A DNA stretch of 64,000 bases from Mytilus californianus (lineage: Eukaryota): assembly GCF_021869535.1 (NCBI RefSeq), contig NW_026262668.1:97278001-97342000 (forward strand). Reading direction: 5' to 3'. The translations under genes and the position numbers were made by a program. Under the pieces are notes generated by a model. That model was not told where the DNA came from. It saw only the letters and a list, made by a program, of their open reading frames with translations, and did not search any database. Shown here in pieces: positions 1 through 64,000 of the stretch. Positions within the stretch are counted from its first letter, which is position 1, and each line of letters opens with the position of its first letter.

Positions 1-310
1 GCATGAGGACCTTGCAAGGTACGCACATACCAAATATAGTTATCCTATTACTTATAATAAGAGAGAATTTAACATTACAAAAAATCTGAACTTTTTTTTC
101 AAGTAGTCACTGAACCATGAAAATGAGGTCAAGGACATTGGACATGTGACTGACTGAAACTTCGTAACATGAGGCATCCATATACAAAGTATGAAGCATC
201 CAGGTCTTCCATCTTCTAAAATATAAAGCTTTTAAAAAGTTAGCTAACGCCGCCGCCGCCGCCGGATCGCTATCCCTATGTCGAGCTTTCTGCGACAAAA
301 GTCGCAGGCT
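1..310 (+). mobile_element. 3' end of a HINE-like element
   Basis: (GCC)n tract followed by the palindrome TGTCGAGC..TGCGACAAAAGTCGCAGGCTCGACA and an A-run. Confidence 0.65.
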
Positions 311-1900
311 CGACAAAAATCTAAATACATGTTAAGTTTCAGCATATCAAAGAACCACAAGAATTCAATTTTTGTTAAAATCAAACTAAGTTTAATTTTG
401 GACCCTTTGGACCTTAATGTAGACAAATTTAAAAAACAGGACCCAAAATTAAAAATCTAAATACACAGTTAGATTTGGCATATCAAAGAACCCCAATAAT
501 TCAATTTTTGATGAAATCAAACGAAGTTTAATTTTGGACCCTTTTGACCTCAATATGAACCAATTTGATAGCGGGGTCCAAAAATAAAAAATCTAAATAC
601 ATAGTTAGATTCAGCATATCAAAGAACCCCATATATTCAATTTTTGTTGAAATCAAACAAAGTTTAATTTTGGACCCCAATTTGGACCAACTTGAAAACT
701 GGGCCAAAAATCAAAAATCTAAATACATGTTTAGATTCAGCATATCAAAGAACCCCATATATTCAATTTTTGTTAAAATCAAACAAAGTTTAATTTTGGA
801 CCCTTTGGACCTTAATGTAGACCAATTTGAAAACTGGACCCAAAATTAAAAATCTAAATACACGGTTAGATTCGGCATAACAAATAAATAAATGTGGTCA
901 AAGATTTTACAAATCTAATGCGCCATACTGTGCAATTAAAGATTACTTCTTGAAATTTTTCAATATTTGAAATTTGAAAAAAAAATAATATTTGAAGAAT
1001 AATTCTTTTTAATTTCTGAAATCTGAAATGAGAAAAAATTGACCCCCCTACAATTTCTTTTACCCCCCCCCCCCTTTTTTTCCCCCAAAAAATTCTTTCC
1101 CTCAAGATATGGTCATTATCTCAATCAAATTTCCAATGGAGTTTGCAACCATAATTACCCCTTTTGAATTTACCATAGTGCTAACTTAATCTATTTTATA
1201 ATAGAATTTAAAATATAGTGTCAAATCTTTCATATGGATTTTTTTGTAAAAAAAAAAGATGCAACATTTGCAGATATTTTTACTGGTCTTCCTTTATAAA
1301 TATGCATTTCTTTAAACATAATTTAAAAGCAGTGTAAGGGAAGTAACCAAAACGTTGTATTTGGATTACCTCCCTTACACTGTTTTAAATGATCTTAATT
1401 GTTCATTAACCATTACTTTATACATAATTTAAAAGCAGTGTAAGGGAGATAATTTCAATGATGTATTTGATTTATCTCCCTTACACTGCTTTATATATGT
1501 TTTGTACTAAAGTATTTGTCCATTAACCAGGACAACCTTGTTTTTCCCCCTTTTTTGTCCCTAATTCCTAAACGGTTTGAGCCATAACCCCCCAAAGCAA
1601 ATCCTAACCATCTCTTTGTGGTGTGGAAACTTGTAGTATAATTTCAGAGAGATCCATACACCGTTCCACAGTTATTGTCTGGAAACTAGAAAATGCTTAT
1701 TTTTGGCCCCTTTTTGGCCCCTAATTCCTTAACTGTTGGTACCATAACCCCCAAAATCAATCCCCACCTACCTTTTGTGGTATTGAACCGTATGGTAAAA
1801 TTTCAAAGAGATCCATTCACTTAAACTAAACTACGACGACGACATCGACGCCAACGTCATACCAATATACGACCGCAAATTTTTGCGGTCGTATAAAAAA
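311..1900 (+). mobile_element. HINE-like element with two different satellite arrays
   Basis: About 4 units of 126-136 bp (316-870), a poly-C spacer, about 2 units of the 162-bp family, a (GAC)n tract, and a 3' palindrome at 1866-1895 of the same family as 45047-45080. Confidence 0.75.
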
Positions 1901-3147
1901 TGGGTTTTCTGATAGATAAAATATACCTTGAGCTGCTGGACATGTTTACATGTGTCAGTTTTGCTTTTAATAAATTAGTTTTTGGGATACAAGCCAAACA
2001 CTGCATTTAACCTCTTATAATCTATTTTTAGCAAAAGCGACCATGTTTGATGATGGAACAAATCTTTGGCTAAAATTTTTAAACAAGATTCCCTAAGGAA
2101 CATTCAGGTAGAGTTTGGTAATTTTTGTTCTTATAGATTCAAAGGAGAAGATAATTATTTTTATGACAAGGATGGACAACAGACACCAATTTAGTGCTGG
2201 CAATAGCTCACATGGCTTTTTAGGCCAGGAGAGCTAATAAATGATTTCCAATAGGTGAATTTGAAATTGACCTACATCAATGTGATAAGTTATTAGGGAA
2301 CAGACCTCAACTTGATAACTTAACATTACCAAATTTTGGTGCATTAACTGTCAGAGGTAAGGATACTTATGTTCTGCAACAAAGTTTGAAAAGAAGGACT
2401 CAGTGTTGATGGTCTTCTCATAAAGGGTGATATGTGCACTTGGCTTGAAGAATGAGATTGACTTTGACTGGTTTTGAATTGTAACAAGTTTTAAGTAATT
2501 TTGAGTTTTTGAATGCCTTATTTTATGACTTTAGGGGGAATATCCAACTAAATGTAAATATCTTACAAAGGGTACAAAACTCATTATTTTGCCCTCAACC
2601 ATTTTTGTTTTTTCACTTTAATTATTGCTTCCCGAGCCTTTTGGTATATACAAAAAGTTACCCTTCCTTTTTACTCTGAACTTTTTAGTTAAAGCTACCA
2701 GTCGGTCATTACTACTGGTCTAGAAAAACAACCTCTTCAAACCACTGGATATTTTCCCAGTATGACTTTTCAAAGCAAATTGTGAAAACTTTGTAGTGAA
2801 ACCATTTGTGACTTTGACATTAATTAACAACTGATGTTAAAAAACAGGGCATTTGAATACAACTAAAACCTTATAACTACAGTTATCATACTGTCATACA
2901 GTTGACCATAACATATTGATAAGATTGTAAAGACATGATTCTTGTTTACTTGATGATAGAAACAAAAATCAAGAGTAAACGATTGAAAAATTATCAAATA
3001 TTATACACTATAATAATTGACAACAACGATACATCTGCTTCATTGAATCCCAGTTAAAATGTTCAAAATCATACTTATAAGTTATATATAACTTTTAATA
3101 CTAGCAAATAATAATCTGCTATAGGATCCAGTACAATCAAGGCAAGG

Positions 3148-4017
3148 TTATATATGAGATTTTAAACATAAAGGGTTTAAATAATTAATACAGATACATC
3201 CTTGTTCAGATTTAGTCATTACCGACAAAAGTAATAAGTATATTGTGCTGTCAGATATGATAAGCTTCTGAAGTTTTAGTAACCAGAGTGACACATAATC
3301 CAACTCTGATGCTTTGTGAAATTTTGAATGTAACTTTTGGCTTCCCAGATATATTATTGAGAGTTGCCTATACCAGTAAAAATTATTGAACAATATACAT
3401 TTGTATAAAGGTTTTATTAACAAAATGTGTTATATTTTGTTTATTTTATTATAATCATGATAAATTTGATATCAATAGCAATGTTGACTAGTGGAGTTAA
3501 ACATTAGCAAACCATTGTTATACCTTGTAGGTTGTATTTTTTTAATCATCTGTATAAAGGAGAATCTCAAGTATAGAATGGAAAATACAAATTTCTTTAG
3601 ATCTTTTTTTTCATTTATTAATTACATTTTCCAAACAAATAGGACAAATACATGTACTAGTATATCAAAATGAAATACTGATTACAAATCTATCATACCT
3701 ATTTGATTATTCCAAATATTTTTTATACTGTTGACCAACACTTATATTGAGTACCTAACCAAGACACAATGGAAAGAAAACTGAATGTGATAAAACATTT
3801 GATTCAGCACTTTTGTCATGATATTGTCTTCTGTGATACAGAAGTCTGCACTTTTAAAAGCTGTATCGAAAATTGAAAAATACAAAATTTTATCAACAGT
3901 TAAAAAAACTTTTATTCATAAGTCTGTTTAGACTGTTGTCACACCTGAACAAATGAAGTTACTTACTGTACTGGAAGATGCATTTCGTACACCTATTGAG
4001 ACAGCTGGAAACAGCAC
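3148..4017 (-). other. Possible spliced exon chain of an unknown gene
   Basis: Candidate exons 4017-3967, 3860-3755 and 3367-3148 have good acceptors and donors and join in one open frame. No recognisable homology. Confidence 0.3.
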
Positions 4018-5124
4018 CTAATGAAACAGAAAAACTTTATTAAAACATAAAAAAAAATATAATGAATTTTTCATTTGAGAAAACATGTGATTGCTTCTTT
4101 CTTTTTAAATCTCACAGTTCTGTTTTCCTTTCTTTTTAAATCTCACAGTTCTGTTTTCCTTTCTTTCTTTTTAAATCTTACCGTTCTGTTTTCCTTTCTT
4201 TAAATTTTTAGACTGACTCTCTTGTGTCTGCTTTAAGTCTAGTGGCAAATATTTCATGCTTAAAACCAATGACACCACACATGAATGAAAAAGGTTTTGA
4301 AAAGTCGATGGACCACTCCAGGCATTATATAACTAATTCTGGAACATATTAAATCATAATTTTGAAATCAAGATTCAAGTTCTATGCAGTAGAAAATGCT
4401 TTGTTTCACAAATTCACAACAGACTGATAAACATAAACTGCTGACACATATATCAGAGTTCTCGAAAAGTGGTGGTCATAGGGATTTGACCACCAAAATT
4501 TGCAAAGGTCCAGCACAATTTTAGTATTTTGCAATAGAAATAATAGTGAGGACCACCATATTTTCCTCAAGGACCACCAGGGGAAAAAAGATTTCAAGAA
4601 CTCTGATATATGTCTTGCTTGTCTGTTCAATTTACATGTCATTTTGATAGTGAAATGCAAATGCCAGGTGAAATAAAAATGGCAATACTTTGAATAATAT
4701 GTAAAACATTCAGTCAATGAACTATGACTGAAGGTGCAGGGCCAAGTAATCTTTGAGGAAATGAGATATGCCAATGCTAATACAAATAAAGAGTTGCACC
4801 ATGAGCACACGATACGCCGGTCACTTTTTCAACGAATAAAGTTCCATAACTTCTCAATGTCATATATGAAATTTATAAAAAAAAAAACTTAAAGGGAGCT
4901 TATTTAAATAGATATAAATATGATAAACCAGTCACCAAAGTTTCATGAAAACAGCTCAAAGCATTTTAGAGTTATTGTCCGAAAACTGAAAAATCCCCCC
5001 CTTTTTTATGAATAAAATTCTGTAACTCCGAAATGTAAAATCTAAAATTTATGAAAATCGAAAGGGAGCTTACGTCAATTATAGATATGAACAATTCACA
5101 AAAGCTATCTTTTAGTTATTTATT

Positions 5125-5295
5125 TTATTGGCACATCCAGTATGTTGCCTAAGGCGGCATTTTGATGCCAATACATTTCAGGTGGAACCACTCTTGACAC
5201 CCGTCGTTCGCTATTAATAGATCCATAATATAGAGTTGGGTCCCTGTCCCAAAATATGTTTCGACAATTAGCCTCGAAAGTAACAATAACTATTT
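5125..5295 (-). pseudogene. Degenerate PHD-finger coding relic
   Basis: Broken frames read YCYFRG ... DGCQEWFHLKCIGIKMPP*ATYWMCQ*. Confidence 0.55.
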
Positions 5296-5339
5296 CCGGT
5301 CTCACTAATTAGCGACAAGAAGAAGTATACGCTGATGAC

Positions 5340-6404
5340 CAAATTTTGTTTAAATTGTGTCCGGTTTGTTTCAACTGTTCTGCCAGTTTTGTATTTTCCC
5401 TCAACTCATATAAACTGGTGCCACTAGTGGGACAGTAACTAAATACCTTTCTAGAGCTCATTCCATCACCCTTCGGTTTATTTTGGGTAGGTGTGGCTAA
5501 GTTTTAGATTTTTATGTAGTACTTGTGAACATTAGATCATGTAAGACAGTTTTGCAAGTCCTATCAACTATTCGCCAGACCTACTTTTTTTTTGAATAAT
5601 AAATAAGTTTCCAGTTGGATCATTCATCAAGAGAAATGAAAAAAAAAAATCTTTTTGAGAAAACTAAAATAATACTTGTATGTTTTTGTTTAATTTTAAT
5701 TACATAGAATTATCTGGTCATTATTTGTCCCGTTTTAGAAATTTTGGTTTCCATTGCTTTTCAACTATATAACTGATTTGGCCTTTCACTGTTCCAACTG
5801 ATTTAATTCTTGCACCACTGATTAGTCATATCCTCGTTAAGGCGCGTATACTCGCCCTGGATGTGCCATTGCATGAACCCGTGCGTCAGAGGAACACTTC
5901 CTGATAACACTAGCTGAGTCTTGTTATCATCATAATTATCCCTCAGCTATCAAAAAGAAGCTGAAAACATGCTTCTATTCAATGTTTTTACCGGAAATTT
6001 ACTTTAGTTTTAATTCATTCATCATCATTCATAAACCCTAAGCAATACGAAAATAATTATGATCACATGACTTACACTAATTGGATAAACAAAGAGAAGA
6101 TCGAAATCTGTTTACATCAGCACGTTCAGAACAACGGACAAATCCAACAGGGACCCAGATTTGATGTAACGCTCTAATTTTAGAACGAAAGGAGATCTCC
6201 AATTATAACTATTACAAACATAAATTTACATGAAATAACGCACACGAAAACGACTAGAAGGGTTGAGAACGCATGGTTTTGACATTTAATTGGGTTTACC
6301 TGTGCATGAATTGGGTTTTTGAACGCTGCAATCGTCAATTGCATTGGGTTTTCAATAGTTTTTATTGCGTGATCACGCAAATAAGCAGCTTATCTGGAGC
6401 TCTG
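5340..6404. mobile_element. Inverted, truncated, diverged copy of the 58708-60432 hAT element
   Basis: One TIR (...CTTATCTGGAGCTCTG, ends 6404) and internal blocks that match the reverse complement of about 58708-60130. Confidence 0.75.
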
Positions 6405-7847
6405 CGACACTATATAAATTATGATTCATTCATTTATACACTTTGATGAAAACAGTACATTTTGTAAATACATTATCTTAAACATATTCTTAACATGCTT
6501 TAGGTTCATCAAAAGGAATTGAAAAATATGGCTGTGTTTACACCACAAAATCTACTGTGAGTACAGAAAAAATCACTTTATTACACATTTTTAAAAAAAA
6601 AACATTCATACATTATTTTTATATTTTGAAATAAGGAATTGATTAAGATTCCTTGGCGCTGTAATTGTTTTCTTGTGGCTAAAATTATTCTTCTTGATAC
6701 TTCTTATTCTTTATTTCTGTAAATTCAGAAAGTATTGCGTGCATTTACTATTTCGATTTTTGAAGAATGGACGAAAATGCAAGATTAATTATTGCGATTT
6801 CTGGAAAAGCTGCCTACACTGGCTACAGACATATGTATCAGATATCATAATGCGACCTCATATCAATGCGATTAATAAAAACATTGCAATAATTTCAGAA
6901 TTTACAGAAGTGAGACCCACTATTTCTTATTACAATATAAGGTTACTTTTTGACAATTTGCGGGTTATAATATAATAGCTAATGGCAAAATAAATGCCTA
7001 GTACTAGTAGTAGTAATACATCAATTGATCATTTAGGCAACTAGTCACAACGTGTTTTATACTCTGTCTTTATAAATTATATCATTACATACTTTCTCTT
7101 CATGAGTATTCAAGAATAAGCTCACTTTCTGGCGATTTCGTAACGAGATAGGTAAATATGGGAGGTCATAATATAATTTTTGTTATCAACTATACACTGT
7201 CTTGGTGACATGCCTCCCAGTGTAATTTCTCCTCTTAATTTGAGGAGACATGATAAACTCATACCTTGCTTTGTTGTAAAGCTGATGAGGCTACAGTTCT
7301 TATCATAGACATAGTGAATATAAGTGTCTCCTCGTCAAAAAGAAAGTTGTAAGCACACCGGCAACCAAGGTCAGTAGAGTGACGTCACAAAAAGGAAATG
7401 GATTTAGGATTATACTATAAACCTGAACGCCGACCCGAGAAGATGGAAATATATATTCCTGTATAATATTTAATTAAAGGAGTCATTTGGAAAAACTTAA
7501 TAATACTGATATTATTAAACAAAACAAAAACTTGCTTTCAACGAACATCTAAAAAAAAACGATGTGCCGTAAGGAAAGGGGTATAGACTGCCAAATTCAT
7601 TACAACCGAATTGACTAAAACTTTTTAATTTGATTTATAACATCAAGGATCCTTTATAACATACTAAGATGTTTATCAGAACTACAAAAGTTTCATTGGG
7701 AACAATAAACCATGCAGTACATCGTAATAATTTAAAGTATCAGCTTTTCTTGCCTTTTTCAAATTTAAAACTAAAAAACTTGGTATAATTTAAAGTATCA
7801 GCTTTTCTTGCCTTTTTCAAATTTAAAACTGAAAAACTTGGTCTGAA

Positions 7848-7887
7848 CAAGGATTTGTATAGCTATATATAACTATACAAATCCTTG
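7848..7887. mobile_element. 40-bp CAAGGATTTGTATAG hairpin (mini-MITE or excision scar)
   Basis: 15-bp arms, 10-nt spacer, flanks GTCTGAA/GTCTGGA. Confidence 0.7.
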
Positions 7888-10829
7888 GTCTGGATAACAC
7901 ATGTAAACAACTACTAGAAAGCCATCTATTTATCCATCGAAATGAACTCCGAATCCTGCCGATGGTCATGTTACCCGATATAAACATACTCATAGATATA
8001 AATCCCGTGACAAAAAGACACATTGCCATGATTGCCATGATTGATTGTTGGTTGCTTAATGTCCAGCGGTAAATATTTCATGGATGTTCAGGACCAGATA
8101 TAAACAGACACACACGTGCAATAGTATAATAACGTTACCTTTCTAGGAAAGATTGAATATGTTTAACATATGGACAACCCGTATCTCCAAATAAGGCCCC
8201 CTTGAGTCAAGTTAAAGGTTGCATACATGTATACGCGCGGACCCAAAAGATTTTTTCAAGTTTAATTTTATTTCAGAATTAATTGCTCATTTAAATCTTT
8301 GAAGTACAAATATAAATATCGTCCAACTCCATTTTTTTATGTTTTTAAAAAAACCCATGCAATTCACTTCATTTAGTTGTTTTCATTTTCATTTCAGTAA
8401 AAAAAATCATTTAAAGCTTAAAGTACAAATCTTATATCATGGACTTGTTATTTGGTTGGGGTCCCTATAAATAAAACATAATTTGAACTTTATTTGTAGA
8501 CTGATATAAAAGCTTCTTCTCCTTCTTGCTATATAGGCTGAACTGTCACTTTCGATAAAAAATACGGCCCTTAAATCTATTCTATTGCATGCATATCATC
8601 CCTGAAAAGATCAAAGAATGTTTTCAACTGCTCATGAAGTGATAAAACATAATACATCTAAGATAATTAACATAAATAAGCGACCTTAAATGATTAGTTG
8701 TCATGTACAGTTAGTAATATATTTATTAATAACTACAGTACGGAAGTCCCGAGGCTGTGCACACTGTCTGGAACGACGGTCACCAAGATGCAATATGTTT
8801 TCTTTTTTACATCTACCATTCTAACCCATATCAATTCGGATTACTAATTAGTCTTATTGGTATATTTTTATACCTACCCTTCATCCCAAACACACAAAAA
8901 CACAAAAAGAAGAAAAAAACAAATAAAATCAAACAAACAATCAACAAAACGAAACAAAAGCAAAAAAAAAACAACAAAATGTATCACTTTATTAGACGTG
9001 TACTCTGTGAAAATAATTATTTATGCAATTGAACAATCTACGGATTTATTTGTAAAATAAGATTTTTTTTTCAATTTTAATTAAGAGACCCATGAATCCA
9101 AACAGTTTACTATGGTTTACGAAAGTGAAATTTTGATAATCATATATACTCAGATAAATCATCTAATAACAATACAATACACTTGAAATAACTATCTAGG
9201 ATTCAGAAACAAGCAAATTTGCTTTGACCAGAGACATATAATATTGTATTTTATGTCTCTGCTTTGACAAATCGTCTCCTAACATACAAATAATATACGT
9301 ATTGGTAAAAACACAAATATTGGTATGCTCTGCAATGAATAAATAAATATATGAAAAAGGTGAAAAATATAATAGAAAATAAAGAAAGAACATGAAATGA
9401 TGTATTGTATGTATTACAGTGACTTTGTAAAATCATGGAATTTGTAAATTACTGAAGGATTTAGTGATTTTGTAAAATCCCTCATTTACAAGTTTTAAAC
9501 TTTATATCGGAAATGAATTTTCCTTAATATCGATAGAACATTAATTGTTTAAATATATTCATTGAATATACTACTGGTTTTCACTATCTTAAAGTTACTA
9601 TGAATAAAAGACATTTGTACTGATATAAAGACTGCACAATTCATCTATTTTTGCATAATAAGTTTGGGTAACATCTACTGTTATATAATTTCTCAACTTT
9701 TCGACAGCCGGGCACACCTATTTTTCACATCTCCACATTGAAGAACTTCATACCTACACTCTTTTGAATAGTATTAAACAAAATTTACTTTTTATTTGAT
9801 TTTCATCCAAAGAGTGGAAAAAATATAGAAAATTATGTATTCCGATGTGAAAGCATGGATACAGTATCTTAGATATGACCAAGGCAAGTGAAGCATGAAA
9901 AATGGTCAAGGCGACCTACATTTGCCTGGTTGGTTACCTATCAATTGAAATGCAGGTCCAATACGAGGTATTTTATAAACACTTCTGTTTTGTTTTTTTG
10001 TGGATAGAAATCACTTTTCGTGTGTAGCATATTTTATAAGGCGACACTTATTTAATTTTCAAATTTCCTTTATACTGATCAAACATGAAAAATCTACGAT
10101 GATAATATTTAACTTGTTTCCATAGTTTGAGTCAGGTTAATATGTACATGTCTTCCTGTATACTTTTACCATGTGAGCTAGCATGTTGATATTCTGCTGG
10201 ATCAGCGTGTTGGTCTAGCACTAAACAGGGTTCATATGTACATCACAGTAAGACATGCCTTCAAACTTTCAGTGTACAGCCTTTACATTTGATAGTTAAA
10301 ATAGATAATTTCTTTTATACTTTTCAGTAATTACAGACTGAAGCTCTAAACATTAACTAACTTTCAAACAAGGTAGTGATATGAACTTGCTTTGTCTATT
10401 TTGTTCCACAATTTCCTCATTTTTTTTAATTTTCTCATCTTGTATTAATTAAATAGGACATGTTCAGTGTTACTGTATAGTAGGCTTTTGTCTTTTTTTC
10501 CAATGAATAATATAAACAGAAAGACTGATTGTTTTATAAATTCCCTGAATTAGATCAGTGAATCTGATGTCTAATTTAAGTGTGATTCATAGTCTTGTTG
10601 TTGCAGGGAAACTTTTCAGAATATAAATGCCACGTTTGTTTGTTGAATTGTGTAACCATTATGTCGTTGTCTTGTATGATGGAGTCATGTCTACTTCCCA
10701 CTGAATCAGGCATTAATTAAGTATCTTAAATACGCTGGAGTTTTGTTATTCAAAATTAAATGAAAGAACTAATCTATGGTTGCGTCGTCTTGCAAGTAAA
10801 TGTACTGAGGAAACTAAAATTTACACTTT

Positions 10830-11500
10830 CCAAAAAAGCTTATCAAATATCTATATCACTTTTATGAGACCACTTTTGGAATATGAATGCGAAGTATAGG
10901 AAGGGTGTTTTGAATTTTTAATATGAATATAATAAACTAGAAAAAATACAACTAGAAACTGCAAGGATAGTAACAGATCTTACAAAATTATCAAGTTTAG
11001 AATCCTTATATTTTGAAACGGACTGGGAAACATTAGCAGAAATCAATATTTAATCGACTATCTACTAGTACCTCCAGTTACATCTGATGTCAGTGGATAC
11101 AACATAAGAAATAATGATAATTATATACCCACTGGATGTAGACTACGAATTACTGAAAAGGTCATTCGTACTCGTACCATCTACTGTCAGAACATGGAAT
11201 AATTAAAATCCAACTATAAGAAACGAACCAACTATCCCAAAATTCAAACGGGAAAAAAGGTGAATCATGTATAGACCTCCGACATATTATGGTGAAGGGC
11301 CCAGAAAATTTCATATGCTGCATACAAGTCCAAGACACCAGTGCAGTGCACTAAACGTAGACTAAGATAAGAAACATGTAGTGAATGATACTAAATGCTC
11401 TTGCGGTTTCTAGCATGCCATAATAATGTCCCTGGTTCCTGATCCTATAAATATGAACATACAGATTGATATTAAAAAGCTATTGTTTGGAAAAGATGCA
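10830..11500 (+). mobile_element. Degenerate CR1-like LINE 3' fragment
   Basis: Broken frames read NIYITFMRPLLEY...NKLEKIQLETARIVT...SLYFETDWETL and HQCSALN...KCSCG, typical of the C-terminal part of CR1 ORF2. Multiple stops. Confidence 0.75.
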
Positions 11501-13549
11501 TATAATGAGAAATTGACTCTAAATTTTTCTATATATATATATATATATAAAGTTTGTTTTTTTCATTAAATAGTCAAAAAAAAATTAGCATTCCAAGTCA
11601 TCAGTTTTGTTTTTGTCATTTTCTTTTGTCTTGTTTGCATTTTTATTTGTTGCCATGCCAATGTGCGACTCTTCCTTTATTTTCTTTAACCAGTGAAGCT
11701 ATATTATTTATGTGTTTGTTCTCATCATATATGTGTATTGTATATTTAAGGAAAGCACATAATATAAGTTGTTTTAACGTGTGTCCAATCCTATTGCATT
11801 GCAATAACATATTATTTAACTAAACTTCTTGCATCGTCTATCAGAATATTTTTCCCATTAACTTTCGGCAGCATCAAATGAATATTCTCAAGTTTAGTGA
11901 TGACATTCTGATTTTGGGATTTCCATACAACGTCTGCATATATTCAAGAATAGGTCGAACAAATGATATGTAAAATTTTCAAGACTAAACCTATCAAGAA
12001 CATATTTTCATTTTCCTCATTTATTTATGTTTATTCTTTTGTAAGATTGAAAAAAAAGTTCAATATGGTCATTCCACGTTGTTGGAGAAATAGACACCTA
12101 GATGTTTGCTTACTGGCCATATGTAGCTTTTGTGTATTCATTTTTTAGTGATGGGTTTATTTGTTTTGTGTTACACCACTTGTCCGAAGCTAGGAGAGTT
12201 GAGTGCTCACAAACATGTTTAACCCTGCCACATAATTTATGTGCCTTAACCAAGTCAAGAGCCTGTAAAAGTATGTGGTTCTCGTTGGTTGCTTTCTGTC
12301 AAATTTATTTTTCGTTGATTGTTTGTTAGCATACATCAGATAATTGATTTTCTCTTTTGACATAATCACATTTTGTCTTGCCGCGGCCTCTTATATCGAA
12401 CTATTGAGTATGAGTTTTTCTCATGGTTGACTGCCGTACGGTGACCCATTGATCTGTATACATTCATCATATAGTCTTCTTTCTTTCTTTTTGATTCATT
12501 AAAGAGAATTGTTCCTTACCAAAATAAAAGTAATTTCGTTAAACGCTGCTTAAAACTGTCCCACCTGTTTGTCCAACTAAAAAAATACTTGAGACAATGC
12601 ACAATTCGTGCAATGAAATTTTTTTCTATTATCCGTTTATATTCCTCAGGAAAGTTCCAACGTTGATTTTATAGGTTAATCCGTACTTTTTCAACATCAT
12701 ATCCAGTCGAAAATGAATTCGGCAATCTGAAATAAATATTTAAAAAAAAATAGATGAATAAAAACGAGTTAACAAGGGACATCCCTGGGAACCTACATCG
12801 TGTATACACAATTATCATCATTAAATTCCCCTTGCATTATTAATACACACGCGGAAATCAAATTTTGTCTCATTATAGAACATATTATTTGACAGGCCTC
12901 TAAACTGCATTGTACAAGGTAAGCAATAAATATATAATTATCCTGTCCAACAACACCTATATTATAGATATGTAAATGTAAATTGTCGGACAAGGGTAAT
13001 TATTGAACAATTATTATAAGGCAATCAAACTCGTTTGACAAAATCATGACCTTAGTCATCGTCATAAATACATGTCAATATTGAAAACCCAACAGTTTAG
13101 GTGATTCCTTGTATTTTCCAGTAAACGTTTTGTTCATAAGTATTCTTTTATAAAAATAATTTTCACGATAAAAGATACACACCCAGAACAAAAAAAATCC
13201 TTCTTATAGGTTTTGAAATAAATTGAAATTGGTGTTTTGTTCTGATATCTAATTGAAAAAAAAACAGGATCAGAATTTCTTTAAATGAGATTCTTTTGTT
13301 ATATCTTGGCACGAATGTCACAAGTGATTTATATATATATTAAAAAAATTCTTCAAGATACTTTTTACCTAGGCTAAAATTCCAATTATAGGCATGGATT
13401 TCCCAGCATTCCACCGAACTAACAGAATACAATTGTTGACTTTTTTTAAATGCCGAGATCGACCTTTATAACTGTCAAATTTCTTATAAAGATCAGTAAT
13501 ATAATTATAATAAAATACACGCCTTCGTTGTAAAGCTTAACTCGAGCGT

Positions 13550-13680
13550 TTTGATTGGTTGTTGACAGTGGTCGTAGTGAATGACGTTAAGTGATTATTG
13601 GTTAATAATTATCAATAGACAATTATAATCATCGTTTCGAATGTATAAAATACAGTCTCTACAATGTATTCATTACACTT
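13550..13680 (+). promoter_or_regulatory. Pol II core promoter of the orphan secreted gene
   Basis: Inverted CCAAT (ATTGG) at 13554 and 13597, CRE-like TGACGTTA at 13582, TATAAAA at 13644, and Inr-like TCATTAC about 28 nt downstream. ATG at 13717. Confidence 0.6.
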
Positions 13681-13716
13681 CAGACTGGCAGTCCTGACGA
13701 AAAGGCTACTTTTACA

Positions 13717-14184
13717 ATGATGTTCCGTGAAATTATAATTTCTGTACTTGTTGGAAGCATATGTGCCCAGTTCTGGGACAGAGATTCAGACAATTATGGC
13801 GATTCATTTGTCGGAAAATACAGGGATTACAGAGACTCAGATTCAAATGGCTTGTATGACGATAACAGCAATAATAACGACGACGATTCAGATGAATCGT
13901 ACAGAAACAGATTCCTTGTAGGAGGCTTTAGAAGACGCCAAAGTTGGGGACAAAGAGCAGTTGGTTTCCAACCACGCCGACAACAAACTTTTTCACGATT
14001 CAACACTGCCAGAAGAAGATCTCAAAATCAAAATTTTAGAAACTCAAGGAGATCTTCTCGAATCCAATCCCAACGCCGTGTTCAAAACCGTCCCAGATTC
14101 AACGTTCAACAAAGAACATTAAGAAATTCTGCTAGAAACCGTTTTCAAACAAACAGAAACTTCTTCAGAGGTAAGAACATTTGA
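13717..14184 (+). CDS. Orphan secreted protein: signal peptide, Asp/Asn-rich acidic block, Arg/Gln/Asn/Phe-rich cationic block
   Basis: 155-codon ORF with a hydrophobic leader (IIISVLVGSICA|Q), strongly biased composition and an upstream TATA/CCAAT promoter. AG|gtaag at 14170/14171 suggests the exon ends there and the true C-terminus may lie in another exon. Confidence 0.8.
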   Translation: MMFREIIISVLVGSICAQFWDRDSDNYGDSFVGKYRDYRDSDSNGLYDDNSNNNDDDSDESYRNRFLVGGFRRRQSWGQRAVGFQPRRQQTFSRFNTARRRSQNQNFRNSRRSSRIQSQRRVQNRPRFNVQQRTLRNSARNRFQTNRNFFRGKNI

Positions 14185-14212
14185 TTATACATGAAGCTAT
14201 ACCAATTATTGT

Positions 14213-14672
14213 GGTAAACGGACAGAAAGTCACAAATTTGATAGAACAAAACTGAGTCACAATTGATTTGTTCGTAATTGTTTGAATGTATAAGAGGAAG
14301 TTCTTGAAACAGTCTTTTTATTACATATATTCATTTAATTTACAGTTTAGGAAATTGTTCATCAGCCTTGATAAATGAAGATTTGTCAATTGTTTATCAT
14401 GCAAAGGATTTATTTTTGGCACCATGAAGCCATTTAAGTACCAAGCCACTTTGACAAATTGTTTTCTTATCAATAAATTTTAATTATTTGATAATTATTG
14501 ATTTATAAAAAAAACTTTTTGTTTACAAATTTGCTTTATGTATAATAGTTCAAGAAAAGGCAAAAATGTTTGTAAAAATAAGTGTTTTTTTATTCGAAAA
14601 AAAATAATCTCAAAACTGAATTGTGACTTTTTGTCCGTGACTTTTTGTCCTGTGACTTTCTGTCCTACATTC
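14213..14672. mobile_element. Mutator-type MITE just downstream of the orphan secreted ORF
   Basis: TIR core GGACAGAAAGTCACA with subterminal repeats and a 9-bp flanking duplication (CAATTATTG, 14203 and 14672). Confidence 0.72.
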
Positions 14673-16483
14673 AATTATTGCATGTACCGGTAAACGGGCA
14701 GATCGAGTTAAAGGAGGTAGTAAATGGCGAAGTTCAGTATATATATAGATTTAAACTGTCCCTTAATAGTTGATTTTTTTATCCCACACAAAATGATAAG
14801 GATGGCACATGACGTTCTAAACCGAATTGATCTGATTTGTCATGATTTGTAAGCTTACAACGCAGGTTATTTTGATAGCTTAAAATATCTGGTCGGACTT
14901 TGTTCATTCTATATACCAGTCGAGTTGAAAGAATGCCACGCACTCAACAGTAAAAGAACCCTTGCAATAACTCTTTTGGGCGTTTTTTTATGTGATCTAC
15001 TGCATGTAGGAAGAAATCTTGCCCTTTTTCCAATTTCTAAATCGACCTAATACATTGACCGAACGTATAATAAATTCATAATATTAGATATATCGTCCTG
15101 GATTTGCATGACATATTTCCCATTGAATATTCGAGTTATCCAACATTGAATCATGGCTAAAAAGATACAAAGTGAATTCGCGAAACTCAATATAATTGAA
15201 AACATTCATCGGTCACTATAAATTCAACAGTATCTAACGAAACTTTTATATCATGAGATATTGCATCCATCTATTTTTAAGGCAACAGTCCTACCCAGGC
15301 AGCAATGTTGTATAACGCATTCAACATGGACCTCTTTTAACAGAAGTTGAAGATAGGCTGAAGATAAAATCTGGATGACAACAGATGCTAAAAAGAGGAC
15401 ATATATGAACTGACACAGCTATATATATAATGTTACTGTTTCAAACAAAAACTAAAAGATTGTGAGAATCTTATGACTTATATTATAAATTACAGTGGAC
15501 ACTGTATAGTCCCATAGGAAAGGGAAAGATACGATGTTTTGTATTTATTTAGTTGCATATAATGTAGCTCTTGTTATGCTGTGATATTAAATGAACTATT
15601 ATTATGCTGTGATATTAAATGAACTAATAGCCTTTAAAACAATTATTTGTATGGCATACACGATGAGAACGAGAGTTCTTTCCAACGATTCAGTTTTTGT
15701 AGAATATAAAGATAGACCACACCATGTGATACATGATCATGTTGATGCACCACGAGATGTGAAAATAAATGATAACACTAAGTGGACACACAAACTAATG
15801 CTTAAAGCAAATAGAATTTTTCCTAGATAATATGTATTGTCATCTTGAAGATAAAATATAGTTATGTGATGTACCCGATGGGGATAAACTGTGCCCCTCT
15901 TATAAAAGATTTATTCTTTAACTGTTCTGAATCACACTTCACCTGTACAGCTAAACATTTTACGAAGAGTGAAGTTACAACACTCAATCGATGTTTTTCA
16001 ATGATACCTTCTTAATATACAAATCGATTTATCCACCTCAACTCACTCTTACGAATTCTAACGTATCAATGACCGATGCTCATTTTTATACCCTGATAGT
16101 TAATTTCTCATTTTTTAGATAATATCCATGCTAAAACAAAAACAAAAAAATCACTTACTGACTCCTTCTTATGCAGTGTACTTTTCTCAGTTGTGTACGT
16201 TTTTTCAATTACATCTCGGATTCAATGAATTAATGTAATGTGCTAAAAAAATACAGCACGGTTATAGATATTATAAATTTTTATTTAATTTTATCCTTAG
16301 GATAGAGATTTATTGTGGAAGTATTGAGCCTGTATCGCTCATCTACATGATAATTTGGTTCCTAAAAGATATAATTTAAAATTGTTCAATAAGAACTCAA
16401 TAGTGCCCTTTTCATTTTTCATCTCATCGAAACCACATGCAGAAATCCTCTATAGGAAACTTCCGTATGTTATTCGTTATAAA

Positions 16484-18812
16484 AGTAAGTAAGTAAATTA
16501 TTTATTATAGTGACATGTGTAAATATGTACAGATTTTAAACATACAATATATTATAAATATTAATATTAATACGCCCGGCCCAATGGACCTATAAGTCAC
16601 CTCAAATGAAATTAAATAATTATAAAACAATTTTATCACGTTCTTCAAAATAACAAATTATTCATGAAATTATCTTTTTGTTGACGAATGTTAATTTTAA
16701 GATATTAAGCTATTTGTAAACAGAATTGCATCTTTTGAAATATGCCTGTACGATGTATTTGGCTAGTTTTCGAGTATGACTTATAATTAAAAAAATAAGC
16801 TTTTCATTATTGTCCATAGATATAAAGGAAGTAGTTAATAAAAGTTCACCAAACACATGTTCTCGTATATCAGAATAGAATGTACAGTCTAGTAAAAAAT
16901 GAGTTTCAGTTTCGGTCACGTCTGTAGTACAAAATTTACAGAGTCTTTTTTCTGGCCTTTCACCTATATATCGTCCTGTTTCAATCCTCAGAGGTAATAT
17001 TCCACATCTGAATTGTGCTAAATGCGAGCGTTCGACTTTGGTTAAATTGATTTTTACATACTGTTCTTGATTAAAGGCAGATTTGAAAGTTATATAAGTA
17101 CGAAGTTTTGTATATTATCATTCCATATGTTTGAATAAAGGCGCTGAATGTTCATTTCTACAGTTCTCAAATTAATAGCAGTTTTTGAATCAAAATAATG
17201 TTCTAAATTAAGTTTACAAAGAATGTCTTTCAATTCGCTACACCAGTTGTCGGCACAACGGTTATAGTCTGCATTAAAAGCGAGCTTCGTTATGCGATCA
17301 TCTTCAAACTTGAGTAGTCTGTTCCAATACCTCACCATGTTTGTCCATCTTCGAAACTGGCTTGGGATCCATCCAACATCCCCATGTAGGGCAAGAGTAG
17401 GCGCAAAACGGTGAACACCAAGAAAATATCGTATTGTACGGTTTTGAATATTGTCTATTGTTTGAAATTTTCTGTATCCCCAAACACTTGAGGCATAATC
17501 TAAGATAGGAACTACACACGAGTAATACAGTTTTTCGTAGGCATTAAATCCGAAGTCTTTATTGTTGTGAATTTTGGATATGATCGTCCCTAGTGCTCTC
17601 CCACCGCCTTTCGACAAATTTTCCGCGTTGGTTATGAAATTTCCATTATGACCGAATGCAATCCCTAAATATTTGTAATTTTCGACCTTCTCCAATTTGT
17701 TTTTTCCAACTGTAAATTCAAAATTAGTTTCTTTAGTTCTTGGTTTTCTGAAATGAATACATTTAGATTTATCTGTATTGATTAACACCCTCCAACGTTT
17801 ACACCATTGGTGAAGTGTGTTCAACATACACTGAAGATCCTCAGCCGACTTTGCAACTAACGCTATATCATCCGCATACAATAATAATGATAACTTCGTT
17901 TCAAGTAAGTCTACTCCAAGATTAAGGTCATTAATTTCTTGGACAAGATCGTTTATAAATATGGAGAAGAGTGTCGGCGATAAATTATCTCCTTGTTTCA
18001 CACCAGTTTTACAGCAAAACCACGATGTTAGTTTACCGTTAATACGAACACATGACTCAGAACTTTGGTATATACTTTTTACAGAATTGTACAACTTCCC
18101 ATCAATTTTATTCAGCAAAAGTTTGTATAACATCATATCTCTGTCAATAAAATCAAAACATTTCTTCAGATCGATGAATGCAACAAATACTGATTTATTA
18201 TTTCTAATAACACTATTCAAAGTAAATATATGGTCTTCACATGATCTATTTTTTCTAAACCCATTTTGTTCGTCGGCAAGAATATCATTATTTTCAAGAT
18301 GAATGACGAGCCGTTGATTAATAAAAGAACTATACAATTTGCTAGTGCACGACAAAAGACTTATACCTCTATAGTTCATTGGTACTCGGAGATCTGATGA
18401 CGGGTCTTTCAATATTGGACATATGATGGCTTTTCTCCAGATGGTTGGAATTATACTGGTGTCAAATATTAGTTGGAAGAGTTGTTGCAATGTTTGAATG
18501 ATTATCGGGTACTTTAAAACGCCGTACGGAATTTGGTCTGGTCCACTTGCTGATTTTGGTTTTGCATGCATTACTATATTAGTTATTTCATCAATCTTAA
18601 TATTAGAGTTTAAATCCTCATTCGGCATAAACAACGGATCTTCCATTTCAGATTCCAATAACTGTTTATGAACTTTTGACTGATTATAATGGTCGTTTTC
18701 AAATTCGGTGTTGTTTTTCCCGTTGTAAAGATTTTCAAAATCGATACGCTATTTGTTAAGTACGTCCTTCTCGTTCGTTAAGACTTCACCAGATTCATCA
18801 ACGACTTCCATC
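16484..18812 (-). mobile_element. 5'-truncated LINE (CR1/L2-group-like) with RT and C-terminal CCHC motif
   Basis: 522-aa RT frame (QNGFR, KQGDNLSP, LYADD). A frameshift near 17105 leads to KLRTY...RIETGRY...CKFC...HFLLDC. In-frame TAG at 18749. AATAAA and a (TTAC)n tail at 16484-16506. No endonuclease domain. Confidence 0.92.
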
Positions 18813-20117
18813 AGGCTTGGTTAAATTTGGCCATGTATTATAAATAATCAGAGTGGTTTAAAATCGATCTAATTAAAATAAAGTTCTCTGATTTCGTTAT
18901 ACTCAATATGAGATCTTATATGTACGAGCAAGCGAGTTAATATAGGTCTGAATTCTAATCAGATTGGTTTAAAATGGGACTTTCCATTGTCGGAGTTTGA
19001 ATAGGAACTACGTGCTGTTTATGGTAATATTATAAAGCTAACAGGTTAAGGAATTGTGATTCAGATCTATCTTTTTTCTCAATAGACTTTATTGACTTTT
19101 GCTAATAAAGGTTACTATTGAACTGTTGTTCAATTATTGCAACTTTTTTGCGTGTGATTATCATCACTTCGCTGATTTATAGATTAAAGCAAGACTAAAC
19201 TGTTCCTTTCCTATTTCTGCATTGAAATTATGCTCAATATTATTTTGCTTTTAAGGAATGACTGTAATATTTTTTTCTGTTTATGAAGAAATAACATCAA
19301 AAATGTGGTGCACACTGAATAACCCGCGTAGCAACACGTTTTTTTTTGGGGGGGTTATTTCGAAAAGACAGAAAAAATATTACAGTCCGTCTTTATAATT
19401 TAATTCTAAATTCTATTTTTTAGGAGTAAATCATTAAAAAAAAAGTTGATGACGTCACGGTCATGACAAAATTATGTTTATGAGCTGATAGACAAAAACT
19501 TTCAGCCAATAAAAAGACGTGTTACATCCAAAATGTAATTATTGTAAAACAGTTTGTCTTCTTATACTGTTCATGACGTTGCTGTAGGAAATCTACTCTG
19601 AATTGAACTGACTCTGAGTCGCAAGTATTCTTTGATACAATATTGCCAGTTTATCATTGTTTTGTTTTAACTTGTGTCTACTTATTATACCGTCATTAAA
19701 AGAGTTAAAAGTGCCTTTCCTATACTGATTTGTATACCTTCGATAAGTAAATTGATCGATATTAAAAATCGGGGTTGCGACCGAAGAAAAAATATTAACC
19801 CGATCAAAAGATCACGTGCCTGTTCCAATCATGAGTCTCTTCAATGGTTCGCTCTTTTTCGTCTGGAGGAAATAAGGTAAATAATAGAGAGGGACAGCAT
19901 AACAAGTTCTATAAAAAAGAGACTAAAGAATAAAAATTGAGTGAGTACATGATATGCCAAGTTATCGCAAGAATAAATACGCAATAACTGTAAGCAAAAA
20001 CACAGGCGCTTGGGTATATGATACAGAAAATTTTTTTAACTTTTTTTTGTTGATTAAAATATTCTATTTTCAACATTTATACTACATATCTATCACTACT
20101 GCGCATGTCTTACATAG

Positions 20118-20218
20118 TTTCGAGTGATTTTACCAACTTTGAGACAAACCCCCATTTTGTTTCTTAGTGTGGATAGTAAAATGGGGGTTTGTCTCAAAGT
20201 TGGTAAAATCACTCGAAA
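20118..20218. repeat. Perfect 41-bp inverted repeat with a 19-nt loop
   Basis: Arms 20118-20158 and 20178-20218 are exact reverse complements. Confidence 0.9.
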
Positions 20219-21048
20219 AGCATGTGAAACTGTTTTTGGTCTCCGAAAACACTCTTGTCGGTGTAACGGCAAAAGAGATATGAATTATTAACTCTTGACA
20301 CAAAATCCCTACACGCACTTATAAAAGCAAATGAACCACTGTCATTGCTGTTCTTCACATTGTCAAGAATTAGTCCGGTCAATATTGCGCATGCGTGAAT
20401 TCAGATACCCTACATGGATAAAATCGTTATACAGAAGTTATATGGAAAAAAATCTTTACAAGACGATATTCAAGTTTCTTCTCAATGGTTTTCTTAGCTG
20501 CTGCGATCCCCAGAATCCTTAATGTGTCTTCTTTTTTATGATATTGATTATTTTAAAATAAAGTTTGAACTTCTTGCAACAAATTTGGATTTTTAACAGT
20601 GATGTCAGATGGCTTACTTCTGCCGTTATTCTTACAGGAAAATGTCATTATTCGGAAGAGTGGTCAGCTTTGAAAAAATAAATAAAATACTTTTACTTAT
20701 GATATACCTTAGCTGCTGCGACCAAGAAAAAGATGAAAAGTTAAAGCTTAACGTGGTGTAGTTTATTTTCAAATTGGATATTTTCTTCTTGCTCCAAATT
20801 TGATTTAAAAGTAGGCGATTTTTGTTTTTTTTTTTTATCAATTTCTATTTGACAACAGGACACATCATGTGTGTAAACAGATAACAAATTGTTATACAAT
20901 CGTGTTTATACAGTCATGCTGAGACATAATATATTCCCAGAGTAATGTAATATAGTGTAAACGACATTTTGTATAAACTTGATTTAGGGTTGACAGAATA
21001 GCAAAACACCATATAATTATAATTAACGTTTTTTTTTATAATTTAAGA

Positions 21049-21082
21049 CAAGGATTTGTATATCTCACTATACAAATCCTTG
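21049..21082. mobile_element. 34-bp CAAGGATTTGTATA hairpin (mini-MITE or excision scar)
   Basis: 14-bp arms, 6-nt spacer, flanks TTTAAGA/TTGAAGA. Confidence 0.7.
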
Positions 21083-23454
21083 TTGAAGATGATTAGATTT
21101 TAAGTTATTTTTTGTTTCTGTTTTCACGTGGTTATAACCGAAAATTAATAAATATATCATAAGAATGCAATCAAAATCTAAAACGCATTAATTATTTTAA
21201 ATAAATGCTTGCTCATCTGAATGATTTATCAATACACAATCATATTTTTTTTCAATGGCATCAAATGGTTTCTATTCACATTTATTTAAAAAAAAATAAG
21301 AAGATGTTGTATGATTGTCAATCAGACAACTGGCTCGTTTTCTTAATCCCTAGATAATCATTTTTTGAGGCAATTTTAACACGATTTGAATACACAATCA
21401 TATAGGAGAACAATTCCATTTCGTCGCACTTTAAAGAGTGCATAAAAAAACATTTAGAAAACTTCACGAATTCGACCACTTGATACGGCAAGATGAAATC
21501 TAATAATATATTTTACATCAAACCGAGTTTCTGTTATTTAATTTCTTGAAACTAAATACACGAATAATAATATGTGCGCACAATAAATTGGAAAGTTTGC
21601 ACCTTTCAAGACCCGTTAAATAGTTTTGAAATTCTTTCATTACTTAAATTGTACATTCGCCGTCAAAAAGAAACTTGTTGATCACAAAAAAGTGTATAAA
21701 ATGAAAAAAAAACAACAACAAAAAACAACTTTTATTAAATTCCTTTTGTCAATTTTTTATCACTAGCTTTTCGTCTCAATTAAAATTTATTGAATCGAAA
21801 CAATATTAAATAAAAAATCAATAATTTGTTCACAAAACGGTAAAGATTGTTAGCTTTGAACAGGTACTTGTACATGTATGACAATTAACATGTCAGCTTC
21901 AGGGTATATACCTGTGGATATATGGTTGAAACGATGCTGGAAGCTTGTGTGTTTTCTGTTTCTTGTTTAACTTCTATTGTTTACGTCGTAGATGTTTATA
22001 TAATGTGAGATATTAGGTAAATATCCACGAGATAACCTACCCTCCACCCACAAAATTCACAAGATAATACAGGGTTCTGTAAGCTTTAACTGAATAAATT
22101 GGCTATCATAATGTACAATGTATGAAAAGCTTTAAAACCCCCGTTCCTTCATAAATTATGGTTTAACTAGAGCTACATATATTATATATATATATATGGA
22201 TATGGTGTACAAAAATCTTTGCACCTTTGTTTGCGGTATACCATCTTTGCCGCAAGTTTATTGTTTTCTGTTTGGTATGAAATTTTTAATTAAGATCCAT
22301 TTATTACACCTTGTGATCCGTTTATTTGGCAATCGCCAATGGCAGTCAGCAGGGTTTAAGAACATTTGTTGTTCGACCTGTTAGTCAAATGCGTTTTGTT
22401 AAAATATACTTTTTCACTTTTTTGGTCTTTTGGAAAATGTTGTTTGTGCTGTATTTAGACCCCTCTAACAAGAAATTTGTTTTTGCATGCACACGTATAA
22501 AAATTGAGGTTTTTATCCAACGCAATCATAGGTTTGAACGTTGTTTTCAATTTAGACTTGTATATATATATATATGTATATATATATATGGCTCTGGTTT
22601 TACTTAGAAATAAATCATCATGACAATAATTTACAAAATAAGACGATGTGGTAAAATTGGCAATGAGACAACTTGTCACCATAGACCAAAGGACGTGGTT
22701 GAAAGCAACTATAAGTATCTGTACGGCCTCTATCAATGAGCTAAACCCATATCGTATAGTAAGCTTTGTAGGATAGAATTGAGAATTGAAACGGGAAATG
22801 TGTTAAAAGAGACAACAACCCGACCAAAGAGCAGAAAACAGCCTAAAGCCACCAAATTGGGTCTTCAACGCAGCGCGAGAATATCCCGCACACGCAGGCG
22901 GGCTTCAGCTGGCCCCTACACAATAATGTATACTAGTTCGGCGAAAAGAACGCCACACCAAACTCCGAAACATATAAATGAAGCAAAATTAAAAAAAAAA
23001 CCACACAAAGGTTAGAGGTTCCTGACCTGGGAAAGGCGCAAAAATGCGGCGGGGTTAACATGTTTTGACAGATCTCATGTTAATTGTCGAAAAAATTAAA
23101 ACGGGAAAAAAACCAACGAACTAGTTTATGCTAAAACAATAACAACAAGAAAATAAATATTTCAGACAGCAAGAAACGACAACCACATAATCACAAGTAA
23201 TTTGTTCCCGACTTAAAACAGAAGTATAAACCGGCGGGGTTAAACATGCTTGTGAGTGCTCAAATCTATCTTAATCCCACTGAACCTGGGGCAGTGGTAT
23301 AAAAGCACAACACAAGACCAAACTGTTGAAATTAGTAGGAAAATGCTTCTTTGTCAGATGGGCACAAAAAAACTATCTAAAGAAGACAAAAGATCTAAAG
23401 TACCGATCTGAAGATAAATTATCTACCAGTACACATCCAACATACATATAAAAA

Positions 23455-23700
23455 TAAAGAGATGTGGTATGATTGCCAATAAGACAACTATCCACCAAAG
23501 TTCAAATGAAGTGGACGTAATCAATTATAGGCAACCGTATGGCCTTCAACGGTGAGAAAAATGCATACCATATAGTCGGTTATAAAAGGCCCCAACATGA
23601 AAAATATGAAACTATTCAATTGAGAAAACTAACGACCTAATTTATAACAAAACAATTTACGAAAAACAAATATGACAGACATTAACCAACAACAGTTCAT
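23455..23700 (+). repeat. Interspersed repeat family (AGATGTGGTATGATTGCCAATGAGACAACT)
   Basis: Related copies at 22641-22770, 21298-21330 and 12400-12470 (-). Confidence 0.65.
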
Positions 23701-25016
23701 TTAACTCTAGGAATTGTGCTGTTATCCTCACTCAATGTATACTGTTAAATTCAATAATTATGAACTGTCAATGGATGTTTAGAATTAAATAAAATGACAG
23801 ACATTCCGAATTCTCGAAGTACCCGTTTTATATATATATAAAAAAAGAACCGTAAGTCAACGGCTTTTCGGCCAATTATATGTGAAATAGTTGAACTAAA
23901 ATTTCAATTACATTTCAGTCAGTTTGATGCTCAATTCATTTTGAAAAAGAATATCTATTTTTATTTATATGCATTTTTCATTTACCAATTTGGGTAAAAC
24001 ATCTCATGCCGTTTCAATGTTTCAACTGGGACTAATACACTAAATCAGTAGTCCCAGGTTTCAACAAAGATCGAATAGGAACTCCGGCCTTCAATTAATT
24101 TTACAAACTACACCAAAATACAGAAAACATGATTCAAAATTATTTTATCGATAACATCTGGTATTGGTTTTCACTGAAGTTATCTTTACAGACCAGCGGG
24201 TGTTTAACCCCTAATTGTGCGTCTTATCGCATATGTCAAATTGGCAAGTGACCCCATATGGAGCGAGGACGGGTTATCGTCCTTGTCGATACAAATAATT
24301 GTTTTCAAATTGGGTTATCTCCCTTAAACCGGACAGATTCTTGGCAATGATCTCTAAGTCATAATGAGGCCTACAACACTGAGCAAAAAAATAAGTCTTA
24401 CTGCGATTTAAGGACAACCCCTGGCACCGTTGTAAGTGAAATTATATTTGCAAGGTGTCGATCAGATAACATTTCTGTTATCTACATTTTAACGATAGTC
24501 TAGATAATTACCAATGAAAGTATTTTACCAAACTACAATGGGCAACAAAATCATACTAGTTCTGTCATAATAATGCTTTTTATTGTTTTCAACAGTGAGG
24601 TTATACAATCCAACCTATACTTAAATTTAAGGTTGGTCAAGTCCATTTGACATGTACCTCTTTCAGAACATTCCACATACTAAAAATTGACACACTTAGT
24701 TAGAACATGTGGTTTACTTGGCCTCATTCTTAGCATTCATGTTGATCAGTAATTATGCATACCAAATATAACCACGCAAATAAAATCAAGGTAAGGTGAC
24801 ACAAATTGGCCGATAAGATCATATTATAAGCTACGCAAAAAAGTTCTAAAATGTTGGTTGACCTTGTTGAAAAAGAAATTAACACAAAATTGTCAATATT
24901 ACTGTTAGCCGTAAGAAAATGTCTCGCCTCTCGTGGCTTTCATCGGACATTATCCAAGAAGAGTAGGATGATCTATGACCAAACAGGTCCCTTGCGTTCT
25001 GCAAGGAAATCCCAGT

Positions 25017-25181
25017 TCATTGAATAAAGTGTCCCACGCCTAATAATGGTTTGCAGTAATAACCGGTCTGATTGTTAAATTTCTGAAGTATGTTAAGTTC
25101 TTTTTGGTACATTTGTTTCCACTGAACCTCATCTTCGTGGTCGTATCCAATCAGATGACAGATTCCGTGGGTAACCATAAC
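25017..25181 (-). CDS. YBEY: YBEY exon 3
   Basis: 165 nt, VMVTHGICHLIGYDH...HFIQ*. Confidence 0.94.
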   Translation of the reverse strand, partial: VMVTHGICHLIGYDHEDEVQWKQMYQKELNILQKFNNQTGYYCKPLLGVGHFIQ

Positions 25182-28100
25182 CTGTCAGAAAAAAACAAAT
25201 AATTTGATATCATTTATTTACACAACTTATTATGAACAGTGGTGGATACCGGATTTTCAAAAGGGGAACCGGGGCCCCAAGATTTTCAAAATGGGGGAAC
25301 TGGAGCCCCAAGAAATTCATACAGGGGGCAGTTGCTGCCACAAATTGAGATGAAAAGTTTTAAAACAAAACTATTCGGCGACCCGCACCTGATTAGTCAC
25401 ATGAAATTTCTTATTGCACTATTATTTTAGAGATCAAGTGACTGTATAATTATACACAAAAAATCAGTGACAATTTTAGCAAAAATATTATAACAATAAT
25501 ATGTTATTTTTTTCAAACATCCAAAACATACCCCGCCGCATTCAGTTTGCGCCTGTCCCAAGTCAGGAGCCTCTGGCCTTTGTTAGTCTTGTATGTTTTT
25601 TAATTTTAGTTCATTTATATGTTTTGGAGTTTAGTGGCCTTCAGCTGTTGTCTGCTCTGAGGTCGTGTTTTTGTCTCTGACATATTCCCCATTTCCATTC
25701 TCAATTTTAGTTTCATTTATTCAAATCGTCACGGGTTTTTCATTCAGACTAAAAGTTGAGTTAGAAAATCAAATTTGTTGAAAACCAGAGTATTTGGGAA
25801 ATGTTAACAACTTTTAAAATCGTCTTATATATATATAAAATATAAATCTGGGCCCTGATTCGTCCCATGCATACTTATGGGACAGATGAAACCGTTATTA
25901 TATATCAGACACCTTTGTTAACAATGCTATATTCCTTTGAGCGTGATTGAAAGTAAAAAAAACATCCTTTACAAAAGTACATAATCTAATGACAGATATT
26001 ACGAAAATGACATTAAATCACCCTGAGAGGACGACAATGGTGGTAAAAAACTGGTATATTATAGGTCACATTCAATACCATCACACGTGGGACGAAACAT
26101 TGATTATGCAAAAATGCCTTAAATCGGATTTTTGACGTAAAGATCGAAAACTTATAATTCTATTTTTATATGGTGATCTTAAAGCTAAAGTCTAATGATC
26201 TAACCGGTAAAACCTCTTCTAGTTTCTCTTTCTCTCCTAGATTTTCCTTTATATACGGTATGCCTAGTACGATATCACCGAGAATCCTTTCTTCGGGATC
26301 TTTTATAAATGGAAGAACACCTGGCTTGAATACCTGAAAAATTAAACATATGATCTACTTCAACGCAAGCCTTCTATCAAAACATGTATTTCCACTTTCC
26401 TTGATTATATCTTCGGTAATAGCATACACATTTCAGAATATCAGAGTGAAGAGTAAAATTAATCCCCATAGCCAAGGAGTTACTGTTGCTTGCTTGTATA
26501 ATTTTATATATATATGTCATTTAAAAAAAAAAACTCTGTTATTAAGTAATAATCATAACCTAATAACAGTATATGTAATCTGTTTCTAAGCTAAGAAACA
26601 ATAGCTATATAGGATGACTGCTTGAGAGTTCTTACCATTCATGTGTAGACTTTATTCTGAAATAAGGTCAGCAAATGCTCATTACAGAAATATTAATATT
26701 TCAAAAGCAATTTCAAGATGTAACTACATGGACTGAACAAACCACAAACGACCATAACTATCATAATAATTTACACAGACTCGTACATGGAATTTTCACA
26801 ATTCATCTGCTTATCCATCCAGAGCACGTGATCCCCCCTCCCAGTTTTGTAGGGTTCGTGTTGCTCAGTCTTGACTTTTCTATGTTGTTTTGTAGACTGT
26901 TGGTTTTTTTCCCCCCGTTTTTCGTTTGTTTTTGTCATGGCATTTTCCAGTTTGTCTTCGACTAGTGAGTACAAATATTCCATTGGTATCGTTCTCCTTT
27001 ACCTTTACTTTGGACTAATTGAGTTGATTTTTTAGTGTCGAGGAACTCTAGACTTTTCTAGATCTCTACTTTGTGTAACTTGTATCTCTGTGTTGCTGGC
27101 TTATTGACGTGTAACCGTCAACTATATCTTTTATGTTTCTCTCTATCAGAAATAAATGGAGTCAGCTAATCCCCTTCTCTGTTATTTGATTATTTGAAGA
27201 AGAAAAAAAATCATTAATGAAGGTCAGGTTAAGGTAGATCGGGTGTCTTTTTCTGAACATCCCATTTGGGCATGTTGCAAAACTACATTTTTGTTTTTAA
27301 AATATTTTACCAAGTATCATTCATTATACAACAAAAATATCTTAAACTTGAAATGTTGGATTAAACTTTCAAAAAACTGAGTGTTGTAGAGTTAAAAAAA
27401 TTCATAAAAAAATCCTTTTAAAATCAAGGGCAGATATTCACATTGAATTTGATAGAACAATTTGTGTATTTTGGATATTTCAAGAAAATAAGTCCCGTGA
27501 CCCCCTTTTTTTATTTGATATTAGAAGTATTAATGAAAAGAAATTATCTCATCGAATTTTAGCAAATTCTATCGTTTAATGTTTCCTCAATAAGCAAAAA
27601 ATAAGTTACTTCTATATAACCAATATAAAATAACCCCGATTTCGTTAATTTCAAGGTATTTCAACAACAACAAAAACAAGATCCGTGACCCCCAGTTTTT
27701 TTTATAGAAATTTGAAAGAACATCGACCCAGAAGTCTTTTACTGAAGTTTAAGATAAATCTATCGTCAGGAACATTAAGACACCCCAGCTACCTTTACAG
27801 CTAAGTAAAGTGATTACTAAATATGATGTTTAAAATGACAAGATATCAGTCCTTAATGATTTGTAGTTTCTTTATGTAAACCTTAACGCAAGACTAAACA
27901 ACTAAAATCATTTCAAGCGTAAAATAAAAGGTCATGCCTCCCTTTACGTATACCTGCGTTACTTGACATGATGTAATAACTGACCAATCTTGTCCTTAAC
28001 GTAACTGGACAATCTTAATCAGAAGCCACTGATGAGTAAAATGAATGTCAAGGTATACTTTTAGTACTGCTACTGCTCCAATTGGTCTACTTTCAGTGTT

Positions 28101-28898
28101 AACCTTCTTCACTGAACCTAATGCACCAACTGAGAAAAAAAAATCATTCCAGACCTTTGATTTGACGTACTGAGTTGCAAAGATCTAACATGCATAAACA
28201 TTATAACGGGCTTAATTTAAAAATAAGCCAAAACCATTAATGCTTAAAATAAAGGTCAATGAACCCTTATCTTAATGAGGACCTTGGTCTTTAAACATGA
28301 CGAATCCACTGACAAATGTCCATTCCTATATCATGGAATTCAAGGTACGTAGATCAGGTTAAAGTGAGGTTTAACTCAAAACTAAGCCAGCAAAGGCTAT
28401 GAGCCATTCATTTGTAAAGTGAAAACCAGTGTAAGCTAATGTGGACCTTCGTCACTAAACACGGTGCACCAAATGACAAAGGATAATTCCTCTATGATTT
28501 TCAGTTTTTTAGATTTGTGACCTTCACGCAAAATTGAACTAAACCGGGACAGACAAACACCACAATAAGCAAACTCTATTAGGCTAAAGGCACCTGAAAT
28601 TTTTATTTACTTTTCCCCAGAATATCATTGAAAAACAAAGCTGCTAACATTTTTTATACAGAAATTTAAAAAAACTCTTAACTCTTACCTCTATAAAAGG
28701 AAAAGCTAAAACATCTGTTGATTCATCCACACCTCTGTAAGTCTTATTCAGTCTATGAATTGATTTCTTGTCATAACAAACAATAGCTAAATCGAAAGAA
28801 GTTATGTCCATCAACCTTCTCAATAACATCACATGGTTTTCCAGTAAACCAATGTTAAAATCAACAACTTTTTGCAAGTTTTTCACAACGAGAGTCAT
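25017..28898 (-). CDS. YBEY: Endoribonuclease YbeY (mitochondrial rRNA maturation factor), 3 coding exons, 167 aa
   Basis: Exons 28898-28689, 26333-26205, 25181-25017, all phase 0 and GT-AG. Motifs LNKTYRGVDESTDVLAFP, LGDIVLG and the metal-binding HGICHLIGYDH. Confidence 0.95.
26205..26333 (-). CDS. YBEY: YBEY exon 2
   Basis: 129 nt, VFKPGVLP...LGDIVLGIPYI...EVLP, acceptor tttttcag, donor CCG|gttaga. Confidence 0.93.
27233..27793. mobile_element. Kolobok-type MITE in YBEY intron 1
   Basis: GGTAGATCGGGTGTC ... GACACCCCAGCTACC, flanked by TTAA and TTTA. Confidence 0.6.
28689..28898 (-). CDS. YBEY: YBEY exon 1
   Basis: 210 nt, MTLVVKNLQ...TDVLAFPFIE, donor GAG|gtaaga. Confidence 0.94.
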
Positions 28899-30957
28899 CG
28901 CACATGATCAAAACGAAAGTGAAAGTTAGCCGCTTATCTCATTGAAAAAATTTAAAAATTACTATCATAAATTACTTTGAAGAAAGTTGTATTATAAGAT
29001 ACAATTAAATTTGCGATAACTAGTATATCGTTAGAATTATCACTAAGGCTAACGAAAAATAAATTACTAATATAATAATCCCGGTAAACAGTCAGCATTC
29101 AGAACATTCAGAACCGGGATCAATCTAACTCTAAACCAAAGATCTATTTTTTTTATATATAAAACGAAATGACTGAAACGAAATACTAATAAGTATTTTC
29201 TTTAGTCCTGAATGACATGATTTTAATCGTGATTAATTGTAAAGGTTTGTAAAGGGATGTAAGCAAACACATTTCCGGTTACATATAATTTGACTGATAT
29301 GTGCCTACATCGGGTCAAATATATCCTCAGTGATTGTTTTTCGTTTTTCAGGGAGGGAGGGGGAGGGGGGATTGGAATTTCTGTTTTTTTGTCAGGTTCC
29401 CACCCTTAAGAAGGAAAATAAGTTCAAGACACCCCTTCCAAAGACATGGACTACCCCCTCCCCCCTTTTCCAACATTTCTCAATTTACTTTTATTCTTTA
29501 TAACAAAAAATACATGCATACGATTTCTATTTCCATTATCATTATCATTATTATTTAAAAAGATATTGCAACAGAAGTTGATCTAGAGCTTCAAGTGGGG
29601 AAGTATTTTTGTGATTTCATGGAACTTTTAGTTTATTTGGATATATATATATGCCGGTTATGGTCACTTTGACATCTACTATACCTTCATTAAATTTCAG
29701 CACATTGTTCCTCTCCTTTATCGAATTGCTTGCCTCAACGGAAGAATATCTTGAAACTTAGGATTGAATCTTAACATATTGGGCCGAACCGAGCGAGACA
29801 AAAACAAAGTATGTCTGTAGTGCCAAAAAAGATTTTTTTTTTCTATTGTAGACGAAAGCGTAGGGTGTGGTCGCCTAAGTTCGCACCTCTAGGTCATACA
29901 GGAAATTATTCACGTAAAGACATGTAAAAAATGCCACACTCGACTCCCAAATATTCAGTATCTTAAACCATTGATATATATACTAAATTATGAGTTTTGC
30001 GATTAATCATAAAAGGAAACATCTATTAGTATTATCAGTGTTTTTATTATTTGGAAAGGGGTATTACCAGAAAAGCTTCTAGAAAACCGGCAAAAGTACG
30101 ACATCAAACCACCAGTCCCCGACATTGTCGTTCTTCATGTCCAACAAACAAACAGCTAAACAAACATTAAAATGAAGTTTGAAACCAAAAATGATGACAC
30201 AAGAGATATAGATACGCCATCTGAATCAAGTGTTTAGACACTTTTGCTGAATAATCAGATACTTATTTAGTGTATTCGTCAAATAAGTTTTTGTATGTTT
30301 GATATATAGAATTTCTCAAATCTCAATGCTCAAACCCTAAACAATAATTATATGACATGTGCTATATGATAAGTAATAATAATAATAATAGTATTTGCCA
30401 TAGGTTTACGTTTTTTTAAAAAGATCACATAGAGTAAAGGGTATGCGTGGTCGAAGCCAAATAAAAACTTGAAGAAAAAAAAAATCCCACTACTAGAAGA
30501 CCCCGATCAAAACCATGATGGCAATTTAAAATAATTCTAGGCAGAATTTGAGAATAAAATTAAATTAACAGATTTAACAAATTATCTCTTATTAATTGAT
30601 GGTAAGTTTCGTGCGTCCGTTGCGCTTTTCTGTATTTACCTTCATCAGGAACGTTCAAATCGAACAATTCAAAAGCCATGCAGAGATGTATAAATACTTG
30701 ACGATCGAGCCTTACCCCTTGAAGAGACATAAAAAATATCTAATAAATGGTAAAATTTGCAAGAGGGAATTGGAACCTTAGTATGTAATAATGTATTAGT
30801 ATATCAACGGAAAGTTTTAGACATGTATGTTATAAGTGAACAGACATTAAAGTTAATGCGAGTTATCCTTGGTTCCACAGTGACGTTGCAACCGTAACAA
30901 CGACACATAGTAGAATGCATGGAGACCTGTGATGATTGTTGGAACAAGTAATCTGGT

Positions 30958-31644
30958 ATGACGGCATGTGTACAGACTCTGCCGTCTCTAGTTATACCGT
31001 CATCACCACGTATACCGAAATTTTATCTTAAAAAGCCAACATCAAATATACAAGAAACTAAACAAGATTTCCGAGTAACTGTTAAACATTTTCAGAAGAA
31101 GTTCCCGACATTGACGTCGTTGTATACATCCGATAATGACAACACTCGTCAGATGAAGGATTGTTCGAATCTGTGGTCGTATGGAACACCGTATCTGGTA
31201 AAGCTATTATTCTCTGGAAACTTGTCAAAAGCATTTTTTGAAGAAATTTGTAAAGCATGTGAAACAACTGAAAGAAAACGGCAAAAGAAACAACGAACAG
31301 AAGATGGAGAAGAACAAAAACTAATCTGGTTACCAAAGAATAAGGTAAAACTCAGAGAATCTGGTAGACGAACAGAGCAGCGCATTCTTGAAGCTAGGCT
31401 TCGACATAAAGAATATTTAGAAAATGTATCCATCAGGGCTGAGAAACTTAGGAACAAAACTGAAGTTATTAGACTTAAGAAGGCGGGTGAAATGCAACGA
31501 GGAAAGAAGGTGGCTCTTGAGAGAATGCAAAAAGAACATATACGTCCTAGTCGCTTAATAAAACGACAGAACAGAAGTCCACTGATGATACAAACTATCA
31601 ACAATAAAGTGTTTGAATTAACTGAACCTTTACCAACCTGCTAG
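30958..31644 (+). CDS. Uncharacterised intronless basic protein, 228 aa, with a predicted C-terminal coiled coil
   Basis: Long stop-free ORF in very AT-rich DNA with an E/K/R-rich helical C-terminal half. No transposon motifs recognised. Divergent from YBEY, about 2 kb away. Confidence 0.65.
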   Translation: MTACVQTLPSLVIPSSPRIPKFYLKKPTSNIQETKQDFRVTVKHFQKKFPTLTSLYTSDNDNTRQMKDCSNLWSYGTPYLVKLLFSGNLSKAFFEEICKACETTERKRQKKQRTEDGEEQKLIWLPKNKVKLRESGRRTEQRILEARLRHKEYLENVSIRAEKLRNKTEVIRLKKAGEMQRGKKVALERMQKEHIRPSRLIKRQNRSPLMIQTINNKVFELTEPLPTC

Positions 31645-32327
31645 AATTGAAGGACAGATGTTAATTAAATTTTTGATTATACCTAATCATTTTTTGTTTG
31701 TTTATCAGATATATATGTTTCAGTGAAACGATGTACAGTGATGAGCTATAGCTAGACCAAGCTTGCCTCCATCGGCACCGTATACATATTTAGTTTCTTA
31801 TTTGAATATATTCTTGGACAAATAGTTTGGGACTAGAGTATAGACACGGCCTTCGTGATTCGGTTATCGAGGCAAATGATAGTAACGGTTGTCATGTATT
31901 GCGATCGCGTAAAGATCAGATCTGGTCTCGGATCGTGAAAGAAATTTTACCGAGAAGACAAATTGCAAGGTTAGTTTTTAATCCATTTATGAATTAAAAG
32001 AACAAAAATGAAGATATTTGTCAAAACTTTTAACATTGTAGAGAAATCGAAAATATTTACCGTTTTAACAAAAGGCAGATTGCGCAATCATTTCAATGAC
32101 CGGTATAGAGTGTAAACAAAAATATATTTGTTTTTCCTAATACAAAATGACGTTCTGCATTACTATTTGGAAAGGCTCCTAAAATTGATTGGAGGTAGAT
32201 TATTCTCAATGTTTGCAGAAAAAAACAAATATAATATATTTATTAATTTGATATGCCTTAACGGGAAAGATCGGGGATCGCTTATTTGTATTTTGCTAAC
32301 ACCTTTGAGAGCGTACCAATCATTTAA

Positions 32328-35300
32328 GTAGAGGCTTCCGAGAGCCTGTGTCGCTCACCTGATTTTACTTTAGTTTTGGAAATCATGTAAAAATAGATTA
32401 AAATCATAATAGATACCGTAATAATGATTGAGGCCACAGTTGGTTTAATATTGGCCCCGTAATTTAATCAAAAGTATAGAAGACTTTTTGTAAAGTTTAC
32501 AGAAATTACCAATAAATTCATTGAAATTGTAGAACATGACTTTATAAGGACAATGACAAATCAGCTACAAAGTAACAACACTTGGTCAGCACCTCATAAG
32601 GAACATTCATGCCATGTTTGGTTTCATTTCATTCAGTGGTTCTCTTAAAGAAGACATTTGTATGTATTGTCCATAGGGTCCTATGTTAAACGAAGTCCCC
32701 CGCTGGCGGCCATCTTGGATGATGGATCGGCTACAAAGTTACAACACTTGGTCAGCACCTCATAAGGAACATTCATGCCATGTTTTATTTCATTCCATTC
32801 ACTGGTTCTCTAAAAGAAGACATTTGTATGTATTTCCCATAGGCCGCTCTATGTTAAACTAAGTCCCGACCCCCCTCTGGCGGCCATCTTGGATGATGGA
32901 TCGGCTTCAAAGTAACAACACTTGGTCAGCTCCTCATATTGAACATTCATGCCATGTTTGGTTTTATTCCAATCAGTGGTTCTCCAAAAGAAGACATTTG
33001 TATGTATTGTCCATAGACTTTACGCACGTTATTGCGTCAATACCGTGAAACCAACCAGTCCAGTACACACTGATAAACAGCTTTTTATTTAAGGAGTTAA
33101 GCTATATAAGATTTATATTCATAGACTAGGCAGGTATTACTGTTTTAAAAAAATCAACAAATTCCTTTATAATATTTTACAATAGTCTAGAATAAGGACA
33201 AAAATATTGGCAAAACGTAAAAATTATGACTGTCAGATGTAACAGACTATACGCATAATAACTTTTATAGGGGTGTTTGTGCTCTTTGAAACAGTGTCAA
33301 ATACGCAAAAACTCGCATGAATGATATGCGTCATATATAAAGTATTACGTAATTACTAAATTTGCGTTGATGCAAAGGCCAAAGCTATTTTTTTCCAAAA
33401 ATGAATAATCTTCACCATTGTCAGATTTCGGAAAATGGTAAGATATCAAAATTTATAGGTTCTTATTTTAATATAAGATTATATGAAATTTCGTTTTCAT
33501 AAATCATGCTTTCAAAAGTACATAAATAAACCATTTCAAAACCAAATTTTTACAGCACTCACAACACAAATAAAAATACAACGGCTTCTGGCAAATGTCT
33601 TGCAAGAATGTCCAATGTCGAATTTCGCGGCTTTTTACATGTAAGCTGTCAGTTGCGACGTCATTTATTAAAAATTTCGATTTGTTGCATACTAAATAGT
33701 GCTTTTCCGTAATTGTACTTTAACCTTTCAAAACAGTTACATACTTTTTGACAATTTGCTTAGTCAAAACGACTTCGTTTTTAAACAAATCCAATGTCTT
33801 GCAATTTTGTCCACTGCATGATTTTCTTACACTTTGAACGTTGTCGATTCGGGACGCTATTTATGTCTTTTAAAATTAAATTGAATTTTTTGTTACATTT
33901 GTATTTTGGTGTTTAACTCAACTTTTAGCGCCCTTGGTTGTATCATATCGGACGGTTTTCTATGATAGAGGAAGTCGTAGAACCTTTGTTGTAATATAAA
34001 TTGTAAACCCGTAGAACACACTCGCAAAATACACCAAATAATATCCACAAATTTTGTTACAAATCTTCTTGTCCGAGACTTATCGTGTTACAATTGTAAT
34101 AACTGATTTAATAGAGCAATATACGATTGCGAGAAAGCGCAATTTATAGGAAATTTCAAAAAAGTCAAATTGATTCAAAAGTCAGGAAAGAAAAATGATG
34201 ACCATTGCGATACAAATTATAATATAATCGAAGACATTGTTGAAAAGGACATGATAATTAGGGTTTTGGCAGACGATATAGATTATGAGTAGCAAGGAAT
34301 TGTATATTTTTTTCTAAAAGCTCGACAACTACGAAGTGCAAAACAAAACAGTTGATATCATTATGAGGCTGAAACCTTATTCTATCATTTAGCCCATTTT
34401 TTAAGTTTCTAGTAAAATTTCTGAATTTTCTACGATTTTTCGAAATTTCAGTTTTGAATTTCATTATTCTGTCAAAATATGTCTATCAATCTGGGAGTGT
34501 ACTACGATTTCTTTTAAATATTGGAAAGTAGAAAGAACAAAGTGAGAAAATGAGATATCATTTTAAAGAAGGAATATTTTTCTACAGATTGGTCTAAATT
34601 ACGAATGCTAAATGTAATTGGTACAATGTAAATGATTTTATTTCGAAACATGTTGAAAATTTGAAGTAGTGCGTCAATAAATACATCGACACTTCGTATT
34701 TTGGTAAGGGTTAAATAACTACTTGAAATAGATGTCACATTGACATACAACTTAAAAGCTTAATCTTTTTTCTATCACATAGTGTTGGTTTTATGAAAAT
34801 GGTGATAAAAACGAATTTGCTATGATTTTTCAAAATCCCATGTTTATAGTTCACATTGACGCCATTTTGTTCAGTCAAGTTCCACACCGACGAAGTCGGA
34901 AATTACAGGCAAGAAATGTATATAAGACTTCCGATTGAGATTGATTGTGCCGTTTTATACACGATTTTAATCATTTATCTTTTGTCAAATACTATTTTTA
35001 TACTTAATCGTTGTTTGGTATTGTAGTTTGCCATTATTAAGCTTTGCAGCAAATTTCCACAAGCTTAAAAGCAAAACAGTTCCTTCCTTTTTTTTTGCTA
35101 GAAGAGCAGTAGTCTAGAGGTAGCAAAATATTCCTTCGGTGTTAAAATAAATAATATGCGAATGTCGGAAAGTTTTAACTGTTTCTAATTAAAAAAATTA
35201 TTGCACCACGGCATAATTTAGCATTTATTAACAGGTGAGCTCGGCGTGATTTCTTTTTGACACCTTAAATCAGGGACAGCCTATAGTTAGTACAAAAATG

Positions 35301-37042
35301 TATACACTGTTCCTGCTTAAATATATATACGACAAAAATTTGCTGTTCAATGATACATGCTAGATTATACCTGCAAATTTGATATCCCATACCGGTGTTT
35401 ATTATAACACCTATTATCTAAGTTCTTTTATCTAGACAAAATACTACATCTGTTCACGTACTTCTTCCTTTATACTTTTCTATTCCAGTCATATTCCAAA
35501 ATTGAAAAGTTATTTTTTAACTTTTTGCATTACCTTAAATCTTTTTAAAAACTCGTATTAAAATATGTCAGATTTCAACTATTAATTGATCTTAATTGTT
35601 GCATACCATCGTGAAATATCAAGAGGAGGTACAAGAAAAAAATGTTTTTCAGAAGTAACTTTGTTTAAGGTTGTATTTTCTGTTTATTTCATTTAAGGAA
35701 TTGTATATCTAAATAGACAATTTCTTGTTTCATTTCATGATTAAATGACCAAGTTCGATAACTTCTGCCAGATAAGTAATGAGCCAGTTAGAGCGACGGG
35801 ATGTAATTAACACACCACCCAAGTTAGAGATGCATCATACAATTTTCTTTGAAGTCGGTCGCGTTTCCATTCCTTTTAAATATATAATTCCTTGTGAGTA
35901 GTAATAGATCAAGAAGACCACAAACTATAACAGAAATATTTCCGATGACTTGGGTTGTTCATTTAGTCGAGGTTCTAAAGTCGTGAAAAGGCTGTATTAC
36001 GAGAGGATAACAAATCAGCCATTTATTTTCAAATTTGTGAGGCGTTAAACTGCGATTTGTTATTTCTCTGCAATACGATTCATATGAATAGAAATTGAAA
36101 GTAAAAATAAAATTATTGTGCTTGAAACCTTACAAAGTTTGTAAGCATATGGGATGAATATAACGATTTTTTTCTGACAACAGTTTTACCGGTATTTCTT
36201 AGTTTAATAGTTCCGATATCAAAAAATGTCAAGTTAACTTTTTAAGTAGGGCCTTTTTAACTTGTAATCCTCCACACACTTTTTTATTAAAGCAAATGGA
36301 CATCTTCCTCCTTATTCTCGGATTTAAATGGGGAAATATTGCATGTTATTTCGTTTTATGTGATTTGGTGTCTGGTAGAGGGTGGTCTCATTGGCAATCA
36401 TACCACATCTTCTTATTTTTATATAGACCCTATTATATTACTCAAATACATATATCGTGTTGTTTGTTGCTTGCGTAACTTCCAGTGGGAAATATTTCAT
36501 GCATATTCAGTAAAAACCAAACATTTAGAAGTTTTCATATTGATGTGCAGAAAAAAATTTGCCAACGAAAAAAAATATCCTCGATATTCTGCGTAAAACG
36601 TCAAATTTTGACGTTACCAAATGAAACGCAATATCGTGCGTAACGTCATAGGGTCCTATGTTAAACGAAGTACCCGCTGGCGGCCATCTTGGTTGATGGA
36701 ACGGCTTCAAAGTAACAACACTTGGTCAGCACCTCATAAGGAACATTCATGCCATGTTTTATTTCATTCCATTCAGTGGTTCTCTAAAAGAAGACATTTG
36801 TATGTATTGTCCATAGAGTCCTATGTTAAACGAAGTCCATCGCTGGCGGCCATCTTGGATGATGGATCGGCTTCAAAGTAACAACACTTGATCAGCACCT
36901 CATAAGGAACATTCATGCCATGTTTGGTTTCATTCCAATCAGTAAGAAGAAGTTCAAAATGTAAAAAGTTAACGACGACGGACAACGGACGCCAAGTGAT
37001 GAGAAAAGCTCACTTGGTCCTTCAGGCCAGGTGAGCTAAAAA
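32328..37042 (+). mobile_element. HINE-like element with about 170-bp units, split by the 33017-36646 insertion
   Basis: 5' GCTCACCTG (32353) is inverted at 37028-37036. Units (GGCGGCCATCTTGGATGATGGATCGG) lie on both sides of the insert, with a GACG tract and an AGCTCAC/GTGAGCT 3' palindrome. Confidence 0.75.
33017..36646. mobile_element. 3.6-kb DNA transposon nested in a satellite-bearing element
   Basis: Imperfect TIR AC(T/G)TTACGCACG(T/A)TATTGCGT. The host repeat is interrupted exactly at a duplicated CATAG. Confidence 0.75.
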
Positions 37043-37069
37043 TAATCTGGCAATTGATAACACAGCTGG

Positions 37070-37185
37070 TTTACTATCAGTTTCTGAGGGTATCACCAGC
37101 TCAGTAGTCAGAGCTGCGATACTGACATGATTTTTTAAAATTGTCTGTTTATAAATAAAGAAATTATTAAGAAACTAAGGTTCCA
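37070..37185 (-). repeat. Fragment of the retrozyme repeat family without a hammerhead core
   Basis: The reverse complement contains CTGACTACTGAGCTGGTGATACCCTC, which I recall as part of this family's monomer and which resembles 57495-57535. Confidence 0.5.
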
Positions 37186-37669
37186 ACACGACGGGTGCCT
37201 CATGTGGAGCAGGATCTGCTTTCCTTTTTGGGGCACCTGATATCATCTCCATTTTTTAAAAGGTGCTTGTGTTGCTCGGTCTGGTTTTCTGTGTTTTGTT
37301 TTGAAGATTTTTTGTTCGTCTTTCGTTTTTTGCCAACGCGTTGTCTCTGAATCCCTCCTTATATACAAGGTGTTATAGAAAGGTATAAATGATTTTTTTT
37401 CCAGAGACAAGTGCCTGTGCTGTTTCCGTATATGGGGACAACCATTTGATTTTTAGGGTGAGGATTTGAAAATGAATATCCTGGCCTAGCTGGTAAAAGC
37501 TGAACATAAATAATCTTGCCCAAGACAGGATGTAAAGGAATATTCTGCAGCACTACATGCAGAAAGTAATTGTGTGCATGGAAATAAATAAGCATGAATA
37601 GCTGAAAGGATGAATAAACTGTTATCACAGAGATATGTCTCACCTTTTTGTAATTTTGATAATGCAAAT

Positions 37670-38605
37670 GTTGAAATTAAAATAGCAATACTTTAACATG
37701 TAAGTTATGCAAATATTCAAAGTCGATGAACCATGACTGAAGGTACATGGCTAAACAATCTCCATGGAAATGAGATGTGCCAATGTTAATAAAACTGCAT
37801 ACCAAATACCATTGACTAATCATAAGTCGTTCCCTTTAAACAAACCTAAACACAAACATTAACTTGTAAACAATGTAAAAGTTTCAAAGTCAATGAACCA
37901 TGATCAGAGGTGGGGCTATATAATCTCCATGGAAACGATACTTGCAAATGCCAATACATTTGCATACCAAATATCATTGACTTAACATTAGCAGTTCATC
38001 TTAAACTGATCTAATCACAAACTAATACATGTAAACTAAGCAAAAGTTTCAAAGTCAATTGACTATGACTGAGGGGGCGGGGCAAAATAATCTCCATGGA
38101 ATTGAGATGTGCTAATGCTTATACAACTGAACACCAATTAACATTGGCCTACCACTAATGGTTCCCCTTGAACTGACCTAATAACAAACTAATACATGTT
38201 AACTTAGCAAAATTTTCAAAGTCTATAGACCATGACTAAGGGGGTGGAGCCAAATAATGTCCATGGAAATGGGATATGCAAATGCTTATACAACTGCATA
38301 CCAAATATCATTGACCTACCACTAGTGGTTCCCCATAAATTGACCTAATCACAAACTAATACATGTAAACTATGAAAAGTTTCAAAGTCAATAGACCTTG
38401 ACTGAGGGGGCGGGGCCAAATAATATCCATGGTAATGAGATGTGCCAATGCTAATACAACTGCATACCAAATATCATTGACCTACCACTAGTGGTTCATC
38501 ATGAACTAGACCTAATCACAAACTAATACATTGATGACGCCGCCGTCGCCGGAAACAGCATACCTTTATCTCGCTTTTTGACTCAGTCAAGGCGAGACAA
38601 AAACG
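37670..38605 (+). mobile_element. HINE-like element, about 5 units of about 180 bp
   Basis: Repeated GAAATGAGATGTGCCAATGC...CATACCAAATATCATTGACC, a GCCGCCGTCGCC tract, and a 3' palindrome TCTCGC..GCGAGA. Confidence 0.7.
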
Positions 38606-39442
38606 AGAAACAAGAAACAAGAAACACATATGAACTACATACACAGACGACAACTACTGTAATCAGATTCCTGACTTAGGACAGGTGCAAACATTTGCCG
38701 TGGGATTAAACGTTTTAATGGTACCAAACCTTCTCCCTTTTCTGAATCAATAGTATAACATCACAACATAGAAAAACACACTATAAATATCAATTGGAAG
38801 GCTTAACTCAATCAAAAAACGTAAATTAACACACAATGAAGGAATAAATTTGACCTGAGACACCTGAATGCAAATACACAGTTAATAAAAAATTACAAGG
38901 GATAAATATTTAAAGTCAAAAGTAAATAAACAGGTTTAAACAAAGTTAAAGTATGATATCACTGTGAAATGTCAAACAATTTTTAGAAAATCATCACTTT
39001 TGAAGAAACCTGCATCATATTATACACAGGTAAATGAAAATAACTTTGTTGTTAAGTATACTTCTTCTTCTGTGTGTATAAAATCTACCGTTTAGGAATA
39101 CCAAGAAATTTCTTTAATATCAATAAAACTAATATAACACTTGGTACATATGGGGTGAATATCAACAATAAAACTATACAATTAGTGCTAGATAAAACTT
39201 CCTGTACAGGTCCAAGAACAGCATCTAAGGAAAAATGAAATAATTTTGATGTTCATAGTACAAAGAAGTGAAAATTTGTAGTAATACCAAATAATCAAAG
39301 CTGGTATATAGACAAGATCCATGTTAACAATAAATAACAAAAAAGCATTACAAATAGTATCAACAGTTCAGAAGCAACAACACTTTTTGCAGCTATTACA
39401 AGTTTAAGTTTTGTCATTACTCTTATTACTGTAAAAAATCTT

Positions 39443-39959
39443 ATGGGTTACACAGTTGGTTTAAGCAGAAAACTTCAAGGAAGAAGTCAAGACATCATAT
39501 CTGCATATATGAGTGTCCAATCAGTATTGTCTCTTCTGATCGAGGTTAGAGAAAATGTTGATTGCAAGTTCTTGCTTGATATGAAGAAGCTGTCGTCATG
39601 GGAAAGGAGCATGATATCGAGCCTTCTGTACCCAGAACATGCGGTAGGCAACGAAACTGCTGTAATGTTCCTGGAGAAACACCTGATGTTTACTTTCGAC
39701 GTGCACTCTGTATTCCGTATATTGATGAACTGATCTCCAGCATTAATGATAGACTTTCTTCTCTTTCTTAAACCGCGGTCATGGCTCTTGTTTTAACTCT
39801 GGAGATGACAATCTTTTACGTGCAACAATGGGCCAGGATCAACTAAATGGACTTGCACTGATGCACGTGCATTACAATTTAGATTTAGAACTTTATGTGA
39901 TCTTTGACATGTTTGCACGCAGGCATCAAAGAAAAATGAAATTAGAATCAATTTTATAA
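39443..39959 (+). pseudogene. hAT transposase C-terminal relic
   Basis: Frameshifted pieces: GLSRKLQGRSQDI, EPSVPRTCGRQR...YFRRALCIPYIDELISSINDRL, and the dimerisation-domain tail MGQDQLNGLALMHVH...DMFARRHQRKM. Confidence 0.82.
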
Positions 39960-40229
39960 ATCATGTGTAACTTGTGTATTCTATAGTTGTAACTATTTTC
40001 ATGATATCAATAAAAAAAATTGAATTTTAATTTAAGATTTCAAAAGGTGACCACCACCTGACACTATGCTGTTGCCAATTGACCCCCCTCCCCTAAAAAA
40101 AAAAAAAAAATGACCTCCCTTTTTTTTTGCTTTTGTGCAATACACTATGCTGTTGCGAATTGCCACCCTCCCCTCCAAAAATTTTTTTTTTACCCCCCCC
40201 CCCCCTCCCTTTTTTTGGCAAATAAAAAA

Positions 40230-40595
40230 TAAAATATTTGAAGAAATTTCTTTTTAATTTCTGAAATATGAAATGAGAAAAAATGGTCCCCCATCACAAT
40301 TTCTTTTTTACCCCCCCCCCCCCGCCAATTTTTTTTTCACCTCCATCCCCCGCCGTTTTTCCAAAAAAAAATTCTTATTTGGGCCACTTTTTGGCCCCTA
40401 ATTCCTAAACTGTTAGGACTATAACCCCCAAAATCAATCCCAATCTTCCTTTTGTGGTTATAAACCTTGTGTTTAAATTTCATAGATTTCTATTTACATT
40501 TACTGAAGTTATTGTCTGGAAACCAAATGTCTTCTGACGAGGACGAGGACGTGATACCAATATACAACCGCAAAATTTTTTTTGGTCGTATAAAG
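40230..40595 (+). mobile_element. Short HINE copy of the 43763-45084 family with a single core unit
   Basis: Same spacer, one 162-bp-type unit, a GACGAG tract and the TATACAACCGC..GGTCGTATA palindrome. Confidence 0.7.
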
Positions 40596-40880
40596 ATACA
40601 AGCCGTGGAATATCGTATCAACTAGGAGATATATAATCCGTATGCAGGTGCTGCTGGAATGTTGCTACATAGAAATGGAAAGTTCACAACTGGGAAGCTG
40701 AAATCATCTCTTTTGTTGTACAGTTTTGTTTTCAACCAACCATCATTGTTAATTTCTAGACGTAAGTCAAGATATGAGGCAGACTTAACTGTATCTGTTG
40801 TATCTTTTATCTCAAGTTCGATGGGATAGATGTGTTCTAGTGAGAGAACATCATCTATATAGCGGAAAGTAAAAGTTAAA
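40596..40880 (-). mobile_element. Penelope-like element RT fragment (pseudogenised)
   Basis: SFNFTFRYIDDVLSL/EHIYPIELEIKDTTD...SYLDL...KRDDFSFPVVNFPFLCSNIPAAPAYG, with an internal deletion and a stop. Confidence 0.85.
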
Positions 40881-41204
40881 AGAAACTGCTAATAAAAGTT
40901 GTGAATATTTTAAACAGAAACAATGAACAATATCTGCCATCAACAAGAATGCTTTTAAAAATTAAAAGTATCTCTCTATAAAAATTTATTAATACAACAA
41001 TGTATGACTTCTATAAAAATTTATTAATACATTAAATGTACGACAAAAATCTTCCAATAAATAACACCAATAGAACTGACCTCAGCATTTAAATCAACCC
41101 TTCAGCATCAGTACATAAGAATATCTTTGGTTTCCTATATTTCTTGATTACAGTAAAATAAATTCCTTTTTGTTACTACACTGATTATTTTACTTCATTA
41201 AATA

Positions 41205-41282
41205 TTATTGTTCTTGTGTATTTTGTTCTTTCTTCTTCTTGACTAGATCAGCTAAATACTTAAACCTGACTATACAATCCTC
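41205..41282 (-). CDS. DNAJC1: DNAJC1 exon 10 ([25 protein letters not shown])
   Basis: Acceptor aattacag, completes SANT2, ends in TAA. AATAAA on the minus strand near 40985-41025. Confidence 0.93.
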   Translation of the reverse strand, partial: EDCIVRFKYLADLVKKKKEQNTQEQ

Positions 41283-44200
41283 CTGTAATTATAAAAAATC
41301 CAAATATATCTGGCTATTCAATCATGACACTTCAGAAAATAAAATAATATTATTTATCATACTTTTACTTATGACAAAGCATTAGTTTATATATAGATAA
41401 TAACACCTTATATGAGAAAGCCAGATTTTGATTGGTTGATAGCCAGTGTATTTTTCGCATATTCTAATATTTTTTCCTCATTTCAAACGAATTTGCCTCA
41501 AATACCATGGTACTTGCCATTTTGGATATTCCTTTTTTACCCTCTCGAGCATTTTCCCGCCAAAATTTTTCGGATATGACGTTACATAAAAAAGCGAGCT
41601 TGCGCGTACTAGTACATGTATAATTCCCGCGGTTCTATGATAATATCCTCTTATCCTCAAAATTATGAATAAACATGTTAATGAATTAGTTTCAATCCGA
41701 GGGATTATATTGGTTGAGGGTTGATACTGTGTGTGATATTGAAAAAGCCATATCATATACACTTTATTATATACATATACCTCACGTAGATGTTTTTTTA
41801 TGTGACATGATGTCATACAGGTAAGGAGGTTTGAAATGACGTCATACAGATTATGGGTTTGATAAAGCCTTTGCAACAGTGACTGTAATCGATGACGTGA
41901 CGTCATACAGATTAAAGGTGTGATAAAGCCTTTGCAACCGTGCTGATATCAATATCATCACGGGTGGCTGATACAGCACGCTTGCCAATGATTGTATTAC
42001 ACATATACAATTTATCTGTATTTACTACTAAGTATATAATAAAATTAATTATCATGATGTAAATATAAGTAATAATAAATAATTCCTGAAATCATTCAGA
42101 ATATCATTCATAAAAAGATTTAAAGAATAATAATATTACCTTAGATTTTCCTGGGATATGCTGTGCTATTTTGTCCCATCTTTGGTCTGTACCTTTGGGA
42201 TGTTGTCTTAATGCCCATTCTAATATCGTTTGTAGATTTTTATTCCATCCATCTGAATCATCAGTCAATTTTGAAGCACTCCCTGACTTAGATAGATTTG
42301 ATGATACATCAGTTCCATTAGGCAATGAGCTAATCTTACCACTAACATTATTTGTGATTTTTTGTTTTGAGCTACTACAATCTGTATGTTCTGAGAATTT
42401 CCCTCCTTGTTCACTATCATTTTTGACTGGCTGAGTATGACCAATCAACAATGTTTTATCAGCAGTCTTTTGTGGTTTATTCTTCCTTCGTCTAACCTGA
42501 CTATCACCTATATCACCTTTACCATTAGCAGTAGGTAATTCTTCATTTTGAGATATCATTTCATCTGTAATTGTTTGAGATTTCTTTGGCTGTTTCATTA
42601 TTCCACCTGAAATATCATAACTTCATACATTGTAAAGCAATCACATTAGTACAGACATTTAAAACACTAAGATACCTGATTTAATATGTTCAAAAGATTT
42701 GATGCAAATACAACAGTGTACCAATAAATTTCTGAATTTTCAGTATCTTAAGATTTGACAATAATTTTAAAATAGATCAAGATCGACTGCTTAGCTGTGC
42801 TATATAAAATCTCCATTGTTTGTAAAGATTTCAATTGGACAAATGTCCAGCCCTGATTTGATGCTAATGCTATAAATAAGTTCATGATGGTGACATTTTC
42901 TTCTTCTAATTTTCAATACATATGAATATATGTTTAGAAAAAAAGAAATTAGATGCTAACCTTGTAAACTGGCATTTGCTGTAATGTTATAAGATCCTTT
43001 CAATGTTTTGGCCTTTGCTGTCACCTAGAAATATTATAATAATATTATCAATAGAGTTCAAATAATTTTGAAAATAATTATTTTATTTTACAAGTACCTA
43101 CGTCAGATATTCTGAAAATGTTCACATCAAATACACATTTATAAATAGGTTAAATTACTATACACTGTATAAATCTTTAAAAAAATAATTATAGGATTTT
43201 CTTATTCCTCAAAAAGAAATAGTCCACACCCATAAAACCCTAAAAAGGGGCCTCGGTGGCCGAGTGGTCTAAGTAGTTACTACTGTAATCACTAGCCAGT
43301 CAACACTGAGGTTGTGAGTTCGAACCCCGCTCGTGCGGGTGCACTCGACTCCAATCTTAATTGACTAGGATTGTCAGTTTTTCTATCGAAGCTCGGTGGT
43401 TTTCTCCAGGCGCTACGGCTTCCTCCACCAATAAAAACTGGCCGAAATAGCCCAAAAGCTGTGCTCAAAAGTGGCGTTAAAACACAAAAAATCAAATAAA
43501 ACCCTAAAACAATGCAAATTAACATTTACATCAAAGTTGCAGAAAATACATAAAATACTGCCACTGACTGATCAATCAATAAATTATTTAATCAATTATA
43601 CCAAATAGTTTGCAAAATACAAAAATTCATTTACTTAAAATTAAGTCACCTGTACAAATGGAAAAGGTTTAAGAGACTATTTGTAATAAAAGAACAGAGT
43701 TCCAATTTCCCCTGCATTGCATATATTTTATCTGTCCAAGGTACAATGGCAATAATTAAAAAATAAAATGCTCCGCTGGGGCGCAGCTTGATACGACCGC
43801 AGAGGTCGAACCCTGAACAGTTGGGGCAAGTATGGACACAACATTCAAGCTTGATACAGCACTGAATTTGGATTGTAATTAAATATTTGACACAGCATAG
43901 GTTTCTGACACAGAATGAAAGTGGTCTAAGAACTTTAAATTTTTTATTTTACCTATTCAAACCATATCATTATTATTTACTTTTATATATAAATCAGAAA
44001 TAACCAATTTAAAATGGAAAATTTTAAAGAAAAAAAAAGGAAAAAAAAATCCCCCCCAAATTTTTTGAACCCCCTTATGATTCATCACCCCAAACTCAAT
44101 CCCAGCCTTCCCTTTGTGGTATGGTACCTTGCAGTACAATTTCAGAGAGATCCATACACTTGAACACAAGTTATTGTATGGAAACTAGAAAAATGCTTGT

Positions 44201-47200
44201 TTTTTGGCCCCTTTTTGGCCCCAAATTCCTAAACGTTTAGGGCAATTACCCCCAAACTCAAACCCAGCTTTCCCTTTGTGATATGGAACCTTGCAGTACA
44301 ATTTCATAAAGATCCATACACTTACACACAAGTTATTGTCCTGAAACTAGATAAACTTGTTTTTTTGCCCTTTAATGGCCCCTAATTACTAAAATTTTGA
44401 GGGAATTACCCCCAAAATCAATCCCAGCCTTCCCTTTGTGGTATGGTACCTTGCAGTACAGTTTCAGAGAGATCCATACACTTGAACACAAGTTATTGTC
44501 TGGAAACTAGAAAAATGCTTGTTTTTTACCCCTTTTCGGCCCCTAATTCCTAAAATTTGGAGGCAATTACCTCCAAAATCAAACCCAGCATTCCCTTTGT
44601 GATATGGAACCTTGTAGTAAAATTTCATAAAGATCCATACACTTACACACAAGTTACTGTCATGAAACTAGAAAAATGCTTGTTTTTTGCCCCTTTTTGG
44701 CCCCTAATTCCTAAAATTTGGAGGCAATTACCCCCAAAATCAATCCCAGCATTCCCTTTGTGATATGGAACCTTGTGGTACAATGTCAGAGGTACAATGT
44801 CAGAGAGATCCATACACTTACACACAAGTTATGTCTGGAAGTTACAAAAATGCTTATTTTTGGCCCCTTTTTGGCCCCTAATTCCTTAACTGTTGGTACC
44901 ATAACCCCCAAAATCAATCCCCACCTTCCTTTTGTGGTATTGAACCTTATGGTAAAATTTCATAGAGATCCATTCACTTTAACTAAAGTTAGAGTGCGAA
45001 AACCAATGTGTCTTCGGACGACGACGACAACGCCAACGTCATACCAATATACGACCGCAAAAAAATTTTGCGGTTGTATAAAAACAGCCATTTAATAATC
45101 ATAAACAATTTGACCAAATATCCTATCATATATGTGTATGATGGATATCATTCAAAAGACCACTAGAAAGTTCAAGTCTAGAAAGGGCGAAAATTATTGA
45201 TAAAAGATATATTACCTCTGCAACAGGTCTTTCCATCATAACAGCAATCTTTTCCCATCTCCCAGGTGTGCCTCCAGGAAACTTACTTACAGCCTTAGCT
45301 AACATAGCTAACTCTTCTTGACTCCATTCTCCCTATAATAACAAAAATTCTATTTAAAAGTCAACATTTAGCAAAACTAGTCATAGATGATGCCCCTGCT
45401 GTATGCATGAATATAGTGCACCAAAAACAGTGATGTTGAAGTAGAAATTGAAATGGTTGTGTCTGAGAGTGAGACACATTTGATGCTCCAGCTATACTTA
45501 TGATTAATTCCATTATGTAGGACAATATTTTGTTGTTCCTTTCAAACTTCATACTTAAGTTTTGCAAAGTAACATTAGCTATAAAATGTAATAGTTAATA
45601 ATGCAAAAATGTACATGGTAAGTGCAATATGCAGTAAACAACTATTCCTGGAGAATGTGGGACAAATGTGAAAACACTAACTGAAAATTGAAAAGTCATC
45701 ATAAATGCATTTTAACTTCATTATGTAATAATTATTACAATATAATGTAAAGTTGTAAACTACTGATAATATGCACACCTTTAGTTTATGTACAATCCAC
45801 TTAATATAAAAGTTCTAGCCATGTACCATGTAACATAATTTCACAAACAAATGGCAAAATCAAAACTCCCTATAATTTGCACACCTTTATTATATGATTA
45901 AGACCCAGCATAATATAAAGTTTCTAGCATGAAAACTGTCGCAGGAGTTGGCCAGACAAACTATGTAATGAATTGAATGCAAAGTTTCACCATAAATTAA
46001 AAAATTCAACATCTTGTCATTTGTGGAAAATTAAAGTAAATTAAAATCCAGTTGATATTGTTTCAATCCTTGGTTTTGTCCTTCAAAGAATTTGATGTTG
46101 AAAGGAGATCTTTTGTAATGTAGTTTTGATTCATTCACAGCTTGTCTAAACTAGGAAAAATTCATAGCTTAACATATTTTACTTGTATATTATTGAATAC
46201 CAAGTGTTGCACTTCAATATGTTTTTTTCTAGTTTTATTGTGTTGTTTTGTTGCAGTCTCATTGACAAATATTCCTAATCTTCTTCTATTGATATGAAAA
46301 ATAAATAGGTATAAATTCCTAGTTAACTAATTGTCCTTAACAGACAATAATTTATCAGCCAATAAGTATTTAGGACATACAACTCAGGGCTCACACTACT
46401 TCAGAATCATAGGGAGAAGTGACTTCTCTTTTTGAAACTGAGAGGGAGAAGTGATGAGATTTGAGAGAGAAGTGCTCGTTCGCTCGTGGCGCTACAATGT
46501 TTGGTTTTACTATAATACAAAGGGCCTTATGTATTTTATTTTTTTATACTGCTCAATTTGTACCTGGGAGTGCAATAAAAGTAACAGTTCAAATTCAAAG
46601 TTGTTTAATTTTATCATATCTAGTTGCACAATCATATTAGTCCTCTTGTCAGAAAAAAAAAATATCTAGCAGTAATAAAAAAGATTTTTTTTTATATCAA
46701 AAAGGAAAAGAAAGTTGTTATTTCAATTTAAAATATACTCTGTTATGTTTGTGAAATTCAGTGGTTAAAATTCTCATTTAAAAGATATATAAATTTAACA
46801 CAGTTAAGCTTGGACATAGTACAATGTAGTATAGTAGTCCCAGAGTTGAGCAATTTTAATTAATAAATTGAAACAATTCATATACATGGAAATATATACA
46901 TTAATCAAGTAGATCTAACCAAAAGTATGTTAATGCGCGTGGAATGTGTAATTTTTCTATTTGGGATCAATATTCCTCTGTCAGCTGTGCCATTCATTCT
47001 TCAGTAGTCTTCTTCTTCTTCTTAGTATCAGCCTCCTTTAATTAGGAGCACCTCCAAATATGTATGGAGTTTTGCCTTAACTTTAGTAGTCATTATCGTA
47101 TGAATCCGGATTTCGGTCATAGCTGGTCCGGTTCTGATCAGTAGTTTAGTACAAATATTTCAATGGCGGACGAAGAAGAAAAATTTACAAATATAAACGA

Positions 47201-50200
47201 TGTTTGACACGCTATTTGGAAAGGAATATGACGTTTTTAATGCAATACATGGATAACAAATTTACTTCAGGCAAATTTCATCACGTTCTAATGAAGTAAT
47301 GAACTTATTTTGTCGAAAATTAGAATGATTTGATGTACGCTCTCTAACAAGTACCGGAAGTGATAAAAAATTGTTTTTTTGAAATAACATGCAACCAACT
47401 TCAAAATCAATGCTTTAACCTCTTTTCTGAAGAAAATAAATCGTTGATGTCTGAATTTCTTTACTTTTTACTGAAAAATTGCTGTTTCATCGACGGGAAA
47501 AATTGAATATTGCTGATGATTAAAGCGACTGAAAGCGAGTATCGTAAACCACAGGGCGATAGTTTTCGCTTGTGAGGGTCTGGGAAAGCGACATCTTCGC
47601 CCTAGTCGCCTGGTAGCATGAGCCCTGACAACTGTAATCTTATTTGTAATGCCCCGTAGAGATTTAACAGTCACATGACAAAGAATAAGTCCAAAAATAA
47701 CTCATAAAAATATGTTTGAATTTATGGTGTTGGAAGAAAAACAGAAAATTCTTGTTAGGATGACATAGTAATGATTCCTTTTACTCCATTTATTGCAAAG
47801 TGATCATTGCGTTTAGTGTAAAAGATCTTATTCATGCAGCTTTCCCTTGTACTTACATTTTTATGCAAATCTGCAATTACCTGTACATTGATTTTGTTTT
47901 GTTCATACTTTTAATACATTTGTTAAGTTATAGTATTGTAAAGTCTTGTATCACTGTGTATACTATTAACCCCCTCTCCTATTATTTTCCTGAGAGAAGA
48001 TGTAAACTAATCTTGGAAACAATATATAGATAGTAAGATTAATAAATCGCTTCCATGGCTCCAATTAACATCCTGCATTATATTGCTCAGATTGAAAGTC
48101 ATAAACTTAAATGAAAGACAAGTGAAGAGATAAAAATGCAATATTAAAAAAGTAAAACTGTTACGGGTCTTATTTAAACACTTTTATAAGAACTATTCTC
48201 AAAAAAAACGTTGACTTACTGCCATTTGATAGTCAGAAAAAATCCTGAATGGTGAAGCTGAGGTCATTTCTAATGTAAAATGAACTTGAAAGTTCTTGTT
48301 TTATATTTCTTTTAAAACTGTTTTTGAATGATCTGTATTAATCTAACTTTACAGTATCGTTACCTTTTTCTCAACAACCTGTAAATTCTGATCATCATCT
48401 TCATATCCAATAGGTGTATATACAACTGGACCGTCAGTAGTCTGTGGGTTGTACTCTGGAAACTCTGGCTTCACTTTTCTTTTCACCTTCTTCACAATAT
48501 CTAAATTTGTATATCAAAATACAAAGAATTAAATAGTGAACAGAAGTAACTGTAGAGGAATATATGTTTTGTTTCCTGTTATTTAGTACACAACTGCAAA
48601 TATTGATACTATTAAGGTTTTCTGTAGTCCCTTAAAGAACTGTCACATTCTAAATAACAACTGCAGACAGCACAGATGCCAAAAATCTAAAACGATAAGG
48701 TCTAGCTTTTATTTGTAAAATTATCCATTAACCATAAAAAATTCCCTTCTATTTATTATCGTGGTGTTTATTTGCATTATCTTAGATATGAAATTCTAAC
48801 CATCAGTCTCCTCTTCTTCTTCTTCTTCTTGTTCTTCTATCTTCTTTAATTCTTGTCTCCATTTTATATACTCTACTAGCTGTTTTATTAGGGTAGGGGA
48901 AATTCTTACAAGGTTGATAATTGCTAAAGTAAGTCTAACTGGCCATAGCTTTGACATTGTTGGTCTTGGAACTAACTGAAGGGCTATTTCCATCTCCTCT
49001 TCTATCTGATCTTCAAGTTTCCCTCTAATTTTCCTATTCTTTGATTCCATTTTCTTAAGTCTATCAGTGAAGTTTTCAGACTACAACAGTAAATAAAAAG
49101 ATTTCAACTAAAAAGTAACATATTTACCATGTACATACCTTCAATTATATAGCTAGATAAAGAAGTCTTATAAGTTTTTAAACTATCCAAAATCCAATTA
49201 AACAAAAATACTAATCCGTCATAAGAAAATATACAATCTTGCACCTTCTTGTTAGGGTTCAACTTTTTAGCACATCAATGTATTGCTACCCAACAACAGG
49301 TGAGAGAACCTATGTTGTAATGTATATTTACAGACAAATTACAGATAGATGTGTACATTAGGATTGTGTATAAAATGTTAGTGATGTTGATGCAAATTTA
49401 TATTCATTTGTGTAGATTTTGTGTTTCTGTACAATTTTTTTCTCACTAATTTAATTATCCTGTAAAAGCTGAGGCATATGGTTTTGTCAGCACTAAATTT
49501 CAGAAAGTCGGAGGTCCAATGTCAACAAGGACAGTGTACATTATGGCACATCCCTACACATTCAACATTAGTCTAAAGGTCAAGTGATGAATTATTGCTA
49601 TGCATGATTTCCAAATGATAAAATTGAGAATGGAAATGGGGAATGTGTCAAAGAGACAACAACCCGACCAAACAGCAGAAAATAGCTGAAGGCCACCAAT
49701 GGGTCTTCAATACAGCCAGAAAATCCTGCACCCGGAGGCGGGCTTTAGCTGGCCCCTAAACAAAAATGTGTACCAGTTCAATGAAAATGGATGTCACACT
49801 AAACTCCAAAACATATAAATGAACTAAAATTTAAAAAAAATACAAAACTAACAAAGGCCAGAGGCTCCTAACTTGGGACAGGTGCAAAAATGTGGCAGGG
49901 TTAAACATGTTTTGTGAGATCTCCCCCCTCCCCCTATACCTCTAGCCAATGTAGAATAAACAAACACACAGTAAAACGCACAGTAAAACTCAGTTTAAAA
50001 GAAGTCTGAGTTCGATGTCAGAATAGGTAACAAAAGAAACTAAGCAAAATGACAATGATACATTAAATTAACAAAGGACTACAAGCAGTTACTGACATGC
50101 CAGCTCCAGACCTCAATTAAACTGATTGAAAGATTATGTCTTCATCATATAAAAATCAAGCACAATCCCTCCCGTTAAGTGTCTAGTATCATACCGTCAT

Positions 50201-53200
50201 AAAATATATGAGAAGAACATAACCCGTATCATGCCAACAACTGGTTTTAGAATAAATGTGTTTATTTCCGATGCAAAGACCCTATGAGTGAATCAATATT
50301 ACCGGTAATACCAAAATATGCCATCTTTAATGACCTGACAACAGTATCGTAACTATATCCCTTCTGAATAAGTCTATTTAAAGGTTTGGTTAGCTTTTGA
50401 GGTGAATGTCGACATTTTTGTGCTTTGAATAGGATATTACCATAAAAGATTGGATGTGAAATACCTGAATGTATAATGTGTCTGCATGTTGATTTACCGG
50501 TATATTTACGAATGATGTCCTTGTACCAATGATAAAATTTAGTAAATGTTTTGACTAGTTTGTGATATCGAAAACCCTGGTATAATAATTTTTCAGTAAT
50601 ACAGAGGTTTCTTTCGTTAAAATCAAATACGTTGTTACATACACAAGCGAATCGAACAAGTTGAGATATATAAACACCATAAGATGTCTATTGATAAGTC
50701 ATATTAACAGTTAAAACACTGTGAAAAGGATAAGCTCATTATAAGAAACATTGTTCATGTCTTTTTATATATCAGATACTTTTATTGCAGAATCTTAATG
50801 GATAGTAAATTCTTGTGTTTTAGTTGCTAACATTTAGAACAGCATTTTGCTTATAAAATTGTTGTAATTATATTCATGTTTTTTCTATTTTACTTGTGAT
50901 AGATAAACAAACTGGGCAGTGATTACTTGAGTTAGCTTCAACAATACCAAACAAATGCAAGTTAACTTTTAATCACAAATTGCATTTGTTTGGTATTGTT
51001 GAAGCTAACTCAAGTAATCACTGCCCAGTTTGTTTATCTGTTACACTCAAAAACAATTTATTAAGAGTACTCCTTACCACTGTAAATTTTCTTTCTGCAT
51101 ATGAAGCCCATAAAACAATGTAATGACCAAGAGTAAGAATACTAAACAATAATCCCAGTAACTCAAACATTCCCATTTTACGAGCTCGTCTGTAGTAATA
51201 TATAGGTTGTCTCCAATCTGGTAACCCATTTTCAAGAACAAGATGATACCTAAAACAAACCAAAACATATAATATATGAATCAACTGAAGAGAAAATCTT
51301 ATGTTTATTTATTAACAATAATTCTACACTTGAATCTTTTATGGACAAAAAACACTAAATACAAGAAAAGACAACTACTGATAAGGTTCTTGACCTGAAC
51401 ATCATTTTTTACAAATCCATCCATTTTTTGTTTGAAATTTGAAATTTGACACATATATATGTTATCAAACTGAAAATTATGAAAACCTTTCCATACATCT
51501 ATAATTGTTGCAAAAATTTTGGCATTTTTGTTAAAAAAAAATGGGGAATGTGTCCATGGGACACAGATGATGCCCCCGCTTGCATATCATATGAAGTTGT
51601 AAAGGGACATAACTGAAGAACAATCAAAGTGATGCTACCTAAATTTGATCTGAGTTTGTGGTAATGTGAAGTATTGAGTATGAGTTTCATGACATTTGGT
51701 TGAGGCAAACTTAAGTTAAAGAACGGAATTCCATTTGTAAAGGGGCATAACTCTAGAACAGTAAAATTGACACCACCAAAATTCAAACTTTATCTGTATT
51801 TTGTGGTAATAATCATTATGTATAAGTTTCATATTATTTGGTTGAGGCAAACTAAAGTTAGAGAAAGGAAACTAAAAATTCAGCAGTTTTTCCATTTGTA
51901 AAGGGGCATAACTGTAGAACGGTTTAAGTGATGCCACCAAAATTCAAACTTGATCTGTATATTGTAGTAATAATCATTCTGTATATGTTTCATAGCATTT
52001 GGTTGAGGCAAACTAAAGTTAGAGAAAGGAAATGAAAAATTCAGCAATTTTCCATTTGTAATGGGGCTTAACTCTAGAACAGTTTAAGTGACGCAACAAA
52101 AAATTCAAACTTGATCTGTATTTTGTGGTTATAATCATTGTGTATAAGTTTCATAACATTTGGTTGAGGCAAACTAAAGTTAGAGAACAGAAACAAAAAA
52201 TTCAGCAGTTTTCCCATTTGTAAAGGGGCATAACTCTAGAACGGTTTAAGTGACGCCATAAAATTAGAAGTTGATCTGTGTTTTGTGGTATTAAGCATTT
52301 TGTATTAGTGTCATAACATTTGGTTGGGGCAAACTACACAATGTAAAGTTACAGAAAGCAAACAAAAAATTCAGCAATTTTTCCATTTGTAATGGGCATA
52401 ACTCTAGAACGGTTTAAGTGACACCACCAAAATTCAAACTTGATCTGTGTTTTGTGGTAATAATTATTGTGTATAAGTTTCATAACATTTGGTTAAGGCA
52501 AACTAAAGTTAGAGAACAGAAACAAAAAATTCAGCAGTTTTCCCATTTGTAAAGGGGCATAACTCTAGAACAGTTTAAGTGACATCATCAAAATTCGAAC
52601 TTGATCTGTGTTTTTTAGTAATAAGCATTTTGTATTAGTGTCATAACATTTGGTTGAGACAAATTAAAGTTAGAGAAAGCAAACATAAATTCAATATTTT
52701 TCCATTTGTAAAGGGCATAACTCTAGAACGGTTTAAGTGATGCCACCAAAATTCGAACTTAATCTGTGTTTTGTTGTAATAAGCATTTTGTATGAGTTTC
52801 ATTACATTTGGTTGAGGCAAACTAAAGTTTGAGGAAGGAAACCAACTTTGGGACGTACGTACATACACACGGACGGATAAGGGTAAAACTTAACGCCCCC
52901 TCTGCTTCAGCGGGGGCATAAAAATCCTTCCATTACCTAATTGTATTATGCTTCTATTTTATTTATTTTCAAACACCATCTGGTATGGAGTATAGTTATT
53001 TAATCATTTATTTTTAATGTAATATATCTTAAAAATTACTGTATAATTAATACTATATATATGTGTATATGCTCGGAAACGGGCCCTTTAATTGGATTCA
53101 ATAAATATTCTTATTCTTCTTATTCTACAATTTATCAGTATGTTCCAACATTCAAATAGAAATCAAAACCATTAATTCAACATTTCATTTTTATTTTCAG

Positions 53201-56200
53201 TGAAGATAAAAAAAAAAAAAATTTATAAAATGTATTTTAGTTACAATTGATTTTTGGTTGATTTTTAATCAAAATAAGTCCTATGATTTCTACATTTTCA
53301 TATCTAATGATGATCAGATATTAAATTTTGGGTTGCTGCATTTCATTGGTATATCTCCAACTTTTATTCATATTCGAATATTTATACATGCCTTCTTCTC
53401 GTAACTTCAATATTTTCCTTTCTTCTGTCATGCCAATTATAAGTATTAATTTTCAAAGCCTTCTGCTAATACATGTATAATATTCTTTCAAAGAATTTAG
53501 TATAGTAATAATATATATAAAGTATAGTAATAATATATATAAATAAAGTCTAGAAACTAAATTAGTAATCAATGATTCAAAACTACATTTTTTTTGTACA
53601 TTGTTCAATCTCTGTCAAAGAGTGAAATAATATATAACATAGTGGAAATAGACAAAATCATGTTGTTTGACATCTTACTTAGTGTACATGTGGTGCTATA
53701 AATTACCATATAAACTTTCTCAAGTAATCTTACCGCTTACGCTTTTCTTCATCTTTAAGCACTTCATACACACCAACAAGCTAGATGAAAATATAAAAGT
53801 CGCATAAAATACTGTAAATAACCTATGTCAGATATAAAAGACACTGCAGTACACAGTACTGTAAAAATCATCATCAAAGGGGAATAACTCTATTAAGAAT
53901 TAACTGACAATTTCAGTCATGTTGACATATTTGTAGAAGTTATCCTGCTGATGATTTTTTCCTTTTTAAAGTTTCTAGTTATCTTTAAAAGTATTCAACA
54001 TTATCATTAAAGGGCAATAACTCCAAAAACGAGTCAACTGAAAATTTCAGCTATTTGGCTTATTTGTCATGTTTGTAGATCTTGTCTTGCTGAAAATGCG
54101 AAAATGTGAAAAATTGTCATCAAAGGGCAATAACTTCAATAAGCAGTCAACTAATGATTTCGGTCATTTGACATATTTTTGTACATCTTGTCTTGCTGAT
54201 CATTTTTGTTTTTCAAAGTTTCTATCTATCTATTCTATTTTTTAAGATATTACGCAATAATGCAAAAAATTGGTAAAAATCATCAAAAAGGGCAAAAACT
54301 CTAACAAGAAGTCGTCTGATGATTTTGGTCATGATGACTTATTTGTAGATCTTGTCTTGCTGATTATTTTTGCTATTTTAAATTTTTGTCTATCTATTAT
54401 AATTTTAGAGATAATAGGCAAAACATTTTTTAAATGGTAAAATTTGTCATTTAAGGGCAATAACTCCTATAAGAAGTCGTCTGACAGTTTTGACTTAAAG
54501 AAACAAATGGTAGAACTTATCATTCTGAACATTTTCAGTCAGGTCAGATTATCTCTATTTATAGCGGTTTTCAGAATAACAGGCAAAACTTGCATTTGAC
54601 TCCTTTGTTCTATTTTTCACCATTTCAGCCATCTTAGTTGGCAGGCTGGGTCATTGGACACATTTTAAAAACTAGATGCCACAATGATGATTGTGGCCAA
54701 GTTTGGTTGGATTTTACCTAGTAGTCTCAGAAGAGAAGATTTTTGTAAAATTTAACAGACGAAGACGGACGGCCAAGTGATGAGAAAAGCTCACTTGGTC
54801 CTTTGAGCCAGGTGAGCTAAAAAGTAGTTCTACTAATGTATCAATTTTCTGCTAAAACATAATAATATGAATTTAAAAGGGTTTTCCTACTTTATGTAGT
54901 AATCCAAATAAAATGGTTAAAAAAAAGGTAGGAAAATATTGTATTATTTTTCAGCAAATTCTATCAATGGAAATTTTGAGACTAACAAGATGTTATCAAT
55001 AGAAATTCTTGTTTATACACATATATTATGAAAATACAACCTGCCACCATAAAATCAATGACTAATGTATTGAAAAAACTGAAACATTATGTTCCAACAC
55101 TACATGTAATTACTTGTATAATTATATATGAACCTTGTGTTATATTTTCTTTTATCTAAATATGTAATAAAATAAAAAATTGAAAGTCTTTTTTTAGTAA
55201 AACTGGAATTCATAAACATATCCATCACATAAACTGTCATTTATTTTCACATCATAACTGAACAACACATACTGTTATTTGGTAAAAATATATATTCTAT
55301 CATCAATATTGTGGGTATAAGTATAATAAGATTAAAATAACACCACAGCCACTTAAGGAAATCAAATGTGGTAAGAGATGTCACTATATACTAGGACTTG
55401 ACTGCCTTGTTAATATGGTTTTGTAGCTAGTTTTCATCTACACAATGTTCTCGAAGTAAACTTCACAAATTTACCTGTCTAAATTTGGCCTCAGCATCAG
55501 GTTCCTTGTTTTTGTCGGGATGAAGCTGCAGGGAAAGTTTTCTGTAAGCCTTTCTGATTTCTGAGCTACTAGCAGCCTACAAATAAAATAAAATCCATCT
55601 TTACCACTTCTCTGTGTAAAAATCAGGGAAATTTTATTACAGGTAAAAAAATTTAATGTGTGCTGTAATCAATCCATAACATCAAAATGTGTTACTTCTG
55701 GGGAAATAATTGAGCTTCCTCACTTTGCTATCACTTGATTCTCATTGTTCCTTGGATAATTTTTTTTTTAACAACAAACATCAAGGCAGTAACAGCTATT
55801 CCCCATTAGGCAGGCTGTGTCAACCTGTTCTAGGGAACTGAGGGCAACAAAATGTAAATACACTGTGTCTTATACTATATTGTATTAATTAGAATGTTAA
55901 GTTTAAATTCAGTTTTAGTTCCACAAAATTTTAAACATCTTTGGATTTTGAGATTCCTTTTTTCTGTTCACACAGAAGGTGCACTGTGTCAAAATAAACT
56001 AGTTTATGCCTTAAAAGTACATGTATACCAAAGTACTGCGAGATATTACTAAGAGAAATAGAGTACCAGATTAAGATGAAAATCAGTGGCGGATCCAGGG
56101 AATTCCGGGGGTTGGAACTCCCCTTTTTTTAGACGATCAATGCTTTTGAATGGGGACATATGGTTGGAACCCCCTTTAAAAAATGGCTGGATACGCCCCT

Positions 56201-58018
56201 GGAAATTAATAGTACAACAAGACAAGTTGAGTCCACATTTTTACCTTAGGATCAGTTTGGAAATATGTTTTAGATGTTCCCCTAATAAAATTAGTGAGCT
56301 GTTTTGATTGACATGAAGAAAATAAAAGTTTATTAATTTCTGAAACATAAAATGCATTTAACATTTATTTAAAACTTTTCCTGATGAACGAGTGTGTTTG
56401 TCTTCACAGTTAAATTTTGGTTGGTACAGCCAGGTATCGGGTCTGTTCGCGCCCAATACACGTTCGCACCCTACACGTTCGCCCCCTGGGTCCGTTTGCA
56501 CCCTACAAGTTCGCACCCTTTTTTTTTTATTCAAAAACCTGATGAATTATAATATGTTTTTTAAGATGTTTATCTCAAAATATTTTTATTAAATAAAAAT
56601 TGGGAAATTTTTTTATTCTTTTAAATGAAATATTGTTTTAAATTGATTTGATGATTAATTATTATATGTTAATTATGTATGATTACTGTTAATATATGGT
56701 GTTTACACAGGAGTAAAAACAATTAAGATTCAAAATGTTATTGTTGTTGAGTTTAATAGCGGTTTGGTATCTTAACATTAAAATAATATTCAACACAAAA
56801 AACCTTTTTAGAAAGTCACTTTATTTTGAAGCAATGAAAAAAAATAAATATAGCAATACACTAACCAAAACATGATTAAAAAAATATTCAACACAAAAAA
56901 CGTCACTTTATTTTGAAACAATGAACAAAAAAAATATTTATAGCAATACACTTACCAAAATACGATTGAAAAATTATTTAACACAAAATCAATAAAAAAG
57001 GGTGCGAACGTGTAGGGGGCGAACGTGAAAGGGGGCGAACGTGAATGGGAGCGAACATGTTTTTGGGCGAACAGACCCAGATTCGTACAGCCATATTTTT
57101 CAATTCCATCTGATGAACCTGAAGAGTTCTCAATACTTTTTCTACCCCAAATTCTGAGAGGTTTTGCCAAATACAACTAAGGTTGTCTACTCCTTGGATA
57201 GAAAATCCTTAGAATTTTGAAAAATTCAAAGTTTTGTTAACAGGAAACCTCCACCAGCAGTGGCATCCTGGTAATGGTTATAAATAAACTCATCATAGAT
57301 ACCAGGCTTAAAATTTCATCTACAAAAGACTCATCAGTGACGCTTGAATCAAAAATAGTTAGAAAGGACAAATAAAGTTGGAAGTTGAAGAGAATATTGA
57401 AGACCAAAAATTCCATAAGGTTTTGCTTAATAAGGGGAGCTAAGGTAGTCTACTCTTAGGGTCGAAAATCCTAAGAATTTCGAAAAATACAAATCAACAC
57501 AGGTGCTGACTGTTGTATAACTGATATAAGGGTAACTAATTGAGTTGCACTTTTTGTGGGTGAGGGGGCAGGCATGTTTTTTCAATACATTGTTTATTAT
57601 AAATTCTACATTTTGCAAACTTCTTTTTCACAGCGAAAAATAATCACTTTTAATCGCTCTGTACACAGAATCCCAAAAGGGAATTTACCACAGGCACTTG
57701 TTTTCTATCCATGGCAAGATCTACTATCCCTATATATTACTCGTAATATATAGGGAAAGTAGATCTTGCCATGGATAGAAAACAAGTGCCTGTGGAATTT
57801 ACCGTAAGGGACCCAAAATACCTTATGGTGAAAGTTAAACTAATATTGTGTTAAATTTGTGACAATACCTGGTCTACGCCTAAAACTTCATAGAAGTTTC
57901 GGTTGACCTCTTCAACCAGATCAAAAAGTTCAAGATCATCAGTATCCCAGCTCTCAGCTATCCATAAGTGAGACAAAAATAACAGCCACGTAATGCGTCC
58001 AAGTCTTTTAGACACCAT
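41205..58018 (-). CDS. DNAJC1: DnaJ homolog subfamily C member 1 (ERdj1/MTJ1), 10 coding exons, 537 aa
   Basis: Exons 58018-57869, 55576-55475, 53780-53734, 51249-51078, 49080-48801, 48500-48364, 45332-45216, 43024-42961, 42606-42140, 41282-41205. All junctions are GT-AG with consistent phases (1614 nt). The protein has a signal peptide, [15 protein letters not shown], a J-domain with [18 protein letters not shown] plus a TM helix, and two SANT/Myb domains. Confidence 0.96.
41395..41995. mobile_element. Non-autonomous element (GATTGGTTGATAGCC start, GACGTCATACAG repeats), possibly Crypton-associated
   Basis: Tandem GACGTCATACAG blocks and terminal motifs resembling those at 19290-19540. Superfamily is uncertain. 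Confidence 0.4.
42140..42606 (-). CDS. DNAJC1: DNAJC1 exon 9, linker plus SANT2 ([36 protein letters not shown])
   Basis: 467 nt, acceptor atttcag, donor AAG|gtaata. Confidence 0.95.
42961..43024 (-). CDS. DNAJC1: DNAJC1 exon 8 ([21 protein letters not shown])
   Basis: 64 nt, acceptor tttctag, donor AAG|gttagc, phases fit. Confidence 0.87.
43246..43495 (+). mobile_element. tRNA-derived SINE, full length, in DNAJC1 intron 7
   Basis: A box TGGCCGAGTGG (43257), B box GTTCGAACC (43318), central TTTCTCC..GGCTTCCTCCACC core, 14-bp TSD ATAAAACCCTAAAA (43232-43245 and 43496-43509). Confidence 0.88.
43763..45084 (+). mobile_element. Complete HINE/pearl-like element with an internal satellite array of about 162 bp
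   Basis: 5' subTIR ATACGACCGC (43791), about 6 tandem units (44101, 44263, 44424, 44584, 44745, 44919), a (GAC)n tract, and a 3' palindrome TATACGACCGC..GCGGTTGTATA. Confidence 0.82.
45216..45332 (-). CDS. DNAJC1: DNAJC1 exon 7, SANT1 ([30 protein letters not shown]...)
   Basis: 117 nt, SANT motif [13 protein letters not shown], donor GAG|gtaata. Confidence 0.95.
46385..47627. mobile_element. Non-autonomous DNA transposon with CAGGGCTCA TIRs (hAT-like)
   Basis: CAGGGCTCACACTA ... TAGCATGAGCCCTG, flanked by ACAACT direct repeats, with subterminal GGGAGAAGTGA repeats. Confidence 0.75.
48364..48500 (-). CDS. DNAJC1: DNAJC1 exon 6 ([16 protein letters not shown]...VVEKK)
   Basis: 137 nt, phase 1 in and phase 0 out, donor AAG|gtaacg. 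Confidence 0.88.
48801..49080 (-). CDS. DNAJC1: DNAJC1 exon 5 ([14 protein letters not shown]...EEEEETD)
   Basis: 280 nt, acceptor gttgtag, donor G|gttaga, open frame in phase. Confidence 0.9.
49620..50700 (+). repeat. Interspersed repeat family (GAGAATGGAAATGGGGAATGTGTCAAAGAGACAACAACCCGACC)
   Basis: Related copies at 22776-23075 (+) and 25545-25710 (-). Confidence 0.7.
50901..51039. repeat. Perfect 60-bp inverted repeat with a 19-nt loop
   Basis: Arms 50901-50960 and 50980-51039 are exact reverse complements. Confidence 0.92.
51078..51249 (-). CDS. DNAJC1: DNAJC1 exon 4 ([21 protein letters not shown]... TM helix)
   Basis: 172 nt, acceptor gttttag, donor GTG|gtaagg. Confidence 0.95.
51530..52925 (+). 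mobile_element. Complete HINE/pearl-like element with an internal satellite array of about 165 bp
   Basis: 5' ATGCCCCCGCT, about 7-8 units (TTCCATTTGTAAAGGGGCATAACTCTAGAAC), an ACGT/ACGG microsatellite, and a 3' palindrome GCCCCC..GGGGGC followed by an A-run. Confidence 0.82.
53734..53780 (-). CDS. DNAJC1: DNAJC1 exon 3 ([16 protein letters not shown])
   Basis: 47 nt, acceptor catctag, donor CG|gtaaga. Confidence 0.94.
53860..54822 (+). mobile_element. Degenerate HINE-like element
   Basis: Repeated AAGGGCAATAACTC..GATCTTGTCTTGCTGA units and a 3' end GACGGACGGCCAAGTGATGAGAAAAGCTCAC..GTGAGCTAAAA. Confidence 0.65.
55475..55576 (-). CDS. DNAJC1: DNAJC1 exon 2, J-domain HPD ([34 protein letters not shown])
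   Basis: Acceptor tttgtag, donor CAG|gtaaat, 34 codons. Confidence 0.96.
56433..57084. mobile_element. Mutator-type MITE
   Basis: TIR core GGGTCTGTTCGC, subterminal GTTCGC(A)CCC repeats, perfect 9-bp TSD GTACAGCCA. Confidence 0.82.
57146..57540 (-). ncRNA. Decayed retrozyme repeat with a type I hammerhead ribozyme remnant
   Basis: Minus strand reads AGCGTCA-CTGATGA-GTCT TTTGT AGAT-GAAA (57344-57314), but stem III and the cleavage triplet are missing. Flanks form a degenerate tandem with a period near 260 bp. Confidence 0.65.
57689..57794. mobile_element. 106-bp palindromic MITE
   Basis: About 51-bp arms with one mismatch and a CTCG loop, termini CACAG...CTGTG, perfect 8-bp TSD GAATTTAC. 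Confidence 0.85.
57869..58018 (-). CDS. DNAJC1: DNAJC1 exon 1 (MVSKRLG...[27 protein letters not shown])
   Basis: ATG at 58018, 50 codons, donor CAG|gtattg. Confidence 0.93.
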
Positions 58019-58317
58019 TCCCGAAGTTTAACCGCGTCCGGTTTGTGAGTTACACTAAGGTTTCGTTTTGTACCTTCAGATTGAAGAACTTTACGAAATC
58101 GAAAATACAGTCATAGTCACAACAGTGCAGTGGTAACCCACTTTCTTTCTCATATTCTCATGTGTAAACATAACAGACGAAGGTGGAAATTATGTTCACT
58201 TATTCTCTTAAATTATATATGACTGTGACCTGTGGCAGACAAAAGTTTCCTTATTTTCACTCATTCAAAATGTTTGATACAAGTTTTATTAGTTTAAAAA
58301 AAAAAAATGTTTTTAAC

Positions 58318-58352
58318 CAAGGATTTGTTTAGTAAGACTATACAAATCCTTG
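58318..58352. mobile_element. 35-bp CAAGGATTTG hairpin (mini-MITE or excision scar)
   Basis: 15-bp arms with one mismatch, 5-nt spacer, perfect 7-bp TSD TTTTAAC. Confidence 0.72.
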
Positions 58353-58707
58353 TTTTAACTTAAGGGAAAACGGCAGTATTTATTATTTCATAGGGGACAG
58401 TACTAACATTTTCTAAATTTACCACTTTTTATTAAAGGGGGTCTCATCGGGGGGTTCTGATCCCGGATCCCGCTTACTGTTTTGTCAGATTCCCGTATCC
58501 CGCTTACACTAAGTACGTAAGCAATTCTCATTTTTTTGTAATTTCCCGTGTCCCGTTAGACTTCATTTCCCGTTTTCACGGCACAATAATTTGACTCTCA
58601 CATGTCACGCTTACAAAAAATCGGCAATCCCGGGTCACGCCTAGACCCCAATGAGACCCACATTAAAAACCTGACAAAACAGTTACGTGTGGTATAAGTA
58701 ATTTATT

Positions 58708-60432
58708 CAGAGCTCCAGATAAGCTGCGTATTTGCGTGATCACGCAATACAAATGATTAAAAACCCATTGCAATTGCCCATTGCAGGGTTCAATAACCCA
58801 ATTATTTCGAAGTAAAACCCAATTATATGCCAAAACCATGAGTTCTTAACGCTTTTATTCGCTATCATTTGTGTTATTTACCCTTATCTAATTACAATCG
58901 TCGCGTAAATCTATTTTTATAATATTTATAATTGGAAATTTCCTTTCGTTCTAAAAATAGAGCCCTGGATCTTGTATCTTGTATCTGTCTAACTTCTGCC
59001 AATAAAGGCACACCTCCACTAATTGGGAGTAATATTATTCCTCCACCAGTAATCTGTTCATCAAGTAGCTGAAATGGGTCCCTGTTGGAATTTTACGTTG
59101 CTCAAAAGGTACACATGTTTATGAAAACATTTATATCTTCTCTGCGTTTATCCAATTAGCGTTTGTCATGTTTTCATATTTTTTTCGAATTGCTTGGGAC
59201 TTATCGTAACATACAATGAATTAAAACGAAAGTAAATGTCCGGTAAAAATATTGAATAGAAGCATGTTTTCAGCTTCTTTTTGATAGCAGAGGACAAGTT
59301 ATGATGATAACAAGACTCAGCTAGTGTTTTATGAAGCGTCCGTCAAACGCACGGGCGTGTTTGCGCACCTTAACAAGAACATTGCTAGAACGATAAACAT
59401 GGGGTTTCTTCAAGAACGAAATCAGTTGGAAAAAGTGAAAGGCCAAATTAATTATGACATGATATGTAGTTGGAAAGCATCGGAAACCAAAAGTTCTAAT
59501 AAGGGACAACTTAACCCAGATTTATGTTAATTAAATTAAACAAAAACATTCAGGTATAATTTTAGTTTATATATTATTTTTCATTTTTAGTTGATGAGTG
59601 AATACACATATCCGTTTTTTTACGTCAATGCAGCTTGACACTTTCTTTAATTTGGTCTAATTGTTCTGTATGCTTAAGATAGCTGTCTTATTGGCAAGTG
59701 TTATTTATTTATTTGATGTTGCAGAATTTTTTGTAAATTGAAGTTGAATGTGGTGTCCGTAATTAAACCACCCTTTAAACCTGGTCAAGGTTTTGGGGTA
59801 TATCTTAAATCTGGGAACTACTTATTATTTTTATTAAAAAGTAGATCTGGCAAATAGGTAAAAGGACTGGCAAAACTTTCTTACAGCACCTAAATTTCAC
59901 ATATATTACATAAAAATCTTAACACTAAGCCACACCTACCCCAAATAAACTGTAGGATTGATTGATTGTTGTTTGCTTTACGCCGCATTAGCAATAAACT
60001 GTAGGATATCATATGGGATCTAGAAAGGTAATTAGTTACTGTCCAACTAGTGATACCAGCTGCAGTTTATATAAGTTGCGAGAAAATACAAAACTGGCAG
60101 AACGTTTAAAACGTGACACAAATCAAACGTACAATTGCTCGTCAGTGAATAAACCAAACAAAACAGCTAGCACATATACAAAGAAAGAAACATATTAAAG
60201 ATGGAAAAACATCTTGGGTTGATATAATGTGATTATAACATGCCTAAATATTCAATATTGTGTTGATGAAAAAACCCAATACATTAAGGAGCTTGGTGGT
60301 GAAAAACCCAATTTGATATTTGCTTGAGGGGTGAATCGGAATTGATAATGCGATTAAAAAACTCTATCACCCAATTACATAAAAAAATGATGGGTAAAAA
60401 CCCCAATTTGTGAATTCTTATCTGGAGCTCTG
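58708..60432. mobile_element. Non-autonomous hAT-type transposon
   Basis: TIR CAGAGCTCCAGATAAG at both ends and a perfect 8-bp TSD AATTTATT. Confidence 0.88.
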
Positions 60433-62534
60433 AATTTATTTATATTTTGTTTTAGAAATTGAAGTAAAATAGTATCATGATTATTTCGGACGGAGCTTGT
60501 TTATTAAAAAAATTCTAAAGAATATTGTTCAATGGGTTTCATGTGGTTTCTAATACAATATTACAAGATTAAGGTCAATTAACAAATGAATCATCTGATC
60601 AGGAAAGAAATTACCAACAAAATCGGTCTTTAAAGGATAGGTACAAATAGATGTTTAGTGTCAAGAATGTTGGTATCGATATGGTATATGTCTATATTAC
60701 CAAACACTCACATTGTATACGATTTCTGGGGAATATGTCTTTCTCGGAACAGTCTTTTTCCGACTTAAATTAATAAAAAACTACATTTTTCATTAAGGAT
60801 GTATTCCTCTGACATTTCAGTCTCGTTGAAATCTCGTTCTGGAATTATTTCCAAAACATGAGATACAAGTGGAAAATATCAATGGATTTAAAAATTATTA
60901 TAATCAAACTTAACTCTGTGAAAAAATTGTGTATAAATTTACAATAAGTAGTTTTTGAGCAATAAAATTTTCAAATTTTGTAACCAATCAAGTCAGTCTC
61001 ATTAGCCAAAATGTTGAGAAAATGGGTGAGGGGTACAAGAAATGATTTTACCAGAAACATGTACATCCCATATCAATTTTTTCTTTTCAAATTTCTTAGA
61101 TATGTATATTTTCAATCATTTATAACTAAGAAGTTGAAATAGTATGTTTTTTGTTCTAAAAAAAGGGGAAAATCCCAAATTAACAAAAGTGACAGCATGG
61201 TAAATTTGACACGAAAAAGCAACAAAATTTTCGAAAACTTTCTTATATTAACACCTACCTATAGTTTTTATAAGTTAAATTTATTCAGATTGGTCCACTT
61301 CATCTTTAGTGAAAGTATGAAAAAAAGTTTAACTGTAAAACTGTGATTGTTTTTAGGATAATAGCCTAAAAATGGGTAAAAATTGATGAAAAATGGGAAA
61401 ATCTTCAAAATTGGGTACTTTCAAATGGCTGTGGCAAAAAAGAAGTGCACCACCATATGATTTATTCTTCACCAATTATTTTTTTACAGTCATATAAACC
61501 CAAAAATCAGGTTCTAATGAATCACAAAAACAGATTAGGTGTGTTCGAATAGCAAATTTTTACTAAAAGTACTTGACGACTGACTTTTAAGTTGGATCTT
61601 AAAAATGCATATCTTCAAATAAACTTCATTTTTTTATCGGTTTTCAAGAGCTAAATTGGAAGCGCGTCATCCCTACAATGGCTTCCATTTTTACGATTGT
61701 AAAAATGAATTGGCGTAATGGGGAGATAATTTTGACGAAGTAGAATCCTGACTGTTCAAGAATTACCCAAATATTTGACTTATTTTCAAAGTAGCAGCTA
61801 TGTATAAGAACTGTTTTATTTGATATAATATAAAGTATGTAATACTTTCTGACTTAATCCAAAGTGGTTCCTGAAGCTGTCTGCAGAAAGAGTTTGAACA
61901 CAGGGGCCTGTGTCTCTGATCCTCCATATTATTGCAACCAAATGAAAGTCTTCCACAGAGCCGTCTGCTCTTGACCATGGTATTTAAACTTTTGTCTATT
62001 CTCTTGTCCTATTGAATAAATACAATAGCTATTGTGTAGTTTTTTTCACTGGGACCTTTAAATTTCTTCTAGGAAAAATCTATCACTCATTGATTAATTT
62101 ACCTGACCAAAAAATTATCTTCTTTTTTGGGGGAAATAGTTGTATAAACTCACATAAACTGCATGCAATATTGTATTTAATCAATATCAATAATATATTT
62201 TCAATCTGTTCAATATAAACACTGATTTAATTATAAAAAGTTTATTTCTGACAAAATTTTTAGCATTGTTCATGTTTTTGTTGTTGTTCAGTTATAGAAT
62301 ACATTTATCAAGAACTTAATTTAAACACAATAATTTTCAAGTTTTTATTTGTCAAACACACAAAAAAAGCTAATTTTAATAGGGAAAATATAAAACATTT
62401 GTTCAGAAATCAACTTTTAATTTTTGAATCAGTGTTTATATTGAAACTATTAAAAATGAATTATTGATATTGAATAAATACAACACCACATGCAGTTTTT
62501 TTGAGTCCTTATTTAGTCATGTTAGTATTTGTAC

Positions 62535-64000
62535 ATTTAAATTCTCCCTCATGAATTCGTCCGAATTTAAAACATTTCTATACTAAATACATGGCTAAAT
62601 AAGAGACAAGTCATAATTTAGGTTTGTTTGCTCGCAGTAACTTTCTTATTTTCTCAGCGAAACAACATTTAATATCTTGTAAACATTTTACAAATTACAA
62701 AAATATACCACAATTCCATCTATATACATTCACAATGTCCTCTAAATACATATCAATACAAACATAACTGTAATATATTATGCAGAGCTTAACGTTAACT
62801 TCGTCTATCAAAGTTACTGGAGCACATCGATAATAATCAAACGTAATCAGGACTTATATATGCCTATAAAACCCCACCCGTACTACCGCCCTCGAAATAT
62901 TCGTGCAGAAAACAACAGTAACATCAGACCACTTCTGATTTACATACTAGCCAAACTTGTACCACAAGTCTAAAGATAGAAATAGAATAGGGAAATTCCA
63001 AATATAACGGAATAGAAATAAATTTAAATTCTCCCTCATGAATTCGTCCGAATTTAAAACATTTCTATACTAAATACATGGCTAAATAAGAGACAAGTCA
63101 TAATTTAGGTTTGTTTGCTCGCAGTAACTTCGATAAAACAAAGGAATAAATAATTTGAGAACTATATGCCAAGATTCAAGGAAACAGCCATTTGAGATTT
63201 TAAATTGTCTTTAATATACCCATCTTTGGCTTTATCAGAAGCCCATCTACCGTGGACTTTAAGTAACCTATCAGAGACTCCTCTATTAGCCCCCGTAGAA
63301 GCGCCACCACTTCTCAAACTATGAAGCCCAAACTTAAGCTTATCTAAACCAATATCTGATAAACTCTCTAACAAAATTTCTCTCGCTCTGGTATAGGACA
63401 ATGGACTATTTATATTACATAATTTATAAACATCTTTCGATTTCATAAAAGACAGTGCTCTGAAAATATAGCTATCAGAATTTTTGCTCAATTCAGCTAA
63501 ATTGATATACTTATTTAACCAAAAAACTGGACATAAATCTGTACCTGTTGCAGCTATAACAACAGAATTACCCCTTCTGTATAAATCAGTTTTGCTTTTA
63601 TCAATGCGAATTTTAACATGACTGACTTGAAACTCAATATAATTCATCTTAATGTTAGCCAATTCACTATACCTCAAAAATCCAGAAAATCCTAACAGAA
63701 ATAATACTACTACACGCAATTTTTTGAGATTATTATGATCTCCGAACTTCAAAACAATTTTCCTTAATATATCTGGCGTAATAGGTTCTTTTTTGTTTAT
63801 AGGTTTACTTAGCAATCTCCTTCCTCCTTCATAAATAAGACCAAGGAATTTGTCTGAACAAGGATTATGTTTGAAATTAAAGTCATGAAACCATTTTATT
63901 GAATAAAAACTTGCATCTAAAATCGCAACACTGGATCCCTGTTGAATGAGTCCACCTATATACATAGAAATCGTAGTAGTTGTCGCTGGTAAACACTCAA
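62535..64000 (-). mobile_element. 3' end of a Ngaro-type tyrosine-recombinase retrotransposon with split direct repeats
   Basis: YR ORF followed by an identical 109-bp direct repeat (63022-63130 and 62535-62643) around a 378-bp spacer, matching the B1-A2-B2 layout. Confidence 0.8.
63162..64000 (-). CDS. Tyrosine recombinase of a DIRS/Ngaro-type retrotransposon (N-terminus outside window)
   Basis: Catalytic residues intact: FLRYSEL (R), KSKTD (K), HSLRSGG (H-x-x-R), HGRW, DGY (Y). The frame stays open to the window edge. Confidence 0.92.
   Translation of the reverse strand, partial: ECLPATTTTISMYIGGLIQQGSSVAILDASFYSIKWFHDFNFKHNPCSDKFLGLIYEGGRRLLSKPINKKEPITPDILRKIVLKFGDHNNLKKLRVVVLFLLGFSGFLRYSELANIKMNYIEFQVSHVKIRIDKSKTDLYRRGNSVVIAATGTDLCPVFWLNKYINLAELSKNSDSYIFRALSFMKSKDVYKLCNINSPLSYTRAREILLESLSDIGLDKLKFGLHSLRSGGASTGANRGVSDRLLKVHGRWASDKAKDGYIKDNLKSQMAVSLNLGI

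What the first reader, a model, noticed from the sequence alone, without database searches (positions are those of the whole stretch)
13717..14184. Orphan secreted di-block polyampholyte: acidic pro-like block plus a 91-residue block with 26 Arg and no acidic residues
Seen: an approximately 17-aa signal peptide ending CA|Q. Then about 44 residues with 14 D/E (DDNSNNNDDDSDES). Then YRNRF...NFFR with 26 R, no D/E/K/C, rich in Q, N, F and S, and with RRR/RR clusters. A compact CCAAT/CRE/TATA/Inr promoter argues it is a real gene. Established: mussels make linear cationic antimicrobial peptides (myticalins) and charge-blocked byssus and shell matrix proteins, and anionic propieces often neutralise cationic peptides. 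Inference: this could be an undescribed Cys-free antimicrobial precursor released at polybasic sites, or a self-coacervating matrix protein. I do not recognise the family.
Basis: partly seen in the sequence, partly recalled or inferred. Interest (0 to 1): 0.78.

Follow-up and report, generated by a model that had tools for sequence, protein, structure and literature searches.

The report
Mussel-only secreted acidic/arginine-rich disordered protein
This is a real-looking, conserved two-exon mussel gene for a small secreted, unstructured protein with an acidic first half and a very arginine-rich second half; it belongs to an unnamed family seen so far only in mussels, and what it does is still unknown.

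Summary
The ORF is at the stated place with the stated composition: a 17-residue signal-like start, a 44-residue block with 13 Asp and 1 Glu, then 90 residues with 26 Arg and no Asp, Glu, Lys or Cys.

Two corrections:
- The last four codons (GKNI) are intron read-through. A conserved G|GTAAGA donor at 14170/14171 joins to a second exon (15282-15340) that adds an 18-residue acidic-aromatic tail, giving 170 aa.
- It is not a lone orphan. Syntenic orthologues exist in Mytilus coruscus, M. trossulus and an M. edulis-complex-like contig. More distant relatives (35-52% identity) lie on mussel-like contigs in three metagenome assemblies, one of which carries two tandem paralogues.

Evidence that the gene is functional:
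- The frame is kept, and all indels are multiples of three.
- Exon dN/dS is about 0.4.
- The promoter block and both splice sites are conserved.

No Pfam family, no paper and no relative outside these taxa was found. AlphaFold gives no fold.

The charge blocks and three Arg-Arg pairs are kept in every relative. My best reading is a processed pre-pro-polycation, most likely host defence. A structural (matrix or coacervate) protein and a peptide-hormone-like precursor remain open. RNA evidence could not be obtained.

The parts
13507..13671 (+). Conserved proximal promoter block. It holds two inverted CCAAT boxes (ATTGG at 13554 and 13597), a TGACGT half-CRE (13582) and TATAAAA (13644).
   Evidence: The four-locus alignment shows long invariant runs. 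Identity for 13531-13671 is 86-91%, against 70-85% further upstream. The distant homologues L004 and L005 also have ATTGG/CCAAT boxes plus a TATA box upstream of their ATG.
13672..13716 (+). Inferred 5' UTR, starting at the Inr-like TCATTAC (13670-13676). The transcription start itself is not shown.
   Evidence: The motif lies 26 nt downstream of the TATA box. Identity to the orthologues is 89-98%. No RNA data were available.
13717..13767 (+). Signal-peptide-like segment, residues 1-17 (MMFREIIISVLVGSICA), with proposed cleavage before Q18.
   Evidence: G13, S14 and A17 are invariant in all 8 family sequences, and the FW that follows is invariant too. AlphaFold predicts a helix over residues 2-22. 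dN/dS is 0.15-0.35.
13768..13899 (+). Acidic block, residues 18-61: 13 D, 1 E, 4 Y, net charge -10. It begins with the family-invariant motif FWDxDSDNYxD.
   Evidence: dN/dS is 0.14-0.25 for the deep Mytilus pairs.
13900..14170 (+). Arg/Gln/Asn/Phe-rich basic block, residues 62-151, plus the first base of split codon 152. It holds 26 R and no D, E, K or C. The invariant RR pairs are at residues 73/74, 87/88 and 100/101.
   Evidence: dN/dS is 0.56-0.87. Charge segregation exceeds nearly all shuffles.
14171..15281 (+). Phase-1 intron of 1111 nt, with donor GTAAGA and acceptor TTTTTAAG.
   Evidence: The donor and acceptor are conserved in all four Mytilus loci. The junction reproduces the annotated orthologue proteins. 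Intron identity is 73-90%, against 88-97% for exon 1.
15282..15340 (+). Exon 2 coding part: the last two bases of Gly152, then NSPTQAAMLYNAFNMDLF and the TAA stop (15338-15340).
   Evidence: It is homologous to the tails of P0001 and P0003. A similar tail (MFYDLDFLEY) follows directly, without an intron, in L004.
15341..15790 (+). Inferred 3' UTR, with ATTAAA at 15586 and 15614 and AATAAA at 15764.
   Evidence: Identity to M. coruscus is 92%. The poly(A) site is not shown.

Best explanation
A single-copy, two-exon mussel gene encodes a 170-residue secreted, intrinsically disordered pre-pro-protein. It belongs to an uncharacterised family known so far only from Mytilus and a few mussel-like metagenome contigs.

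Shown:
- The gene structure.
- Conservation of the frame, splice sites and promoter.
- Purifying selection.
- Absence of any fold or known domain.
- A conserved layout: signal peptide, Asp-rich block (net -7 to -14), Arg-rich block (net +13 to +38), short acidic-aromatic tail.
- Three invariant Arg-Arg pairs.

Inferred mechanism:
- After signal-peptide removal, the acidic block acts as an intramolecular counter-ion (pro-piece). It keeps the polycationic block soluble and harmless in the secretory pathway.
- A proprotein convertase cuts at the first invariant RR (after ...GGF), and perhaps at the next two RR pairs.
- The released Arg/Phe/Gln/Asn-rich polycation then binds polyanionic targets outside the cell. 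Host defence against microbes is the most likely use.

My odds: about 0.85 that it is a real secreted protein gene of a mussel-restricted family, about 0.5 that it is processed at the RR sites, and about 0.3 that the product's role is antimicrobial.
For: Orthologues and synteny:
- Orthologues of 73-91% identity exist in M. coruscus and M. trossulus, plus a Logan contig.
- They are syntenic, with a YbeY gene downstream.

Selection:
- Exon 1 is 88-97% identical where the intron is 73-90%.
- All indels are multiples of three (12 and 18 nt).
- dN/dS is 0.41-0.46 for the deep pairs, and the binomial P for fewer non-synonymous changes than neutral is 0.003-0.01.
- The promoter and splice sites are conserved.

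Relatives and family features:
- A profile search of 1.84 billion representatives returned only family members, and a profile word search added two more.
- All eight sequences keep GS[IV][CS]A then FWDxDSDNY, the charge blocks, and the RR pairs at 73/74, 87/88 and 100/101. Six of the 7 invariant Arg lie in these pairs.
- Non-Mytilus members have GGFG-RR / GGLG-RR at the first site.
- The basic block evolves fast (dN/dS 0.56-0.87) yet keeps its composition. It also expands by a 24-nt unit, 1 to 10 copies. This pattern is typical of effector-like or low-complexity secreted proteins.

Structure and domains:
- AlphaFold gives pLDDT 48.6, with only the N-terminal helix.
- There is no Pfam hit.

Precedent: the combination of an anionic region and an Arg-rich, Cys-free cationic region is documented for mussel myticalins (PMC5577615, PMC12294457).
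Against: - No transcript, peptide or activity evidence was obtained.
- Each orthologue's 90%-identity cluster in the 15-billion-protein collection holds a single sequence, and each homologue retrieved lies on a contig that carries promoter or intron sequence, i.e. genomic DNA. So there is no sign of abundant expression.
- No model of this window's own protein appeared in the searches.
- The cationic block is very polar (Q, N, S) and has no predicted amphipathic helix.
- It is 90 residues long, which is long for a linear antimicrobial peptide.
- Cleavage at all five polybasic sites would strip much of the charge.
- In Mytilus, the Gly before the first RR is replaced by Arg.
Confidence: 0.45

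Rival explanations
1. The protein works intact as a structural low-complexity protein of an extracellular material (shell matrix, byssus or mucus). The Asp-rich block binds calcium or the mineral. The Arg/Phe-rich block supplies electrostatic and cation-pi contacts, so the di-block chain self-associates or coacervates.
For: - Charge segregation is strong and conserved.
- The invariant N-terminal DxDSDNYxD motif and the Asp/Asn-rich run resemble acidic biomineral proteins. This resemblance is from my own knowledge and was not tested.
- The tandem 24-nt unit expands from 1 to 10 copies and varies between contigs, 7 versus 10 units. That is typical of repetitive low-complexity matrix proteins.
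- The protein is fully disordered.
Against: - Matrix and byssal proteins are usually very highly expressed in mantle or foot, so they are readily assembled and annotated. Here only two genome annotations carry the gene, and no retrieved contig looks like a transcript.
- The composition lacks the Gly, Tyr, Lys or His bias of known byssal proteins.
- Net charge is about +15, not balanced.
- The best-conserved residues of the basic block are RR pairs, which fits cleavage sites better than a bulk material.
Confidence: 0.2
2. The gene encodes a prohormone-like multi-peptide precursor. The acidic block is a spacer, and the products are short peptides cut out between the invariant RR sites. Examples are the 10-11-residue QQ..SRFN.. 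piece and the W-G-Q..G-F-Q-P piece, both possibly pyro-Glu-capped. They would act as signalling peptides.
For: - The three RR pairs are invariant, with near-constant spacing.
- Gln follows the first two sites in Mytilus.
- There is a Gly-Arg-Arg amidation-type motif at the first site in the non-Mytilus members.
- The RR-containing 8-residue unit is multiplied in one lineage.
- Low representation in protein sets would fit expression in a few cells.
- A TGACGT element sits in the promoter.
Against: - The family is lineage-restricted, whereas bivalve neuropeptides are generally ancient.
- The putative peptides vary even within Mytilus (F/S, N/S, A/G), and dN/dS of the block is 0.56-0.87.
- The Gly is lost in Mytilus.
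- 14 further single Arg and the long C-terminal Arg-rich stretch have no role in this model.
Confidence: 0.15
3. The ORF is not a functional protein gene in this species. It would be an unexpressed or decaying locus whose open frame survives by recent common descent.
For: - No RNA evidence was obtained.
- The window's own protein is not on record as a called gene.
- dN/dS against the closest species is about 1.3, but on only 12 differences.
Against: - The frame is open in seven further loci down to 35% identity, although 5.4% of single-base changes in the basic block would create a stop.
- Deep-pair dN/dS is about 0.4, with P = 0.003-0.01.
- The promoter, the donor and the acceptor are all intact and conserved.
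Confidence: 0.07

Closest known systems
Myticalins (linear cationic antimicrobial peptides of Mytilus; PMC5577615, PMC12294457)
   Same: - Restricted to mytilid mussels.
- Signal peptide.
- Cys-free cationic region with about 27-29% Arg.
- A low-complexity anionic region.
- Dibasic sites.
- A phase-1 intron after the cationic region, with the last exon encoding the C-terminal remainder.
- Fast evolution.
   Different: - The block order is reversed. Here the anionic block comes before the cationic one; in myticalins the cationic peptide directly follows the signal peptide and the anionic extension is C-terminal.
- The cationic block is 90 aa against 17-47 aa.
- Only 2 Pro.
- No 5'-UTR-only exon is apparent, because the TATA box lies 70 nt before the ATG.
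- The gene is single-copy in this window and in the flanks of the orthologous loci, whereas myticalins form a large, variable gene family.
- No myticalin was retrieved by the family profile.
Prepropeptides with an N-terminal anionic pro-piece that neutralises a cationic peptide (alpha-defensin type; from my own knowledge)
   Same: The order is the same: signal, anionic pro-piece, cationic product. There are basic sites at the boundary.
   Different: There are no cysteines, no fold and no sequence similarity. The cationic part is far longer and more polar.
Molluscidins (dibasic-repeat-rich unstructured antimicrobial peptides from oyster and abalone gill; cited in PMC5577615)
   Same: Short, probably unstructured molluscan polycations with repeated dibasic residues.
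   Different: I could not compare sequences here. No similarity was detected by the profile search. The present protein has a signal peptide and an acidic block.
Asp-rich and repetitive low-complexity shell matrix proteins (Aspein/Asprich type; from my own knowledge)
   Same: Signal peptide followed by an Asp/Asn/Ser-rich low-complexity run. Lineage-restricted. Variable tandem-repeat number.
   Different: It is strongly net-cationic overall. There is no evidence of mantle expression or of presence in shell. There is no sequence similarity.
Protamines and protamine-like sperm proteins (from my own knowledge)
   Same: About 29% Arg, with RRSSR-type Ser/Arg runs and no fold.
   Different: It has a conserved signal peptide and an acidic block, so it is extracellular rather than nuclear. 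It is rich in Gln, Asn and Phe.

Membership tests
Myticalins | Tripartite precursor in the order signal peptide, cationic mature peptide, dibasic site, anionic C-terminal extension (PMC12294457, PMC5577615). | tested here: not met
   Here the order is signal, anionic block (residues 18-61), cationic block (62-151), 18-residue tail.
Myticalins | Three exons. Exon 1 is 5' UTR only, and a phase-1 intron lies just after the dibasic site. | tested here: inconclusive
   A phase-1 intron does follow the cationic block (14171-15281). But a conserved TATA box 70 nt upstream of the ATG argues against a separate 5'-UTR exon. No RNA was available to decide.
Myticalins | [quoted passage not shown] | tested here: not met
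   The family profile found only its own members among 1.84 billion representatives at E <= 0.001. No direct pairwise comparison with a myticalin sequence was made.
Myticalins | Gill-specific expression and antibacterial activity of the mature peptide. | not testable with these tools
Any Pfam family | A match to a curated profile. | tested here: not met
   No family at E <= 10 for the window ORF. None at E <= 0.01 for P0003, P0005 and P0006.
Neuropeptide / prohormone precursors | Signal peptide, conserved dibasic sites flanking conserved peptides, and amidation glycines. | tested here: inconclusive
   Three RR pairs are invariant. A Gly precedes the first pair only in the non-Mytilus members. 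The peptides between the sites vary within Mytilus.
New mytilid family defined here (window gene, P0001-P0007) | GS[IV][CS]A followed by (Q)FWDxDSDNYxD, an Asp-rich block, [YK]xNR[FL]..GG[FL][GR]RR, QPRR(R)QQ..SRFN, RRS, and ...F[FQ]..[NG][FV]FGG at the end of exon 1. | tested here: met
   Alignment A4. E-values are 2.6e-20 to 1e-96 in the profile searches.

The most novel reading that the evidence does not exclude
This would be the founding member of a previously undescribed, mytilid-restricted class of self-neutralised secreted polyarginine proteins. A conserved Asp/Tyr-rich N-terminal block would hold a 90- to 170-residue Arg/Phe/Gln-rich disordered block in check until a convertase cuts at an invariant RR. 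The released polycation would act as a new kind of long, Cys-free host-defence effector, or as a triggerable coacervating glue.
Probability: 0.25. Interest if true: 0.7.

Novelty: new variant of a known kind. Interest (0 to 1): 0.42.

Why it matters

- A second mussel-restricted, Cys-free, Arg-rich secreted family with the opposite block order would broaden the picture of how bivalves build and tame polycationic effectors.
- It would also be a compact natural test case for charge-patterned disordered proteins: pro-piece neutralisation, Arg-aromatic phase separation, and repeat-number evolution.

If it turns out to be a low-level, unexpressed or purely structural low-complexity protein, it is one more taxonomically restricted gene of unknown function, of which bivalve genomes hold many.

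Tried and rejected
- Exact look-up of the window's 155-aa ORF found no called gene on record.
- The joined (spliced) 170-aa model was not sent to any search tool. The exons were handled separately, by reference.
- Pfam gave nothing.
- A scan of JGI metagenome contigs found no relative.
- Literature searches for sequence motifs, accession numbers and the LOC number found nothing relevant. The single hit was a chance string in an unrelated paper.
- No tandem repeat lies within the window's coding sequence, and there is no paralogue in the window.
- A second exon was looked for in L005, L006 and L007 but not found. The contigs may be too short or the tail too diverged.
- No fold search was run, because the model is too poor (pLDDT 48.6).
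- Rejected readings:
  - Myticalin membership, because the block order is wrong.
  - Protamine, because there is a conserved signal peptide.
  - A repeat or transposon-derived ORF, because the locus is unique and syntenic.
- The source organisms of the three ENA metagenome samples could not be identified.

Full report
**What is there**

Window 13717-14184 (+) is an open frame of 155 codons.
- It begins with a hydrophobic, signal-like segment, MMFREIIISVLVGSICA.
- Next come 44 residues with 13 Asp and 1 Glu (net -10).
- Next come 90 residues (YRNRF...NFFR) with 26 Arg, 13 Gln, 12 Asn and 10 Phe, and no Asp, Glu, Lys or Cys.

The window has 32% G+C, and 100 shuffles of it never gave an ATG-ORF this long.

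- ATTGG at 13554 and 13597
- TGACGT at 13582
- TATAAAA at 13644
- TCATTAC at 13670

**Correction of the gene model**

The ORF's last codons (Gly-Lys-Asn-Ile-stop) read into an intron.
- The sequence at 14170/14171 is G|GTAAGA.
- The annotated orthologous proteins continue after ...NFFGG with about 18 further residues.
- The matching exon lies at 15282-15340, behind the acceptor TTTTTAAG. It encodes the rest of Gly152, then NSPTQAAMLYNAFNMDLF and TAA.
- The intron (14171-15281) is phase 1.
- The coding sequence is 454 + 59 nt, which gives 170 residues.

I analysed the two exons separately by reference and did not submit the joined protein to any search.

**Relatives**

The word-based search found three proteins:
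- an unnamed M. coruscus product (P0001, 91% identity)
- M. trossulus LOC134704921 (P0003, 73-78%)
- a gene call on a Logan contig (P0002, 81%)

The loci are syntenic with the window, and both annotated genomes have a YbeY gene downstream on the opposite strand.

A profile of these sequences was scored against 1.84 billion representative proteins. It returned only P0003 and two further proteins (P0004, P0005; E = 2.6e-20). A profile word search added P0006 and P0007.

These four come from ENA metagenome assemblies whose host I could not identify. They look like contaminating mussel DNA.
- L006 carries two paralogues about 9 kb apart. One has a 24-nt unit (PQRRVQSQ) repeated 10.2 times.
- L005 has 7 units of the same repeat.
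- L004 has no intron, and its tail (MFYDLDFLEY) follows directly.

Nothing outside this group matched:
- no Pfam family
- no JGI metagenome contig
- no paper

So the gene is not a lone orphan. It belongs to a small, unnamed family that seems restricted to mussels. Notes by other agents of this scan call the genome the California mussel. That fits the 97% exon identity to M. coruscus, but I did not verify it.

**Is it a functional gene?**

Identity to the orthologues is higher in exon 1 than in the surrounding sequence:

| Region | Identity to orthologues |
|---|---|
| Exon 1 | 88-97% |
| Intron | 73-90% |
| Distal upstream region | 70-85% |
| Proximal promoter (13531-13671) | 86-91% |

- The promoter keeps long invariant runs that include both ATTGG boxes.
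- The donor and acceptor are conserved in all four Mytilus loci.
- The only length differences in exon 1 are 12 and 18 nt.
- Nei-Gojobori dN/dS is 0.41-0.46 for the deep pairs. The binomial P for so few non-synonymous changes is 0.003-0.01.
- Constraint is uneven: 0.14-0.35 in the signal and acidic parts, and 0.56-0.87 in the basic block.
- The frame is open in seven further loci at 35-52% identity, although 5.4% of single-base changes in the basic block would make a stop.

What is missing is RNA. Each orthologue's 90%-identity cluster holds only one sequence. Every retrieved contig carries promoter or intron sequence and so is genomic. Expression is therefore inferred, and probably not abundant in commonly sequenced tissues.

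**Anatomy that is conserved**

Across eight sequences (alignment A4) the invariant positions are:
- G13, S14 and A17 of the signal end
- F19, W20, D23, S24, D25, N26, Y27 and D29 right after it, so the mature N-terminus is (Q)FWDxDSDNYxD
- Y62, N64 and G70 at the start of the basic block
- three Arg-Arg pairs (73/74, 87/88, 100/101), followed by Q or S
- R94 in an SRF(N) motif
- F143, Q144 and F150 near the exon end

Six of the seven invariant Arg lie in the RR pairs, although only 12 of the 26 Arg are in clusters (Fisher P = 0.026).

Every member keeps an acidic block (net -7 to -14) followed by a basic block (net +13 to +38) with at most one acidic residue in its exon-1 part. Charge segregation exceeds almost all shuffles in each of the four members tested.

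AlphaFold with the family alignment gives mean pLDDT 48.6 and only the N-terminal helix. The mature protein is predicted to be disordered.

**How it most likely works**

The conserved features are a signal peptide, a strongly conserved mature N-terminus, a charge-reversed pair of blocks and invariant RR pairs. They fit a secreted pre-pro-protein best.

I propose the following. Every step after signal-peptide targeting is inferred.
- The acidic block neutralises part of the Arg-rich block inside the secretory pathway.
- A proprotein convertase cuts at the first invariant RR after ...GGF. In the non-Mytilus members this site reads GGFG-RR.
- The released Arg/Phe/Gln/Asn-rich polycation acts outside the cell by binding polyanions.

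Several observations point to host defence:
- fast evolution of the basic block with kept composition
- repeat expansion
- lineage restriction
- the precedent of the Arg-rich, Cys-free myticalins

The case is weak, however.
- The block is long, polar and non-amphipathic.
- Cutting at all five polybasic sites would leave several short fragments with only one Arg each.

**Rival readings**

- Intact di-block material protein (shell, byssus or mucus). In favour are the Asp-rich, calcium-motif-like N-terminus, the repeats and the Arg-aromatic content. Against it are the apparent rarity of transcripts and the conservation of RR pairs.
- Peptide-hormone-like precursor. In favour are the invariant dibasic sites, Gln after the sites and GRR in some members. 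Against it are the lineage restriction and the variation of the putative peptides within Mytilus.
- Non-functional locus. Against it is all the conservation evidence above.

**Comparison with known families**

It is not a myticalin.
- Myticalins are defined by the order signal, cationic peptide, dibasic site, anionic C-terminal extension, and by a 5'-UTR-only first exon (PMC5577615, PMC12294457).
- Here the anionic block comes first, and a conserved TATA box lies 70 nt before the ATG.
- Both share a phase-1 intron after the cationic region. That is a resemblance, not evidence of kinship.
- The family profile found no myticalin.

It works most like prepropeptides with an N-terminal anionic pro-piece. 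That is an analogy only.

**Verdict**

- The gene is very probably real.
- The family is uncharacterised and appears confined to mussels.
- Its function is open.
- Interest is moderate. It is a good candidate for a new Cys-free cationic secreted family, but without expression or activity data it remains one of many taxonomically restricted bivalve genes.

Noticed in passing
window 16482-18809 (RT ORF 17090-18658, - strand): A 2.3-kb stretch that is absent from the syntenic M. coruscus locus, where L003 position 8684 is contiguous. It carries a 522-aa reverse-transcriptase ORF (Pfam RVT_1, E = 8.6e-39). It looks like a lineage-specific LINE insertion just downstream of the gene.
   Followed up: partly
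window 63162-63965 (- strand): A 267-aa ORF with a tyrosine-recombinase (Phage_integrase) domain (E = 2e-7). It is probably part of a Crypton/DIRS-type mobile element.
   Followed up: partly
window about 24300-29200 (- strand): This region is syntenic with the YbeY-domain gene annotated downstream of the orthologues in M. trossulus and M. coruscus (77-93% DNA identity in blocks). YbeY is the conserved neighbour of this gene.
   Followed up: partly
L004:248-688: The most distant homologue (P0005) has no intron. The acidic-aromatic tail follows FFGGK directly, and AATAAA lies about 30 nt after the stop. The same contig still has ATTGG boxes and a TATA box upstream. This implies intron loss in that lineage or intron gain in the Mytilus line.
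   Followed up: partly
L006:953-1645 and L006:10001-10771; L005:1073-1762: Two tandem paralogues lie on one 177-kb metagenome contig. The second has a 24-nt unit (PQRRVQSQ) repeated 10.2 times, whereas the near-identical gene on L005 has 7 units. Repeat number therefore varies between samples.
   Followed up: partly
window 13664-13666: An upstream ATG, out of frame with the gene, is present only in this window's sequence. The three Mytilus orthologous loci read CAATC there. It lies between the TATA box and the Inr-like motif, so it is probably not transcribed.
   Followed up: no
window 13717-14170 versus L003: Against M. coruscus, exon 1 has only 2 synonymous and 10 non-synonymous differences (dS 0.022). 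The flanking parts of the intron differ by 6-7%, and the intron as a whole by 10%. The synonymous rate is unusually low, but the counts are small.
   Followed up: no
window 14622-14666 and 15570-15635: There is a 14-nt tandem repeat (3.1 copies) inside the intron. There is also a duplication of about 30 nt in the presumed 3' UTR, which doubles an ATTAAA signal.
   Followed up: no
window 42104-42598 (- strand): A 164-aa ORF ending in a weak Myb/SANT-like match (E = 0.004, below the Pfam cut-off). It may be an exon of a neighbouring gene.
   Followed up: no
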